From an uncultured Christensenellaceae bacterium (GTDB lineage Bacteria; Bacillota; Clostridia; Christensenellales; UBA3700): a stretch of DNA of 64,000 nucleotides. Below are positions 1-64,000 of this stretch, one piece after another. The position numbers and the translations under genes were made by a program. The notes under the pieces were generated by a model, which did not search any database, was not told the origin of the DNA, and was given only the letters and a program-made list of their open reading frames with translations. Position 1 is the first letter of the stretch; each line of letters starts with the position of its first letter. The stretch is taken from NCBI GenBank assembly GCA_910588545.1, contig CAJUOU010000002.1, positions 96,228-160,227 on the forward strand, given 5' to 3'.

Positions 1-523
1 CATTCTTTCTTCCACCGTTATCGTTGTATGATGTTCTAAAGTTAAATGTATCCTCAAAAGCTATCTCATTGCAATCTTTTGTAAATACAGGAGCGTTTTT
101 CGAAACCTTGTAGTTTTCAAATACATACCATTTGTAATCAGTAGGTTGTGCGGATTTAGCTTTTACGTTCTTAGGTAAGGATTGACCGAAAATAAATGTA
201 TCTGTACTTTCCGTAATGCCTTTTGTATATTTGATACTAAAGTTTATCTTAGTATTGTTAACACCTTCGATACTTTTATCGTCAGCTTGAACATTAAGCA
301 TATACTCTGTTCTTTCATTTGTAGCAATGTTTTTTGGATTGCTATTGATTTTTTCTCTTATGTAATAAGTTGAATAATTTGTTTCGGAATTTTTGATTGC
401 ATCTTGCAATACTCCGATTACATCTTCATCCACATTTTCTATTTTTATATTAGAGCAACCTGCTAGCACCATGGATAACAAACAAATTACGGCAATTACT
501 GCTATCAAAATTTTCTTTTTCAT
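1..523 (-). CDS. lipoprotein, N-terminal part (gene runs off the window start)
   Basis: Absent from the ORF track because there is no stop in the window. Reverse-strand ATG at 523 is preceded by GGAGG. Translation starts MKKKILIAVIAVICLLSMVLAGCSN (signal peptide plus lipobox Cys). ATGA start/stop overlap with the transporter gene ending at 520 suggests translational coupling. Confidence 0.7.
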   Translation of the reverse strand, partial: MKKKILIAVIAVICLLSMVLAGCSNIKIENVDEDVIGVLQDAIKNSETNYSTYYIREKINSNPKNIATNERTEYMLNVQADDKSIEGVNNTKINFSIKYTKGITESTDTFIFGQSLPKNVKAKSAQPTDYKWYVFENYKVSKNAPVFTKDCNEIAFEDTFNFRTSYNDNGGRKN

Positions 524-2259
524 TGTTTGCCTCCTTCGTTATCGCTATTTAACTCTTCTTTTATTTCTTCTTTTTCTTCTGCAAGTTTGTTTGCAGCATT
601 TAATTCTCCTACAACCAAAGCAGTTTTTTCCAAAACATCTACTGTCGGAACAGCAGTATTTGAAACTTGACTTTCATCTACAGGAACTGTTACCTCTGTC
701 GACTCGACATTTTTATTTTTATTCTTTTTAGCTTTACGTTTCTCCTCTTTAGCTTTATCTTCAGCCTCTTGTTCAGCAAGTTCTTTTACTTTTTCGTCAT
801 ATTCTTCCTGAGTAATGTCCCCTGCTTCCAAGTCGGCATCCAATGTGCGCTGTTTAAGTTCACGCATCATTACTCTCAATTTTTTCTCGCTCAAGTTATA
901 GAAAATCATTGGTACGCAACAAGCTAAACCTCCTATGAAACTGATAACAGCAAGTATTCTTACCAAGTTACCTCTAAATCCTGCCTCATATAAAACATCA
1001 TAGTTAGTTAGCAAACCATAAGACTCTGTAACTGCCGGAATTACGAAACCTGTAGCCATACCTACAACCGAAGTAATGATACCTATGTTACAGAAGAAAC
1101 CATCCATTCTCTTTCCTGTTTTCCATTGATGATAGTCAAGGATATCGGCATTAATTGCAGGACCTGTTATGATTGAAGTTGAATTTGCTGCATTTGCGAT
1201 ATAAATCAAAACAAATGTTACATAGAAACTTCCCGTACTAAAGAAAGTCAAACCGTAAGCAATCGCAAATAAAATGTTTGAACCGATATTCAAATTACGC
1301 TTACCTATAAACCTTACTATAATCGGAGCACCAACCATACCTATTAATGATGCAGTACCCATTAAAGTAGTAAGCAATCCCATTATAACTCCGTTTTGTA
1401 ATTGATAAATAAATACCCAATTCACAATAAGCGAAGATGCGTTTCTTGCAAACAACATCATTTGTTGTATGTTATAAAGCCATAAGTACTTGTTACTGAA
1501 AGCACTCTTGATACCTTCCATGAATGGAATTTTTTCGGTATTTGTTTTCTTTTGTACAACCCTTTCTTTTGTACCGAAATATGCAAAGAAAGTAAGCAAA
1601 ATACCCAATATACCAAACACAGGGAACAATAAACGGTAAATTTTGATATCAATCATTGTTCCGCCAGCAAGTTCTGCTATAACAGGGAAGAACAAACCTG
1701 TCAAAGTAGGAGCCATTGAGTAAATAATAGAACTTACCGAAACAATAGTTGTTCTCTCTTCGCTGTTAGGGCTGATAACTTGTACCAAGTTCATATAAGC
1801 AAGATATAATAATTGATTATAGAAAATGTTTACTAAAGTAAAACCTACCATAATCAATGCAAATTTTGTATTGTAATCTGCTGTAAGTGGTATGTACGCC
1901 ATAGCAATAGCTATAGCTGCTGCCGGTATAGACGACCACAAAATAATTGGTCTATATTTACCTTTTTTACTCTTTGTATTGTCCATCAACATACCTCTAA
2001 ATGGTACAATCAACAAAGAAATCAAAACACCTACAACCGCAATTATTTGCATGTGTGAAGGAGTTAAACCGTAAACCGAGCCGATTAGCAAACTACCTGC
2101 CGACATTCCAATGTAACCAACTACAGCCGCGATAAACTGAACACCGATACCACCCAGACTGTATGCAGCCATTTCTTTGATAGTCACATAGTTGCCTTTA
2201 GCGGGTTTATTCCATTGCGAAGTAACCCACTTAATCTTTCCTTTCAAGTCAAGCTTCAT
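520..2259 (-). CDS. glycoside-pentoside-hexuronide (GPH)/MFS family sugar:cation symporter with a ~120-aa charged C-terminal tail
   Basis: Polytopic membrane protein with a GPH-like loop motif (KKGKYRPIILW). Adjacent to the GH20 gene. The tail is E/K-rich (EEYDEKVKELAEQEAEDKAKEEKRKAKK). Confidence 0.75.
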   Translation of the reverse strand: MKLDLKGKIKWVTSQWNKPAKGNYVTIKEMAAYSLGGIGVQFIAAVVGYIGMSAGSLLIGSVYGLTPSHMQIIAVVGVLISLLIVPFRGMLMDNTKSKKGKYRPIILWSSIPAAAIAIAMAYIPLTADYNTKFALIMVGFTLVNIFYNQLLYLAYMNLVQVISPNSEERTTIVSVSSIIYSMAPTLTGLFFPVIAELAGGTMIDIKIYRLLFPVFGILGILLTFFAYFGTKERVVQKKTNTEKIPFMEGIKSAFSNKYLWLYNIQQMMLFARNASSLIVNWVFIYQLQNGVIMGLLTTLMGTASLIGMVGAPIIVRFIGKRNLNIGSNILFAIAYGLTFFSTGSFYVTFVLIYIANAANSTSIITGPAINADILDYHQWKTGKRMDGFFCNIGIITSVVGMATGFVIPAVTESYGLLTNYDVLYEAGFRGNLVRILAVISFIGGLACCVPMIFYNLSEKKLRVMMRELKQRTLDADLEAGDITQEEYDEKVKELAEQEAEDKAKEEKRKAKKNKNKNVESTEVTVPVDESQVSNTAVPTVDVLEKTALVVGELNAANKLAEEKEEIKEELNSDNEGGKQ

Positions 2260-2410
2260 AATTTCCTTCCTTATATTTTATTTAATTAAAATATAATATT
2301 TTAATATGTTAATAATAACATAATATTAGGGCTATGTAAATATCTTTTTAAAAATTTACCAAAATTATACATATCGTTACATTTAAAATTTGACAATATT
2401 TCATACAAAA

Positions 2411-2436
2411 GAAAAAAGCTGACTAAAAAGTCAGCT
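2411..2436 (-). terminator. intrinsic terminator downstream of the GH20 gene
   Basis: AGCTGACT/AGTCAGCT 8-bp stem followed by a T-run on the minus strand. Confidence 0.7.
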
Positions 2437-2450
2437 GCTTTTCGGTAACT

Positions 2451-4025
2451 TTATTTACAATATTTTTCAAATTCGTGATTTTGATTTTTTGACCAATTCA
2501 ACCATGCTTTGGATGCTCTACCCCAATTTTTAAAGCCTCTTACCAAGTATGCGTCACGATTTGCGTATTTTATGTCAAGTGCATCCATAATTTGCATTTG
2601 CAAAGGCAATCTTCCCTCAAAATCGATAAAATCTTTATTTTGCTTAGCTGTCCAATTTATTTCGCCAAGTGCTTGCATCCTAGGATAAATATTAAATTGC
2701 AATTTCTCCTTACATCTTACATATTCCGTCCAAAGCGGTGCTTCTATCCCCAAAACTTGATTTTCGAAAGCTGGACTTAGCCCCATTGTATCCAAATCTA
2801 CCGAGTAGTACTTTTTCAAATCTTTCATATCGTAGCAATGGTCCATATACAAATACGGCTCCGGAGTAAGGATAACTTTATTGCCTTTTGCAAGCCATTT
2901 GTCCACTCCGCTTGCTTTTGCCGAATGTATCCACCATTGAATAATCGTCTTGTCAGATAACTCCGTTGCACGCAAAATTTCATTCCAACCAATCATTTTT
3001 ATACCTTTTTCCTTTAGGTACAATAAAATTTGATTGTTAAACCAACCTTGCAAATCCTCCTCGCCTTTTAGTCCAAGTTCTTTTATTTTTGCTTGGCATT
3101 TAGGACAAACTTTCCATTTCTTTTTAGGCACTTCGTCACCACCGATATGGAAATAAGGGTATGGGAATAGCTCAGCTATTTCGTCGATAATATCTTTTAC
3201 AAACGGCATCAATTTATCTCCGCCAACGCAACCGATATCATCCAAAATACCCCAATGGGTAGAAACATCTATTTGCTTACCCTCACAAGAAAGCTCCGGA
3301 TAACAATGAATAGCTGCCACCAAATGTCCCGGCATATCTATTTCGGGCATAACCTCTATATGCAACTCTTTTGCATAAGCAACAATTTCCTTTATTTGCT
3401 CTTGAGTGTAATACAACCCTTCTCCGTATGTCTCGTTTTCCATTTTATTGCCAGCAAGTTGAGTAGCTGTTCTGCAAGCACCTTTTTCGGTCAGCAATGG
3501 ATATTTTTTAATTTCTATTCTCCAGCCTTGGTCGTCCGTTAAATGCCAATGGAAAACATTCAATTTGTTAAGTGCCATCATATTAAGACATTCTTTAATA
3601 GTGTCTATTGTGGAATAATGCCTTGCAACATCAAGCATAAAAGCCCTGCGCTTAAATCTAGGCTTATCCTCTATAACGCAACAAGGTATTTCTATTTCCT
3701 CTGCATTAGTGATAATATCCGCCTTGCTTAATTGCCTTAAAGTTTGCAAACAATAAAAAGCCCCCGCTTCATCGCTTGCTTTTATAGTTATCTTGTTCTC
3801 TGCGATATTTAAAATATACCCTTCCTTATCAAGGTTTGTATCGGTTACAAAATTTATGTCCCCATCGCCCGCAACAATCGTAGCCTCTACACCGCTTTTG
3901 GAAAATGCTGCAACAAGCTGTTTTTTTGTTTTAGGAAAATCTCCACCTACTTTTGTCGAAAATGTAAATTTAAAAATCCCTTCACCTTGAACAACTTTTA
4001 AGGGTTTTGGAATAATTTGAATCAT
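2451..4025 (-). CDS. beta-N-acetylhexosaminidase, glycoside hydrolase family 20 (no signal peptide, so cytoplasmic)
   Basis: GH20 signatures HWHLTDDQGWRIEIKKYP and HIGGDEV (catalytic D-E pair). Confidence 0.9.
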   Translation of the reverse strand: MIQIIPKPLKVVQGEGIFKFTFSTKVGGDFPKTKKQLVAAFSKSGVEATIVAGDGDINFVTDTNLDKEGYILNIAENKITIKASDEAGAFYCLQTLRQLSKADIITNAEEIEIPCCVIEDKPRFKRRAFMLDVARHYSTIDTIKECLNMMALNKLNVFHWHLTDDQGWRIEIKKYPLLTEKGACRTATQLAGNKMENETYGEGLYYTQEQIKEIVAYAKELHIEVMPEIDMPGHLVAAIHCYPELSCEGKQIDVSTHWGILDDIGCVGGDKLMPFVKDIIDEIAELFPYPYFHIGGDEVPKKKWKVCPKCQAKIKELGLKGEEDLQGWFNNQILLYLKEKGIKMIGWNEILRATELSDKTIIQWWIHSAKASGVDKWLAKGNKVILTPEPYLYMDHCYDMKDLKKYYSVDLDTMGLSPAFENQVLGIEAPLWTEYVRCKEKLQFNIYPRMQALGEINWTAKQNKDFIDFEGRLPLQMQIMDALDIKYANRDAYLVRGFKNWGRASKAWLNWSKNQNHEFEKYCK

Positions 4026-4144
4026 AATTTTCTCCTATTCTATTGAAATTTTTATATTTTTTTATTTTTAATACCGATTTTCAAAAGATTATTTGCTTTT
4101 AGCAATAATATGTTATTAAATAAAATTATAAATTTAGCCTTTTA

Positions 4145-5611
4145 TTAAATATCCATAATGTTAGATTTTATCTCTTCCTTAGTAGGTTTATTGTCCCCGT
4201 GTTTTACAAACAACATTACAATAAAAGCTATAAGGATATTTATCGACGCAAAAACAAACATAACATTATCCCCAAGTTTATCCATAAACAAACCTGCAAA
4301 GAAAGGTGCTACCGCTTGTGCTGACATAGATGCAACATAATAATATCCCGTATATTTACCAACGTTGCTACCCTTTGACATTTCGCAAACCATAGGTAAT
4401 GTATTAACATTTACGATAATCAAACCTATGCCTGCAAGAACAAAACAAATTCCAACTATATACGCCGTTTTGCTGTTCACAAATAAGCATGGGAAAAAGG
4501 CAATACTTGCAAGTGCAAAGCCAATCAATGTTGATTTTTTTCTACCTATCTTACCTGACATAAAGCCCACAGGGATTAGCGCCAACGCTCCGCCTAAGCC
4601 GTTTGCAAAGTTAATAAGTCCTACACCGGAGGATTCCATAAGCAATTTATCAGTTACATATACCGATAGATGCGAACGCACTGCATTGTACCCCATAAAC
4701 CAAAAGAAAATAGATGCCAAAATCAAAAGCAAACTTATTATTTTACCTTTTGATAGTTTTTCCTGCCCTTCGGTTTCCTCTTCGTCAATAACATTCCATT
4801 TGCGTTCTTCTTCATACCTTAAGTTTACAAATTTCTTTTCGTTAACTAACAACATATATCCTGCAAGCAACATATACATAAACATTACTAGTAACAAAAA
4901 CAATAACACAAATGAGCCGTAATCGGGGGCAAATAAGCTATATAAGCCTATTGATATAAATCCGCCTATACCACCCATAAAGTTCATAATCGCATTGGCA
5001 CCCGAGCGTAATGGTTTGATTGTAACATCGGGCATTAGCGCAACCACAGGGGCACGAAACGCAGACATTGTAACCAAAAGCACAAACAATACAATAATAA
5101 ACAGCACAAGCGATGTCGGATTAGCAATGGTATTTGTAATCGCCATTTTTACTTGAGCCGCATGAAAATCGATACTAAATTGTTCAAACAACGGACTTTC
5201 GGCATTAATAGTCTGATAAATCGGGTCTAAATATTTGCTGTCCAAATATCCTTTGGAAACTAGTTGGTCAATATTTTTTACGCCCATTTCGACAAGCTTG
5301 TTAAACTCGGTATTTTCAATAGCGATTAGCAACATTACAAGTATACCTGCAAGCAAAGTGCCTATCACAATAAAAGGCGTTCTTCTGCCAAAAACTTTGC
5401 CTTTTGACTTGTCGGATAAACTACCAAACAAAGGTAGCAATACTATAGCCAAAATATTGTCCAATCCCATTATAACGCCACGCCAAGTTGCGGATAAACC
5501 ATAAGTCCTGTCAAGCAATATAGGTACAGCAAAATCGTACACTTCCCAAAAAAGCATAACGATTATAAATGCTATTCCTACCTTAAAAACTCTTGCTTTA
5601 TCAAGTTTCAT
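4145..5611 (-). CDS. MFS transporter, GPH/SLC45-like sugar transporter
   Basis: About 12 predicted TM segments. Loop motif GRRTPFIVIGT is typical of GPH-type MFS proteins. Lies in the hexosaminidase locus. Confidence 0.7.
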   Translation of the reverse strand: MKLDKARVFKVGIAFIIVMLFWEVYDFAVPILLDRTYGLSATWRGVIMGLDNILAIVLLPLFGSLSDKSKGKVFGRRTPFIVIGTLLAGILVMLLIAIENTEFNKLVEMGVKNIDQLVSKGYLDSKYLDPIYQTINAESPLFEQFSIDFHAAQVKMAITNTIANPTSLVLFIIVLFVLLVTMSAFRAPVVALMPDVTIKPLRSGANAIMNFMGGIGGFISIGLYSLFAPDYGSFVLLFLLLVMFMYMLLAGYMLLVNEKKFVNLRYEEERKWNVIDEEETEGQEKLSKGKIISLLLILASIFFWFMGYNAVRSHLSVYVTDKLLMESSGVGLINFANGLGGALALIPVGFMSGKIGRKKSTLIGFALASIAFFPCLFVNSKTAYIVGICFVLAGIGLIIVNVNTLPMVCEMSKGSNVGKYTGYYYVASMSAQAVAPFFAGLFMDKLGDNVMFVFASINILIAFIVMLFVKHGDNKPTKEEIKSNIMDI

Positions 5612-5792
5612 ATTCCGTCCGATATATTTTACTTTTATTAAACTGCAAATTATTACATTAATTATACCTTAAATTATCACTAAAGTCAATATATAACCTC
5701 AATTATAAATTGACAGCTGTTAAAATATCTTTTTAATTAAAAGTCAATTTAATATTTACGATTTAAATTTAAATTTGCAATCAATAGCATAC

Positions 5793-5823
5793 AAAAAATT
5801 GCTTTCCCAAAAGAAAGCAATTT
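5793..5823 (-). terminator. intrinsic terminator after the OB-fold gene
   Basis: AAATTGCTTTC/GAAAGCAATTT stem with a T-run on the minus strand. Confidence 0.65.
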
Positions 5824-5845
5824 GATATTTGTCGCAATTTTTAAA

Positions 5846-6496
5846 TCAAATAATTTCGGATATTTCCTCTCCCTCATGCATACCGTCAAGTGCGATTTTG
5901 CTTACCGATACTTCATAAGCAGTCCTGTCCTCAACTATTCCGTCACTATCAATCTTTTGATAAACCCTGCTTTGAATTCTGCCAGACAAACTTATTTTTG
6001 TGCCTACAGGAAGATTTTTTATAAATCTAGCATTACGTCCCCAAGTAATACAAGGTATGTAATCGCTTTTGTTGTATGCCCTGTTAACAGCAAGCAAAAC
6101 ATCGCAAATTTCTCTTTTAAAAGGAGTCGTCCTGTAAACAGGCGGCTTGCAAATATATCCTACGATATCAATATTATTACCGTTTATTATCTCTTCCTCG
6201 CCAAGTATTTCCCTAACAAATATAGTAAGCATCAATCTGCTTTTATCGTCAACCATTTTATTGTAAGAACGGAATTGTCCACTCACGGAAATAACATCTC
6301 CGACTTTTATATCATGCTCTAAGATAAGTCTTTCGGAAATAGTGATTGGTAACACGTCAACTTGTTCGCTTAATCTTTTTACTTCTATCTTAGTCTCATA
6401 AAACCCTTCTCCAAACACTTCGTGTGAAAAAACCGGAACTTCCAATATTTTGCCTGTGATTGCCAATTTGTTGTTGCTCATCTGTTCGTAATTCAT
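5846..6496 (-). CDS. SSB-like protein with two tandem OB folds
   Basis: Internal duplication of an OB-like unit (ITGKILEVPVF...VSGQFRSYNK and IVGYICKPPVY...LSGRIQSRVYQK), resembling single-stranded DNA-binding protein folds. Assignment is by pattern only. Confidence 0.5.
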   Translation of the reverse strand: MNYEQMSNNKLAITGKILEVPVFSHEVFGEGFYETKIEVKRLSEQVDVLPITISERLILEHDIKVGDVISVSGQFRSYNKMVDDKSRLMLTIFVREILGEEEIINGNNIDIVGYICKPPVYRTTPFKREICDVLLAVNRAYNKSDYIPCITWGRNARFIKNLPVGTKISLSGRIQSRVYQKIDSDGIVEDRTAYEVSVSKIALDGMHEGEEISEII

Positions 6497-6542
6497 TTCA
6501 AATAACTCCCTATATTTATTTTTTGTTTATTTTGTTAATTTT

Positions 6543-7340
6543 TTATTTTTGTTTATGTTGCACACCATTTACATCAATGGTAAAGCCGTTTTTGTAAACC
6601 AACTCGCTTACCGTTTGAAAAGTATAGCCACCTTCAATCAAATACTCGATTACCTTTGGCAAAGCATCAAGCACATGGTCGGAATTGTTATGAAACAATA
6701 TTATATCCCCAAACGACACTTTGCTTTTTACTCTTTTTAAAATTTCGTTTGCATTAATGCCCTTCCAATCAAGAGTATCGATACTCCATTGCACTGCTTG
6801 CATATTAAGCTTGCTTACATTTTCAATCAACTTGTTGTTGTAATCTCCAAAAGGTGCCCTGAATACATACGGTCTTTTACCCGTAAGATTTTCAACTTTT
6901 TTGTTTACGTATTCAATCTCCTCTACAATGCTTTCCGCTTGCAAAGTAGACATCTTCAAATGATTGTGGCTGTGATTGCCTATGTCAAAACCGTTTTCTG
7001 CAAGTTTTTTTACCTCGTCTTCATACTTATCGACCCAAAACCCAACCAAAAAAAAGGTTGCTTTTATATTATATTTATTAAGTATGTCTATTATTCCTTG
7101 TGTTTTATCCGCACCCCATGCAGCATCAAATGACAATGCTACGACTTTATTTTCGCCCGTATCAACTCGGTAAACAGGCAATTTTCTGTTTTCTCCGCTT
7201 GCAAGAATTGTACTGTTTGTTACCATAAACAAACAGGCTGTTAAAGCCACAACTAAAACTAATGATACCAACACTTTGTAAACAGATTTGATTTTGAAAG
7301 AATAAAACACACGCCACCCTTTTATTAAAGCAAATGTCAA
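6543..7340 (-). CDS. polysaccharide deacetylase family protein (CE4, PdaB-like), N-terminally membrane anchored
   Basis: NodB-domain motifs ALSFDAAWG, ATFFLVG and GNHSHNH. Confidence 0.85.
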   Translation of the reverse strand: MTFALIKGWRVFYSFKIKSVYKVLVSLVLVVALTACLFMVTNSTILASGENRKLPVYRVDTGENKVVALSFDAAWGADKTQGIIDILNKYNIKATFFLVGFWVDKYEDEVKKLAENGFDIGNHSHNHLKMSTLQAESIVEEIEYVNKKVENLTGKRPYVFRAPFGDYNNKLIENVSKLNMQAVQWSIDTLDWKGINANEILKRVKSKVSFGDIILFHNNSDHVLDALPKVIEYLIEGGYTFQTVSELVYKNGFTIDVNGVQHKQK

Positions 7341-7671
7341 AAAAATCTTCCAACCATGACGATTACTTTAATATTATACATAAATAATGCTAACTAAATT
7401 TTAGAGATTTTGTCAATAAATGTCGAATACTCCATTTGCGTTACAAAATTCGATTTAGTATTACAATTTATTTCAAAAAACAACAAAATAGAACTTCTTT
7501 CAATTTATTTTTTGAAAATATAAAACATCTAAAATCAGTCATTATCAAGACTCCATAAATTATCAAGCCATATTGTGGCTACGGTAAATTGTGTTAATTT
7601 TGAATAGATAATGTACCGAACATCATGCTTTTATATTAATAAATATGCTGTTAAAATGCTAATTATTACAT

Positions 7672-7707
7672 AAAAAAATAAGGCAATATAAATATATTGC
7701 CTTATTT
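7672..7707 (-). terminator. bidirectional intrinsic terminator after the Pmp/dockerin gene
   Basis: AAGGCAATATA/TATATTGCCTT hairpin flanked by an A-run and a T-run. Confidence 0.7.
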
Positions 7708-7727
7708 AAAGTTAAAATATTTAGTTT

Positions 7728-9929
7728 TTAATAGAACAACTCGATTCCTATGATTTTGTCAATCACATTCCTTACGATTTCCGCATCTGCAGTGGTTATT
7801 TCGCCTTTGTTTATTACCATACTCGCTAGCTTTTTCTCCACACTTAAACTTTCGTATAATGCGTTGTCACTTGCTATTTCTCTCAAGTAGGACACATCGC
7901 TTGCACTTATCCTTCCATCGCCGTTCACATCCCCCAATACGGATAGGTATATCGTTTCGCCGTTTGTCTGTATACACCATCCTGTTCCTATTGCCATCTC
8001 TTTGCCGTTATCTGCAATAGCACTGTTTATGCCACTATCTACTGCTCCGTTTTGATAAATTGTTTTGCCTTTACTATCCGATAGTTGTAAATTGTTTTTA
8101 TCAATACCCAAAGGTGCTAGGTTATTTACAAATTCGTTTACCGAAGTGTTTGGTTTTATATTTCCCAATACATATCTTTCCAACTCGCTGTCATTGTAAC
8201 CGTGTAATTTGTCATTTTCAGTATATGTTTTCCTATAGCCGTTATCCAAATAAACAAAATCATAAATTGATTTTTCTTTCAAATCAAAAATTACTTCCTC
8301 ATTTTTCAAAACAGCAACTTTTTTGCTGTCTTTGGTAAAAAAGTATTTTGACGGATTTTGATTTCCGTTGCCGTAATAAGTATACCCCAATGTGAAAGTT
8401 TTAAATAAATTATAGTTATCATTCAAATCAACTTGAATATGAGCATCTTTACCTTCGCTTGTAAGCAGACCTACTACTTCAACTTTAATATCCTGCGGCA
8501 AACACAAATCTGCATATTCTCCGTTGGATGAGTTGTCTTTTATAACAGTTGCTCCGCTGATTTGCAGCTTGCCTGCGCGAATATTTAGTCCGCCAGCATT
8601 TTCAGTTGCATGATTACCTGTTATAGTAGTATTTTTAATTGCTATGATATCTGCGATTGTAGAAATACCTGCGCCGTATTTTGCAGTGTTCCCCGTGATT
8701 TCGCAATTACTAATGCTCATTAGGGTCATATTATCATCGTTATAAATTCCACCGCCGGATTCTGCACTGCTATTATTTTGAAACACACAATTATTTAACG
8801 TACAAGACGAATTTTGATAATTAAAAATTGCACCTCCATAATTGTTTGCAACATTGCCTACAAAATTGCAGTTTGTAATCGTTGTAATTCCGTTGGAGAA
8901 AATGCCTGCACCGCTCATCTCACTTTCATTTTTATAAAAAACACAATCGTTTATTGTAACTTTTGTATTTTCATGAAATACGCTCAATGCTCCGCCATTT
9001 AATTTTGATGTGTTATTGCTGAAAACAACATTGTTCATTTCAAAATTTATACTGCCTGCAGCCATAATAGCACCTGCTTCAGTAGAAGACTTGTTTCCTA
9101 TTATAATTGAATTGCTAATAGATGTATTGTTCGTACAATGAAATGCTGCACCGCTAGTTTTTGTAGCACAGTTATTCATAAATAAACCGCCATTCACGAT
9201 AAGTTCTCCTGCAGCACAAATCGCACCGCCGGCTGGAGCATAAATATTATCAATTATCATACCACCATTAAATGTCAATTTTGCATTAGATTGAATATAA
9301 ATACCACCGCCTGTATCCATACATGCTCCACCTGTGATTTTACCAAAAGGCAAAGCTCTTAAAGCATTTATTTGAGTTGCTAATGGTTTGTCTTTATTTT
9401 CCTCGTAAGTATTAAACATTAACTCACTGTCGTATTTACTATCTATGATTGTCAAAGTACCTCCATTTAAAACTGTAAAAATAGACCCATAGCTCATTTT
9501 TGTAGTTTGTTTTTTATCAAGCGTATGTCCGTTTAAATCAAATATAATTGTTGCGCCATGTGGCACTGTTATAGAGCCACTGCCATTATAAAAGCCCTTA
9601 CCTACACCAAAAAAATAAGTATCTTCATGTGCAACCCAATCACTGTCAAGCAATACTTTTATTTCTTTGTTATTACCATCAAAGCTTTTTTGTATGGCAC
9701 CACTCCATAAAGCAGCTTTTTCATCTGTTGTACCTGTTAAAATAACATCAGGTGTATAGCCAACATCGGTAGCTTTTTCACTATCTACTATCTCTCCACT
9801 GCTTTGTGTTTTTAAAGTTTCGGTTTGTAAAGCAATGTTTGTAGATGCAAACAAACATCCTACAACTAAAAGACAAGAAATTACTAATACAAAAAATATT
9901 ATTCCAACTTTTTTAATAATCTTTGCCAT
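7728..9929 (-). CDS. secreted surface protein with polymorphic-membrane-protein (Pmp) type beta-helix repeats and a C-terminal dockerin-like module
   Basis: N-terminal signal peptide. Many GGAI/GGAL/SGAG plus FxxN-type repeats (NNYGGAIFNY, LNGGALSVF, ESGGGIYN). C-terminus GDVNGDGRISASDVSYLREIAS matches the dockerin Ca-binding repeat; the second repeat is degenerate. GGAGG SD upstream of the ATG. Confidence 0.8.
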   Translation of the reverse strand: MAKIIKKVGIIFFVLVISCLLVVGCLFASTNIALQTETLKTQSSGEIVDSEKATDVGYTPDVILTGTTDEKAALWSGAIQKSFDGNNKEIKVLLDSDWVAHEDTYFFGVGKGFYNGSGSITVPHGATIIFDLNGHTLDKKQTTKMSYGSIFTVLNGGTLTIIDSKYDSELMFNTYEENKDKPLATQINALRALPFGKITGGACMDTGGGIYIQSNAKLTFNGGMIIDNIYAPAGGAICAAGELIVNGGLFMNNCATKTSGAAFHCTNNTSISNSIIIGNKSSTEAGAIMAAGSINFEMNNVVFSNNTSKLNGGALSVFHENTKVTINDCVFYKNESEMSGAGIFSNGITTITNCNFVGNVANNYGGAIFNYQNSSCTLNNCVFQNNSSAESGGGIYNDDNMTLMSISNCEITGNTAKYGAGISTIADIIAIKNTTITGNHATENAGGLNIRAGKLQISGATVIKDNSSNGEYADLCLPQDIKVEVVGLLTSEGKDAHIQVDLNDNYNLFKTFTLGYTYYGNGNQNPSKYFFTKDSKKVAVLKNEEVIFDLKEKSIYDFVYLDNGYRKTYTENDKLHGYNDSELERYVLGNIKPNTSVNEFVNNLAPLGIDKNNLQLSDSKGKTIYQNGAVDSGINSAIADNGKEMAIGTGWCIQTNGETIYLSVLGDVNGDGRISASDVSYLREIASDNALYESLSVEKKLASMVINKGEITTADAEIVRNVIDKIIGIELFY

Positions 9930-9951
9930 AATAAAACCTCCGTTTTTATCT

Positions 9952-9978
9952 TACATAGAATAAGTATATCTATGTACA
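9952..9978. repeat. left inverted repeat of inverton 1
   Basis: TACATAGAATAAGTATATCTATGTACA. Its reverse complement matches 10100-10126 at 26/27 positions. Contains an internal dyad ACATAGA-N9-TCTATGT. Confidence 0.9.
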
Positions 9979-10057
9979 AAATCGCGATTTTTCGGAAAAG
10001 TTTTTTAAAGTTTTTGTAGCTTTTTTGTAAAGCTATTACAAAATGTTTAATTAAATG

Positions 10058-10087
10058 TTGACAAAAGTTTACTTTTGACCCTATAAT
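10058..10087 (+). promoter_or_regulatory. sigma-A type promoter inside inverton 1
   Basis: TTGACA (10058-10063), 18-nt spacer, TATAAT (10082-10087). Confidence 0.8.
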
Positions 10088-10099
10088 ATACATATAATA

Positions 10100-10126
10100 T
10101 GTACATAGATATACTTATTCCATGTA
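10100..10126. repeat. right inverted repeat of inverton 1
   Basis: TGTACATAGATATACTTATTCCATGTA, the partner of 9952-9978. Confidence 0.9.
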
Positions 10127-10140
10127 CCCAAACTTTACAT

Positions 10141-10233
10141 TAATGGCAAATTTTCAACCCCAATAGTCCCGATTTTTGATAGGATTATTGCAGTGAACGA
10201 TACTTTTTGCCAACTTTAAACTTTACACAAAAA
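10141..10233 (+). other. conserved non-coding module, copy 1 (paralog of 14231-14319)
   Basis: The 40-nt core CCGATTTTTGATAGGATTATTGCAGTGAACGATACTTTTT matches copy 2 at 35/40 positions, at the same distance (~42 nt) from the right IR. Also shares the AAACTTTACA(C/T)AAAAA motif. Confidence 0.7.
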
Positions 10234-10236
10234 GTA

Positions 10237-10274
10237 ACACCCCAAAACACAATGTTTCGGGGTGTATTTTATTT
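10237..10274 (+). terminator. intrinsic terminator ending the OFF-state transcript of inverton 1
   Basis: ACACCCCAAA / TTT(C)GGGGTGT stem followed by ATTTTATTT on the plus strand. Confidence 0.6.
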
Positions 10275-10430
10275 GTATGGCGTATTTAAAATTGTATAAT
10301 TTTAAGAAATTTTACGGCTAAAAAATGTCTATATTAATTTATATTACTACTATCCTTTTCAATTTTTATTTATATATTCTATTTGATAAACAAGTGCAAT
10401 TTTTAATTAAACATATAATTTATAGCAAGC

Positions 10431-10460
10431 AAAAAAGCCATTCTATTGAATGGCTTTTTT
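10431..10460 (-). terminator. bidirectional intrinsic terminator after the 1154-aa adhesin gene
   Basis: GCCATTC/GAATGGC stem flanked by A6 and T6 runs. Confidence 0.7.
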
Positions 10461-10523
10461 AATTAGTTATGCTTTTTACCTTTTTGTTTTTTAGTGTTTG
10501 TTTGCGTTTCGTTTTGGTTGTTT

Positions 10524-13500
10524 TTATTTACGCCTTTTCTTTTTATTCAATTTGCTATTAGGCTTGCTATCTTCATCAATTTTATCAGTGTCCACACCAT
10601 CAGCCGGCGTTATTTGATTTTGTAGCTTTTTAACCTTTTTTGCTTCGCTTTCTTTTAATGCGTAAAATAATATTCTTTCTTGCGGAGCTTCCAACACACT
10701 CAAGTTCAAAACATCATTTTCCTTTATTACAAATGTCCAATCTTTGTAACCTACCTTGTAGTTATTTACTATCGTTCCTCTTACATTTACTACTTCCTTT
10801 GGTTTTATATCCTCGGTATTGGTATTTGTCGCTCCGTTGTTTTCGCTTGCTGCTTGTTGGTTGTTTGCGGCATACTGTGCATAAGGTATTGCTTGTTGTG
10901 GAGTATTTTTATTTTTCTTTACTACTATCAATATTATTATCAACAACAATATAAATATTATCATAAAGATAAATATTGCTATTAATATCCACCACATATA
11001 CGGAGGCATATTTTTTAGTGTTTCTATTACACTATTCATTCCGCTATCCGTATTACCATTACTTCCACCATTCGGTTTGCCGTCAGTTCCGTTGTTATCG
11101 TCCTCGCCGTCGCCACCACTTGGGTTAGGGTTTACCTCTGTTTTAAAGCTGTATGTTTCCGTCTCGTCAACTAGCTCTCCGTTGTATTTTAAAAACACAC
11201 TGCCCTTATACTCATTTTTTACTTTCAAGGAGATTTGGTAATTTGTATCATACTTTAGCGTTGCAGTTGGCAATATTACATTGCCTATTATCTGCCCGTC
11301 TTTTACTTGGTATATTTCGTAATCAAAATACTTTTCTATCTCACTTTTTTCGTCAGATAATAGCGTTGGTCGTTTGTTTCCCGTTCCGTTTTGCCATCCG
11401 CTTATCTCAAACTCCAGCGTTTGTATATCCAAAGTTATTGTATATGTCGTGTTATCTCTATCCTCCCACACTACATTGTCTACTTCTCCGCCATTTGCTG
11501 TGTTTACTCCGTTTTTAAACGCTATTTGTATGCTATACTTTCCTGCTTTTGTAAACTTGTAGTTTTCGTCTACTACATTGCCGTCTACTGTTATTTCAAA
11601 GTAGCTCTTCCAATTTGTCGGCATATTGGCTACAGCACTTAACCCAAAGCCTTCTGCATCAAATATGTTTACTTGGTCTGCTTTTGGCTTTCTTATCTTT
11701 AAGCTTTCTATCTCATAATCAAAGGTATCTTCTCCTACTATCATAAAGTCGTCCAAACCACTTTGCAATCCTACCAACACTTTATATCTTCCTACATTTG
11801 TCGGTGCTCCGCTCAGTGGCGTACCGTCTGCTGTAGTGTAGCTTATTACCAAGTTACTTGCTGTCAATCCTCCGCCTGCTACATTTAGCTCTACAGCTTG
11901 TGACAAACCATTGTATGTAAACTTATTATTCTTTAAGCTTACCTCTACTTTATTTATTACCGACCCTGTTTGGAATACTTCCGATACTGAGTTTTCCTCA
12001 TTTCCATCTACTACAAATATACAGTTAGTGTTGTTAAATCCTATTGTATTTGTCGTAAATATTGCTTGTATATAATATGACTTTATTTCACTTATATCAT
12101 TTTCTGCAAATATTTGCTCTAATGTTACTTCATCAGTCAAATCACTCTTTCTAAAATACTTGTATTCTATTGCATTAGCTAAGTTTTCCGCTACTTGTAA
12201 TCTTGGTATTGGTAGCGTTATATCCCCTATTGTCACATTCTTTTTTGTCCATGATACCGCTACTTTCTTTTTGGTTATCTTCCAATTATGCTTTAGTTGT
12301 GGTATATTTGCTAGTTCCGCACTCGTATATGTTTTGTAGTTAGGGTCACTGCCTGTAAAATCAATTACACTTGCGATATAATCTCCTACTGCGGACTTAG
12401 CATTATTGTCATACACTGCTGTTAAAAAGGACGGTAGTCCAGAGGCTATCTCTACCTTTTGGTTTTGACCATTATATTCAAACTCGCTTTGACTCCACGT
12501 GACTTTGCTAAAATCTATTTCTGCCTTGTTTATGGTTATTTTTATCCATCGGACTGTATCGCTTTCCAAATGGTCGCTATCTGTGGTATCCGCAGTTCCT
12601 CTAAATCTTGGTTTTCTAAAATCTATTACTTCCTGTTTTTCGGTTTCCGTCCAACCGTATTTTAAAGCATCTTGCTCTACCAATGCAATTATTTTATTTG
12701 TCCAACTCTCTTTTATCTCTACCTTTACCCAATACTCTCCTGCGTTTTCGAATGCTTTAGTACTGTCGGGATAAGCAAGTTGAATAAACTCGTTATCTGA
12801 CTCATACAAATTTTTGTCATACCAAGCAGTATTGTTGTTTGTCTTTACAATTTCACTTAATGTTTGTGCTGTTGCATTATATGTTGTCTCCAAATCTTGG
12901 GGATTTTGCACTCCGTTTTCCAAGCCTCTTAGTATTTCGCTTAAATTTACATGTATTGCAGGGCGGACACCTCGCTCATTTGTTATACCCACATTAATCC
13001 ATCTACTAGCATCTGTACAAGTGGAATCAATATCGGAAAAAGCATATCCCCAACTATAATTATTATGATGAGCAGAACGTGTCCATGCTGTAGTAATCCC
13101 TTTTGATGCTATTTGCTCAGGCGACAATTTCCATCCAGATTCTACCAAAGTTCCATTGGAATAGTTTCCGCCAATTTCATAGACACTAGGTATCCAAATA
13201 TAGTCTTTACCCCAGTCGCTATATTTAATACCATCTACTGCATAATCGACTTCATACCCCCCGCCTGTATTAAATTGAGGTTTCCAATCAGGATAGTTGC
13301 TGTTTAGCGCATCATTTCCATAATCATAGGTACTAAACCCAAGTCTCATTGATTGTAGTTGTTGGTATTTAATATACTGCGGCTGAACTAAATATTTTGT
13401 AGCAAAATCGCCTTCGATAAATTGAGACATTTCGTTACTTGACAAAAGAGTATTTCTCAAAGTGCTGCTACTGTACATATTATTACCTTTCGATGCAGAA

Positions 13501-13988
13501 CCGTTTGTATAGAACTTGGACAATTTATACGAATCTGCTAAATATAAAGTTACAACAACATCTTCTTTGGAATAAAAATTTATATCGGTTAAAGTTACAG
13601 ATGTAACTATCCATTGATATCCACCGAGAGTAACAACTAAACCTGTTTCAGAACCAACTTGCGTATTTATAGTAGTAGCATTAACTAAATAAGTTGTTGT
13701 ATCCATATCAGGATTAATTTTATATACATGTTTTTTTACATAATCAGTCGGATTTTCTTTATTAAATAATTTTTCTTTCAAATTTAAAATTGCAAAATTA
13801 TTAAAAGACTTATTAACATTATCATATAATTCAGCACCATTCGCAACTTGAATAGCAGAGCTTGGATTTGATAAAGCCAATGCCTGTTTTGGAAAAATAA
13901 AAATACTTGCAATAAGACTACTAAATAGTACTATCATAAATGTTAACATTACTATAAATAGATACGATTTTTTTATGGTTTTCTTCAT
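10524..13988 (-). CDS. large type-I membrane surface protein/adhesin with DUF6273-like N-terminal domain, MBG-type Ig-like repeats, one C-terminal TM helix and a ~150-aa cytoplasmic tail
   Basis: Signal peptide. GVRPAIHVNL motif (DUF6273-like). MBG-like repeats (FEYNGQNQKVEI...VGDYIASV; FTYNGLSQAVEL...VGRYKVLV). G/N/D-rich linker. TM helix MWWILIAIFIFMIIFILLLIIILIVV followed by KKNKN and a basic tail ending KKKRRK. Confidence 0.75.
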   Translation of the reverse strand: MKKTIKKSYLFIVMLTFMIVLFSSLIASIFIFPKQALALSNPSSAIQVANGAELYDNVNKSFNNFAILNLKEKLFNKENPTDYVKKHVYKINPDMDTTTYLVNATTINTQVGSETGLVVTLGGYQWIVTSVTLTDINFYSKEDVVVTLYLADSYKLSKFYTNGSASKGNNMYSSSTLRNTLLSSNEMSQFIEGDFATKYLVQPQYIKYQQLQSMRLGFSTYDYGNDALNSNYPDWKPQFNTGGGYEVDYAVDGIKYSDWGKDYIWIPSVYEIGGNYSNGTLVESGWKLSPEQIASKGITTAWTRSAHHNNYSWGYAFSDIDSTCTDASRWINVGITNERGVRPAIHVNLSEILRGLENGVQNPQDLETTYNATAQTLSEIVKTNNNTAWYDKNLYESDNEFIQLAYPDSTKAFENAGEYWVKVEIKESWTNKIIALVEQDALKYGWTETEKQEVIDFRKPRFRGTADTTDSDHLESDTVRWIKITINKAEIDFSKVTWSQSEFEYNGQNQKVEIASGLPSFLTAVYDNNAKSAVGDYIASVIDFTGSDPNYKTYTSAELANIPQLKHNWKITKKKVAVSWTKKNVTIGDITLPIPRLQVAENLANAIEYKYFRKSDLTDEVTLEQIFAENDISEIKSYYIQAIFTTNTIGFNNTNCIFVVDGNEENSVSEVFQTGSVINKVEVSLKNNKFTYNGLSQAVELNVAGGGLTASNLVISYTTADGTPLSGAPTNVGRYKVLVGLQSGLDDFMIVGEDTFDYEIESLKIRKPKADQVNIFDAEGFGLSAVANMPTNWKSYFEITVDGNVVDENYKFTKAGKYSIQIAFKNGVNTANGGEVDNVVWEDRDNTTYTITLDIQTLEFEISGWQNGTGNKRPTLLSDEKSEIEKYFDYEIYQVKDGQIIGNVILPTATLKYDTNYQISLKVKNEYKGSVFLKYNGELVDETETYSFKTEVNPNPSGGDGEDDNNGTDGKPNGGSNGNTDSGMNSVIETLKNMPPYMWWILIAIFIFMIIFILLLIIILIVVKKNKNTPQQAIPYAQYAANNQQAASENNGATNTNTEDIKPKEVVNVRGTIVNNYKVGYKDWTFVIKENDVLNLSVLEAPQERILFYALKESEAKKVKKLQNQITPADGVDTDKIDEDSKPNSKLNKKKRRK

Positions 13989-14033
13989 TTTTATTTTCTC
14001 CTAATAGTACACTTTATATCAAATGAAACATTT

Positions 14034-14061
14034 GTACATAGAATATATATAATCTATGTAC
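14034..14061. repeat. left inverted repeat of inverton 2
   Basis: GTACATAGAATATATATAATCTATGTAC. Its reverse complement is identical (28/28) to 14185-14212. Internal dyad ACATAGA-N10-TCTATGT. Confidence 0.95.
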
Positions 14062-14142
14062 ATTTAGGAGCATTTTTCAAGCAATAAAATTAAAGTTTTG
14101 GTATAAATTAGTTAAAGTTCTTACAAAATGATTAGTTTAATA

Positions 14143-14172
14143 TTGACATTACTTTACTTTTAATCTTATAAT
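14143..14172 (+). promoter_or_regulatory. sigma-A type promoter inside inverton 2
   Basis: TTGACA (14143-14148), 18-nt spacer, TATAAT (14167-14172). Confidence 0.8.
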
Positions 14173-14184
14173 ATAACTGAAAAA

Positions 14185-14212
14185 GTACATAGATTATATA
14201 TATTCTATGTAC
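14185..14212. repeat. right inverted repeat of inverton 2
   Basis: GTACATAGATTATATATATTCTATGTAC, the perfect partner of 14034-14061. Confidence 0.95.
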
Positions 14213-14230
14213 TTTTTTTATCCTTTTATT

Positions 14231-14319
14231 TTATGGTAAATTGCAAGTTAATGCCGATTTTTGACGGCATTATTGCAGTGAACGACAATTTTTATATACT
14301 TCAAACTTTACATAAAAAA
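14231..14319 (+). other. conserved non-coding module, copy 2 (paralog of 10141-10233)
   Basis: Core CCGATTTTTGACGGCATTATTGCAGTGAACGACAATTTTT. Hairpin TAATGCCG-AUUUUUGA-CGGCATTA. Followed by CAAACTTTACATAAAAAA. Confidence 0.7.
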
Positions 14320-14320
14320 T

Positions 14321-14358
14321 AGCAACCCGAAAATTATATAAATAAGGTGCTGTTTTTT
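14321..14358 (+). terminator. possible weak terminator ending the OFF-state transcript of inverton 2
   Basis: AGCA(A)CC / GGTGCT short stem with a large loop, followed by GTTTTTT. Confidence 0.35.
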
Positions 14359-14464
14359 ATATTCGAAATTTTCGTTCAATGCAATTAGACATATTTAGGC
14401 TTAAAATTAAACCGAAAACTGCTTTTTAAGCAAAATATTTATACTACAGACGGCTTGGTTAAAT

Positions 14465-14650
14465 AAAAAAATAAGGCATATACCTTAAAGATATATGCCA
14501 AAAACGCAAATAGCGTGTAGTACCGCTCAACCGAAAGAAAACTATTTGAAAACCTCGTTCTTCGAGGTGGGTTAGCTACCTGATACCGCTGTCTTCCCCT
14601 GCCATAACCTAAAAGGTCGAGGGCGTGACATTGAGTACCACAACTCGCAG
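14465..14650 (-). ncRNA. candidate ~185-nt structured small RNA, class not identified (6S-like size and architecture)
   Basis: GC-rich island in an AT-rich intergenic region. TATAAT -10 box on the minus strand (14662-14657). Strong intrinsic terminator (GGCATATA/TATATGCC, 14475-14499, plus U-run). 5' segment GUGGUACUCAA can pair with 3' segment UUGAGCGGUACUAC. Internal hairpin ACCUCG-AAGAA-CGAGGU. Only a 19-codon ORF without an SD. Confidence 0.55.
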
Positions 14651-14808
14651 TCCCTTATTATAAATGTGGTTACAAAATGCAATTTCCTTTCAAATCTTGC
14701 AGTTATCCTACAACAATAGTATAACACATTTGAATGGTCATTACAATACCCTTTTTAAATTTTAATGTAAAAAATTTCCTAAATTAATGTTTAATAAACT
14801 TTACATTT

Positions 14809-14838
14809 AAAAAAGACCTAAAGTTTTACTTTAAGCCT
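14809..14838 (-). terminator. intrinsic terminator after the membrane protein operon
   Basis: 10-bp stem on the minus strand (AGGCUUAAAG/CUUUAGGUCU, with G-U pairs) followed by a U-run. Confidence 0.6.
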
Positions 14839-14853
14839 TTTAATTTATTTATA

Positions 14854-15789
14854 TCAATATACTTCTTTTACGGAATGCTTGCTGTCGATAACAGTTTCGG
14901 CATCTATATAGTATTTTCTTTCGTTCCTACGATAGTAAATTACCAACCCGATGCTTTGATAGAAAATGTTTAAAAAGCTTGTTGCCATAATAAAGCCGAT
15001 ACCAAAAGTAATAAGCCCGAATAACATAATAAACATATAAGACACAAAATTGATTGCAGTAAACAAGCCCCAATTTTTTATTATCAAATCTTTATTAGTC
15101 AATATTGCTTTTTGCAAGCTTTTAAAAATACCAAGTTCCTCATTTATATAAGTTGGTAACCACATTGCAAACACTGAACGTTTTAGTGCAATCAACACCA
15201 TAAAAATCGTTAGGCACAGCGTTAAAGCAAACACAACCGACAACTTACCAACACCCCAAAATGTCAAATAAATCAAACCACACAACAATAGCATGTATGG
15301 GATGTAAATCAATGTATCTACAAAGCTGTAAGCAACTGATTTTTTCAAATGTGCAATTAGGTTTGATGTAAAACCAAATTTGCTATTGCTGTTCATAAAA
15401 TTATTTAACACATCTGCAAGCGGATAATGACCGATTGTGATTAAAAACTTTCCTAAAAAAGTAAATGCAAACAATGCACAAACAGCACCGACTACATTGT
15501 TCCTGTTAGTTGCAAACACTTCCGAAATTTTTGCAAAGTCTTGTCCCAAAATACCAAATGCAGAATTTTGAACAGCTAAATCGCCACCGAACATAGAGCG
15601 GAATGCATCCATACAATGTTCAAAGAAATGCATATTTTGTACGCCTTGTATAATAGGTCGCATAATATAGTACATTGAACTTATAGAAACCGCAGCAAAT
15701 ATAAGCATAACAATAGTTAAATACAGCAAAAATTTATAAAACAAGGAAAACCTCGAAACGGTTATCGAAAAAGAATGTTTTGCTAACAT
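14854..15789 (-). CDS. polytopic integral membrane protein, function unknown
   Basis: Multiple hydrophobic helices and no recognisable motif. Abuts the upstream membrane protein gene with a 1-nt gap. Confidence 0.55.
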   Translation of the reverse strand: MLAKHSFSITVSRFSLFYKFLLYLTIVMLIFAAVSISSMYYIMRPIIQGVQNMHFFEHCMDAFRSMFGGDLAVQNSAFGILGQDFAKISEVFATNRNNVVGAVCALFAFTFLGKFLITIGHYPLADVLNNFMNSNSKFGFTSNLIAHLKKSVAYSFVDTLIYIPYMLLLCGLIYLTFWGVGKLSVVFALTLCLTIFMVLIALKRSVFAMWLPTYINEELGIFKSLQKAILTNKDLIIKNWGLFTAINFVSYMFIMLFGLITFGIGFIMATSFLNIFYQSIGLVIYYRRNERKYYIDAETVIDSKHSVKEVY

Positions 15790-15790
15790 A

Positions 15791-16612
15791 TTAATCCTCC
15801 ACCAACTTTAAATATTTATTTTTAAGGTCTTCCCTATCAATATCTTCGATATCCATATAAGTAGTATACATCAAAGTTATATAATATGAGAAAATATATA
15901 CAAATAAAAATATATTAATTATTTTTCGCCACCAAAAACCATAAGCTGCAAAAACTGCCATTAGGATATAAGGTATTATCGTTGGTATTAAAATAGCAAA
16001 TAACATCCTAAAGAACTTGCCTTTTAATAGTGTTATTGACTCTGCAATAGCTTTTCTTAAATTTAAACCTGTAATTGACATAATAGGCAAAGTCAAACTT
16101 AAAAGCACCATTGCACACAACATTACCAAAAACAATAATACATTTATTGTGATTGTAAGTCCTAAAGCAACTGCTGCTTTTTTGATTGCTTTAACCCATA
16201 AAAAGGTAAACAACGAGCAAACAACAGCGTATAACTCCATAACAAAAATAAACACAAGTACCAATTTAAATACCGGCAAAAAGTTATTGTTTACACGCTT
16301 TAACAAATCTTCTCCCGATAATATACCCCAACGCATGTGTTTAGACTCAAGTCCGCACACTATACTGAAAAATATACTAAAAATCGGCAAAGCAAATAAT
16401 CCCGCAACTACTGATTTCCAATTTATTTCGCTAACCGCAAAAAATACGTCGCCAAAAGTTACAAGCTTACTTTGGTCAAAGTTTACAAATAACTGAATCA
16501 TAGTACATGGCTCTGTAAGCAATCCCATTACAATAGACGGAACTAATGTTGCAAGCGCCAAATACCAAAAATTCTTACGCAGGTACTGAAGAGCAAGTCT
16601 TGAAAATCGCAT
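15791..16612 (-). CDS. polytopic integral membrane protein, function unknown
   Basis: About 6 predicted TM helices. Operonic with 14854-15789. Confidence 0.55.
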   Translation of the reverse strand: MRFSRLALQYLRKNFWYLALATLVPSIVMGLLTEPCTMIQLFVNFDQSKLVTFGDVFFAVSEINWKSVVAGLFALPIFSIFFSIVCGLESKHMRWGILSGEDLLKRVNNNFLPVFKLVLVFIFVMELYAVVCSLFTFLWVKAIKKAAVALGLTITINVLLFLVMLCAMVLLSLTLPIMSITGLNLRKAIAESITLLKGKFFRMLFAILIPTIIPYILMAVFAAYGFWWRKIINIFLFVYIFSYYITLMYTTYMDIEDIDREDLKNKYLKLVED

Positions 16613-16672
16613 AACCTTTCTCCTTTTTTAAATTGATTTCTATCAAAATACCAATATTGTATTTTTTAATTT

Positions 16673-17320
16673 TTATTGTTTTTTAAATACGTCAATCAAA
16701 TCGACAGGCTTTTGAACACACAAAATAGTCCCGATTTTTGACATATTTTTCACATTTCCAAAGCCGTAAGCCACTGCCAAGCAGTCGACACCCACTTGCT
16801 TTGCTGCCATTGCATCGTATATGGAATCCCCAATCATAAGGCAGTCATTTTTGTTGGCGCCGGATATTTGAACTGCATACTCCAAAATATCTTTTTTGTC
16901 AATCCTGCCCTCGCTTTCTACAGTACCAAACACTCCGTCAAAGCAATCCCTCACGCCAAACTCTTTAAGCATTTCGCTTGCAATATCTTCCCTTTTGCTG
17001 GTCGCAATAAACATTTTATATCCAAAGCTTTTTATTGCGTTTAAAATATTGGGCATATCGTCAAATAGCTTACACATATTTTGTCCGCCTTGATTTATAT
17101 AGTATTCCCTATACAACTCGCGTGCAAACGGCTCCTTCTCTGCCCCAAACATATCGGTAAAAGTAACTTTCAACGGAGGTCCGATATATTGTTTCCTATC
17201 CTCTGGCGGTACATTTACCCCAAAATGTTCAAAAACTTTGCCAAAAGCAAAACTACAGCCCTCAAAACTATCCACTATTGTGCCATCAAAATCCCAAAAC
17301 AAATATTTATATTCACGCAT
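16673..17320 (-). CDS. HAD-superfamily hydrolase (phosphoglycolate phosphatase/PpaX-like)
   Basis: Motif I FDFDGTIVDS and motif IV GDSIYD. Overlaps the valS stop by 8 nt. Confidence 0.8.
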   Translation of the reverse strand: MREYKYLFWDFDGTIVDSFEGCSFAFGKVFEHFGVNVPPEDRKQYIGPPLKVTFTDMFGAEKEPFARELYREYYINQGGQNMCKLFDDMPNILNAIKSFGYKMFIATSKREDIASEMLKEFGVRDCFDGVFGTVESEGRIDKKDILEYAVQISGANKNDCLMIGDSIYDAMAAKQVGVDCLAVAYGFGNVKNMSKIGTILCVQKPVDLIDVFKKQ

Positions 17321-19976
17321 TTTTCAACTCTTCGATTTGACTTTTTATTTTTTCCGCAAGTTGTGTGTAATTGGCAAGTTTTTCCTTTTCCTTATCTACC
17401 AACTGTTTAGGTGCTCTTGCAATAAAGCCTTGATTGTTAAGCATTTTGGTTGCACGTTCAATTTCGCTGTTGGTGTCTTCCAAATCTTTTGTAAGTCTTG
17501 CAATTTCTTTTTCATTGTCTACAAGATTGCCAAGCGGAATCAAAATATCTCCGAAATCGCTGATAATCACACTTACCTTTTCGCTAATTTCCTGTTTGTC
17601 TTTAATATATGATACACTGCCGATATTAGCCATTTTTATAATGTACGGCATAATAGTATCCAAAACTTTTATGTCAACGCTAGGTGCAATAATCAAATCG
17701 ATTTTTTGAGATGGTTTTACATTCATTTCCACCCTCAAGTTACGTATACCTTTTATAATATCCATAACTTTTTCAAATGTTTCCCTTTCCTTTTTGTAGT
17801 TATACTTTTTAATAACTTGTGGCCAATCGCTAATCATAATGCTGGATTTTGCAGTGGCAGTAAACGAATAAATTTCATCGGTAATGAAAGGCACAAACGG
17901 ATGCAACAACTTTAATATTTTGTCAAGCACATAATTCAAAACTGTTACAGTGTTTGTTTTTTTATCCGCATTATCGCCATACAAAGCGGCTTTTGATAGC
18001 TCTATATACCAATCACAAAAATCATTCCAAACAAAATCGTAAATACTGCTACAAGCCAAGCCCAAATCGTATTTCTCCATACATTTAGTGCTTTCCTTAA
18101 CAGTGTTGTTCAATTTTGATAATATCCATTTATCGCTAGGTGTCAAGCGGAAACTGCCCATTTCCTTTAATTTAACATTTTGGGTATTCATCATAACAAA
18201 CCTAGATGCATTCCAAACTTTGTTAAGGAAGTTACGACAACTTACCACTTTTTCCTCAATAAATCTAGTATCTCCACCCGGAGCAATACCCATAAGCAAG
18301 CTAAGTCTTAAACTATCCGCACCATAATTATCTATAACTTCAAGCGGGTCAATACCATTTCCCAAAGACTTACTCATTTTTCTGCCTTGGCTGTCACGAA
18401 CAATACCGTGTATCAAAACTTCAGGGAAAGGTATATCCCCCATGTGTTCCAAGCCACTGAAAATCATCCTTGCAACCCAGAAGAAAATTATATCATAAGC
18501 AGTTACAAGCAAGCTTGTAGGGTAAAAATATTGCAAATCTTTTGTTTGCTCCGGATATCCAAGTGTAGAAAACGGCCACAATGCAGAGGAAAACCAAGTA
18601 TCCAAAACATCCTCATCTTGTCTTAAATGTGTGCTACCACACTTGCTGCATACTTTAGGTGCATCTTCCTGTACCATCATTTTACCACAATCTTCGCAGT
18701 AGTAAGCAGGTATCCTGTGTCCCCACCAAAGCTGACGCGAAATGCACCAATCTTTAATATTTTCCATCCAATTAAAGTATGTTTTGCTAAATCTGCTTGG
18801 GATAAATTCAATCTTTTTATCCTTAACAACTTTAACTGCCGGTTTTGCAAGCGGTCCCATTTTAACAAACCATTGTTTGCTGACAATAGGCTCAACCACA
18901 TTGTGACACCTATAGCAAACACCTACATTGTGCTTGTATGGCTCTTCCTTAACAAGATATCCGCCTGTCTTTAAATCTTCTACAATTTTAGCTCTTGCAT
19001 CCAACCTATCCAAACCGCAGTATATGCCTGCAAGTTCGTTCATAGTTCCGTCATCGTTCATAATGCGGATAACATCCAAATTGTGTCTTAACCCCACTTC
19101 AAAGTCGTTAGGGTCGTGCGCAGGTGTAATTTTAACCGCACCACTACCAAAATCAAGCTCTACATACTCATCCGCAATAACGGGAATTTGTTTGTCCGTA
19201 AGCGGTAAAATAAGCATTTTGCCAATAATATCTTTATATCTTTCGTCCTTTGGATTGACAGCAACGGCACTATCACCAAGCATAGTCTCAGGTCTTGTAG
19301 TTGCAACAACAAGCTCCCCACTGCCATCTGCAAACGGATACCTAATATGCCATAGGAAGGAGTCCTGCTCTTCATAGTCAACTTCCGCATCACTCAATGC
19401 AGTTTTACAGGACGGACACCAATTTATAATACGGTCAGCCTTATAAATCAAACCTTTATTGTATAGCTTAACAAAAACGTGTTTTACCGCTTTTGTAAGA
19501 TTATCATCCATTGTAAAAGCAAGTCTGCTCCAATCGCATGAGGAACCAAGCCTTTTTAATTGCTCGATAATTCTTCCACCGTACTGTTCTTTCCACTCCC
19601 AAGCACGCTCCAAAAAACCGTCTCTTCCCACATCGGCTTTTGTAAGTCCGTCTTGTTTCATTTTTTCAACAATCTTGACCTCGGTCGCAATAGACGCATG
19701 GTCTGTACCCGGTAGCCACAAAGTAGCATATCCTTGCATACGTTTAAACCTTACAATAGTATCTTGAATACTGTTGTTCAAGGCATGTCCCATGTGTAAT
19801 TGACCCGTAATATTAGGAGGCGGAATAACAATGGAAAACGGTTGCTTGTTGCTATCAGCTTCCGCTCTGAAATACCCCTTTTTCTCCCACTCTTTATATA
19901 ATTTTTCTTCAAACTCTTTCGGATTATATGTTTTTGACATATCCATAAACCGCACCTTCCTATTTTTCTCAAGCAT
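17313..19976 (-). CDS. valS: valine--tRNA ligase
   Basis: Class I HIGH-type motif PPPNITGQLHMGHA and KMSKS. C-terminal coiled coil. Length 887 aa. Confidence 0.95.
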   Translation of the reverse strand: MLEKNRKVRFMDMSKTYNPKEFEEKLYKEWEKKGYFRAEADSNKQPFSIVIPPPNITGQLHMGHALNNSIQDTIVRFKRMQGYATLWLPGTDHASIATEVKIVEKMKQDGLTKADVGRDGFLERAWEWKEQYGGRIIEQLKRLGSSCDWSRLAFTMDDNLTKAVKHVFVKLYNKGLIYKADRIINWCPSCKTALSDAEVDYEEQDSFLWHIRYPFADGSGELVVATTRPETMLGDSAVAVNPKDERYKDIIGKMLILPLTDKQIPVIADEYVELDFGSGAVKITPAHDPNDFEVGLRHNLDVIRIMNDDGTMNELAGIYCGLDRLDARAKIVEDLKTGGYLVKEEPYKHNVGVCYRCHNVVEPIVSKQWFVKMGPLAKPAVKVVKDKKIEFIPSRFSKTYFNWMENIKDWCISRQLWWGHRIPAYYCEDCGKMMVQEDAPKVCSKCGSTHLRQDEDVLDTWFSSALWPFSTLGYPEQTKDLQYFYPTSLLVTAYDIIFFWVARMIFSGLEHMGDIPFPEVLIHGIVRDSQGRKMSKSLGNGIDPLEVIDNYGADSLRLSLLMGIAPGGDTRFIEEKVVSCRNFLNKVWNASRFVMMNTQNVKLKEMGSFRLTPSDKWILSKLNNTVKESTKCMEKYDLGLACSSIYDFVWNDFCDWYIELSKAALYGDNADKKTNTVTVLNYVLDKILKLLHPFVPFITDEIYSFTATAKSSIMISDWPQVIKKYNYKKERETFEKVMDIIKGIRNLRVEMNVKPSQKIDLIIAPSVDIKVLDTIMPYIIKMANIGSVSYIKDKQEISEKVSVIISDFGDILIPLGNLVDNEKEIARLTKDLEDTNSEIERATKMLNNQGFIARAPKQLVDKEKEKLANYTQLAEKIKSQIEELKNA

Positions 19977-19995
19977 TTTATATTTTTATCTAAAT

Positions 19996-20259
19996 TTATT
20001 TTACAAAAAGCACTGCAAGCAAAGCCCCTATCAAGGTTACTCCAAAAGCAACGCCTTTGAATATCAAGCCTACATTTGCAAGTTTTTTATCGTCTGCATC
20101 TTTCATTTTAAGTGTAACGTGATAGGCAATTTTATTGCTGAATATCAACAAAACTATTCCTATAAACATAACGACTATTCCACTTATTACAAATGGATTT
20201 TTAAATCTCTCCCAACTCCACTCGAATATTGCGGAAAGGCTGTAAGCAAAGTCAATCAT
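19996..20259 (-). CDS. small two-TM membrane protein
   Basis: 87 aa with two hydrophobic helices. 4-nt overlap with pgsA and 19 nt upstream of valS, so operonic. Confidence 0.5.
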   Translation of the reverse strand: MIDFAYSLSAIFEWSWERFKNPFVISGIVVMFIGIVLLIFSNKIAYHVTLKMKDADDKKLANVGLIFKGVAFGVTLIGALLAVLFVK

Positions 20260-21044
20260 ACCTGTTTATCCCCGTCGCAGACTGAAGTATCGCTACTTAA
20301 GGTATCTCCCGATTTTTCTTCCTTACATAAATCTGCGTCATTGATATCTGCGTTTTCTACAGCAACCTCGTTTACAACATTTTCCTCAACTTGGGCTTGA
20401 AGTACAATTTCTTCATTTTTTTGATTGTCCGAGTCGACTGCAAATTTCAATCTTTTTTCAGTAATTTCTCTTTTTCTAAACTTAAAAAACTGAACTGTAT
20501 AAATAACCGCCGTGACGACTGCAAAAACTGCACCGCAAGTCAAAATCACATTAACGGCTATGTCGTAAGCCATATTGCCCTCTTTTGCGAAAAATCCCAA
20601 TACGATACCCAATGAATTTAAGCAAGTTGCGAATTTGCCAAAGATATTGGATTGCAACACGTAATCGCTTTTAAACAACTTGACAATCACACTACCGCCA
20701 AGCACCATATATGTTTCCTTAATGAAAAACACTACAGGAAATCCCCAATGTATCTTACCCAAAATAGTAAGACAAAGCAATGTGGAAACCTGCAACAACT
20801 TATCTGCAATAGGGTCTGCAACTTTACCGATATCACTAATCAAATGATAATGTCTTGCAATAAAGCCGTCCACCAAATCGGTAATCGAAGCAAATATGAA
20901 TATTCCAAACGCTATGTAGATATTGTTGGGAATACTTTTATCTAAAATAATCCAAATGAAAAATGGCACACACACAATCCTTATGTATGTCAAAATATTA
21001 GGTATGGTAAATATTTCATTTTTGCTAAATTTCATTTTTTTCAC
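20256..21044 (-). CDS. pgsA: CDP-alcohol phosphatidyltransferase (CDP-diacylglycerol--glycerol-3-phosphate 3-phosphatidyltransferase-like) with an acidic C-terminal extension
   Basis: Motif DLVDGFIARH...GKVADPIADK (D-G-x2-A-R...G-x3-D-x3-D). Confidence 0.8.
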   Translation of the reverse strand: MKKMKFSKNEIFTIPNILTYIRIVCVPFFIWIILDKSIPNNIYIAFGIFIFASITDLVDGFIARHYHLISDIGKVADPIADKLLQVSTLLCLTILGKIHWGFPVVFFIKETYMVLGGSVIVKLFKSDYVLQSNIFGKFATCLNSLGIVLGFFAKEGNMAYDIAVNVILTCGAVFAVVTAVIYTVQFFKFRKREITEKRLKFAVDSDNQKNEEIVLQAQVEENVVNEVAVENADINDADLCKEEKSGDTLSSDTSVCDGDKQV

Positions 21045-21113
21045 CTTCAGTAAATCAGTACTACAAAGTAGTATATCATACTTTTATTTATTTGTAAACA
21101 TTTTTATTAATTA

Positions 21114-22091
21114 TTAAATTAAACTTTTTAAATAATTATTTTTATTTTTTAGCTTGTTAATCAAACACGTTATACAGTTATATATTAAATTGCAAATTAT
21201 CAAAATGCAAACGATAAGGCCTATTTCGCCGATCTCTCCATAACAAAAAGCAACCAAACTCGCAAAATCAAGCCCGTCAAAATAACAAGCAAGTGTAAAG
21301 AACAGCACAAATACTATCCACTTATGCGGCAAAAATTTTAAAATCATATCTGCAAACGCTCTTCCCGAGCCGATAAGAGTAGTAAAAATTGCAAGATATA
21401 CGACAATGGCGGCAAGTGCACCCAAACCGTAACTCCTTGCAACCTCGAATACAGGCATACCCGCCGCAGGCGATTGCATGCTTATTACATAGCAAATACT
21501 CATTAAAAGTGTCATAACGAAAGCGACCAATACGCCTGAACAGACTATTTGTTTGTGTGACAAATCACATCCCTCTTCGCTCATAAAGTATCCACCCAAA
21601 AGCATATTCATACCTGCATATTTCAGTGAGGATGAAAAATCGAAACCGCTGTACAACTCCCCCCCGCCGATTATCAAAATTACCAACATTATAAGCACAA
21701 TCAAAGGAACGATAATCAAATTTAAAATCTTTATGATTCGTATATCGTAAAGCATAATAATAGCAACAACAAATCCCGTAATTATACCGAAATATTTAAT
21801 CCCAAACTGATTATAAATAAGTTCACTCGTGCCGCTTATCATAATGCAATAAGTGATTATCGATGATAGAAACACTACGATTTTCGTAAGGTTTTTCATT
21901 ATTTTATACTTGCTTTGCAGCTTCCCGAAATAGCAAAATGCTATGCTGAGCAGCCCCATTATAATACCCGATATCACAACGGAAATATACCCACTATTTT
22001 TAAAGTACAAAACTATTTCGCTACCCGTTGCAAACCCGGCACCGATTACCACCCCAACAAATAAAAACACTAATTTAAAAATACGTCGCAT
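21114..22091 (-). CDS. YkvI-family membrane protein (putative transporter)
   Basis: N-terminal VGVVIGAGFATGSEI motif typical of the YkvI family. About 10 TM helices. Confidence 0.6.
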   Translation of the reverse strand: MRRIFKLVFLFVGVVIGAGFATGSEIVLYFKNSGYISVVISGIIMGLLSIAFCYFGKLQSKYKIMKNLTKIVVFLSSIITYCIMISGTSELIYNQFGIKYFGIITGFVVAIIMLYDIRIIKILNLIIVPLIVLIMLVILIIGGGELYSGFDFSSSLKYAGMNMLLGGYFMSEEGCDLSHKQIVCSGVLVAFVMTLLMSICYVISMQSPAAGMPVFEVARSYGLGALAAIVVYLAIFTTLIGSGRAFADMILKFLPHKWIVFVLFFTLACYFDGLDFASLVAFCYGEIGEIGLIVCILIICNLIYNCITCLINKLKNKNNYLKSLI

Positions 22092-22144
22092 ATTAAAGTG
22101 TATGCGACATATTAATTATTAATAATTTTTTTTAAAATTTTGTA

Positions 22145-23911
22145 TTATTCTCCGGGATTTTCGGATTTTAAAATTTTGTTATGAATTCTTTTTAAAACCA
22201 ATTCAAAAATATCATCGTCTTCCAAATCGAAAAACTCTCCGTTCTTTTTTATTGCATAAATATACGATTTTACTCGTTTTTCATTGCACTCCACAACACG
22301 AGAAACAGTTTGTACAATATCGTCATTAACAAGCACATAGCTGTTACAAATAATAGCAGCAGCCAAAGCATACTCGTCACGAAATTTGCGTTTTGTCTCT
22401 TTCATTGCAGCAAGCAACTCTACTGCGGAAGTGTATATATTTTTGCTAAAATCCTCAGTGGAAAACGCACAATATGCAAAAGCATAGTAATAAGCATCGC
22501 TATAACATTCTGGATAATCTTTTAACTGGTCGATAGGCAAAAATTCTTCCTTATTTAAACCGCCGTCGGTAAAAAATGTAAATTCCGTTATTCCGCACTT
22601 TAGCATGGCGTATAAAATACCCGCTCTTATGATAGACGGAATTTCTCTCAAATAATTTATAGCCAAAATCTTTTGAGAAAACTTCAAGGTAAAACTATCT
22701 TTAAAATCAATCAAAAATTTTATTATTATATCTTCGTCGGCAGTCATTACGATAAGTTCAAACACATTCCACAATTCATCGTCGCCAATCGGTTTGTTAA
22801 TTTTTGCTTTGTCATAAACATCCGATAACATTGCATTTGCAACTTCCCACAACTCATCAGGAATGCTGTTGTAGTTAACTATTTTAAGGGCTTCCTTATT
22901 ACAATCAAACAAATAACCGTAAACAAGTCCCAAACCTATAATTCCGTAATAGTTATTGATTTTTTTAAGTAGACGCTTTGCATCTTGATAATTGCCTATT
23001 TTTAAATTTGCAATCATTCGCATCATTAAAATATCATAATTGTTTTCGTTTTTTGTACTGTAATTATTTAGCAATTTTACACATTTTTCATATTCTCCGC
23101 GAGCATCCAAAACCTCACATATTCTTTTTAGCGAAAGTATATTTTCTATAGGACTGTACAACATTTTTTCGGTTAGTTGTTTGCTGTCAAAATCACTCAG
23201 GTGTCTTTTAGTATAAAGATACATTGCTATGGCCTCTAAATTATCCGGAAATTTTTTAAACCTACGTTCACTGATATCTGCGAGTTTTTCTTCGTCAAAT
23301 AAAGTTAAATAGATACAAATCAACAGTTCGTACGCAGGTTGATAGTCGGGGAACATTTCAAGCAATTTTTCAAGACATTCACAAGCAACATCAAACTCCC
23401 CTTTGCTGTATAATTCATAAGCTTTTTCAAGCATATCGTTGCTTTTAAAATCATCATCTACCAAAAACAATTCGTTATCTAGTTGATTTTGACTCAAACT
23501 ATTAAAATACTCCACCAATTCTTCGGCTTTTGAAAGACCTTGATAATCCAAATTACTAAAAGTGACTAGTGCCTCTTTAAAGCCGCCAATTTCGCCACAA
23601 TTCTTACAAACATTTGCCAAATCAAGATACGCGTTGCTGTTTAAAGGATTGCATTTAATCGCATATTTAAAAGCCCATATTGCTTGTTCAACCGCATCCC
23701 ACTTGATATAAACATTACCCAGCAACTCAAGTAATTGTGATTGTATTTCCAATGGACATTTATCGTATTTGTCTTGCAAGAACTCTGCTACAGCCACATA
23801 GTCTTGCTTTTCATAATATTTTGTAGCCAGCTGCAAAATTCTTTCCGGACTCATATATTCTTCAAAACTTATCATTACCAATTCCTTATTTTTACATTTA
23901 AATATTTGCAA
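22145..23911 (-). CDS. tetratricopeptide-repeat (TPR) protein, function unknown
   Basis: Repeated TPR-like helical pairs (AIWAFKYAIKCNPLNSNAYLDLANVC and others). The true start may be ATG 23875 (MISFEEY), which has an AAGGA SD. Confidence 0.6.
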   Translation of the reverse strand: MQIFKCKNKELVMISFEEYMSPERILQLATKYYEKQDYVAVAEFLQDKYDKCPLEIQSQLLELLGNVYIKWDAVEQAIWAFKYAIKCNPLNSNAYLDLANVCKNCGEIGGFKEALVTFSNLDYQGLSKAEELVEYFNSLSQNQLDNELFLVDDDFKSNDMLEKAYELYSKGEFDVACECLEKLLEMFPDYQPAYELLICIYLTLFDEEKLADISERRFKKFPDNLEAIAMYLYTKRHLSDFDSKQLTEKMLYSPIENILSLKRICEVLDARGEYEKCVKLLNNYSTKNENNYDILMMRMIANLKIGNYQDAKRLLKKINNYYGIIGLGLVYGYLFDCNKEALKIVNYNSIPDELWEVANAMLSDVYDKAKINKPIGDDELWNVFELIVMTADEDIIIKFLIDFKDSFTLKFSQKILAINYLREIPSIIRAGILYAMLKCGITEFTFFTDGGLNKEEFLPIDQLKDYPECYSDAYYYAFAYCAFSTEDFSKNIYTSAVELLAAMKETKRKFRDEYALAAAIICNSYVLVNDDIVQTVSRVVECNEKRVKSYIYAIKKNGEFFDLEDDDIFELVLKRIHNKILKSENPGE

Positions 23912-24764
23912 TCTCTTTTATGCGTTTTGCATCAAAAACATAATATTTGTTACAAAAATCGCAATGAATTTCAATTTTATTCTCTTTTGCAAGTATATCT
24001 TTTATCTCTTCCTTATCCAACGATTTGATTATATTTATCATTCTTTCTTCACTGCATTTACACTTAAATTCGGGATAAACAGGCGGCATAAGTTTACATT
24101 CGAAATGTCCGAAATTTTCTTCTATAATCTCTTCCGCAGTTTTGTTTTGTATAAGTTCGCCAAAATTTGTAAAATTGCGGACAATATCCTGTAAAACAAC
24201 TACATACTCCTCCTCACAATTTGGCATTGGTTGAACGATTATTGCCCCGCAGGATGAAACTTTGCCGTCTTTAATCACCGCACCGCTTGCAACTGCCGTA
24301 GGAAGTCCCTCACTAGTTGTAAAGTAATATGCAAAATCGCTGTCAATACTTCCGTTTACAATTTGAGTTTTGCCAACATAAGGATTTTTTAGTCCGAAAT
24401 CCTTAATAACCGTTATACTTCCCTCTTTTCCGATACATTCGGAAACATCGTATGTACCGTTAGCCGACTTCGACACTTTAGGATTGCGATTTTCCACAAA
24501 CCCTCTAACGATACCGCCTGTCTCTCCTGCAACAATTATTTTGCCGCATTTTCCGCCGCCATCAACAGTCACACTCAACCTTATGTTTGTTCCTTTGATA
24601 CCGCAACCTAAAAAAGCACCGATACAAAGCACCCTTGCAAGAACTTCGCTTGCAGCATCATTTGTTTGCTGTTTATCTACGGCAACCTGTGCCAAATCTT
24701 TTCCGTTTACTACGCTTACAATAGCTTTTCCGCCAAATAATATCGCTTTTTGTATAATGTCCAT
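23898..24764 (-). CDS. hslO: Hsp33-family redox-regulated molecular chaperone
   Basis: Hsp33 fold pattern and a C-terminal zinc centre, CKC...CDFC (FKCKCSEERM...IHCDFCNKYYVF). Confidence 0.9.
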   Translation of the reverse strand: MDIIQKAILFGGKAIVSVVNGKDLAQVAVDKQQTNDAASEVLARVLCIGAFLGCGIKGTNIRLSVTVDGGGKCGKIIVAGETGGIVRGFVENRNPKVSKSANGTYDVSECIGKEGSITVIKDFGLKNPYVGKTQIVNGSIDSDFAYYFTTSEGLPTAVASGAVIKDGKVSSCGAIIVQPMPNCEEEYVVVLQDIVRNFTNFGELIQNKTAEEIIEENFGHFECKLMPPVYPEFKCKCSEERMINIIKSLDKEEIKDILAKENKIEIHCDFCNKYYVFDAKRIKEIANI

Positions 24765-24802
24765 TTTTCACCTTGTATTTGATTTATTAATTGTACTGCT
24801 TA

Positions 24803-25519
24803 TTATAATTTTTTGCAAATAAATAAAAGCCTTAAACTTTCGTCTTTCAGACTATCAAACTTTTCGCCGTCAAATGTTTGTACGCTAAAACCTGCATTTT
24901 TCAAACAATCTTCCACAAATTGTCTATCATGAATATATTGTATATGACTCTCGTCTTCTCTTTTATACAAATCCCCTATTTTTTCAAAAACAGTTATATC
25001 CATTTGTACAAAATCCTTATTAAGTTTATTTGTCCATAGATATGTCAAATCGTCCCTATCCTCGTAAAAAATATTATTACCTATAACATTTTTCAATTTA
25101 TAGCTACTGCTTATATCAAAAATAAAGTATCCGCCGCTTTTCATATACCCGCTTATTTTGTCAAAAGCCTTTTGCAAATCGCAATCCGTTATGTAATTAA
25201 ATCCATCACATACGGCAATAACATTGTTTGCTTTAAAAGGAGGTACGAAAGTCAAAATATCGTCTTTTACAAATTGAATATATTTTCTGTTTTTAAAATT
25301 GTTTTGCACAGCTTTATCCAACATTTCGCTACAATTATCCACAGCAATAACGCTATCACAAACTTTGACTAAATAATCGGTAAAAGCACCACTTCCACAT
25401 GCAAGTTCTACGACCTTTCCGCTAAAGTAGTGCTTTATAAATTCAAAATATTTTGAGTAATCAAAGTCAGTATTAGCGCTATCATAAAATTTTGCTATAA
25501 CTGAATATGCTTCCATCAT
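24803..25519 (-). CDS. class I SAM-dependent methyltransferase
   Basis: Motif I VVELACGSGAFTDYL. 4-nt overlap with the upstream gene. Confidence 0.75.
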   Translation of the reverse strand: MMEAYSVIAKFYDSANTDFDYSKYFEFIKHYFSGKVVELACGSGAFTDYLVKVCDSVIAVDNCSEMLDKAVQNNFKNRKYIQFVKDDILTFVPPFKANNVIAVCDGFNYITDCDLQKAFDKISGYMKSGGYFIFDISSSYKLKNVIGNNIFYEDRDDLTYLWTNKLNKDFVQMDITVFEKIGDLYKREDESHIQYIHDRQFVEDCLKNAGFSVQTFDGEKFDSLKDESLRLLFICKKL

Positions 25520-26538
25520 CTTTTTCCTTTATTCTTTTTGTTTTTATTTGTTCCTTTGCGATTGACACTCGCCTGTCTGCGTCTTTCCTTTTCTTGCGTG
25601 TAAAGCATATTTTGATATAAAACGGTTGTATAATTATCCGCAGCATAAACGCCGAAACATTGGATGGCAGTTGCATACGCCGCAAAACCGAACAAAACAA
25701 ATGTAACCAGCAAAATCATTTGTGTCAAACTTGTCCAAATCAAAGCAACCGGCAAACCTATCCACAAAATGCCAAGCATTGTAGACGGTAACAAAAGCAC
25801 AACCGCAAGCAAAATGCTGTTTTTTATTTTATCGCCCGCTTTAAAGTTATACATATTTATAATCGGCAAGAATGTAATCATAAAGAATACAATCGCAAGT
25901 GCAATAAGAACGGCAATAATCATTACTATATACATATACCAAGTGGTCATACCTGCTATGCTCATATACAAGTATCCGTAAATTGAGGCAAGAACTGCAT
26001 ACACTGCAATACCTATTATGGTAAATGCAAGCATATATTGCCACCAATATTTTTTAACTCCACGGAAAAAGTGACGAAATTTGATTTTTGCACCCCAAGC
26101 CACATTTCTACTTGAGTAAAACAAACCCGACATTCCAAGACCAATCAAACTAAAGCATGGTATAATCAAAGAGTAAAACATCAATCTAAACAAATATATC
26201 CCTTTAATTGCCATTACAGTATCCGTTGTACTGCCTGTAAATCCAAGTCCCAACTCTCCTACAAAGTTAAAGGCATTTTGTAAAATCCACCTTTGTTCCA
26301 AATTAGGCATAATAAAAAATACCAAAGCAATAAACGGTGCAGCAAGCAACATACACAAAATATTTTGAATAACAAGCGAGCTGTAATTCGATTTAAATGT
26401 ACGCCACCAATGACGAATCATACCTGTTTCGATTGGCGCTCTGTTTATACTTATATCATTGCCCAAAGTCATTTTATCCAATACTTTTGCAGCAAATGAC
26501 GGTTTATTTGATTTTTGTCGGTTTACTGTTTTTGCCAT
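25516..26538 (-). CDS. polytopic membrane protein (YesL/DUF624-like) with basic N- and C-terminal tails
   Basis: Six or more TM helices. Lys/Arg-rich termini (EKERRRQASVNRKGTNKNKKNKGKR). Family assignment is tentative. Confidence 0.45.
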   Translation of the reverse strand: MAKTVNRQKSNKPSFAAKVLDKMTLGNDISINRAPIETGMIRHWWRTFKSNYSSLVIQNILCMLLAAPFIALVFFIMPNLEQRWILQNAFNFVGELGLGFTGSTTDTVMAIKGIYLFRLMFYSLIIPCFSLIGLGMSGLFYSSRNVAWGAKIKFRHFFRGVKKYWWQYMLAFTIIGIAVYAVLASIYGYLYMSIAGMTTWYMYIVMIIAVLIALAIVFFMITFLPIINMYNFKAGDKIKNSILLAVVLLLPSTMLGILWIGLPVALIWTSLTQMILLVTFVLFGFAAYATAIQCFGVYAADNYTTVLYQNMLYTQEKERRRQASVNRKGTNKNKKNKGKR

Positions 26539-26781
26539 ACTAAAAAACTCCTAATTATCTAAAAACGAAATTGTCGAACTAATTAAATTAAAATGTACTG
26601 TTAAGAAATTCACAAAAATTTTAAGTTTTACATATCATATTTCAAATAGCAAAATAAAAAAACTCCGCCTACAACTTAATAATTTTTGACATTTTCGCTC
26701 AAAATTACACTACTTTTCATTATACTATATTTAACTATACACTAAAATTAAAAAAATATCAATTAAATTGTAGCAAATCTT

Positions 26782-26810
26782 TTGACAAATTAAAAATTTT
26801 ATGATATCAT
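26782..26810 (+). promoter_or_regulatory. promoter of the lysine-riboswitch/asd operon
   Basis: TTGACA, 17-nt spacer, TATCAT with an extended -10 TG. Confidence 0.65.
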
Positions 26811-26828
26811 TTAGTAAATTAAATTTTG

Positions 26829-27017
26829 ATGCTAATAGAGGAGCAATCAGCAATAGTATGTCCGCCAAATGGTATGCAATTACCGACAGGCAGAAAGGGT
26901 ATGATTGCCGAGGTCTTAATCATATTGCAGTGGTTAAGGTTGGGTATAAGGCTAAATCCTTATAACTGTCATCTTAGATGGAGTACTATTATGCTAGCGG
27001 TAAAAATGCTTTTTATT
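26829..27017 (+). promoter_or_regulatory. lysine riboswitch (L-box) aptamer
   Basis: L-box hallmarks AUAGAGGAGC...AGUA, GAAAGGG...UUGCCGAGG and AACUGUCA...UGGAGUACUAU. Lies upstream of lysine/DAP pathway genes. Confidence 0.85.
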
Positions 27018-27044
27018 GCAGTACGATAGTCGTACTGCTTTTTT
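27018..27044 (+). terminator. riboswitch expression-platform terminator
   Basis: GCAGTACG/CGTACTGC stem followed by T6. Confidence 0.8.
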
Positions 27045-27173
27045 AATATTCAAACATAAATTTCAAGCAAATTATATGTATAAGCAGTTTTACAAGCATG
27101 TTACAATCGGATAAATCAAAAAATTATTTATCCGTTATAAATTAGATTTTTATTTTTATTCATGGAGGCATAT

Positions 27174-28172
27174 ATGAAAAAATTCAATGTTGCAGTTGTT
27201 GGTGCTACCGGTATGGTAGGCAACAAATTTTTGGAAGTTTTAACTGAAAGACAACTTCCTGTGGAAAATTACTATCTTTTTGCTTCAAGCAAAAGTGCGG
27301 GTAAAGTTATCGATTTTATGGGCAAACCTCACACTGTTATCGAACTTACTAACGAAAATATCGCAAAATACCCTGTAGATTTTGCTTTATTCTCTGCAGG
27401 CGGCTCTACTTCTGCAAAATTCGCACCTGAATTTGTAAAATGCGGTGCTATCGTTGTAGATAACTCTAGCCAATGGCGTATGTATGACAATGTTCCGCTA
27501 GTAGTTCCGGAGGTTAATCCCGATGATATAGATTGGAACGAAGGTATTATCGCAAACCCTAACTGTTCTACTATTCAAGCTATGGTTGCCCTAAAACCTC
27601 TTCACGATAAATATACTATCAAACGTATTGTTTATAGTACATACCAAGCTGTATCAGGTGCAGGTGTTGCAGGATATAACGATTTGGTTGAGGGTGTAAA
27701 AGGTGCAGAACCTAAAAAATTCCCATACCCTATCTTTAATAACGTGCTACCTCACATAGACGTATTCTTGCCAAGCGGCTACACTAAAGAAGAAGAAAAA
27801 ATGATGAAAGAAACTCAAAAGATTCTTGACAAAAACATCAAAGTTACAGCTACAACTGTCAGAGTGCCTGTATTAAACAGCCACAGTGAATCTATTAATG
27901 TAGAGTTTGAAAAACCTTGCACTTTGGAAGGTATTTACGATGCTTTGAGAAATGCTGAAAGTGTTATTTTGTATGATGACCCAGCAAACTTGAAATACCC
28001 TATGCCTATTATTTCTAGCGGCCACGACGAAACTTATGTAGGAAGAGTAAGAATTGACGAGACTGTTCCAAGCGGTTGTAACTTATGGGTAGTTGCAGAT
28101 AACATCCGTAAAGGTGCTGCAACAAATGCCGTTCAAATTATGCAAAAATTAATGGAAAAGAAATCTAAATAA
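27174..28172 (+). CDS. asd: aspartate-semialdehyde dehydrogenase
   Basis: VAVVGATGMVG NAD(P)-binding motif and active-site NPNCSTI. Start moved to ATG 27174, downstream of a GGAGG SD (the ORF track starts at 27162). Confidence 0.93.
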   Translation: MKKFNVAVVGATGMVGNKFLEVLTERQLPVENYYLFASSKSAGKVIDFMGKPHTVIELTNENIAKYPVDFALFSAGGSTSAKFAPEFVKCGAIVVDNSSQWRMYDNVPLVVPEVNPDDIDWNEGIIANPNCSTIQAMVALKPLHDKYTIKRIVYSTYQAVSGAGVAGYNDLVEGVKGAEPKKFPYPIFNNVLPHIDVFLPSGYTKEEEKMMKETQKILDKNIKVTATTVRVPVLNSHSESINVEFEKPCTLEGIYDALRNAESVILYDDPANLKYPMPIISSGHDETYVGRVRIDETVPSGCNLWVVADNIRKGAATNAVQIMQKLMEKKSK

Positions 28173-28189
28173 TAATCGGAGGTACTATT

Positions 28190-29068
28190 ATGTTTTCAGG
28201 CGTTGCTACTGCTCTTATCACACCGTTCAACTTTAAGGGTGTGGATTTTGAAGCTTACGGCAGACTAATAGAAGACCAAATTGCAAACGGAATAGATGCT
28301 TTGGTTGTGCTTGGCACAACAGGCGAGGCATCAACAATGTCACATGACGAAAAAGTGGCTACTATCAAATTTGCAATCGAAAAAATAAACAAAAGAGTAC
28401 CTGTTATAGTAGGTACAGGTTCTAACTGCACCGCAACTGCTGTTGAAAACAGTATCGAAGCCGAAAAATTGGGTGCAGACATGTTGCTTGTAGTTACACC
28501 ATACTATAACAAATGCACACAAGAGGGGCTTATTGCGCACTACTCTCAAATAGCAAGTGCAGTAAACACTCCTATCATCGCATACAATGTTCCTGGCAGA
28601 ACGGGCGTAAACATTTTGCCAAAGACAATCAAAGCCCTAGCAAACATTCCTAATATTGTTGCAGTAAAGGAAGCAAGTGGCAACATAAGCCAAATAGCAA
28701 GCGTTGTTGCCGAAGTACGCGGCAGTGATTTTAAAGTTTACAGCGGCGACGATGGTATTATTTTGCCTGTAATGAGCTTAGGAGCAGATGGTTTAATAAG
28801 CGTTGCAAGCAATGTCATCCCTAAACAAATGGTAGATATGGTAAAAGCTGCTAAAGAGGGAGATTTAAAAACAGCTCAAAACTTGTTTTTCAAATATCGT
28901 CCTTTGATGGAAGTAATGTTTTGCGAAACAAATCCTATTCCTGTAAAATTCGCTTGTTCAAAGTTAGGTTACGGTGAAAATTTGCCAAGGTTGCCTTTGA
29001 CACCTATTTCAGAGACAGGAAAAATAAAAGTATTGGACGAAATGTATAACGTCGGATTGATAAAATAA
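28190..29068 (+). CDS. dapA: 4-hydroxy-tetrahydrodipicolinate synthase
   Basis: DapA pattern ALITPF...GTTGE...YNVPGRT...VKEASG. Confidence 0.93.
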   Translation: MFSGVATALITPFNFKGVDFEAYGRLIEDQIANGIDALVVLGTTGEASTMSHDEKVATIKFAIEKINKRVPVIVGTGSNCTATAVENSIEAEKLGADMLLVVTPYYNKCTQEGLIAHYSQIASAVNTPIIAYNVPGRTGVNILPKTIKALANIPNIVAVKEASGNISQIASVVAEVRGSDFKVYSGDDGIILPVMSLGADGLISVASNVIPKQMVDMVKAAKEGDLKTAQNLFFKYRPLMEVMFCETNPIPVKFACSKLGYGENLPRLPLTPISETGKIKVLDEMYNVGLIK

Positions 29069-29091
29069 CAAAATTACTCTCGGAGGAGTTT

Positions 29092-29862
29092 ATGACTAAT
29101 GTATTAATATGGGGTATCGGTGGCAGAATGGGTCGAACTTTGCTTGAATGCCTTAACAAAAACAGCAATGCGAACGCTATAGGCGGTGTAGATAAATTTG
29201 CAAATAAAGCAGATTTTAATATCCCAATCTTCAAAAGTGTTTCCGAAATCAATGTAAAAGCAGACGTAATTATAGATTTTTCACGTGCGGAAGCAATTTA
29301 CGATTTTTTGCCATACGCTAAGGAAAATAAAATTCCGGTTGTGCTATGTACCACAGGTTATAGTGAGCTTGACTTGGACTATATTTCCGAAATGTCAAAA
29401 GAAATACCGCTATTTAAATCCAGCAATATGTCAATAGGTATTAACTTGCTTATCGATTTAGTTAAAAAAGCAACTAACCTTCTTGGCGAAAACTTTGATA
29501 TCGAACTTATCGAGCAACACCATAATGTAAAAGTTGATAGTCCATCGGGCACTGCACTTTCTATCGCAAATGCCATAAATGAAGAAATGAACAACACTTT
29601 AGAATTCAAGTTTGGCAGACACGATAGCAATGAACGACGCAAAAAAAATGAATTGGGTATTCATGCCGTAAGAGGTGGAACAGTTGTCGGCAAACATGAA
29701 GTACTATTTCTTGGAAATGACGAAATTATTACAATTAAACACGAGGCAAGCTCAAAAGCTGTTTTTGCCGAAGGTGCTGTAAAGGCTAGTATTTTTATGA
29801 CAAGCATAAAAACTCCGGGTATTTACAATATGAATGATTTAATTCAATCAACTGAAAATTAA
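29092..29862 (+). CDS. dapB: 4-hydroxy-tetrahydrodipicolinate reductase
   Basis: DapB signature ELIEQHHNVKVDSPSGTA. Confidence 0.9.
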   Translation: MTNVLIWGIGGRMGRTLLECLNKNSNANAIGGVDKFANKADFNIPIFKSVSEINVKADVIIDFSRAEAIYDFLPYAKENKIPVVLCTTGYSELDLDYISEMSKEIPLFKSSNMSIGINLLIDLVKKATNLLGENFDIELIEQHHNVKVDSPSGTALSIANAINEEMNNTLEFKFGRHDSNERRKKNELGIHAVRGGTVVGKHEVLFLGNDEIITIKHEASSKAVFAEGAVKASIFMTSIKTPGIYNMNDLIQSTEN

Positions 29863-29884
29863 TTACAAATCAATCACTTTAAAA

Positions 29885-29915
29885 AAGGGTTTGCAGTTTT
29901 TGCAAATCCTTTTTT
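29885..29915 (+). terminator. intrinsic terminator after dapB
   Basis: AAGGGTTTGCA/TGCAAATCCTT stem followed by a T-run. Confidence 0.7.
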
Positions 29916-30101
29916 CATTTAAAAATTTTTATTATAATTATAACAAATTTTTAATTAGCGGAAAAATTTTAAAACTTGATATATTTTATAAGCTTTTTGC
30001 AAATTATATTAAACATTTTATACGAAACTGACAAAGCTGTTTTTATAATGCTTAACGCATTGCAAATATTACCTATAAAAATATTGCTTTTATTAGAGTT
30101 A

Positions 30102-30304
30102 ATATCCACATAAAGTAGATAAATGCAAGATGTATTAATAGATTATATATCTCATTTCGATTAATAAAAAAAATATCAAGTCATTAAATTTTTTTATTTG
30201 ATTTATTTTATGAGAAATAGTGTAATATTTTGATTACACTGTCAATTTTACAACAAATTTGATTTTACTTTTTTATTCACACTTTATCTACACTCTGTGG
30301 ATTA
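30102..30304. promoter_or_regulatory. cluster of four near-consensus DnaA boxes in an AT-rich non-coding gap
   Basis: ATATCCACA (30102-30110), TTATTCACA (30273-30281), TTATCTACA (30284-30292) and TGTGGATTA (30296-30304). Each matches TTATCCACA at 8/9 positions. Confidence 0.3.
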
Positions 30305-30315
30305 TATAGCAAAAT

Positions 30316-30339
30316 AAATGCAGCTAAATAGCTGCATTT
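30316..30339 (-). terminator. bidirectional terminator after the lipoprotein gene
   Basis: AAATGCAGCT/AGCTGCATTT perfect 10-bp stem. Confidence 0.65.
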
Positions 30340-30360
30340 AAGTTTTTTAATAGTTTTTAA

Positions 30361-31266
30361 TTAAAATTGATTAAAATAATTACCTGTATTTACTTCTGCT
30401 CTATCGTAAGTAAAATAGGTGGTAGCAAGTAATGACGTTCTGTTTTCAAATCCCAATGCATTTACAATATATGACTCTTCATTTCCGATAGATTTGATTA
30501 GACCATTTTCCCACATTACTACAGTTAGTCTAAGTTTTGTAAAATTAATACCCTTTGGAGTTACGCCGCCCTTTTTAGTCTTATATTCCATTACTTTTAT
30601 ATAATCCTTAGTTGCAGTTTCTAAATCTAAAGTAATATTAAATTTATACGTTTTATTCTTTGCATCATAAATTGGTTTTGTTGATGTTTTTAAAGTTTTG
30701 CTATTAACAATAAACATGTTAATTTTAGTTAGGTCATCCGGGTATACTTGTAAGCCTTGTCCTAAGCTTTCAAAAACCTCGACTGCCGGCCATTTGGATA
30801 CACTCATAGTACCATCTTTTTCAACTTTAATGTCTTTTGAATTAGCTGACCTTACTCTATATTTACCATTTTCGTAAATACTTTGGTCGCTCATTTTTAT
30901 TGTTGGGCCACCTTTAATCGTATAGCTGCTAGAGCCCAAATAATATCTATTATCTTCTTTTATTTTTAAACAATCAAGTTTTTGGGTCATATTTCCCGTA
31001 AGCTTGTTGTTGGTAGTTATATTTCCTAGTTGACTTGAAGCAACAAAGCTTGCTGCTTTAAAATTTTTAACTCCTGCCTCGTACATTTGCAGTGCTGTCA
31101 TAGATTTATTAATCTTATATTGTGCAGTCACATTTTCCGGATACTTTTCGCCGAATGGTGCTGTCACTTCAACATCTGTCTCGATATCTTGCCCGCAAGC
31201 AACCAAAGTTAAACAAACTAAAACCATTAGAGCTGATACAAAGAAGCTTTTTAATGTTCTTTTCAT
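30361..31266 (-). CDS. lipoprotein, function unknown
   Basis: MKRTLKSFFVSALMVLVCLTLVACGQ (signal peptide plus lipobox). Start moved to ATG 31266, downstream of an AAGGAG SD. Confidence 0.65.
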   Translation of the reverse strand: MKRTLKSFFVSALMVLVCLTLVACGQDIETDVEVTAPFGEKYPENVTAQYKINKSMTALQMYEAGVKNFKAASFVASSQLGNITTNNKLTGNMTQKLDCLKIKEDNRYYLGSSSYTIKGGPTIKMSDQSIYENGKYRVRSANSKDIKVEKDGTMSVSKWPAVEVFESLGQGLQVYPDDLTKINMFIVNSKTLKTSTKPIYDAKNKTYKFNITLDLETATKDYIKVMEYKTKKGGVTPKGINFTKLRLTVVMWENGLIKSIGNEESYIVNALGFENRTSLLATTYFTYDRAEVNTGNYFNQF

Positions 31267-31652
31267 TATAAACTCCTTTTTTGTGTGGAATACACACATC
31301 TCTATACACTTAGCATACTACATAATCTGACAAAAATCAATATTTCAAAGGTTGCTTTGTGTAAATTTTACGTAAACAACGCCTTTTTTCAATGTTTTTA
31401 CTCAAATATTAATTGAAATTTGTACGATTTGCAGATATTTTATGCAAAAATTATTAACAACTTTACATTCATTTAGCAAAATTTAGCTTTTACGACTATA
31501 TTGGGCTGTTTTTCAGCCATAAATTTGCTGAATTATCAAGCGATATATGCCTATATGGTCATAATATAAACAATTAAATAGGTTATTTGTTTACTATTAT
31601 ATATTAATTGTAAAATGAAAATGTAAATTTGTTAAATTTTTTGTGTAATAGA

Positions 31653-31681
31653 TTGACATTTATACACATATACCCTAAAAT
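31653..31681 (+). promoter_or_regulatory. candidate promoter upstream of the degV pair
   Basis: TTGACA, 17-nt spacer, TAAAAT. Overlapped by an imperfect palindrome, TTTATACACATATA...TATATACATGTATAAA. Confidence 0.4.
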
Positions 31682-31862
31682 ATATACATGTATAAATAGT
31701 TAAGCTTGCATATTTGCGTAAACAACAGTATTTTAATTAAAAATGAATTATTCTTATTATTTATCACTGTAATATGCTACTATATGATATGTTTTGAATA
31801 AAACAAATATGCTATTTTGATTATTTACATATTATTAAGAAAAATTAATCAAAGGAGTACTT

Positions 31863-32756
31863 ATGTCTTATTTTATAACCACAGATGCTACTTGTGATTT
31901 CCCACAGGAACTATTAAATAATTTTACAAACTTTAAAATCATTCCAATGGCATACACCATTGACGATATAGAATATGGTATTGATAAACAACTTTCGGGT
32001 AAGGAATTTTACGATAAGGTAAGAAACGGTGCCATGCCGACTACATCCCTTATAACTACTTACACAGCAACCGAGTTTTTCAGGCCTATCTTAGAGGACG
32101 GCAACGATATACTTCATATTTGTTTTTCTTCAAGCTTAAGCAGTACTTACCAAAGCGTTACTTTAGCTGTTGAAGAATTAAAAAAGGAATTTCCCAATAG
32201 GAAAATATTTATGCTAGACTCTAAGGCTGCATGCTCGGGCGAAGCTTTGCTTGTTTACTATTCACTTAAAGCACGCGATAATGGTATGGATATCGAAAGC
32301 AACTATAACGAAACAGTTGAAAGACGTGACCACATTTGCCATTACTTTACACCAAATGATTTATATCATTTAATGCGTGGCGGTAGAGTAAGTAAAACCG
32401 CTGCTGTTGCAGGTACTTTACTTCAAATTAAACCTATGCTTTATGCAAATGTTGACGGAAAACTTTCTACAATAGGTAAAGTTAAAGGCAGAAAAAAAGC
32501 TCTTTTGGGACTTGTTGAATATATGCAAGACAAAATGATAGCAGATAAAAACGAAATTATTTTTATTGCTCACGCTGACTGCTTGGAAGACGCGGAATTT
32601 GTTAAGGAAAAAATTATCGAAAAAACAGGGCTTACCAATATAATAATCGATTATATAGGTCCGGTTATCGGCTCACACACGGGACAAGGCACGGTAGCAT
32701 TATTCTTTGTCGGAAAAGACAAAATCGAAGCTACGGACGATTTATTAAAACAATAA
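31863..32756 (+). CDS. DegV-family fatty-acid-binding protein (paralog 1)
   Basis: DegV pattern ITTDATCDFP...PTTSLIT...HICFSSSLSSTYQS...GRVSKTAA. Confidence 0.88.
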   Translation: MSYFITTDATCDFPQELLNNFTNFKIIPMAYTIDDIEYGIDKQLSGKEFYDKVRNGAMPTTSLITTYTATEFFRPILEDGNDILHICFSSSLSSTYQSVTLAVEELKKEFPNRKIFMLDSKAACSGEALLVYYSLKARDNGMDIESNYNETVERRDHICHYFTPNDLYHLMRGGRVSKTAAVAGTLLQIKPMLYANVDGKLSTIGKVKGRKKALLGLVEYMQDKMIADKNEIIFIAHADCLEDAEFVKEKIIEKTGLTNIIIDYIGPVIGSHTGQGTVALFFVGKDKIEATDDLLKQ

Positions 32757-32778
32757 AAACTGACACTACGGAGGGATT

Positions 32779-33669
32779 ATGTCTTATTACATTACAACCG
32801 ACGCGACTTGCGATTTTCCACAAGAATGGTCGTATTTTGAAAATTTTAAAATTATACCAATGACATACACAATAGGAGATACCGAGTATGGTATTGATAA
32901 AAATCTTTCAGGTAAGGAATTTTTTGATGCGATAAGAAATGGTGCCATGCCAACAACTTCGCTTATTACAAGTTTTTTTGCCGAAGAATTTTTTAGACCG
33001 ATATTAAAAGCAGGAAACGATATATTGCATATCTGTTTTTCTTCGAGCTTAAGTAGCACTTATCAAAATGTACTTACCGCAGTTGAAGAATTGAAGCAAG
33101 AATTCCCCCAACGTAAATTTTACATGCTTGACTCAAAATGTGCAACAACAGGCGAAGGTTTGCTTGCCTATTATGCATTAAAAGCCCGTGACAACGGTAT
33201 GAGCATTGAAGATAATTACAATGAAACTCTTATTCGTCGCGATAAAATTTGTGTTTATTTTACTCCTGATGACCTTTTCCACTTGATGAGAGGTGGCAGA
33301 GTAAGCAAAACCGCTGCTATAGCTGGCTCATTGCTTAAAATCAAGCCTATGCTTTATGTAAATAAAGACGGCAAGCTTTCAACAATAGATAAAATAAAAG
33401 GTAGAAAAAAAGCTATTTTGGAGCTAATCGACCATTTGCAAGACAAAATTATTCTTGAAGAAAATGATGTAATAATTATTCTTCACGCAGACTGCCCTGA
33501 CGATGCAGAGTTTTTAAAGGAAAAAATAATCGAAAAAACCGGTATTACAAATATACTTACCAATTATGTAGGACCTATCATTGGCTCACACACAGGCGCA
33601 GGCACAATAGCTTTAGGCTTTATTGGAAAAGACAAAATAGAGCCAAACGACGAATTGTTAGAAAAATAA
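32779..33669 (+). CDS. DegV-family fatty-acid-binding protein (paralog 2, tandem duplicate)
   Basis: Collinear with 31863-32756 and highly similar along the whole length (roughly two-thirds identical by eye). Confidence 0.88.
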   Translation: MSYYITTDATCDFPQEWSYFENFKIIPMTYTIGDTEYGIDKNLSGKEFFDAIRNGAMPTTSLITSFFAEEFFRPILKAGNDILHICFSSSLSSTYQNVLTAVEELKQEFPQRKFYMLDSKCATTGEGLLAYYALKARDNGMSIEDNYNETLIRRDKICVYFTPDDLFHLMRGGRVSKTAAIAGSLLKIKPMLYVNKDGKLSTIDKIKGRKKAILELIDHLQDKIILEENDVIIILHADCPDDAEFLKEKIIEKTGITNILTNYVGPIIGSHTGAGTIALGFIGKDKIEPNDELLEK

Positions 33670-33755
33670 ATATTGGACAAGTTTTACGGGACAAGTCATT
33701 ATTTTAAATTTTATAGCATATATTTACTTATAAAGATAAACAAAGGAGTAATTAT

Positions 33756-34391
33756 ATGCTATTATCATTTTTATACAACAAAACCATTATAGACTGCAAC
33801 CAAGCTCAAAATTTAGGTACAATAAGCAAGATACATGTCAATTACAAAAAAATCGATTATATCGAAACCAGCAGAAACGTAAAAATTGACGTAAAAAACA
33901 TTTATCAAATAAATGATGCTATTATGTACAAGTCCGAATACAGGAATTATCCAAACTTTAAATTCTTTAGAGTAGGCGGACAACTTGTGACTGACGACAA
34001 AGGTAAAATACACGGCAGATTGGTTGACCTTATGATAACCAAAGATTTTGATATAAAAAAGATAATTACCGACAATAAAAATCTTCTTAATGTAGAAATT
34101 CTTTCTATATCCGATGACGGACTAGTGTTTAAACGTATGCCAAAAGCAAAAAAGAAAGAAGTAAAAACAGATAAAATAGCAACCGTCGCTCCCGTAGGAC
34201 TTGTTACCACAATTTGCAATTACGGTTTTTTGATAGGTAGAATAACGCAGAAAAATATAACCGCAGGCAGTACCATAATAGTTCCCGCCGGTAAAAAAAT
34301 AAGCAAGCAAGATATAGATAATGTTCAAAAGCACGGCAAACTTATTGACTTGACGGTATATTCCAAGTTTTATAATATCGAAAATTTATAA
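33756..34391 (+). CDS. hypothetical protein (possible PRC-barrel-like repeats)
   Basis: GGAG SD present. No diagnostic motif recognised. Confidence 0.4.
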   Translation: MLLSFLYNKTIIDCNQAQNLGTISKIHVNYKKIDYIETSRNVKIDVKNIYQINDAIMYKSEYRNYPNFKFFRVGGQLVTDDKGKIHGRLVDLMITKDFDIKKIITDNKNLLNVEILSISDDGLVFKRMPKAKKKEVKTDKIATVAPVGLVTTICNYGFLIGRITQKNITAGSTIIVPAGKKISKQDIDNVQKHGKLIDLTVYSKFYNIENL

Positions 34392-34462
34392 ACATACTAT
34401 CGTTATTTCCAATCAAAAAGTATTTATAATATAAACAGTTTCTCCACTCAAATAGGACTTAT

Positions 34463-34511
34463 AAAAACAAACACTCTCTTTAATTCTACACTAAAGAGAG
34501 TGTTTGTTTTT
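34463..34511. terminator. bidirectional terminator between convergent genes
   Basis: Perfect 20-bp arms AAAAACAAACACTCTCTTTA / TAAAGAGAGTGTTTGTTTTT. Confidence 0.8.
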
Positions 34512-34534
34512 GAGTTTGCTAAATGCTAATATAC

Positions 34535-34660
34535 TTATTTGCAATTAGAACAATTTGAGCAATTTTTTGCACCGGATTTACTTACGCTTTTAGTTTGAGT
34601 TGATTTCTTAGACTTAGTTGCAGTCTTGTTTCCGGCACTGTTTTGTTGACTTCTTGCCAT
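34535..34660 (-). CDS. small (41 aa) Lys/Ser/Thr-rich protein with a C-terminal CxxCxxC motif
   Basis: MARSQQNSAGNKTATKSKKSTQTKSVSKSGAKNCSNCSNCK. The internal ATG at 34660 has a GAGGAG SD. Terminator lies immediately downstream. Composition resembles minor SASP-type spore proteins. Confidence 0.5.
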   Translation of the reverse strand: MARSQQNSAGNKTATKSKKSTQTKSVSKSGAKNCSNCSNCK

Positions 34661-34756
34661 AATTTTCTCCTCTGTAGCATCTACTGCTACAATAATATTT
34701 TGAGCAAGAGTAAACTTAATATACAAAACTCAAATTATTTATTTACCATTTAATTC

Positions 34757-36385
34757 CTACAATTTGTCAGGATGTACAAATGGCAAAACTTGCGCATCTC
34801 CGTCTATAATACAATTAAGCAAAATAGGCTCTTTAAAGTTGCGATGTTTTTCAATAATTTCCGTCAATTTGCTAGTACAGTCTATCGTATAGCTGTGTTT
34901 AACGCCATAAGCTTTTGCAAGCATTTCAAAATTTACCCTACCACTTATATTTACTCCCTCATAATGTTTTTTATAAAACTCCGTCTGCCATTGTTTAACC
35001 ATGCCCAAGGCTCCGTTATTCATGACTACAATCATGATTGGCAATTTATTTTCCACTGCAACCGCAAGCTCATTATTGTTCATCAAAAAACTTCCGTCGC
35101 CTGTTATAAGCACTCCTCTTTTGCTTGTGGCAATAACACCGCCTATACAACTACCCAAGCCATACCCCATTGCTCCTAGCCCGCAAGAAGTTAAAAATGT
35201 TCTTGGTTTTTTAAACGGATATGTTTGAGCTGTCCATAATTGATGCTGCCCCACATCGGTAGAAATTATGTCATCCTCACGCAAACCATTTGCCAATAAT
35301 TTTATAATATTATTAGGCGAAAAACCTTGGTTATCGTACACATAGTCTTTTTGCTTTTGAGTGTTAATAAAATCCCACCAATCACTATTTTGACGTTTTT
35401 TAACCATAGGAAAAATTTGTCCTAAAAATTCGGTTACCGAGCTTTTTATCAAGCAATCGCACTCGACGTTTTTATTAAGCTCCACCAAATCAATATCAAC
35501 ATGTACTATTTTTTGACTGCAAAGTTTTTCCTGTACATTTGCCCTATCATTAAACCTAACACCCAACGCCAACACCAAATCGGCATCATTTTTTATTGAA
35601 TTTGCACAAACATTACCGTGCATACCCGTCATACCGATATTATATTGTGAATCATAAGGAATTGCAGTTTTGCCCATCATTGTACATGCAACAGGTGCAT
35701 CGATAAGTTTTGCAAGTTCCAACACCTTTTCTCCTGCATTGTCACTTACCACACCGCCGCCACAATAAATAAGCGGTTTGTTGCTACTATTTATAAGTTC
35801 TGCTGCTTTTTCATAGTCGGGTTTATAGTTTAGAACTTTTTTATGAATTTTAGCAGTCAAATTACCATAATATTCACATTTTTTATTAAGGATATCTTTA
35901 GGCATATCTATAAGTACAGGTCCTGGTCGGCCACTTTTCGCAATCTCAAACGCATCCACGATAGTCTGTTCCAAATCTTCAACATTTCTGCACAAATAGC
36001 TGTATTTGACTACAGGCATTGTAATACCGTAAATATCTACTTCCTGAAAGCTGTCCTGTCCAAGCTTGCTGTTTGAAACATTACCTGTAAAAACTACTAT
36101 AGGTACGGAATCCAAAAAACTGTTTGCTATCCCCGTTACCAAATTGGTTGCCCCGGGACCCGAAGTTGCAAGCACAACTCCGACTTTCCCGCTTGACCTA
36201 GCATAGCCGTCTGCTGCAAAAGTCGCGCCTTGTTCAGACGACATAAGGTAATGTTTAACCTTTCCGCGAGCTTTGTAAATTTCCTCATAAATATCCAAAA
36301 TGCTACCGCCCGGATATCCGAATATACATTCGACCCCAAGTCTTTGCAAGCTTTCCAATATTATTTTTGCACCGGTATATCTCAT
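34757..36385 (-). CDS. ilvB: acetolactate synthase large subunit-type thiamine-diphosphate enzyme
   Basis: FGYPGGSILDIYEE, GATNLVTGIANSFLDSVPIVVFTGNV, and the TPP-binding region GDGSFLMNNNELA...NN. No small-subunit gene is adjacent. Start is 36385 or 36400. Confidence 0.75.
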   Translation of the reverse strand: MRYTGAKIILESLQRLGVECIFGYPGGSILDIYEEIYKARGKVKHYLMSSEQGATFAADGYARSSGKVGVVLATSGPGATNLVTGIANSFLDSVPIVVFTGNVSNSKLGQDSFQEVDIYGITMPVVKYSYLCRNVEDLEQTIVDAFEIAKSGRPGPVLIDMPKDILNKKCEYYGNLTAKIHKKVLNYKPDYEKAAELINSSNKPLIYCGGGVVSDNAGEKVLELAKLIDAPVACTMMGKTAIPYDSQYNIGMTGMHGNVCANSIKNDADLVLALGVRFNDRANVQEKLCSQKIVHVDIDLVELNKNVECDCLIKSSVTEFLGQIFPMVKKRQNSDWWDFINTQKQKDYVYDNQGFSPNNIIKLLANGLREDDIISTDVGQHQLWTAQTYPFKKPRTFLTSCGLGAMGYGLGSCIGGVIATSKRGVLITGDGSFLMNNNELAVAVENKLPIMIVVMNNGALGMVKQWQTEFYKKHYEGVNISGRVNFEMLAKAYGVKHSYTIDCTSKLTEIIEKHRNFKEPILLNCIIDGDAQVLPFVHPDKL

Positions 36386-36617
36386 AACAACACCACTCAT
36401 TATTTTATTAAAGTTATTTTAACACATTAAACAAAAATATACAAGATTTTAATGTAATTTTTAAAAATAATACTCATTCTTTAATTATCGTCCAATAAGT
36501 CATACCTCAAAATTTTATTTGTATTCTTTTTATCATAAGTTTAGCAAACAATACGCTGTCATTTTTTTATTGCAAACTTTAAATATTCTTGTAGAATATA
36601 ACGTAAGGAGACTAATT

Positions 36618-37140
36618 ATGACATACAAAAATTAGTTGGAAGAATGGCTAAATAATTTCATTAAAATTTCAAACAAACAACGAACTTTTGAGAGTTACAA
36701 AAACATTATATACTTGCAAAATTATTAATGATTTAGTAATTCCTGAAAATGTTACAAAGATATCGAGTTTTGCCGTCTGCAATAACGACGAGCTAACTAA
36801 CATAACACTAGCAGATAATGTAACAAAAATAGAATATCAAGTTTTTTTATAAGTGCACATGACTATCTGACATTAACCATAATAAAGTGGCTTTGATAGA
36901 GAGTTATGCATTTTATGAATGTGAGAATATAACAAATATTACAGTTTCCGATAGTCTAAAAAGTATTAGACATTCAGCATTTCAAGATTGTATATGTGTG
37001 GAAACAATGAATTTATGTAGCAAAAACTACTAAATCAATAATATAAATAAAGACTATGAGTGGAATTTTAGAACATATAATAATTATGCAGAAATTTTAC
37101 TGATGTTAGACTTGATATATACGACAACTCTGTCGAAGCA
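36618..37140 (+). pseudogene. decayed gene patch: a tyrosine-integrase N-terminal remnant fused to fragments of a BspA-type leucine-rich-repeat protein
   Basis: MTYKN*LEEWLNNFIKISNKQRTFESYKNIIYLQNY* (SAM-like integrase N-terminal pattern with an in-frame stop). Followed by LVIPENVTKISSFAVCNNDELTNITLADNVTKIEYQVF and ESYAFYECENITNITVSDSLKSIRHSAFQDC, interrupted by stops and frameshifts. Confidence 0.65.
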
Positions 37141-37213
37141 TTTGGAAATTAATAATAAAAACAACGATTAAGTTTTAATCGTTGTTTATTTGATATAGTT
37201 TTGAGCAAAACGA

Positions 37214-37248
37214 AAACTAAAGGACAGCGAAACGCTGTCCTTTAGTTT
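37214..37248 (-). terminator. intrinsic terminator after the CofE-like gene
   Basis: AAACTAAAGGACAGCG/CGCTGTCCTTTAGTTT 16-bp stem. Confidence 0.75.
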
Positions 37249-37280
37249 ACTATAATTTAATAATTTAGCAATTAATTAAA

Positions 37281-38459
37281 TTAGTCAATGCTGTAGTTAG
37301 TAAAATAGTTTTGTATCAAAATGATTGGAGTACCTTTATCGCCACTACCGGAAGTCAAATCACAAAGGCTGCCAAGCAAATCGGTAAGTCTTCTTGGAGT
37401 TGTACCTTGTGAAGATTGGTCAGCAACTAGGTTTGCCTTTTTCTCCTTTATTAGCGCTTTCATAGCTTTTTTAGCCTCTTCTCCAGACAAATCGCCAATA
37501 GCATTGTCTGCTAGATATTTAAGTTTCAATTCGTTAGGAGTACCTACCAAGCCTTTTGTATATGCTGGAGATACAACAGGGTCTGCAAGTTCCCAAATTC
37601 CGCCTACAGGGTCTTTAAACGCACCGTCGCCGTAAATCATAACTTCGATATTTTTGCCTGTAATGCTCTTAAATTTTTCGGCAATAGCATCAACCAATTT
37701 TTGTCCGTCGCGAGGGAACAATTTAACAGAGTTATCTGTTGCCAAGTTGCTACCATACAAACCATATTGATTGTAACCGCTGCCGTCAACACTTTCGTTC
37801 ATGATATCAGTCAAATTCAAGCAAACTTTAGCACCTGCTTCCTTTAAAATGCGTTTTGTGCGGTTTCTTGTATGTATATCTGCATTGATAACTTTATCGG
37901 TATATTTCAAAATTTCCTTTGGATTATTTGCAAGTATAATTTCGCAATTATCGCCGCCAAAGCTCTTATAAAGTTCGATATAATCAAGACCTGTAAAAGG
38001 ATGAAGAATTTTACCGAAAGTTGCATAGTATTGTTCTTCGGTAAACACGTCAGTATAAGGATTTACACCTTTTTCATCAATAATATCCATTGGGATAAGT
38101 GGGTTTCCTACCTCGTCACTCGGATAAGATAATTGAATAATCAATTTATCAACCCCCATTGCAATACCCTTTAAAATCATAGAAAATCTGTTTCTTGACA
38201 TAATAGGGAATACCAAACCGACAGTACCGCCACCGGTTTTACGTCTTACATCTTTGGCAATTTGCTCAAGTGTTGCATAGTTACCTTGTGCTCTTGCAAC
38301 AATAGCCTCGGTCATTGCAACAACATCTTTATCTTGCAATTCAAACTTGCCTTCCTCGCTTGCTGCAAGTACACTGTCAACAACGATGTCAACCAAATTG
38401 TCGCCTTTTTTAATAATAGGTGCTTTAATACCTCTTGAAATTGTACCAATAGTTTTCAT
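37281..38459 (-). CDS. coenzyme F420-0:L-glutamate ligase (CofE)-like family protein
   Basis: N-terminus MKTIGTISRGIKAPIIKKGDNLVDIV is typical of CofE-like ligase homologs in Firmicutes. Start moved to ATG 38459, downstream of a GGAGG SD. Confidence 0.55.
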   Translation of the reverse strand: MKTIGTISRGIKAPIIKKGDNLVDIVVDSVLAASEEGKFELQDKDVVAMTEAIVARAQGNYATLEQIAKDVRRKTGGGTVGLVFPIMSRNRFSMILKGIAMGVDKLIIQLSYPSDEVGNPLIPMDIIDEKGVNPYTDVFTEEQYYATFGKILHPFTGLDYIELYKSFGGDNCEIILANNPKEILKYTDKVINADIHTRNRTKRILKEAGAKVCLNLTDIMNESVDGSGYNQYGLYGSNLATDNSVKLFPRDGQKLVDAIAEKFKSITGKNIEVMIYGDGAFKDPVGGIWELADPVVSPAYTKGLVGTPNELKLKYLADNAIGDLSGEEAKKAMKALIKEKKANLVADQSSQGTTPRRLTDLLGSLCDLTSGSGDKGTPIILIQNYFTNYSID

Positions 38460-38623
38460 AACAAAAACCTCCTGTTTTCCTTGACCTCTCATATTATACA
38501 ACAAAACAATTTTTTTTGCAATTAATTACAAAAATTTCAATATAATGAAATCTTAATATTGATATAAGTAAAATAATACCGATAAAAAATGTACCGTAAA
38601 TAAGCTTACGGTACAAACAATTT

Positions 38624-40312
38624 TTACATTTTTGTAGGACACTTTATGCCAAGCAATGACATACCATCTTTTATAATGTTTTGTACAATCTTTACAACTG
38701 CAAGACGTGCACATTTGTCCTGCTCGTTTGAATTGGAAATATTTTGTTCCAAATAAAATTTATTAAACTGTACAGCCAAATTATAAATATATCTTGTTAC
38801 GATAGACGGCTCATACTTTGCACCGGCATCCGCAACTATGTCAGGGTATTTATCTATCAATTTGATAAGTTCATAGCTCTCCGCACTTGTCAAATTGTCG
38901 TAATTGATACTGCCGCTACTTTCGATTTTGTTTAAAAGCGAACAACATCTTGCATAAGTGTATTGGACGTAAGGACCTGTCTCTCCCTCAAAATTTAAAA
39001 CTTTATCGTAACTAAAGCTGATGTCTTTGATACGGCTACCGACCAATGCACCAAAAACGACTGCTCCTGTTCCGACCATTTCAGCTACATCCTGTTTGTT
39101 TTCCAAATCGGGATTTTTTTCGTTTATTATCTCAAGTGCTTTGTCCCTTGCGGTATTCAAAACATCCTCTAAAAATACCACATTACCGTCACGGGTGGAA
39201 AGTTTTCCTCCCTCAATGCTTACCATACCAAAAGGAACATGAATCATATCCTTTGCCCAATCATAGCCCATCATTTCGATAACTTTAAAAAGTTGTTTGA
39301 AATGCAAGTTTTGTTGATATGCCACTACATAAAGCGATTTATAAAAATTATAAGTGTTTTTCCTGTAAAAAGCCGCAGCCATATCACGAGTTGCATACAA
39401 AGTAGCTCCGTCTGCTTTTTTTATAAGGCATGGTGGCATATCTTCGCTTTGGTCAAACTCCACTATTGTAGCTCCGTTGCTTATTTTGGTAAGCCCTTTT
39501 GCCTCTAGCTCGTCAATCACAGGTTGCATTTTGTCGTTATAAAAACTTTCGCCGTTATAGCTGTCAAAATGAACATCCAATCTGTCATATATTTTTTGCA
39601 CATCACGAAGTGTAACCTCTTTAAACCAAAGGAATAATTCCATTGCTTCGCTATCGCCGTCTTCAATCTTTTTAAACCAATTTCTTGCAATGTCATTTAA
39701 CTCAGGGGTGCTTTCCGCCTCTTTATGGAATTTTACGTAAATTTCAAGCAGAGCATTTATACCTCTATTGTTTATATCCTCTTTATCGCCCCACATTTTA
39801 TATGCAACAATCAATTTACCAAATTGGGTGCCCCAATCGCCCAAATGATTGATGCCAACCACCGAATATCCAAGTTTTTTATAAATTCTGTACAAAGCCG
39901 CGCCGATAACAGTAGTGGATAAATGCCCCATGTGAAAAGGTTTTGCAATATTAATGCTAGAGTAGTCAATGCAAATTGTTTTACCTGCGCCCTCAGTACT
40001 TGCACCATAACTTTCGCCCAAAGCCAATGTCTTATCCACAGTCTGCTTAACAAAATTCAGTTTGGATAATTTGAAGTTAACATATCCGTTTACTGCTTCG
40101 ATACTCTCGATAAAAGCAGGTTTTTCTATGCTGGATACTATCTCTTTTGCAACAATTACAGGCGATTTTCGTAAGGTTTTTGCAAATTTAAAACAAGGAA
40201 AAGCAAAATCCGCCAAAGCACTGTCTTTTGCCGCCACAACTAGCGACAAAATTTCGTCAAAGCTTACACCATCTATTTTTATTAGTTTTGCTATCTCAAC
40301 TTTATAATCCAT
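38624..40312 (-). CDS. argS: arginine--tRNA ligase
   Basis: Class I HIGH variant (PFHMGHL). ArgRS N-terminal and anticodon-binding domain pattern. Start ATG 40312 has an AAGAGG SD just after the ychF stop. Confidence 0.9.
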   Translation of the reverse strand: MDYKVEIAKLIKIDGVSFDEILSLVVAAKDSALADFAFPCFKFAKTLRKSPVIVAKEIVSSIEKPAFIESIEAVNGYVNFKLSKLNFVKQTVDKTLALGESYGASTEGAGKTICIDYSSINIAKPFHMGHLSTTVIGAALYRIYKKLGYSVVGINHLGDWGTQFGKLIVAYKMWGDKEDINNRGINALLEIYVKFHKEAESTPELNDIARNWFKKIEDGDSEAMELFLWFKEVTLRDVQKIYDRLDVHFDSYNGESFYNDKMQPVIDELEAKGLTKISNGATIVEFDQSEDMPPCLIKKADGATLYATRDMAAAFYRKNTYNFYKSLYVVAYQQNLHFKQLFKVIEMMGYDWAKDMIHVPFGMVSIEGGKLSTRDGNVVFLEDVLNTARDKALEIINEKNPDLENKQDVAEMVGTGAVVFGALVGSRIKDISFSYDKVLNFEGETGPYVQYTYARCCSLLNKIESSGSINYDNLTSAESYELIKLIDKYPDIVADAGAKYEPSIVTRYIYNLAVQFNKFYLEQNISNSNEQDKCARLAVVKIVQNIIKDGMSLLGIKCPTKM

Positions 40313-40322
40313 CTTCTGCCTC

Positions 40323-41414
40323 TTAAACATTAAATCTGAACAACACTACATCGCCATCTTGTACGACATAGTCTTTGCCCTCACTTCTTACTTTGCCTTT
40401 TTCTTTTGCTATAGTATACGAGCCAAGCTCAAGTAAAATTTTGTAGTCAACGATTTCCGCTCTTATAAAACCTCGCTCAAAGTCACTGTGTATTTTACCT
40501 GCTGCTTGCGGAGCTTTTGTGCCTTTTTCTATTGTCCAAGCACGAGTTTCCTTTTCGCCCGCAGTAAGGTAAGATATTAATCCCAATAGCGAATAACACT
40601 CTGTTACCAAAATATCAAGTCCGCTTTCGGATAATCCCAATTCCTCAGCGAACATATTTCTTTCTTCCTCATCGTCTATGGATGCAAGGTCTTCTTCTAT
40701 CTTTGCGCATAAAACAACTACGCCGGCATTGTCGCCTTTTGCAAATTCCTTAACCTGCTTAACATAGTCATTTTCCGTACCGATTTCCCCCTCACTAATG
40801 TTTGCAACATAAATAACGGGTTTTGTCGTAAGCAAAAACATTTCTTTTACGGCAACTGCTTGTTCATCATCAAACTGCATAGAGCGAACAGGCTTTCCGC
40901 TTTCCAAATGAGCGTAAATTTTCTCCAAAAACTCGGCTTCGGCAACAAATTTTTTATCCCCGCCCTTTGCACTGCTGCGTGCTTTTGCAATTCTTTTGCT
41001 TACCGACTCCATATCCGCAAAAATAAGTTCCAAATTTATTGTTTCTATATCTCTAAGCGGATTTACGCTTCCGTCCACATGTGTGATATTGTCGTCGTCA
41101 AAACACCTTACAACATGTGTTATTGCATCTACCTCACGTATATGCGACAAAAACTTATTTCCCAATCCTTCGCCGCGGGATGCACCTTTAACCAATCCCG
41201 CAATATCTACGAACTCAAGATAGGTGGGAGTAATTTTTTTGCTGTTATAAAGTTTAGCAAGTGCGTCAAGCCTTTTATCGGGAACGGCAACAACACCAAC
41301 ATTTGGCTCGATAGTGCAGAAAGGGTAGTTCGCACTTTCGGCACCAGCCTTGGTTATTGCATTAAACAATGTACTTTTGCCAACGTTAGGTAAACCTACA
41401 ACACCTAATTTCAT
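40323..41414 (-). CDS. ychF: redox-regulated ribosome-binding ATPase YchF
   Basis: GLPNVGKSTLFNA P-loop and a C-terminal TGS domain (VRSEGKDYVVQDGDVVLFRFNV). Confidence 0.93.
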   Translation of the reverse strand: MKLGVVGLPNVGKSTLFNAITKAGAESANYPFCTIEPNVGVVAVPDKRLDALAKLYNSKKITPTYLEFVDIAGLVKGASRGEGLGNKFLSHIREVDAITHVVRCFDDDNITHVDGSVNPLRDIETINLELIFADMESVSKRIAKARSSAKGGDKKFVAEAEFLEKIYAHLESGKPVRSMQFDDEQAVAVKEMFLLTTKPVIYVANISEGEIGTENDYVKQVKEFAKGDNAGVVVLCAKIEEDLASIDDEEERNMFAEELGLSESGLDILVTECYSLLGLISYLTAGEKETRAWTIEKGTKAPQAAGKIHSDFERGFIRAEIVDYKILLELGSYTIAKEKGKVRSEGKDYVVQDGDVVLFRFNV

Positions 41415-41483
41415 ATTTATCTCCTAAAATCCGCAATATTTACTACAGATAACTAATAATTATTTTTACCAAATAATTATAAT

Positions 41484-41520
41484 AAAAAAAAGACCAAAAG
41501 TCAAGCAATTTAACTTTTGG
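41484..41520 (-). terminator. orphan intrinsic terminator ~290 nt downstream of the radical SAM gene
   Basis: CCAAAAGT/ACTTTTGG stem followed by U8 on the minus strand. Confidence 0.55.
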
Positions 41521-41806
41521 CAAGCAACATATACAATTTATTATATTTTTTGAGCATATCAGCATATTATCATACATTGATAGGATAGATATCAACTTAT
41601 GTCAATTTATTCATAAATGGTTGTATTATCATATAATCAAAAGTTAATTTATCAATATATGACAATATGATTATTCATTAATAATTTAATAATAGGCATA
41701 TCTACATGTATAAATTTATTACAAAAATCGCTACTATTTCATATTTTCATATCTACATATTGTGATATGATGATATATCTATTCTTTTAAAATGGCTTTA
41801 CACAAC

Positions 41807-42682
41807 TCAATAATTTTTTGACAAATGCTTGTTTAACATATTCAAAAAATATCTTTTATGTAAAGTCCATTTAGGAGCGACCAAAGTTTTCCTATCCCCG
41901 TCTCCCGTCAATCTTTCTATATAAATTTCCTTATCCAAAATACAAAGTTGCTTAGCTAAAACAACAATGTACTCATCCATTTCCAAAGGTTTGTACTCTC
42001 CGCTTTCGTACATTTCGTGCAGCTTAGTTCCAAAAGGCACATAAGTACAATGTATTTTTACCGAATGTGGTTTCATACTACTTACAATTTGAGCTGTTTT
42101 TAACATATCGCTTTCTGTCTCGTAAGGCAAACCATCCATTATATGCACGCAAACTTTTATATTATTTGCCTTAAGCTCGTCAAAACACTCTTTAAACTGC
42201 TCAAAAGTATGCCCGCGTCCGATAACCTTAAGCGTCTTATCAGACACAGACTGTAACCCAAGTTCCACAACCAAATGTGTTGCATTGTTAAGTTGGGTCA
42301 AATACTCAAGCATATCGGAAGTTATACAATCGGGTCTGGTTGCAATGCTTATCCCGCAAATCTCGCTATCTTGTAACACTTCTTTTACACGGTCTTTAAG
42401 CTTGAAAACAGACATATAAGTATTACTGAACGATTGAAAATAAGCTATGTATTTACCGCATTTTTTATCTTTCAATTTACTTTTTGCACAGTCTAATTGC
42501 GTAAAAACAGTTGCATAATCCCCGCTGCCTGCGCCGCTGCAATATATGCAACCTCCTGTACCTTTACTTCCGTCTCGATTTGGGCAAGTCGCACCTATAT
42601 CCAATGCAAGCTTATACACTCTGCCGCCGAAAGTCTGTTTATAATATTCGGTTATACTATTATATTTCATTCCGTTATCCAT
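41807..42682 (-). CDS. TIGR01212-family radical SAM protein
   Basis: N-terminal FGGRVYKLALDIGATCPNRDGSKGTGGCIYC pattern characteristic of the TIGR01212 (YhcC-like) family. Confidence 0.8.
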   Translation of the reverse strand: MDNGMKYNSITEYYKQTFGGRVYKLALDIGATCPNRDGSKGTGGCIYCSGAGSGDYATVFTQLDCAKSKLKDKKCGKYIAYFQSFSNTYMSVFKLKDRVKEVLQDSEICGISIATRPDCITSDMLEYLTQLNNATHLVVELGLQSVSDKTLKVIGRGHTFEQFKECFDELKANNIKVCVHIMDGLPYETESDMLKTAQIVSSMKPHSVKIHCTYVPFGTKLHEMYESGEYKPLEMDEYIVVLAKQLCILDKEIYIERLTGDGDRKTLVAPKWTLHKRYFLNMLNKHLSKNY

Positions 42683-42872
42683 ACAATTATTTTAACACAT
42701 TTAAGTATATTTTGCTATACTTTTTTTGTAAAAAACAAAGATAATTTATTATAGAAAATATTTTTATATTTGATTAAGGATAACCTAAAATACAAATTAG
42801 TACCGATTTTTAAAAGTTTTTTACAAAACTTTATGTATTAAAAAGAGTGCTTAAGTCAGCACCCTTAGTTAT

Positions 42873-43523
42873 TTATTTGTTGTCGCCTACAACATATTGC
42901 ATCGGGTCAACCAATTTGTTATTTTGGGTTAACTCATAATGAATATGTGCATCTTGCTTACACTCAAATTGAAATTTGCCTACAGTACCAAGTACGGTTT
43001 TTTCGTCAACCTTATCGCCTTTGCTAACTTTAACATCATTAATCAATCTGATTGTAGCTACATAACCCTTGCCATAATCGATAGTTACGCTACCGCCGTA
43101 GTAAGCATCGGTAGTAACATTTGTTACTGTTCCCTCAAAACCTGCATATACATTAGCGCCTTCACTACCTACGATATCAACAGCCAAATGTGCGTCGTAT
43201 CTTGATAAAGTCGGATTATAACTTAAAGCTGTATCCGAAAAAGCTCTACCTTGTACTCCACCCTCAACAGGCATAATCAAAGCAAACTTCTTTTCAACAA
43301 CAGCCGGTTTTTCGTCATCCGGAGCTTCTATTGTTGGCTCGTTAGGTTTGTTTACATCGACATCGTTTGTCTTTGTTGTGTTAAGCACTGCAACTACTGT
43401 TACCACTACTCCAATCGCTATCACGCATAGAATCATCAGGATATAATGAATATTCTTTTTTAAAAAAGCCATTAATCTGCTGCCGATAGCCTTTGCATCT
43501 TTTTTTTGCATATTTACCTCCAA
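42873..43523 (-). CDS. M23-family metallopeptidase (LytM domain), membrane anchored
   Basis: N-terminal TM anchor. HLAVDI (HxxxD) and HIHYEL (HxH) zinc ligands are intact. Confidence 0.8.
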   Translation of the reverse strand: MEVNMQKKDAKAIGSRLMAFLKKNIHYILMILCVIAIGVVVTVVAVLNTTKTNDVDVNKPNEPTIEAPDDEKPAVVEKKFALIMPVEGGVQGRAFSDTALSYNPTLSRYDAHLAVDIVGSEGANVYAGFEGTVTNVTTDAYYGGSVTIDYGKGYVATIRLINDVKVSKGDKVDEKTVLGTVGKFQFECKQDAHIHYELTQNNKLVDPMQYVVGDNK

Positions 43524-43529
43524 ATATTC

Positions 43530-43979
43530 TTAATAACTCCCCATTATCAAAGGGGTGCCTACTGTGATTACATTATCCCTTATAGCGATTTGAAAATTGA
43601 TATTCATACCGTTTGCTGAAATCGGCTTGCCACAACTTTCAGATATACCATAAATGATATGTACATTCCCTACAGTTTCCTCACTTAGGACTGCCACTTT
43701 GCATTTTTTGACCACACTTTTCATATCGTCAAAATCGCCGTTGAATGTAGCGCTTATTCCTACTATGTTTACCAAATTATCTGCAGTCTTTTGTCCTTCC
43801 TTATAGTCGCTCGTAACCATAAAAATGTCATCGTATAGGTATATAGCATTTTCGCTATATCTACCTTTAGTAAAATAATTGATAGTGATATCCTTGTCCG
43901 ATTTAGGTAGAATTACGGGCAAAGAATATGTAACAAACAACAATAAACATAATGATAAAACAATCAAAGCTTTCTTCAT
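43530..43979 (-). CDS. secreted/anchored protein, possibly YwmB (DUF1779)-like
   Basis: Signal/anchor sequence. C-terminal INFQIAIRDNVITVGTPLIMGSY resembles the YwmB family C-terminus. Tentative. Confidence 0.4.
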   Translation of the reverse strand: MKKALIVLSLCLLLFVTYSLPVILPKSDKDITINYFTKGRYSENAIYLYDDIFMVTSDYKEGQKTADNLVNIVGISATFNGDFDDMKSVVKKCKVAVLSEETVGNVHIIYGISESCGKPISANGMNINFQIAIRDNVITVGTPLIMGSY

Positions 43980-44310
43980 TTTTCAATCCTCACAATTCTA
44001 TTCTTGCCACATTATTTCCCATGTATACATATAATTTCAAATTTTTGATTTTTAAAAAATACTTGTATAAAAAAATATTTCCTTATAGCAAAAACATATA
44101 CACAACAAATGTTAAGCAAATAAAAATTATTTATTTGTTATAATTGTTATTAAAAAACATAATTTAATAACTTTGGTTTTATTTTGCTTAAATATTAATA
44201 TCCCGTCCCGAAAAGTATGATAGTTTAAAAAGACTAATTTTTATCCTCATTTTCTTTCAAAAAGCAGCAAAAAAGCACCCTTCGCATTGCAAAGAGTGCT
44301 TTTTGAATAT

Positions 44311-44338
44311 AAAAAGACACCTAAAAAGGTGTCTTTAT
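44311..44338 (-). terminator. intrinsic terminator after the aminotransferase gene
   Basis: AAGACACC/GGTGTCTT stem with flanking A/T runs. A second hairpin at 44266-44304 pairs better on the minus strand. Confidence 0.65.
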
Positions 44339-44355
44339 TTTTCTTTTTATTATTC

Positions 44356-45642
44356 TTATTTTTCGCTTATCAATTTTTCAATGCAAGCAATTTTTGTGCT
44401 GCATACTAAAATTTTGCAAGCTGTATCCAACTGATTGGTGTTTGTAAAAGTAGGTGCAATACGAATATTGCTGTCATTATCGTCTTTACCATAAGGGAAA
44501 GTATCGCCAACAGTAGTGATTACAAGACCTGCGTTTTTGCAAAGTTCGTAAACTTTTTTCGCGCAACCGTTAAGTACATTGTAGCTGATAAAATATCCGC
44601 CTTTTGGATTACTCCAATTTGCAATATCGCTGTCTGTGCCAAACTCATCCTCAAGCACATTTAAAATGGTATCAAATTTAGGTCTGATAATAGCAGCGTG
44701 CTTTTTCATTATAGCACGTACTCCGTCCATATTTTGCAAAAACTTTAAGTGCAAATATTGATTGATTTTATCCGGTCCGATAGTTTGGAACTTCATTGTT
44801 TTAAGCGCATCTTTCAAATTTTCTTCGGAGGATGCAAAGCATGCAACGCCCGCACCAGGGAAAGTAATTTTCGAAGTACTTGCAAAAATAAACACTCTGT
44901 TAGGGTTGCCGTTTGCAAGGCAGGCTGTATAAATATTTTTTAGCGGTACAGTGCTGTCATACAAATCATGCACAACATAAGCATTATCCCAAAAAATTCT
45001 AAAATCTTGTGCTTTTGTAGGCATTTTAGCAAGTCTGTCTACTACTTCGTCGCTAAATACAATACCTGTTGGATTAGAATATTTAGGAACACACCAAATA
45101 CCTTTTATTGCCTCGTCGTCTGCAACCAATTTTTCCACAACATCCATAATTGGTCCGTTTTCATCCATTGGGATAGTAATCAATTCGATTCCAAAAACAG
45201 CTGTCAAACTGAAGTGTCTGTCATAACCGGGTGCAGGACACAAAAATTTAACCTTTTCAAGCTTATTCCAAGGGGTGCTGCCGTTAACACCAAATTGCAT
45301 ACATCTTTGAATTGTATCATACATCATGTTTAGGCTACTGTTGCCGCCTACCAAAACATTTTCCGCTTTTACGCCCAACATTTCGCCAAACAACTGACGT
45401 AAACCATAAAGTCCCTCAATACCGCCGTAGTTACGGATATCCGCACCCTCAGCAGGCAAATCGGCTACGCTATTTATCATATTCAACATTTCCATAGAAA
45501 GGTCAAGTTGCTCTTTGCAAGGCTTACCTCTGGAAATATCAATCTTTACATTTTGTTTAAGAATTTCTTCATAATTTGCTTTTTCTTTGGCAAGTTCTTT
45601 TTCCAAAAAATCTTTTGTTTTATCGCGATAAATCATATACAA
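44356..45642 (-). CDS. PLP-dependent aminotransferase (class I/II fold)
   Basis: Aminotransferase-like pattern including ASTSKITFPGAG (PLP-lysine region). 428 aa. Confidence 0.7.
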   Translation of the reverse strand: MYMIYRDKTKDFLEKELAKEKANYEEILKQNVKIDISRGKPCKEQLDLSMEMLNMINSVADLPAEGADIRNYGGIEGLYGLRQLFGEMLGVKAENVLVGGNSSLNMMYDTIQRCMQFGVNGSTPWNKLEKVKFLCPAPGYDRHFSLTAVFGIELITIPMDENGPIMDVVEKLVADDEAIKGIWCVPKYSNPTGIVFSDEVVDRLAKMPTKAQDFRIFWDNAYVVHDLYDSTVPLKNIYTACLANGNPNRVFIFASTSKITFPGAGVACFASSEENLKDALKTMKFQTIGPDKINQYLHLKFLQNMDGVRAIMKKHAAIIRPKFDTILNVLEDEFGTDSDIANWSNPKGGYFISYNVLNGCAKKVYELCKNAGLVITTVGDTFPYGKDDNDSNIRIAPTFTNTNQLDTACKILVCSTKIACIEKLISEK

Positions 45643-45757
45643 ACCTCCGTTTTTCCTATTTTATCACATACGCATTAAATTAGTCAATTATATATATAAA
45701 TGATTAGATTAAAATTTTTTATATTAATTATAACCTCAATTAATGCAAAATTTATTA

Positions 45758-47083
45758 TCAAACAAAGCTATCATCTTCATTTTTATTGCGAAATACAAGC
45801 CTTATCGGAGTACCTTTAAACTCAAATGATTTTCTCAAACAATTTTCCAAATACCTTTTATACGAAAAATGCAACAATTCGCTATCATTTACAAAAAAGA
45901 CGAATGTAGGCGGATTACTGCTGTTTTGAGTTGCAAAGAAAACTTTCAATCTCTTGCCATTGTGTGCAGGTGGCTCTACCAAACTTACCGCATCTTGAAT
46001 AATATCGTTCAACAATCCCGTAGTTATTCGTTTGCTTGCCTCACTGTAAACAAAATTTACCTCACGCATAATCTTATCCGTTCTTTGTCCCGTTTTGGCA
46101 CTTACATATAAACTATCGTAATAGTCCATAAATTTCAGCTGCTCGTCAAGCCTTGCATTGTACTTATTTATTGTATGAGTATCTTTTTCAACAATGTCCC
46201 ACTTATTCATTATAATTACGGATGGTTTACCTTGTTCATGAACATATCCGCAAATGCGAATATCTTGTTCGCTAAGTTCTTCTCCCGCATCGATAACAAC
46301 AAGACAAATATCTGCTCTTCGTATTGCTGCAAGACTTCTCATAACGCTATAGCTTTCCACACTTTCGTCAATGCTGCGCTTACGTCTTATACCCGCAGTA
46401 TCAATCAAATTATACTTCTGTCCCTCGTAAGTAAATGCAGTATCAATAGCATCACGGGTAGTTCCCGCAACATTGCTGACTATTACTCTGTCATAGCCAA
46501 GCAACCTGTTTACCAAACTGCTTTTACCTGCATTTGGTTTACCTACAACGGCAATATTAATTACGTCATTATCCGCATTAGTATCGATTTTCGGCAGATA
46601 ATTGCATATTGCATCCAACAAATCGCCAATACCTTTACCCTGTTCCCCCGAAACAGCATAAGGCTCGCCAAGTCCTAATTCATAAAACTCGTAAGTCTTT
46701 TCCACCTCATTATTATCTAGCTTGTTTACAGCCAAAACGATAGGTTTTTTGCTTTTTCTCAAAAAATTTGCAATATCTATATCGTCGGAAATTATCCCTT
46801 GTTTTCCGTCTACAAAAAGCACGATAACATCTGCAACCTCCACTGCGATTTCCGCCTGTGCTTTTATATGTTGCCACATTTTATCTTCGCTTTTAAGTTC
46901 GATACCGCCTGTGTCTATCATTGTAAAATTATATCCGCACCACTCGGCATCGAAATACAATCTATCGCGAGTAACACCAGGTTTATCCTCCACAATAGAC
47001 ACTCTTTTTCCTACTACTTTATTAAAAAATGTCGATTTACCTACATTGGGTCTACCGACAATCGCAACTAACGGCTTTGCCAT
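45758..47083 (-). CDS. der: ribosome biogenesis GTPase Der (EngA)
   Basis: Two tandem GTPase domains (GRPNVGKST and GKPNAGKSS P-loops) plus a KH-like C-terminal domain. Confidence 0.93.
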   Translation of the reverse strand: MAKPLVAIVGRPNVGKSTFFNKVVGKRVSIVEDKPGVTRDRLYFDAEWCGYNFTMIDTGGIELKSEDKMWQHIKAQAEIAVEVADVIVLFVDGKQGIISDDIDIANFLRKSKKPIVLAVNKLDNNEVEKTYEFYELGLGEPYAVSGEQGKGIGDLLDAICNYLPKIDTNADNDVINIAVVGKPNAGKSSLVNRLLGYDRVIVSNVAGTTRDAIDTAFTYEGQKYNLIDTAGIRRKRSIDESVESYSVMRSLAAIRRADICLVVIDAGEELSEQDIRICGYVHEQGKPSVIIMNKWDIVEKDTHTINKYNARLDEQLKFMDYYDSLYVSAKTGQRTDKIMREVNFVYSEASKRITTGLLNDIIQDAVSLVEPPAHNGKRLKVFFATQNSSNPPTFVFFVNDSELLHFSYKRYLENCLRKSFEFKGTPIRLVFRNKNEDDSFV

Positions 47084-47118
47084 ATATCCACCTACTTTAC
47101 TATTTTTTATTATGATTT

Positions 47119-48396
47119 CTATAACTTAGCGATAATTTGCACCAAATGCTCTCCATTACGACAAATATGAAGTTTTACTCCAAGCTCTTTTTCCACTTCT
47201 TTAACACTCATTCCATCCAAAAAAGTAGTTGTAAATTCCTTTAACATTGTGCTTGGTATAATTACATTTTTATAAAGCTTACCTTTGCATTGTTTGATAA
47301 TATCTCCCGCAGTAATCAATCCCGCAACAGTAACAGTCTCTCCAAAAAACTCGTTTTTGATTTTTATTACCTGTGTTTGCAATCCTTTTAATTTGCTTTC
47401 TATCCTACCGCAGTAGTCTTTCAAAAAGTCCCCGAAAGACTCCCCTGTAATCAAACTTACCTTTGCTTTGGACTTATTTTTCTTAACTTCATTTAATGCG
47501 CAGTCTACTTCGTACTCAAACATTCTCACAAGTCCTACGCCGTTTTCAATCTGCTCAAAATCGCCGTAATCCTCATAATTTGGCAAAGGCAATTCCGCTT
47601 TTATATAAAACTCGTCCGACGGATAAACAAATATACCGTATTTTTTATTTATATCGTTCGCTAAAGTTATGGTTTGTCTTGCTTTTTCCTTATCCACAGG
47701 TATTAACGGATATAATCCCTCCCTATGTTTAGTAAGCCCTACGGGAACAACTGCAACGGATTTTAACATAGGTCTCAAACTTTGCAAATCCTCTAAAGTA
47801 TGCAACAGTACTTCTCCATCATTTTCGTTTGGGCACATTACTATCTGCGTATTAACTTGTATGCCGTTATCCGTCAAAAACTTTAATTTTTCAAAAGTTT
47901 TGCTACCCTCGGGATTTGTTACAAGTTGATTTTTTATATTATTATCGATAGTGTGTACCGAAACATACAAAGGTGATAAATGCAACCTTACTATCCGTTC
48001 AAGTTCTTCCTTAAACACATTTGTTAAAGTTATGTAATTGCCCGATACAAAGGACAAACGATAGTCGTCGTCTTTGACATACAAACTTTCCCTCATACCT
48101 TTTGGCAGCTGGTCTACAAAACAAAATTTACATTTGTTTTTACAGCGTATAGGGGTAAGTTCCATACTTTCGTCAAGTTCAAGTCCCAAACTCTCGTCAT
48201 AATCTTTTTCAATTTCATAGTCGGTTATTTGTTCTCCGCGGCTTACGGTCATCACAAATTCTTCCATACCGTCATAGTAATGATAGTCCAAAATATCTTT
48301 TACAGGATTTCCATCAAAGCTAAGTAAAATATCGCCTGACTTAATGCCAAGCCGATAAGATATACCACCCTTATCCACTCCGATAATTTTTGCCAT
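47119..48396 (-). CDS. DUF512-domain radical-SAM-like protein with an N-terminal PDZ-like domain
   Basis: Cys cluster CKNKCKFCF and typical placement upstream of der in Firmicutes. Confidence 0.7.
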   Translation of the reverse strand: MAKIIGVDKGGISYRLGIKSGDILLSFDGNPVKDILDYHYYDGMEEFVMTVSRGEQITDYEIEKDYDESLGLELDESMELTPIRCKNKCKFCFVDQLPKGMRESLYVKDDDYRLSFVSGNYITLTNVFKEELERIVRLHLSPLYVSVHTIDNNIKNQLVTNPEGSKTFEKLKFLTDNGIQVNTQIVMCPNENDGEVLLHTLEDLQSLRPMLKSVAVVPVGLTKHREGLYPLIPVDKEKARQTITLANDINKKYGIFVYPSDEFYIKAELPLPNYEDYGDFEQIENGVGLVRMFEYEVDCALNEVKKNKSKAKVSLITGESFGDFLKDYCGRIESKLKGLQTQVIKIKNEFFGETVTVAGLITAGDIIKQCKGKLYKNVIIPSTMLKEFTTTFLDGMSVKEVEKELGVKLHICRNGEHLVQIIAKL

Positions 48397-48460
48397 ATTT
48401 TAAGTACCCCTAATTTATATTTTTCCATTAAAAAAGCGATATAAATCGCTTTTACAATAT

Positions 48461-49054
48461 TTATTCGAACTCAATAAATTCATTTTCCGCAAGCAAAATA
48501 GGTTGCAAATTGTTTTGCTTGATATACTCCTGCCTACTGCTTTCGTTTGAATGAGGGCAAAAACACCCCTTTATCAACCCGTATCCGTCTGCAATTTCGT
48601 ATTCCTTGCTTATGCCCGCCATTATTTTGTAGTCGGAAACACTTTGTTCAAACATAAGCATTGCGCCTGCACTGTTGCCGACGATTAGACCTCCTCGTTT
48701 ATAAAAATCGCAAACAAGTTGCTTTATACCCATTTTTTCAAATTCGTGGTAAAGCACATCATATCTTCCGCCGCCTATATAAATACAGTCTACCATATTG
48801 AATTTTTGTTTTATGTGTTCAAAGTCCATTTCGCCTTTTGCCCACAAAGCACAGGTGGTTTTACATTTTAGTCTTGTACCAAATTCCCTCGTAAAAGAAT
48901 TTACGTACGGTTTAGATTCAAAGCTTGCCTGTGGCAAAAACATTATTTTGGGTTTTCTTTCCATTTCTTGTCTTATATGCTCGAGCTTTGATACTATATA
49001 ATCATTTACGGCAGTCATTTCCTTCATACTTCCGCCACCGATTGCGATAAACAT
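48461..49054 (-). CDS. peptidase S51 (dipeptidase E-like) family protein
   Basis: IYIGGG...GNSAGAM nucleophile-elbow pattern. Confidence 0.65.
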   Translation of the reverse strand: MFIAIGGGSMKEMTAVNDYIVSKLEHIRQEMERKPKIMFLPQASFESKPYVNSFTREFGTRLKCKTTCALWAKGEMDFEHIKQKFNMVDCIYIGGGRYDVLYHEFEKMGIKQLVCDFYKRGGLIVGNSAGAMLMFEQSVSDYKIMAGISKEYEIADGYGLIKGCFCPHSNESSRQEYIKQNNLQPILLAENEFIEFE

Positions 49055-49116
49055 ATTCTTCCTTTTCGTTTAATTTGTAAATTATAAATTTTAATTACGA
49101 TTTTCAAATGGTTTTT

Positions 49117-49875
49117 TTATAAATTTATGCCGTAAGCCTTAACATAATCTTTCACAGTGCTTGCAGGCATAGCATAAGCAATTCCGAATGTGACATTTTG
49201 ATTTGAATTTGAATTGTCATACTGTCTTAAAGTAACAATTCCTGCAAGTTTACCCGATGCATCAAAAAATCCACCGCCACTGTTGCCCGGATTAACAGGT
49301 GCATCTAGGGTTATAAATTCCGTAGAATGAATAGTTTTGATTGAGTGTTGCATTAACCTTTTTGGATTGGAAACCATTGCATGTGCACATAGGGTACCAA
49401 GTTGTTTTGGGTTTCCGATAATCACACCGTACTCTCCCCATTTAACGTCTTCATCTTTCAATTTAACAGGTTTAAAATCATTTTTGATTCTATCCGTTAT
49501 TTTTAAAAGTGTCAAGTCTAAGCTTGCCAAATTACCCGTATTTTTCTCGGACAAAATAATCGCTTGGCAATACTCTCCATTTGCAAATCTGATATCCGCA
49601 GTTTTTGTAGTAGAATCTTTTACAACGTGATTATTTGTCAAAACATATCCATCGGCAGAGACCACAACACCTGCACCGCCCGAAGTTCCGCTACTAGTTG
49701 TACAGCTTATTGTAACTGTTGAGTCGATAACTTCTCCTACTACTTTTTCAAATATAAAGTTTGCGGAAGTCAATGTTACATCTTCTGTCACTTTTTTTGT
49801 AAAACAACCGCTTGCGGTGACACAAATCACAACTAAGATTAAAGCTATTAATATAATTATACTTTTCTTTTTCAT
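49117..49875 (-). CDS. trypsin-like serine protease (S1C, HtrA-like without PDZ), lipoprotein
   Basis: Lipobox TASGC. Catalytic motifs LTNNHVV (His), DLTLLKI (Asp) and NPGNSGGG (Ser). Confidence 0.8.
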   Translation of the reverse strand: MKKKSIIILIALILVVICVTASGCFTKKVTEDVTLTSANFIFEKVVGEVIDSTVTISCTTSSGTSGGAGVVVSADGYVLTNNHVVKDSTTKTADIRFANGEYCQAIILSEKNTGNLASLDLTLLKITDRIKNDFKPVKLKDEDVKWGEYGVIIGNPKQLGTLCAHAMVSNPKRLMQHSIKTIHSTEFITLDAPVNPGNSGGGFFDASGKLAGIVTLRQYDNSNSNQNVTFGIAYAMPASTVKDYVKAYGINL

Positions 49876-49887
49876 TATATCACCCTC

Positions 49888-50826
49888 CTATATAATTTGC
49901 TTACTTTGCAAAACAGCTTTTATGTTGCTGCTGCGTACAGCATAACCTATACCCGCTACTATATGTTCGTTTGAATCCGTACCGTCAACCCTTCGTAAGT
50001 AGTTGATTCCAACAAATTCTCCCGCAGTATTAAATAACATGTTGTTTGTCAAAACATAATTATCATTTTTATCTATTGCCTCAAAGCCGTGTTTAAAATC
50101 CAACCCCGTTACATAAGTATCGTAATCCGACTTGTTGAAATAGCCTTGTGTTGTGAATGAAGCTGCCATCATTTCCGCAGGTATTCCGTTAGGATGATTA
50201 CTCATAATGTCCACACCTGTCATCATGGATTTTGAAGAAACCAATACAGGAATAGTCTTAAAATATTCCGCAGTAGGGATATCCAAAGAAGAACTGTTGT
50301 TATACACCCTGCTGTCAGGCACAATAACTTCCACCCCAAAAATCATTTGCCCAAGTTTGACTATGTCGGTAGTATCGTTATTTTTTGCAAATTTGACAGG
50401 CTTTAGTTTTACACTGTTTTTGTCCTTAAGCGTTAATACATTAAAACCATAATCATTATTCCTTGCAAAATTGTTATCTTCCGTCTTGTAGACAAAGTCA
50501 AATCTGCCTTTTGTATTATAAACTCTGCCCTTATAATAGTTTATCTCAGGCAAATTCAGTTTATTTAACGGAATCGTTTGCCTTGGAACAATTATTTTAT
50601 CTTCGGAAATAGCAACTCCCATAGAATAATAATATGTAAAATTTCCCGGAACAACTTCCACCACAACACAGGAAGACAAAACATCTTCCATAGCATCGGA
50701 AATTACGACACTTCCGATGCCGTCCAAATTATAGTTTCTCTCCTCCGGTTTGCACCCCGTAAAGGCAAGTAAAGCTAGCGTTAATAAAATCGCTAGCGAT
50801 ACAAACAATTTAAACTTAATTTTCAT
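49888..50826 (-). CDS. lipoprotein, degenerate (catalytically inactive) paralog of the adjacent S1 protease
   Basis: Lipobox AFTGC. C-terminal FNTAGEFVGINYLR...IGYAVRSSNIKAVL aligns with FDASGKLAGIVTLR...GIAYAMPASTVKDYV of the neighbour. The GNSGG Ser and NNHV His motifs are absent. Confidence 0.55.
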   Translation of the reverse strand: MKIKFKLFVSLAILLTLALLAFTGCKPEERNYNLDGIGSVVISDAMEDVLSSCVVVEVVPGNFTYYYSMGVAISEDKIIVPRQTIPLNKLNLPEINYYKGRVYNTKGRFDFVYKTEDNNFARNNDYGFNVLTLKDKNSVKLKPVKFAKNNDTTDIVKLGQMIFGVEVIVPDSRVYNNSSSLDIPTAEYFKTIPVLVSSKSMMTGVDIMSNHPNGIPAEMMAASFTTQGYFNKSDYDTYVTGLDFKHGFEAIDKNDNYVLTNNMLFNTAGEFVGINYLRRVDGTDSNEHIVAGIGYAVRSSNIKAVLQSKQII

Positions 50827-51724
50827 TTATCAATGCCTTTATATCGCTGTATAGTTTATCTGCGATATGTAATTTCCAAATTTCCGTATGAGTGGCAGTC
50901 CCTCCAATAGGAATGTTTTGCAACTCTGACAAACTTTCCACTTCAATAAAATCTTTACAAGTATAAAGCTCTGTAGAAGAAGAATAGTCTGCGTAATTTC
51001 CATCCCTCTTTGCTTTTGGGAAAATCTTTTCCACTAATTTGTCGCCACGAATGTAGTAAACAATACCTTCGGTATTTAATGTTCCTATTTTCATAGGTCC
51101 TTTGCAATCAGGGTCTTGCCTCATGCTTATGTAATCTTGTTTTATTTGCAACCTGTCATCCGCAACATCCGTATACGGCCAAATAACTAAATTGCGGTTA
51201 GCAAGAAGTCCCGTATCTTCCTTTGACATAGGGATAACTGCCGTACCGTATTTGTTCATAACGGATAATGCCCACAATGCTACATTAAGCGGTTTGTCGC
51301 CGCAATTATAAAAAGCATGTTCAACAGTTACGTCGCCATTTTCTGTCATAGTAACCTTTATAGTTTTTCCGATACCGGTAACTTTATCGTTTCCGCTAAA
51401 AAATACAGCACCATTATCAATCAAGGTCACATCTACCTTATTATGGTCGGGTTGATAGCTGGACTCATCCTCAGGAGATTTCCAAAGTCTGTGACCGCCA
51501 TAAATTTTCCAAACTTCGCCTTTTTTATAGTTTTTGTCAAGAAATTCGCTTGGACGCTTATTTAATCCAAGGTCATCGGTGTGCATCATATTATCTTCAT
51601 CCGTTGTTCCGTAATAAATAATACGCGGACCTAAATCAGTAGTAACACGTAGCACAACAACACCGTTTGAAATTTCCAAACAATTACCAAAAGTGCTGAA
51701 ATTTACATTTTTAATAGTAACCAT
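50816..51724 (-). CDS. hypothetical cytoplasmic protein (beta-sandwich, possibly mutarotase-like)
   Basis: No diagnostic motif recognised. 11-nt overlap with the downstream lipoprotein gene. Confidence 0.35.
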   Translation of the reverse strand: MVTIKNVNFSTFGNCLEISNGVVVLRVTTDLGPRIIYYGTTDEDNMMHTDDLGLNKRPSEFLDKNYKKGEVWKIYGGHRLWKSPEDESSYQPDHNKVDVTLIDNGAVFFSGNDKVTGIGKTIKVTMTENGDVTVEHAFYNCGDKPLNVALWALSVMNKYGTAVIPMSKEDTGLLANRNLVIWPYTDVADDRLQIKQDYISMRQDPDCKGPMKIGTLNTEGIVYYIRGDKLVEKIFPKAKRDGNYADYSSSTELYTCKDFIEVESLSELQNIPIGGTATHTEIWKLHIADKLYSDIKALINEN

Positions 51725-51815
51725 ATATAACCCCTATCTTTTTCATATCTATTTATTAATTTTTAAATAAATATATCACAATAATATAACTAATTTAAAA
51801 ATAGATATGTTCAAA

Positions 51816-52025
51816 TTATTTACGTTTATCCGAAATGCCAAGCAAATAATCGCTTGTAACATCAAACAAATTCGCCAAATCAATAAGTGCTTGGAAATTA
51901 GGTTCTTTAAACCCTCTTTCCCAATTACTGATGCTAACTTGAGTTACACCCATATAGCCCGCAACATATTGTTGATTAAACCCTCTTTCTTTTCTCAGTT
52001 CAGATAATCTCTCACAAAACTTCAT
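51816..52025 (-). CDS. XRE-family helix-turn-helix transcriptional regulator
   Basis: MKFCERLSELRKERGFNQQYVAGYMGVTQVSISNWERG. Start moved to ATG 52025, downstream of a GGAGA SD. Confidence 0.8.
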   Translation of the reverse strand: MKFCERLSELRKERGFNQQYVAGYMGVTQVSISNWERGFKEPNFQALIDLANLFDVTSDYLLGISDKRK

Positions 52026-52236
52026 ACTTTCTCCTATTAATCTAAAAATATTAATACTTAGATGCCCCATCATTTAAAGTCATTTAGCGGCATTTACCAA
52101 ATAAATTTGTCTTTCAGATAAACTCATTTGCTATATGCAACCACCCTTTAAGATAACAATTTTTAAATTTATTATATAATATTATAATACAATATAATTG
52201 TAGCACAAATATTTTCTTATTTCAATATGTTTACAA

Positions 52237-52899
52237 TTATTTTTGTAAAAATTTCTCATTTTTTTTGTCGTCTATCAACAGCAAGTCATTTAAAACGCTG
52301 TCTATGTTTATTATTTTTTTACTGCTATTCAAGCAGATTCTCACTTCGTTGATTACATCTATCATTTGATAACGAAAATTGGTAAGAATCCTTTTGATAA
52401 ACGGAAAAGCCGAGTAAATACTACCCGCGCAATTTGTAACTGCATAAGCAATAACGCCTGCAATATCTGTGTACTGCATTCCTTCTTCCACACTATCGTA
52501 ATCAATGCCGTAACATCTTCCGTCTTTTATAATAAAATTATCAAAAGAAATATCTTTTAAAATATAATTATCCGCAAGCGTATAAAAGATTTGCAAAAAA
52601 ATCGAAAGTTCGTTGGCAAGTCTTATAAGTCCGTCAACATTATCGCTCATAGTATACAATAAAAATTTGTCTTTTAGCAAATCTCCCTCGATATACTCGT
52701 AAATGATAAAGTCTTCTCCCATTTCTATTATTTTGGGAGCATAGCCGGAAACCGAAAGTTGATTTAATATAGTAGTTTCAATATTCAAAGTTTTTATGTC
52801 TTGATATTTTTTTACTACTACAGACATACCTTTTTCATTTTTTGCAAGACATACTTTATTACTTGTACGACTTAATTGTTTTATTATTTCTAGATTCAT
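52237..52899 (-). CDS. small protein-kinase-like fold protein (CotS/choline-kinase/RIO-like)
   Basis: Lys region VVVKKY, catalytic-loop-like DISFDNFII and a DFG-equivalent GIDYDS. Start moved to ATG 52899 (GGGGA SD). The upstream part of the ORF-track ORF looks non-coding. Confidence 0.5.
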   Translation of the reverse strand: MNLEIIKQLSRTSNKVCLAKNEKGMSVVVKKYQDIKTLNIETTILNQLSVSGYAPKIIEMGEDFIIYEYIEGDLLKDKFLLYTMSDNVDGLIRLANELSIFLQIFYTLADNYILKDISFDNFIIKDGRCYGIDYDSVEEGMQYTDIAGVIAYAVTNCAGSIYSAFPFIKRILTNFRYQMIDVINEVRICLNSSKKIINIDSVLNDLLLIDDKKNEKFLQK

Positions 52900-53101
52900 A
52901 AGTTCCCCATACTGAATTAGCGTAAAAAATTTTATTTCCAACGCAATCCGCACTATGTAGTATTCTATCAAATATTTTTTAGTATAGCAAGCAAAAAGGC
53001 TATCAATTTTTAAAAATAAACGCATTTTAGCTAAAAATATCGCGAATAATTGATAAATAATAGTAAATACTAATATAAACAAAAGATTATTAGGAGGATT
53101 T

Positions 53102-53413
53102 ATGAAAGGTTTAAAATGCACTACAAGCAACTGCGAGTTTAATGAGGGTTTTCACTGTAAAGCCGGCGTTGTAAACATCGATAAAAGAGGCAACTGTATT
53201 ACAAGAATAAAAAGAGAAAACGGAGTAATCGAACAAGAATTCGTCAATATGGAAGTTTCAAGCGAATTTAACTATTCAGATAACGAGGATACTTTAATAA
53301 AGTGCAATAGCACAGACTGCAGTTACAACAAATGTTTCAAATGTGCTGCCGATTTCATCAATGTAGGAGAAAAATTGCTTTCTACCAAATGCAAAACAAG
53401 AACTAAAGACTAA
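53102..53413 (+). CDS. DUF1540-domain protein (two Cys-rich repeats)
   Basis: Repeats CTTSNCEFNEGFHCKAGVVNI and CNSTDCSYNKCFKCAADFINV. AGGAGG SD. Confidence 0.75.
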   Translation: MKGLKCTTSNCEFNEGFHCKAGVVNIDKRGNCITRIKRENGVIEQEFVNMEVSSEFNYSDNEDTLIKCNSTDCSYNKCFKCAADFINVGEKLLSTKCKTRTKD

Positions 53414-53444
53414 ACGAAAATTCAAATAATTTGTAAATAAAGAT

Positions 53445-53480
53445 AAAAAACAGCAGACATAAAAATGTCTGCTGTTTTTT
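53445..53480. terminator. bidirectional terminator
   Basis: ACAGCAGACAT/ATGTCTGCTGT stem flanked by A6 and T6. Confidence 0.8.
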
Positions 53481-53486
53481 ATTACT

Positions 53487-55556
53487 TTATATCAATTTTA
53501 TTTCCAATTCAATAACACCGCAAATAGGATAAATATAATCGATTAATTTTTTATCTTCCGTGCCGAACAATTCATTTATATTATCCAAAAATCTATAAAT
53601 ATTATTATTAACACTACCACCTACAACCAAGTATACCGTTTGAGTTGTTTGAGTTTGTGCAATGTCTAAACCGACAATGTCAAGTATAGTTAAGTTTTCG
53701 GTAATTTGATTGTTTAACATATCAACATATTTGCCTTCTACACTAGCACCAATTAAAGCATTCAAATCTTGAGCTGTCAAATCCTTAAGAGTACCGTCCC
53801 CATTATAGATATCTTGAGCTGTAATTATTTTAATAATGTTTTGTGAATTGAATGTATAGTCGATTTTACTATTTATAGGAGCCATAATATCTTTGATACC
53901 GTCTGTTTCGCTGTAGCAAAACTCCCTGTTTTCCAAAAACTTTGCTTTTATATTCCAATCTGTTATATGCTCGTTAGTATGAACAACAGTGTAATCTATA
54001 CTATCTACATTAGGAAATACTATATCCAAAACTTTTGCGATTGTATCTTTATACTCCGCAAAGACATCTGCTTTCAAAATACTATTTACTATTTGAGTAA
54101 AATCAATCGTATTACTGTCATTTACAGCCATAATTTGTGGCAAAATAATATTATCAGTACTACTTACTTCAGCTTTTTTAATATAAGCCGACGGGTCAAT
54201 ACTAAAAATCAAATCTTCTTTTGGTAAAAGGTCTAATATCTCTTGTGCGGAAACCAATGTGCCGTCATTTATCATTTCGGATATTTTTTCCGCAAAATCG
54301 GCACCTACGCTGCCCCTTATATTAAAAGCAAAGTAAACTCTATTAGTCCCAAAAGAATTAGGGTCATAAGCAACAGTCAATAACGGACGAGAGTCATTGC
54401 TCAAATGATTGATTTTGCAACTATTATCGCAAATGTGTTTTACCTCTATATAAATTTTCCCGCTCTCGTCTTTAAACATTTTGTCTACAATCGGCATTGC
54501 ACTTTGCTTTACGGCACATTCTATCAAACTTGAAAATATTTGTGTTTTGTTAAAATCAAAATTAGCAGTATATTCATAATTTCCTAAAATATCGCCGTTT
54601 TTATCTTTCAAATTAAAAGTGCCATTCAAATTGCTTGGCAATAAAAAGCTGTCAAAATCCATAAATTCCGTAGGCGTACTAATAACAGGTATGCTGTTTA
54701 ATAATCTAAATCCACCGACGCCGCAATTAACAGTCATTTCACTTGTGCCAACTTTTGCGGCAATTTTCATATCAGTTAATTTTCCACCTTTATAGTTATA
54801 TTTTGGTGCACCTTTGGCTGGTTTTACAACTTTTTCTCTTTGATTACCTGCTGTTTTTATATCAAAGTAAATACTAACATCATTAAGCTCTGCTTTTACA
54901 CTCTCAAATATCTCTTCGGAGCCTGGGATAAACGACATTAATCCGTCAATCAAACTATTAAGTTTAAAATCAAATGTATAATTTACATCATAAGAATTTT
55001 TTTCTTTAAGCACAGGTCTTACGGTAATACAGCTCCCTTCCATATTGATTGCATCATTTACCAAATTTATTATAGGCATCTTTAAAAGTCCTGCCAAATC
55101 CCCTACGCTAAAGCCTAATGTTTCATTTATAATAGAGCCTATGCCTTGAAATTTTATTTCATTTATTTTTAACGGTTTATCATTTAGCCCGTCAGCATAA
55201 ACAAAAGTACCATCACTGTTTGATATTACCTCTGCGATAGTTTTATTTGCAAAATTATTTACTATTGCTAAGTGCAAGCCCTCTTTAACGCTTGCGTTGC
55301 TGGAAATACCGCCCTGCAAAACAAAATTGATATCTTTGCCTTCGCCTTTTAGATTGACATTTACATCAATACCCAAAGTATCCGTTGCCGTCTGAAAATT
55401 ATCAATCGACCAAGCATCCCAAATTTCTTCAAGCGTTATCATACTGTCAACAGCAGAAAACGACTCCGGGTCTTTAGGGTCACATGCAACAAGTACTAAA
55501 GTAAGCATACTTACTAGCAGTACGATTACAATAGCAAAACTAAATTTCTTTTTCAT
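53487..55556 (-). CDS. large (689 aa) lipoprotein, function unknown
   Basis: MKKKFSFAIVIVLLVSMLTLVLVACDP (lipobox). Start moved to ATG 55556, downstream of a GAGGTG SD. Confidence 0.6.
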   Translation of the reverse strand: MKKKFSFAIVIVLLVSMLTLVLVACDPKDPESFSAVDSMITLEEIWDAWSIDNFQTATDTLGIDVNVNLKGEGKDINFVLQGGISSNASVKEGLHLAIVNNFANKTIAEVISNSDGTFVYADGLNDKPLKINEIKFQGIGSIINETLGFSVGDLAGLLKMPIINLVNDAINMEGSCITVRPVLKEKNSYDVNYTFDFKLNSLIDGLMSFIPGSEEIFESVKAELNDVSIYFDIKTAGNQREKVVKPAKGAPKYNYKGGKLTDMKIAAKVGTSEMTVNCGVGGFRLLNSIPVISTPTEFMDFDSFLLPSNLNGTFNLKDKNGDILGNYEYTANFDFNKTQIFSSLIECAVKQSAMPIVDKMFKDESGKIYIEVKHICDNSCKINHLSNDSRPLLTVAYDPNSFGTNRVYFAFNIRGSVGADFAEKISEMINDGTLVSAQEILDLLPKEDLIFSIDPSAYIKKAEVSSTDNIILPQIMAVNDSNTIDFTQIVNSILKADVFAEYKDTIAKVLDIVFPNVDSIDYTVVHTNEHITDWNIKAKFLENREFCYSETDGIKDIMAPINSKIDYTFNSQNIIKIITAQDIYNGDGTLKDLTAQDLNALIGASVEGKYVDMLNNQITENLTILDIVGLDIAQTQTTQTVYLVVGGSVNNNIYRFLDNINELFGTEDKKLIDYIYPICGVIELEIKLI

Positions 55557-55765
55557 ACTTTCACCTCTATAAATTAGCGCAAAAATAAACTCTTTCAATA
55601 ATCAAGTTACCCCTCAACTTATAACGATTATTTAGAGAATATACCGCAGATTTATTTATATTATTATATCATATTTAAATTAAATTTGCAATAGCTAATC
55701 AAAAAAATGACACTCTTAAAATAAATATCTTTACATTATCATTCTATTGTGTTATAATTTAATAT

Positions 55766-57166
55766 ATGAAATTTTTTGAATATCTCAAAAATACTTCCCG
55801 ATTGTCATTGTATACACCTATTTTCCCAATGATTTGCGGGTTTGTCACATTTTTTTGTTGGATGACAGGCAATAGTTTGCTTGGCATGACTATTTTGTTG
55901 TTAATCACTTGTGTTGTATTGATTATCAACGAAGATATTTTGCCTGTATTGCCTTGTTTGATATATATGATTTTCAACACCTCAAACAATAATATTTTAA
56001 ACGAGGATAAAACTTGGCCTGTTATGTTCGTATTGGCAATTTTATTAATCGGTGCATTTATATCTCATTTAATCAGTTATCCTATCAAATTTAAAAATTA
56101 CAAGTTGACTTTGCCGTTTTTTGCGATAACAATAGCACTTTTTGCAGGAGGTATAGGTTTTTTGAGTTTAAAACAATACTTAAACGGTATAATGTTTATA
56201 TTAACTCTCGGTCCTGTAATGCTAATACTATATTACTTAATTATGACCTATACAAAACCTCCTAAGGATGTCGATTATAAAAAGTATGTATGCTATATTA
56301 TGATTACGTTGGGCTTTATAATTGTTGCAGAAATGTTAACTCATTTTTTGCGTTCGGATGAGCCGTTTATTGAAATGCTCAGACTTGACGTAATAAACTT
56401 AGGTTGGGGTAACAGAAACGGAATTGCTACACTGCTTGCAATTATTGCTCCTTGCGGTTTTTATTTGGGATATAGCGATAAAAAATTTGCTTGGCTGTTT
56501 TATACAATCGGACTGATTTTTTTCGGATTTATTTTTATTACATTTTGCCGTAGCGGAATATTATCCATATTGATTACTTTTCCGGTTTTATTAATTTATT
56601 CATTTACAAAGGGTGCAAATCGCTCACAGTTACTAATCTCTATATGTGTACTTGCTATCTTAATATCTATATTTGTATTGATAAAAAAAGAGTTTATCTT
56701 AAAAGCATTTGAGCATATTTCAGACTTATCATTTACAACTAGCGGAAGAAGTAACTTATATGAAGAAGCGTTGGTTTGTTTTATTAAAAATCCTATGTTT
56801 GGAGTAGGAATGGGATATGTTGGGCCTAACTTGCATTTAGCAGATTTCTGCATATATTGGTTTCACAATACACTTTTGCAAGCACTTGCAAGTATGGGTA
56901 TTATCGGAGTACTAGCATATTGCTACTATTACTTTGTACGCGGCAAAATAATGTTTAGCAACTTTAAAAGATTCAATGTTTCAATCTCACTTGGTATAAT
57001 AGCTTTTGAAATACAATCCTTAATGGATGCAGGCAGCTTTTTACCGGTGCCTTATGTTTTGATAGTTGTTATACTTACCGCTATACTTGAGTTTAACAAC
57101 ACTAAGGAAAGTAAAACATTTATGAAATCTATCGACGTAAACAACATTGATGTTTGTTCAGCATAA
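55766..57166 (+). CDS. O-antigen ligase/polymerase (Wzy_C)-family membrane protein
   Basis: About 12 TM helices with the characteristic loop region FCRSGILSILITFP...GRSNLYEEAL...NPMFGVGMG. Confidence 0.6.
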   Translation: MKFFEYLKNTSRLSLYTPIFPMICGFVTFFCWMTGNSLLGMTILLLITCVVLIINEDILPVLPCLIYMIFNTSNNNILNEDKTWPVMFVLAILLIGAFISHLISYPIKFKNYKLTLPFFAITIALFAGGIGFLSLKQYLNGIMFILTLGPVMLILYYLIMTYTKPPKDVDYKKYVCYIMITLGFIIVAEMLTHFLRSDEPFIEMLRLDVINLGWGNRNGIATLLAIIAPCGFYLGYSDKKFAWLFYTIGLIFFGFIFITFCRSGILSILITFPVLLIYSFTKGANRSQLLISICVLAILISIFVLIKKEFILKAFEHISDLSFTTSGRSNLYEEALVCFIKNPMFGVGMGYVGPNLHLADFCIYWFHNTLLQALASMGIIGVLAYCYYYFVRGKIMFSNFKRFNVSISLGIIAFEIQSLMDAGSFLPVPYVLIVVILTAILEFNNTKESKTFMKSIDVNNIDVCSA

Positions 57167-57276
57167 AACAAAATTTATTAGAATTTCAATTAATTAAATT
57201 TTAATAAAAAATGCTTTCAGTAAAGATGCATTCCTATAAGGAATTAAAAAAAGAGTTGCACTTTCAATTAATAAAG

Positions 57277-57308
57277 AAAGCTCTCGAACATTTTGTTCGA
57301 GAGCTTTT
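57277..57308 (+). terminator. intrinsic terminator after the O-antigen ligase-like gene
   Basis: AAAGCTCTCGAAC/GTTCGAGAGCTTT 13-bp stem followed by T-rich sequence. Confidence 0.75.
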
Positions 57309-57340
57309 ATCTACACATTTTTAGAAAAATAAATTGAAAT

Positions 57341-57679
57341 TTATTGATTATTTTTAAGATTGTCTAATGCTTCTGCATTATTAGATATTATCATACCGAC
57401 AGTTTGACAGCCATTAATTGCCAAACAGTTGCCGCAAGTTTCACACCCTTTTTCAAGCGCACATTGTCTAATTGGACATAAACTATTGCAATATGGCGTT
57501 TTTAGACCGTTCATACGGCATCCCTCACAATTTATCATTTCGGGAGTAATCTCCACTCCATTCATTTCTGACCAAAGTTTTGCAACTTTTTCGCGTAAAG
57601 CATTATCGTTATTAAGCGTAGCAATTCTTGCATCACATTTTGCACAATCAAGTCCGCAATATGCTATAAGTTTTTTCAT
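57341..57679 (-). CDS. DUF3795-domain Cys-rich protein
   Basis: N-terminal IAYCGLDCAKCDA motif plus further Cys clusters. Confidence 0.7.
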   Translation of the reverse strand: MKKLIAYCGLDCAKCDARIATLNNDNALREKVAKLWSEMNGVEITPEMINCEGCRMNGLKTPYCNSLCPIRQCALEKGCETCGNCLAINGCQTVGMIISNNAEALDNLKNNQ

Positions 57680-57830
57680 AAGTGTTTATCCTCCTAATTC
57701 AATTTATATTGGAATAATTATATCATAAAATGAAAGTAAGTCAACCAATTTAATATTTTTGAATAGAAATATCTCCATATCTCACTAGGCTACTAATAAC
57801 TAAGTTACTCCACTAATTATAAATATCAAA

Positions 57831-57853
57831 AAGCGTGGCTTATCGCCACGCTT
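57831..57853 (-). terminator. intrinsic terminator downstream of gpsA
   Basis: GCGTGGC/GCCACGC stem with a U-run on the minus strand. Confidence 0.6.
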
Positions 57854-57994
57854 TAATCTCTACATTTTGCAACTTACCAATTCCTCTATAGCAACTATGG
57901 TAATACCTAAGGCGTTTTTATTTTATATAATTTCAACAAATTTCTATCGAAAATCGCAATTAAATTGCAAAAATTTAAACATATTAAGTATTTA

Positions 57995-58966
57995 TCAGCT
58001 ATACTTTTCAGTTTTTACCGAGCGACTAAACAAAGAAGATAACGCATCTTTTAAATCGGCTTTTTCAAACAAAACTTTATATACCGCTTCCGTAATAGGC
58101 ATATCAACATTCAAAGCTTTTGCTTTTTTATAAACTGCCTCGGACGTTTTAACACCCTCTGCTAGTTTTTCAAAAGGTTGCCCCAAAGCCAATTTTTCAC
58201 CAAAATTACGGTTGTTTGAATACTTGGAAAACAAAGTTGTTTCATAATCCCCCAAATGAGTCAATCCATAAGCTGTATATCCGTCGCCACCCATTGCAGT
58301 TATAAATTTTGAAACCTCAAAAGCACCTCGTACCATAAGCGGACCTTTCATTGCACCGTAACCCAAGCCGTCAAGTACTCCTGCACAAATTCCCATAATA
58401 TTTTTACAAGCTGCACCTATCTCATTACCTATTATGTCATTGCCATAATAAAATCTGATAAGTTCGCTCGCCAAATTATCTGCCAAATAACAAGTCAAAT
58501 CTTTATTGTAGCTATCTATAGTCATACAATTAGGTATACCGCGAGTAAAATCCTGTATATGCCCCGGACCAAGCCAAACTGCCAAATTATTTTTATCGAT
58601 ACCCTCTTCGATACAAACCTCTGTAAGTCTTTTGCCGCTCGGAGTTTCAAGCCCTTTCATGCAAAGCACAAATTTTTTACCGCAAATATCGTAGTTATTA
58701 TTGATATTTCGTATAAATTCACGCAAATTTTGCGCGGAAATACTAATAATTACTATATCCGCAAAGTTTAAAGCCACAGATAAATCACTTGTTAAAGTGA
58801 TATTGTCATTTAATTTTACGTATTCATTTTGTCTTGTATTTTTAAGTTGCAAATAGTTAGCACTTGTAGCTCTTCCGTAAAGACAAGTATCATAATTCTT
58901 TATATCCGATAAATACCAACTTATAAAGGACCCCCATCGTCCACAACCCAATACCGAAAATTTCAT
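57995..58966 (-). CDS. gpsA: NAD(P)H-dependent glycerol-3-phosphate dehydrogenase
   Basis: N-terminal Rossmann motif VLGCGRWGS and a GpsA-like C-terminal domain (NRNFGEKLALG...EGVKTSEAVYK). Confidence 0.85.
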   Translation of the reverse strand: MKFSVLGCGRWGSFISWYLSDIKNYDTCLYGRATSANYLQLKNTRQNEYVKLNDNITLTSDLSVALNFADIVIISISAQNLREFIRNINNNYDICGKKFVLCMKGLETPSGKRLTEVCIEEGIDKNNLAVWLGPGHIQDFTRGIPNCMTIDSYNKDLTCYLADNLASELIRFYYGNDIIGNEIGAACKNIMGICAGVLDGLGYGAMKGPLMVRGAFEVSKFITAMGGDGYTAYGLTHLGDYETTLFSKYSNNRNFGEKLALGQPFEKLAEGVKTSEAVYKKAKALNVDMPITEAVYKVLFEKADLKDALSSLFSRSVKTEKYS

Positions 58967-59096
58967 ACTACAATCCTTTTATAAAATTATTGCTGTTTTA
59001 GATAACAAATTAATCTAGATATTATTATAGCATAAAATAAAGTTTTTGGCAAGAGCAAATATTGTATCAAATTGTATATTTTACACCAATGCCAAA

Positions 59097-59474
59097 TTAT
59101 AAATTTGCCATAGCAGTGTTTATTTCGGAAAGTTTGCGGATTTTATCCAAAGCTATTTTATCCAACTCTGCAATATTATGATGACACTCCATTTGAAGCC
59201 TGTCACATCTCATTTTTTCATTGCATATTCTGTCATAATTATCTAGCCACTCTTCGATTTCCATTTTTTCAGTAACCAAATTATTTAAAATAGTACGATT
59301 TTTGACGTGTTTTTTATAGCTTTTATCATCATATACTATCTTACCGTCCACATATTTTGCAAAAAGCAATTTATCTGTATCAACTTCGTAATTATCTTCC
59401 AAACAACCTGCTTTAAAATTTTCTACTACTTCAGTCAAATTCCCGTCTTTGTCAATTTTTATATACATTTTCAT
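59097..59474 (-). CDS. small phage-like accessory protein (possible tail-fibre assembly/XkdW-like)
   Basis: 125 aa. 4-nt overlap with the fibre-like gene. No diagnostic motif; called from context. Confidence 0.35.
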   Translation of the reverse strand: MKMYIKIDKDGNLTEVVENFKAGCLEDNYEVDTDKLLFAKYVDGKIVYDDKSYKKHVKNRTILNNLVTEKMEIEEWLDNYDRICNEKMRCDRLQMECHHNIAELDKIALDKIRKLSEINTAMANL

Positions 59475-60634
59475 CCCTCCAATAAAATATATCTATAATA
59501 TCCCGTAGTTCTCTTACCCGATGTTTGGCATTGACAATAAAACTTTACGGTTGTATTTGCATCCAAATAATCACACAAAACTACACCCATAGCGGCAGGC
59601 GATAATGTATGCCCGATATTGCTTACCGCACCTGTTGTGTTTCCTGCACTTTTCACAGGCAAAATTCCTACTTTAGACACTGCTGCACCACTATTACAAC
59701 TGCCAAAAAACACAACCAAATAACCTTTTGCAGGGGTGGTAATTGTACTAACCTCCGAATAAGTTGTTGAAGAAGTAAAAGTAAATTCTCCAGAATCTTT
59801 ATGGAATTTTTTCAAATTATTATTAATATATTGGGTAGAATAAACTTCGCTGGCACTTGAATAATACTCATTTTTAACAGCCGAGGTATTTAGTTTACCA
59901 CTAAGACCGTTTTCAACATTTGTGACCTTACTACTTATTTGAGAAATACTACCATTTAAACTGCTTATATCTCCTTTCAATTCATTTTGCACTTCGGCAA
60001 TCACACTTTTATTTTCTTCTATTTTACTTGTATTGTTGCTTATACTCCCCTCTACTCCAACAAGTTGACTTTTTAAATTATCGGCAACATTTTCGATTTT
60101 TCCGTCTATAACCGTTTGATACTCTGCAAGCTTGTCATCTACTGCTTTAAGTTGCGCCTCTACAATGTCGGTAATTTGAGCAGGCACGCTTTCTATCATT
60201 TTGTCAACAATGTCAATTTTATCAGACACACTTGTCACGACATTTTGGGCATATTCAAAAAAATCGCGTCTCTCACTGCTATCCAAAGCATTACTTGCAA
60301 GTATTGATTGCTTTATTACAAACAATGGGTTACTTGCTATCAACGAACGGCTGATAAGTGCAGCATCTTCATTAGACATTATTATCATTTGCACATAAAC
60401 TTCCCCGATATACTCTGATATCCCACGCGGTAAAATTATCTCGTATTCCTTATCGGCAGTACGAGTCAGTTTTTGACTTATGTATTTGACATTACGCGGA
60501 CAGGCGAACTCCAAATAATAATTAGCGTCATTCCTCTCTTCCTCTAAAACTACCGAGACTTTAATTTCCCCGCAATCTTGCGGCAAATCGAGAGTATCGA
60601 CTTCCAAAACACCGTTTTTAAAATATTTTATCAT
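59471..60634 (-). CDS. phage tail-fibre/receptor-binding-like protein (N-terminal beta domain, coiled-coil stalk, C-terminal beta-sandwich)
   Basis: Central heptad-like region (VEAQLKAVDDKLAEYQTVIDGKIENVADNLKSQLVGVEGSISNNTSKIEENKSVIAEVQNELKGDISSLNGSISQISSKVTNVENGL). No signal peptide. Confidence 0.5.
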   Translation of the reverse strand: MIKYFKNGVLEVDTLDLPQDCGEIKVSVVLEEERNDANYYLEFACPRNVKYISQKLTRTADKEYEIILPRGISEYIGEVYVQMIIMSNEDAALISRSLIASNPLFVIKQSILASNALDSSERRDFFEYAQNVVTSVSDKIDIVDKMIESVPAQITDIVEAQLKAVDDKLAEYQTVIDGKIENVADNLKSQLVGVEGSISNNTSKIEENKSVIAEVQNELKGDISSLNGSISQISSKVTNVENGLSGKLNTSAVKNEYYSSASEVYSTQYINNNLKKFHKDSGEFTFTSSTTYSEVSTITTPAKGYLVVFFGSCNSGAAVSKVGILPVKSAGNTTGAVSNIGHTLSPAAMGVVLCDYLDANTTVKFYCQCQTSGKRTTGYYRYILLEG

Positions 60635-60802
60635 ACAAACTCCTTTTTATTTTTATGCTAACATTGATTTTGCAAATGGCAATATTTTTATGACAAATTA
60701 AATTAAAATTAAACACAAAATTACACTTCGGTATTATCCATTTGACTGTAAATTTTGTATTTAATTTTCATAATTGTAAAAAATCCATAATTGTCTTATA
60801 AC

Positions 60803-60832
60803 AAAAAAGTCTGCTGTTTGGCAGACTTTTTC
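60803..60832 (-). terminator. intrinsic terminator after secF
   Basis: AGTCTGC/GCAGACT stem flanked by A6 and T5. Confidence 0.7.
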
Positions 60833-60850
60833 AATCTAATTTTATGTTAA

Positions 60851-61912
60851 TTATACAACCGCAGTATCTTTTACTTCTTTTTTCTCTTTTACTTTTTTAG
60901 GTTTTGCGATTTTGTTTTTATTTTTAACTGAAGAAGCATCACTTGCATTTTTCATTAAGCAGTACAAAGATGGAGCAATGAATATTGACGAGAAAGTACC
61001 TGCAAGCAAACCAAACAATACAGGAAGAGCAAACTCTCTAATTGAAGAAACTCCTATAATTGCCAAAATAACAATCGCAGCCATAGTTGTAATAGTAGTC
61101 AAAATACTTCTTGATAAAGTTTGTGCGATAGATTTGTTTACAACCATATTATTATTTACACTCTCACCTACAGGCAAAGATTTATAGTTTTCTCTTACTC
61201 TGTCAAACAATACGATAGTATTATTAATTGAGTAAGCAATAATCGTAATAATTGCCGCAATAAATGACGAGTTAATTTGAATATGGAAAATAATCGTCAA
61301 AGCAAAAACTATCAAAACGTCATGTATCAATGCGATAACCGCAGACAATCCTGTAAATACATTTCTAAATCTAATTACAATGTAAACCAAAATCAACAAA
61401 GTGGAAATTAATACCGACAAAAATGCTGTCAAAATCAATTCCTTTTGTACACTTGGTCCATTACGTTCTATTGTAATGTTATTTACAATATCACTACTAA
61501 GTTTCGCATTTAGCGTTTGAATTATCTCATCGGTAATTTGGTTGTTGACTTCCGCATCTTTTGATAGTGAATTAAATCTTACTACCACATCCAATGTTGT
61601 ATCGCCCGCCATTTGGTCATAGCTTATTTTTGCATTTTTTTCTGCAAGCACATCTTTAACTACATTTAAAGTTTCGTTGTATTTTGCATTTGCGTCACTT
61701 GCGTTTGCATCGTATTTAGTTTGAATTGTAATAATGTTACCGCCCGCAAAGTCAATACCTATATTAACACCCAAAGCAGCATCTTTATTAACACCCGCAT
61801 AAATACCAAAAGCAATTAACGCGATTAAGAAAATAGCCAACGGAACAGAAATCCAATACTTCCATTTTTCTACGACTTTTTTACCAGCCAATGTAAAATT
61901 AATCTTTTTCAT
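60851..61912 (-). CDS. secF: protein translocase subunit SecF
   Basis: SecF pattern (GIDFAGG, six TM helices, RFRN...HDVLIV). Start overlaps the secD stop by 1 nt. Confidence 0.9.
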   Translation of the reverse strand: MKKINFTLAGKKVVEKWKYWISVPLAIFLIALIAFGIYAGVNKDAALGVNIGIDFAGGNIITIQTKYDANASDANAKYNETLNVVKDVLAEKNAKISYDQMAGDTTLDVVVRFNSLSKDAEVNNQITDEIIQTLNAKLSSDIVNNITIERNGPSVQKELILTAFLSVLISTLLILVYIVIRFRNVFTGLSAVIALIHDVLIVFALTIIFHIQINSSFIAAIITIIAYSINNTIVLFDRVRENYKSLPVGESVNNNMVVNKSIAQTLSRSILTTITTMAAIVILAIIGVSSIREFALPVLFGLLAGTFSSIFIAPSLYCLMKNASDASSVKNKNKIAKPKKVKEKKEVKDTAVV

Positions 61913-63417
61913 TATGCATTTACCTCCGCTGTTTCAGTCTTATTGTTGTCATTTACAACTGCTTTATCTGCATTTTTATCTTGAACAGGCTCGGCAATTT
62001 GTTTAGCATTATTTTTATAATCTATCGAATAATCTACATCCTTAACATTTAAGCCATAAAGTTTTGTAGAATCGTCATTAAATGCAAGGAAACATTTAAT
62101 CATTAAACGGCAAACAAGCAACGAGCTTATCAAAGATATAACGATACCTATTAGCAATGTGATGGCAAATCCTTTAATAGAGCTAATAGCTACGATAGCA
62201 AGTACGATAGCACCAATCAAAGTTGTTACGTTACCGTCAATAATTGCAGATAATGAATTTTTAAAACCTTGAGTCACACTTGCACGGATATCTCTTTGGT
62301 TGTTACCTGCCATAAGTTCTCTTATTCTCTCAAATATAATTACGTTCGCATCCACCGCCATACCTATCGACAGCAAAATACCCGCAATACCGGGAAGTGT
62401 CAACTGTACCCAAGGGAATATAGATAAGATAAATATATAAGTCAATGCAAAGAAAATCAATGACAATGATGCTGCTAAGCCTAACATTCTATATCTTGCA
62501 ATCATAATGATAAAGATAATCAAAAGTCCTACGCCGCCGGCAATCAAACCGTGATTGATTGCATTTTTTCCTAACGTTGCGGAAATTACGTTTGAGCTAT
62601 CCATACTAAGTTTCACACCCAAAGCACCCGACTGAATTTGAATAGCATATTGGTTAGCAGTTTCATAAGTATAGTCGCCTGTAATAACTGCTTGTCCATT
62701 TGTAATTGCACTATTTACTTTAGGAGCCATCAAAGGTCTGCCGTCCAAGAAAATACCCAAATACTTACCATTTAAGTTAGTGGTTGCCTCCGAGAATTTT
62801 TTGGTACCGTTTCTGTTAAATTTAAGTTGAATAACATATTTACCTTCTTGCATACCGACACTAGCCATTTGAATGTCCGAGCCGCTTACAAGCAAATCAT
62901 CGTTAGCTTTTGTTATATTACCTTGACTATCGACATTAGCTTCATACATAGTAAGTGTAGCAGGTTTTGCAATCAACGCAAACAATTCGTCAGGGTCATC
63001 GACATCGGGAACTTCTACACGAATTTTTTGATTATCTCCGCTACCATTTACAGTTACTTGGGCTTCGGTATAGCCCCTACTTGTCAAAAGGTCGGTCAAA
63101 CGAGATACCGTACCTTGAACTGCACTGTCAAAAGCATAGTTCACTTCGTCCGTTTTACTTGTATCTCCCTCATATTTATTTTTTATAAAATCGTCCTTGT
63201 CAACATTGAAAACTGCGTACACACCGCCTTTCAAATCCAATCCAAGTTTAATGTTGCTCGCAAAGTTATTATAATCAACAATGCCAAGCTGTCCGTCTTG
63301 AAGTGGAACAAAGGCAAAGACTGCGCCTAAAATCACAAGCAAAGCAAAAATAGTCAGAATAGCAATACTCCAACCTTTTGTAAGCCCTTTGGATTTTAAT
63401 TTACTATTATTTTTCAC
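61912..63417 (-). CDS. secD: protein translocase subunit SecD
   Basis: SecD pattern (LGLDLKGG, periplasmic domain, C-terminal six-TM bundle with VDANVIIFERIRE). Confidence 0.9.
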   Translation of the reverse strand: MKNNSKLKSKGLTKGWSIAILTIFALLVILGAVFAFVPLQDGQLGIVDYNNFASNIKLGLDLKGGVYAVFNVDKDDFIKNKYEGDTSKTDEVNYAFDSAVQGTVSRLTDLLTSRGYTEAQVTVNGSGDNQKIRVEVPDVDDPDELFALIAKPATLTMYEANVDSQGNITKANDDLLVSGSDIQMASVGMQEGKYVIQLKFNRNGTKKFSEATTNLNGKYLGIFLDGRPLMAPKVNSAITNGQAVITGDYTYETANQYAIQIQSGALGVKLSMDSSNVISATLGKNAINHGLIAGGVGLLIIFIIMIARYRMLGLAASLSLIFFALTYIFILSIFPWVQLTLPGIAGILLSIGMAVDANVIIFERIRELMAGNNQRDIRASVTQGFKNSLSAIIDGNVTTLIGAIVLAIVAISSIKGFAITLLIGIVISLISSLLVCRLMIKCFLAFNDDSTKLYGLNVKDVDYSIDYKNNAKQIAEPVQDKNADKAVVNDNNKTETAEVNA

Positions 63418-63540
63418 CGTATGCCTCCTATCATCAACCCACTATAAAAATGCTTTAAAAGTATATATTTATTATAGTCAAAGTTAAATCACATTTTAAC
63501 ATAAATTATTTATTTTATTTCAATCGCTTTAATATAATTG

Positions 63541-64000
63541 TTATTTTGTGCCTGTAGCTTCAATCGCACTTATTGCAAGTGAAAGTTCAAATCTTTTTTT
63601 CATCATTTCGCAACTTATGGAATAAGGCGTGCTTATATCCCCGCAAAAATGAATATTATTTGCACAACATCCGCCGCTGCAATAATATTTTGCAGGACAA
63701 TTTTGACACTGCGGCTTGTTTGTAACAATATTTGTTGCAAACTTTTTGCTAATTTCCAAACTAAAATCGTCATTCAAAACATTGCCTAGCTTGTAATTTG
63801 TCTCTCCCGCAAATTGATGACAAGGATAAATATCTCCGTAAGGCGTAACCGCCAAATATTCACACCCGGCACCGCAGCCTGTAAGCCTTTTTTTAATGCA
63901 AGGTCCACCCTCTAAATCAAGCATAAAATGAAAAAAGTTAAACCATTTTCCATTTGCACGTGAATCAAGGTACTCTTTAGCAAGCTTTTCGTACTCCGCA
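63541..64000 (-). CDS. radical SAM/SPASM-domain peptide-maturase-type enzyme, C-terminal part (gene continues beyond the window end)
   Basis: The reading frame stays open upstream of the track ATG to position 64000 (AEYEKLAKEYLDSRANGKWFNFFHF...). SPASM Cys motifs CGAGCEYLAVTPYGDIYPCHQF and CQNCPAKYYCSGGCCANN. Confidence 0.75.
   Translation of the reverse strand, partial: AEYEKLAKEYLDSRANGKWFNFFHFMLDLEGGPCIKKRLTGCGAGCEYLAVTPYGDIYPCHQFAGETNYKLGNVLNDDFSLEISKKFATNIVTNKPQCQNCPAKYYCSGGCCANNIHFCGDISTPYSISCEMMKKRFELSLAISAIEATGTK

Follow-up and report, generated by a model that had tools for sequence, protein, structure and literature searches.

Analysis of the 64,000-nt window, i.e. the whole stretch of DNA under study, revealed that positions 14213-14358 constitute the gene-distal arm of a multi-copy invertible-promoter cassette, which is also present in related species. 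Comparison of the available cassettes indicates that it is the primary sequence of three short blocks in this arm, together with their spacing, that is conserved, rather than an RNA hairpin. The first-pass annotation of this region had interpreted it as the second copy of an inverton-side module, lying on the side of the OFF-oriented promoter, closed by a terminator, and containing a plus-strand RNA hairpin maintained by compensatory change. Every part of this interpretation stood except the last, namely the hairpin maintained by compensation. The features of the two cassettes in the window, on which the following discussion is based, are:

7728..9929, minus strand: gene under inverton 1, coding for a surface protein of 733 aa, with Chlam_PMP repeats and, at its C-terminus, a dockerin-like region
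9952..10127, no strand assigned: inverton 1, with the left IR at 9952-9978 and the right IR at 10101-10127
10058-10087, plus strand: promoter P1 of inverton 1, a 12/12 consensus match in the OFF orientation
10128..10275, plus strand: copy 1 of the arm, delineated by repeat search, block matches and fold
10128-10168, 10169-10176, 10185-10190 and 10220-10232, plus strand: the parts of copy 1, i.e. the 41-nt spacer, block A, block B and block C, respectively
10237-10265, followed by a T-run, plus strand: predicted terminator stem-loop of copy 1, from fold and covariation
10524..13988, minus strand: gene under inverton 2, coding for a 1154-aa secreted or surface protein, from the list of open reading frames
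14034..14061, no strand assigned: left IR of inverton 2, GTACATAGAATATATATAATCTATGTAC, in itself a near-palindromic core site
14143..14172, plus strand: promoter P1 of inverton 2, TTGACA-18-TATAAT, a 12/12 match in the OFF orientation
14185..14212, no strand assigned: right IR of inverton 2, from repeat search and alignment
14213..14253, plus strand: 41-nt spacer of copy 2, fixed in length and free in sequence
14254..14261, plus strand: block A of copy 2, NCGATTTT, of which CGATTTT is invariant in 13 divergent cassettes
14262..14269, plus strand: 8-nt gap between blocks A and B of copy 2, TGACGGCA here and CGACACGA in other strains
14270..14275, plus strand: block B of copy 2, TTATTG, invariant in 13 divergent cassettes and part of the proposed 3' arm of the hairpin
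14305..14317, plus strand: block C of copy 2, ACTTTACATAAAA, the longest invariant block, which doubles as the A-tract before the terminator
14311..14362, plus strand: predicted intrinsic terminator of copy 2, folding into a bulged stem with a large loop and carrying a T-run
14366..14388, minus strand: partial inverted remnant of a second module, beginning CTAATTGCATTGAACGA, from pattern match and repeat search

A repeat search placed the arms of inverton 1 at 9952-9978 and 10100-10126 (27 nt, 96% complementarity) and those of inverton 2 at 14034-14065 and 14181-14212 (32 nt, 97% complementarity). Both invertons of the window contain a TTGACA-18-TATAAT promoter, recognized by its consensus match only, which agrees with the consensus at all 12 positions and is kept across lineages. 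As both promoters are directed away from their genes, which lie to the left on the minus strand, both switches are in the OFF state in the window. The placement of the module on the side read by the OFF-oriented promoter, as had been suggested earlier, is borne out by the fact that the promoter of each inverton lies on the plus strand and is directed away from the gene. The same IRs were recovered in all 65 cassettes, and the core site of the copy-2 type is an almost perfect palindrome with the centre TATATATA. On the gene side the start codon mostly lies 18-22 nt from the IR, as estimated by a crude search for the last CAT in the 65 cassettes. A Pfam scan of the 1154-aa protein under inverton 2 recovered no match. 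Judged by their sequences, these loci have the hallmarks of invertons, i.e. a short segment flanked by IRs, a promoter inside it, and the occurrence of both orientations in nature.

Inversion at these loci is real. The copy-2 locus, which is OFF in the window, has its segment reverse-complemented in strain L051; likewise, at another locus the segment of L063 is inverted with respect to those of L062 and L064, the latter two being OFF and the former ON. Among the cassettes of the MAG with the largest set of copies (see below) L017 is the sole one with its promoter directed toward the gene (ON), and over the 61 assembled cassettes 57 are OFF and 4 are ON. Several assemblies, including those of L052-L054, break at the inverton. 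In L048 the copy-2 inverton carries modules on both flanks, with the arm of another locus replacing the gene for the 1154-aa protein, an arrangement that is expected from recombination between two different switches.

Within the window the segments 10164-10247 and 14249-14332 form an ungapped direct repeat of 84 nt with 80% identity, confirming that 14213-14358 is a second copy of the inverton-adjacent module. The 40-nt core, which starts at 10169 in copy 1 and at 14254 in copy 2, shows 5 differences between the two, and reading of both copies reproduced the previously reported match of 35/40. The 17-mer ATTATTGCAGTGAACGA occurs at exactly 2 sites in the window and, when up to 3 mismatches are permitted, at 4 sites as against 0.44 expected; the arm repeat is far above chance level. 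The distance of the module from the right IR, earlier put at about 42 nt, was measured as exactly 41 nt to CCGATTTT in both copies. Similarly, the motif that had been described as following the hairpin in both copies, AAACTTTACAYAAAAA, was recovered at 10218 and 14303. The inverted remnant at 14366..14388 pairs as a 20-nt inverted repeat with 14272-14291, i.e. with a part of copy 2 itself.

When one genome per species was scanned with a part of the 40-nt core as the pattern, about 28 copies of the cassette were recovered in a single MAG, that of the uncultured Clostridia CANSGN01, as well as cassette fragments in two other MAGs. A metagenome scan with a pattern that left the stem arms of the hairpin free added 18 loci, and a total of 65 distinct cassettes was collected. 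All copies in the MAG are versions of one cassette, which consists of the gene start, an IR, the promoter segment, the second IR, a module of ~110 nt and a terminator, with the promoter-bearing invertible segment spanning ~120 bp. Surface-protein paralogues with 27-39% protein identity share a near-unchanged cassette of the form termed type 1, as judged by eye. The homologues of the 1154-aa protein grade in identity from 97% down to 40%, and each of those fetched is accompanied by an inverton of the copy-2 type and a recognisable module. For the neighbouring 311-aa protein alone, the index of the assembly collection lists 564 blocks. With respect to a link to phages, neither a blastn match in the phage collection nor a pattern match in viral contigs was found.

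The arm displays the same layout in 13 lineages: the right IR, 41 nt, block A, 8 nt, TTATTG, 28-29 nt, N(C/G)TTTACAYAAAA, and a hairpin with a T-run. The spacing from the IR to block A is 41 nt in 64 of the 65 distinct cassettes and the gap between blocks A and B is 8 nt in all 65 of them, with a variable sequence, while the third spacer, between blocks B and C, differs by 1 nt at most. The sequence of the 41-nt spacer itself shows only 29-66% identity between most lineages. Blocks A-C are invariant in two alignments of divergent cassettes (A2, with 9, and A3, with 13) and are intact in every copy of a third alignment (A1), which comprises 40 near-identical copies. Analysis of the helical phasing of the blocks with respect to the IR yielded nothing decisive. 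Two further similarities are mentioned as leads only. Blocks A and B, by reading, resemble a direct repeat (GATTTTTG versus GATTATTG or GTTTATTG, 12 bp apart), and TTTACA appears again 7 nt past the right IR in five lineages and, in the form TTACAAAAT, inside the invertible segment. The conservation of the type-1 cassettes, of which there are roughly 60 copies, could partly reflect gene conversion instead of selection.

Block A coincides with the inner end of the 5' arm of the hairpin that had been proposed and with a part of its loop. According to that proposal the arm is a structured cis-RNA element, in which a conserved plus-strand hairpin around the loop GAUUUUUGA is kept by compensation. 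The two copies in the window do form the hairpins described for them, with -9.5 kcal/mol (z = -2.45) for copy 1 and -17 kcal/mol (z = -5.76) for copy 2, and folds of their whole transcripts show an IR hairpin, a central hairpin and the terminator. The C-G to G-C difference that had been noted between the two copies is genuine and corresponds to pair 71/86 of the A1 alignment, where the proposed stem occupies columns 64-72 with 85-93; in addition L032 shows a C-G to A-U double change, and the variants of the 5' arm among type-1 copies are mostly wobble-compatible on the plus strand. However, compensatory maintenance fails on the very kind of change that had been named beforehand as refuting it, namely a switch of CGGC to CACG in the 3' arm with no change in the 5' arm. 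This allele destroys three central stem pairs and is common in other strains and species, being present at the same locus in L048, L052 and L053 and at related loci in L024, L059 and L060. In A1 the stem is 94.7% paired, but its 3' arm is without any variation; pair 71/86 is the only one with double changes, and these number 2 (G-C in copy 2 and A-U in L032) against 4 breaks, while pair 66/91 is broken in 8 of the 40 copies. The near-identical type-1 set shows a weak covariation, with 13 further pair types versus 9.7, a level attained by 2 of 500 shuffles.

In the divergent cassettes the pairing of the stem is at the shuffled level, with 59.4% of the cells in A3 pairing as against 59.3% in shuffles (280 of 500 being as high) and a single pair with a double change versus 0.4 expected. 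The in-register pairing in A2 is 61.6%, which 308 of 500 shuffles equalled or exceeded. RNAalifold predictions for the 9 and the 13 divergent cassettes contained the IR palindrome only, with no pairs in the module. When 15 variants were folded locally only the two from the window gave z < -2; the other 13 folded no better than shuffles (z from -1.6 to +0.9), with L066b yielding just -0.9 kcal/mol. Thus, the hairpin model is failed by non-compensatory substitutions and, as far as these alignments go, is largely refuted; a structured cis-RNA element of this kind appears very unlikely. Two other candidate structures were also rejected. A long-range GGCAA/UUGCC helix with a small GUG/CAC helix, predicted by RNAalifold for type 1, is missing from the consensus of the divergent cassettes, and an outer TTGCA/TTGCA stem seen in folds of the copy-2 type is absent in type 1, L065 and L066b. 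An Rfam search over 9900-14900 recovered no match for the arm at the gathering threshold or at E<=1. The same interval contains, elsewhere, an Rfam match to 6S RNA.

The terminator presents a different picture, since its stem covaries in A1, indicating that a real RNA structure is visible in these data, whereas the central hairpin bears no such mark. Double changes are observed in 5 of the 12 pairs of this stem (16 cells), and the covariation score of 0.088 compares with 0.049 for shuffled alignments (0 of 500 as high). Hence, the pattern of substitutions shows the terminator to be under structural selection. A hairpin with a T-run is found after block C in every lineage, the sequence of the stem differing from one lineage to another. 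For copy 1 the scan lists a terminator-like stem-loop at 10237-10265 on the minus strand, and the hairpin also folds on the plus strand, with a T-run after it. The earlier statement that the module closes with a terminator also held for copy 2, where it is predicted at about 14311-14362. As the A-run of block C mirrors the T-run past the hairpin, the terminator is potentially bidirectional.

The above observations provide some clues regarding the potential function of the arm. The reading that we tentatively prefer, and to which we accord slightly less than an even chance, is that the arm specifies an OFF-state RNA ended by the terminator and that the three blocks are candidate cis-acting protein-recognition sites. 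In the OFF state the promoter would face away from the gene and the right IR and the arm would be transcribed into an RNA of ~180 nt that stops at the terminator; given the promoter upstream and the terminator downstream, transcription of the arm is likely. The terminator would keep the strong OFF promoter from reading into neighbouring genes, and might also stop incoming transcription before the silent gene. Blocks A-C, in turn, could function as protein-recognition sites on the DNA, which is the least secure step of the scheme; they might be arm-type or accessory sites for a putative recombinase or for a partner protein that bends the DNA. Sites of this kind would distinguish one end of the switch from the other, and could thereby bias or constrain inversion. 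This cis-site reading is favoured because it is sequence and not structure that appears conserved, because the lengths are fixed with respect to the IR, and because dozens of copies keep the blocks. The intactness of the blocks at every copy would suit a role in cis at each locus better than a redundant product acting in trans. Furthermore, as the core of the copy-2 type is nearly palindromic, an asymmetry outside it could be useful against deletion of the promoter, a consideration based on the general behaviour of tyrosine recombinases at near-palindromic sites. A search of the window and of 68 loci detected neither a serine or tyrosine recombinase motif nor a tblastn match to XerD or Hin. 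The blocks are also contained within the RNA, and a sequence motif acting at the RNA level fits the same data.

The main rival of the cis-site reading is that the ~180-nt OFF-state transcript is a small RNA acting via the primary sequence of its invariant single-stranded blocks, which might serve to bind a protein or to base-pair with a target, either in trans or co-transcriptionally in cis. This would account for the presence of a consensus promoter directed into the arm and of a terminator, with a covarying stem, that closes it, for the location of block C directly 5' of the terminator, and for the combination of conserved blocks with a variable terminator stem, which is typical of small RNAs; moreover, RNAalifold predicts the blocks to be unpaired in the 13 divergent cassettes. 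However, about 27 redundant copies per genome would be expected to relax selection, yet the blocks are kept in all of them, and linkers in an unstructured RNA are not usually held to exact lengths, as the spacers here are. A complementary target was found neither in the window nor, by eye, in the ON leader, and Rfam offers no match. We therefore regard a small RNA of this type as unlikely, though well worth considering. It is distinctly less probable that only the spacer and the terminator matter and that the blocks are still present because the whole cassette was duplicated recently and underwent gene conversion. Type-1 copies are indeed near-identical over the entire cassette, including parts with no obvious role, and recombination between cassettes does occur, as the rearrangement in L048 illustrates. 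But the spacers have drifted to near-random identity between lineages while blocks A-C and the spacer lengths stayed fixed, and the conservation of the blocks persists even where the controlled proteins of the species share only 40-50% identity.

Two further alternatives concern signals that the arm might carry in its own right. The direct repeat formed by blocks A and B, with its 12-bp period, might bind a transcription factor, or a minus-strand promoter might fire toward the switch. The similarity of A and B was seen on reading the sequences, and in copy 1 the scan detected, on the minus strand, a promoter-like site that matches at 10/12 positions and carries a TG extension (TTGGCA-18-TGcAATAAT). 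Promoter-like matches are nevertheless at background (6 versus 5.5 expected), the -35 element is not kept in copy 2 or in other lineages, the M3 module and L062 lack the final T of the -10 element, and a minus-strand transcript would meet the strong P1 head-on; this alternative is accordingly highly improbable. As for a small protein encoded on either strand, the plus-strand frame quoted in the first-pass annotation does exist in copy 2, as an ORF of 29 codons with an ATG, and the PIFxxIIAVN frame shows some synonymous substitutions. Translation of the plus-strand frame for 9 variants, however, ruled out an ORF as the cause of the conservation, with no conserved start, an in-frame stop (in L059) and a change of frame at block C, which is invariant though the frame differs among lineages. 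The type-1 copies have no canonical start codon, a Shine-Dalgarno sequence before the ATG of copy 2 was not found by eye, and the minus-strand frame contains stops in L061 and L062 by hand translation, leaving the coding explanation with a negligible probability. The possibility that the arm is a decayed copy of the 5' end of the controlled gene, raised by the presence of ATGGCAAA on both sides, was rejected, as local alignment of the outward flanks scored within the shuffled range, with 178 of the 500 shuffles for copy 1 and 328 of the 500 for copy 2 reaching the observed score. A guide or bridge RNA was likewise rejected, as the variable parts of the arm do not track the centre of the IR; there is no guide-like co-variation because C2, M3, L059, L060 and L061 share one IR and yet differ in the 8-nt gap.

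The usual description of an invertible promoter comprises two inverted repeats and a promoter. In a large family from uncultured, prevalent gut Clostridia the arm represents a third conserved component, located on the side toward which the promoter is directed in the silent state of the gene. Should the blocks be accessory sites, they would provide a handle on how one recombinase keeps dozens of switches mostly OFF, and would explain how near-palindromic core sites avoid deletion of the promoter. If they act as RNA, silent loci would not be transcriptionally silent. Either role, if true, would add to invertible promoters a level of control that has not been described for them. In practical terms, the spacing signature (IR, 41 nt, CGATTTT, 8 nt, TTATTG, ~29 nt, TTTACAYAAAA) constitutes a precise probe with which to find and count such switches in metagenomes, and it also aids the design of binding and inversion experiments. 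More speculatively, across a surface-protein regulon of at least 28 loci the arms might serve as an array of accessory sites that sets the direction of inversion and keeps almost all of the loci OFF, or might give rise to a pool of 'OFF RNA' that reports the number of silent switches, a proposal that we consider possible but rather doubtful. In the literature, inverton-adjacent modules or OFF-side RNAs of this arrangement were not found described.

In its general mode of operation this family appears to be like the multi-promoter inversion regulon of Bacteroides, fimS of Escherichia coli, and the RecV switches of Clostridioides difficile. In Bacteroides fragilis invertible promoters of polysaccharide genes, dependent on Mpi, are found at many loci. 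The present family is similar in having many surface-structure loci per genome, each with a short invertible promoter and a shared IR, and most of them OFF; by this likeness, the many loci with a shared IR imply a single unlinked master recombinase. It differs in being from Clostridia, in having near-palindromic full-site IRs of 27-28 bp, in controlling single large secreted proteins, and in that each switch has a gene-distal arm with three blocks at fixed spacing and a terminator of its own. To our knowledge, no such arm has been described for the switches of Bacteroides. On the promoters of B. fragilis, PMC7366714 cites Jiang et al. 2019.

The fimS switch of E. coli, with its recombinases FimB and FimE, sites for IHF and Lrp, and orientational control (PMC9993118, PMC8777976), is likewise an invertible promoter segment, and one whose inversion depends on sequences and accessory sites in and beside the switch, with ends that are non-equivalent. 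However, fimS is a single 314-bp locus with 9-bp IRs and linked recombinase genes, whereas here there are dozens of loci, with no linked recombinase found in the window or at the 68 loci, and the conserved flank is restricted to the gene-distal side and ends in a terminator. The RecV switches of C. difficile, those of cwpV, flgB and cmrRST (PMC7446863, PMC8844915, PMC5914908), are similar in being clostridial phase-variation systems in which one unlinked tyrosine recombinase acts on several switches and in which termination is part of the ON/OFF logic. In the case of cwpV and flgB, though, the promoter lies outside the switch and intrinsic or Rho-dependent termination takes place in the leader of the OFF mRNA, while in the present family the switch itself contains the promoter, and a separate transcript in the OFF direction is predicted to end at the terminator.

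Accessory sequences are a recurrent feature of recombination sites, as exemplified by the arm sites of lambda att, the accessory regions of the Xer sites cer and psi, and the Fis-bound enhancer of Hin and Gin. As in those systems, conserved elements are placed here at set distances on one side of the crossover; there they govern direction or topology rather than catalysis. Unlike them, the blocks of the arm do not resemble sites for IHF, Fis, ArgR or PepA, and we know of no Fis in Firmicutes. What would be new in the family described here is a fixed arm, with its own terminator, added to an otherwise known type of invertible promoter.

Among the approximately 28 cassettes of one assembled genome (MAG CANSGN01 from an uncultured Clostridia, loci L003-L026), each composed of a gene start and a promoter segment between inverted repeats (IRs) followed by the conserved gene-distal arm, the promoter is directed toward the gene only in L017, whose gene has a differing leader (GGAGAGTATTATG):

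L017:2113-2450, strand not given, cassette with promoter facing the gene (MAG CANSGN01)

With the promoter of this cassette alone facing its gene, the assembled sequence suggests that members of the family are expressed roughly one at a time. Three independent assemblies (L052, L053 and L054) terminate at or inside the copy-2 inverton, which controls the 1154-aa gene, with contig ends near locus position 11600-11870; this is consistent with the assembly having been broken by mixed orientations or by repeat collapse. Alignment of the type-1 cassettes (the near-identical set) revealed two different invertible segments (e.g. L003 vs L011), one with the promoter element TATAAT and the other with TAAAAT, which also differ in their upstream sequence. 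The IRs and the arm are common to both variants, which are intermixed across the type-1 loci.

The copy-2-type IR (14034-14061 and 14185-14212) is approximately a perfect palindrome, formed by GTACATAGA, a 10-nt AT centre and TCTATGTAC, with each repeat mismatching its own reverse complement at a few central positions only. Given that the IRs are nearly equal to their own reverse complements, the core site has little intrinsic direction. Several loci appear to bear traces of rearrangements involving the switches, including one past the copy-2 terminator:

14366-14388, minus strand, partial inverted second module core (CTAATTGCATTGAACGA...), forming a 20-nt inverted repeat (90%) with 14272-14291

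This looks like a remnant of an earlier switch-switch rearrangement. In one strain (L048:11300-11905) the copy-2 inverton is flanked by modules on both sides, and other genes (IMPDH, GH3) are found in place of the 1154-aa gene. The second of these modules corresponds to the arm usually found next to the homologous gene in L058; this arrangement implies recombination of two different switches, i.e. a large chromosomal inversion. A module copy lacking an inverton (L042:786-975), in which homology begins abruptly at cccGATTTTTGA, corresponding to block A, is probably a rearrangement relic.

Comparison of DNA repeats in the window also recovered a tandem duplication (31840-33669, plus strand) with 68-79% DNA identity between two neighboring genes, the likeness extending over their ribosome-binding regions:

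31863-32756, plus strand, paralogous gene, 297 aa
32779-33669, plus strand, paralogous gene, 296 aa

Searches against Rfam pointed to two non-coding RNAs:

26828-26996, plus strand, lysine riboswitch (RF00168, 88.4 bits)
14516-14708, minus strand, likely 6S RNA gene (RF00013)

The riboswitch lies upstream of plus-strand genes beginning at 27162. The candidate 6S RNA gene is immediately to the right of the copy-2 arm and is followed by a terminator-like downstream hairpin (14499-14475). Its match (40 bits, E = 1e-5) falls below the gathering score of 46.4 but covers the full RF00013 model.
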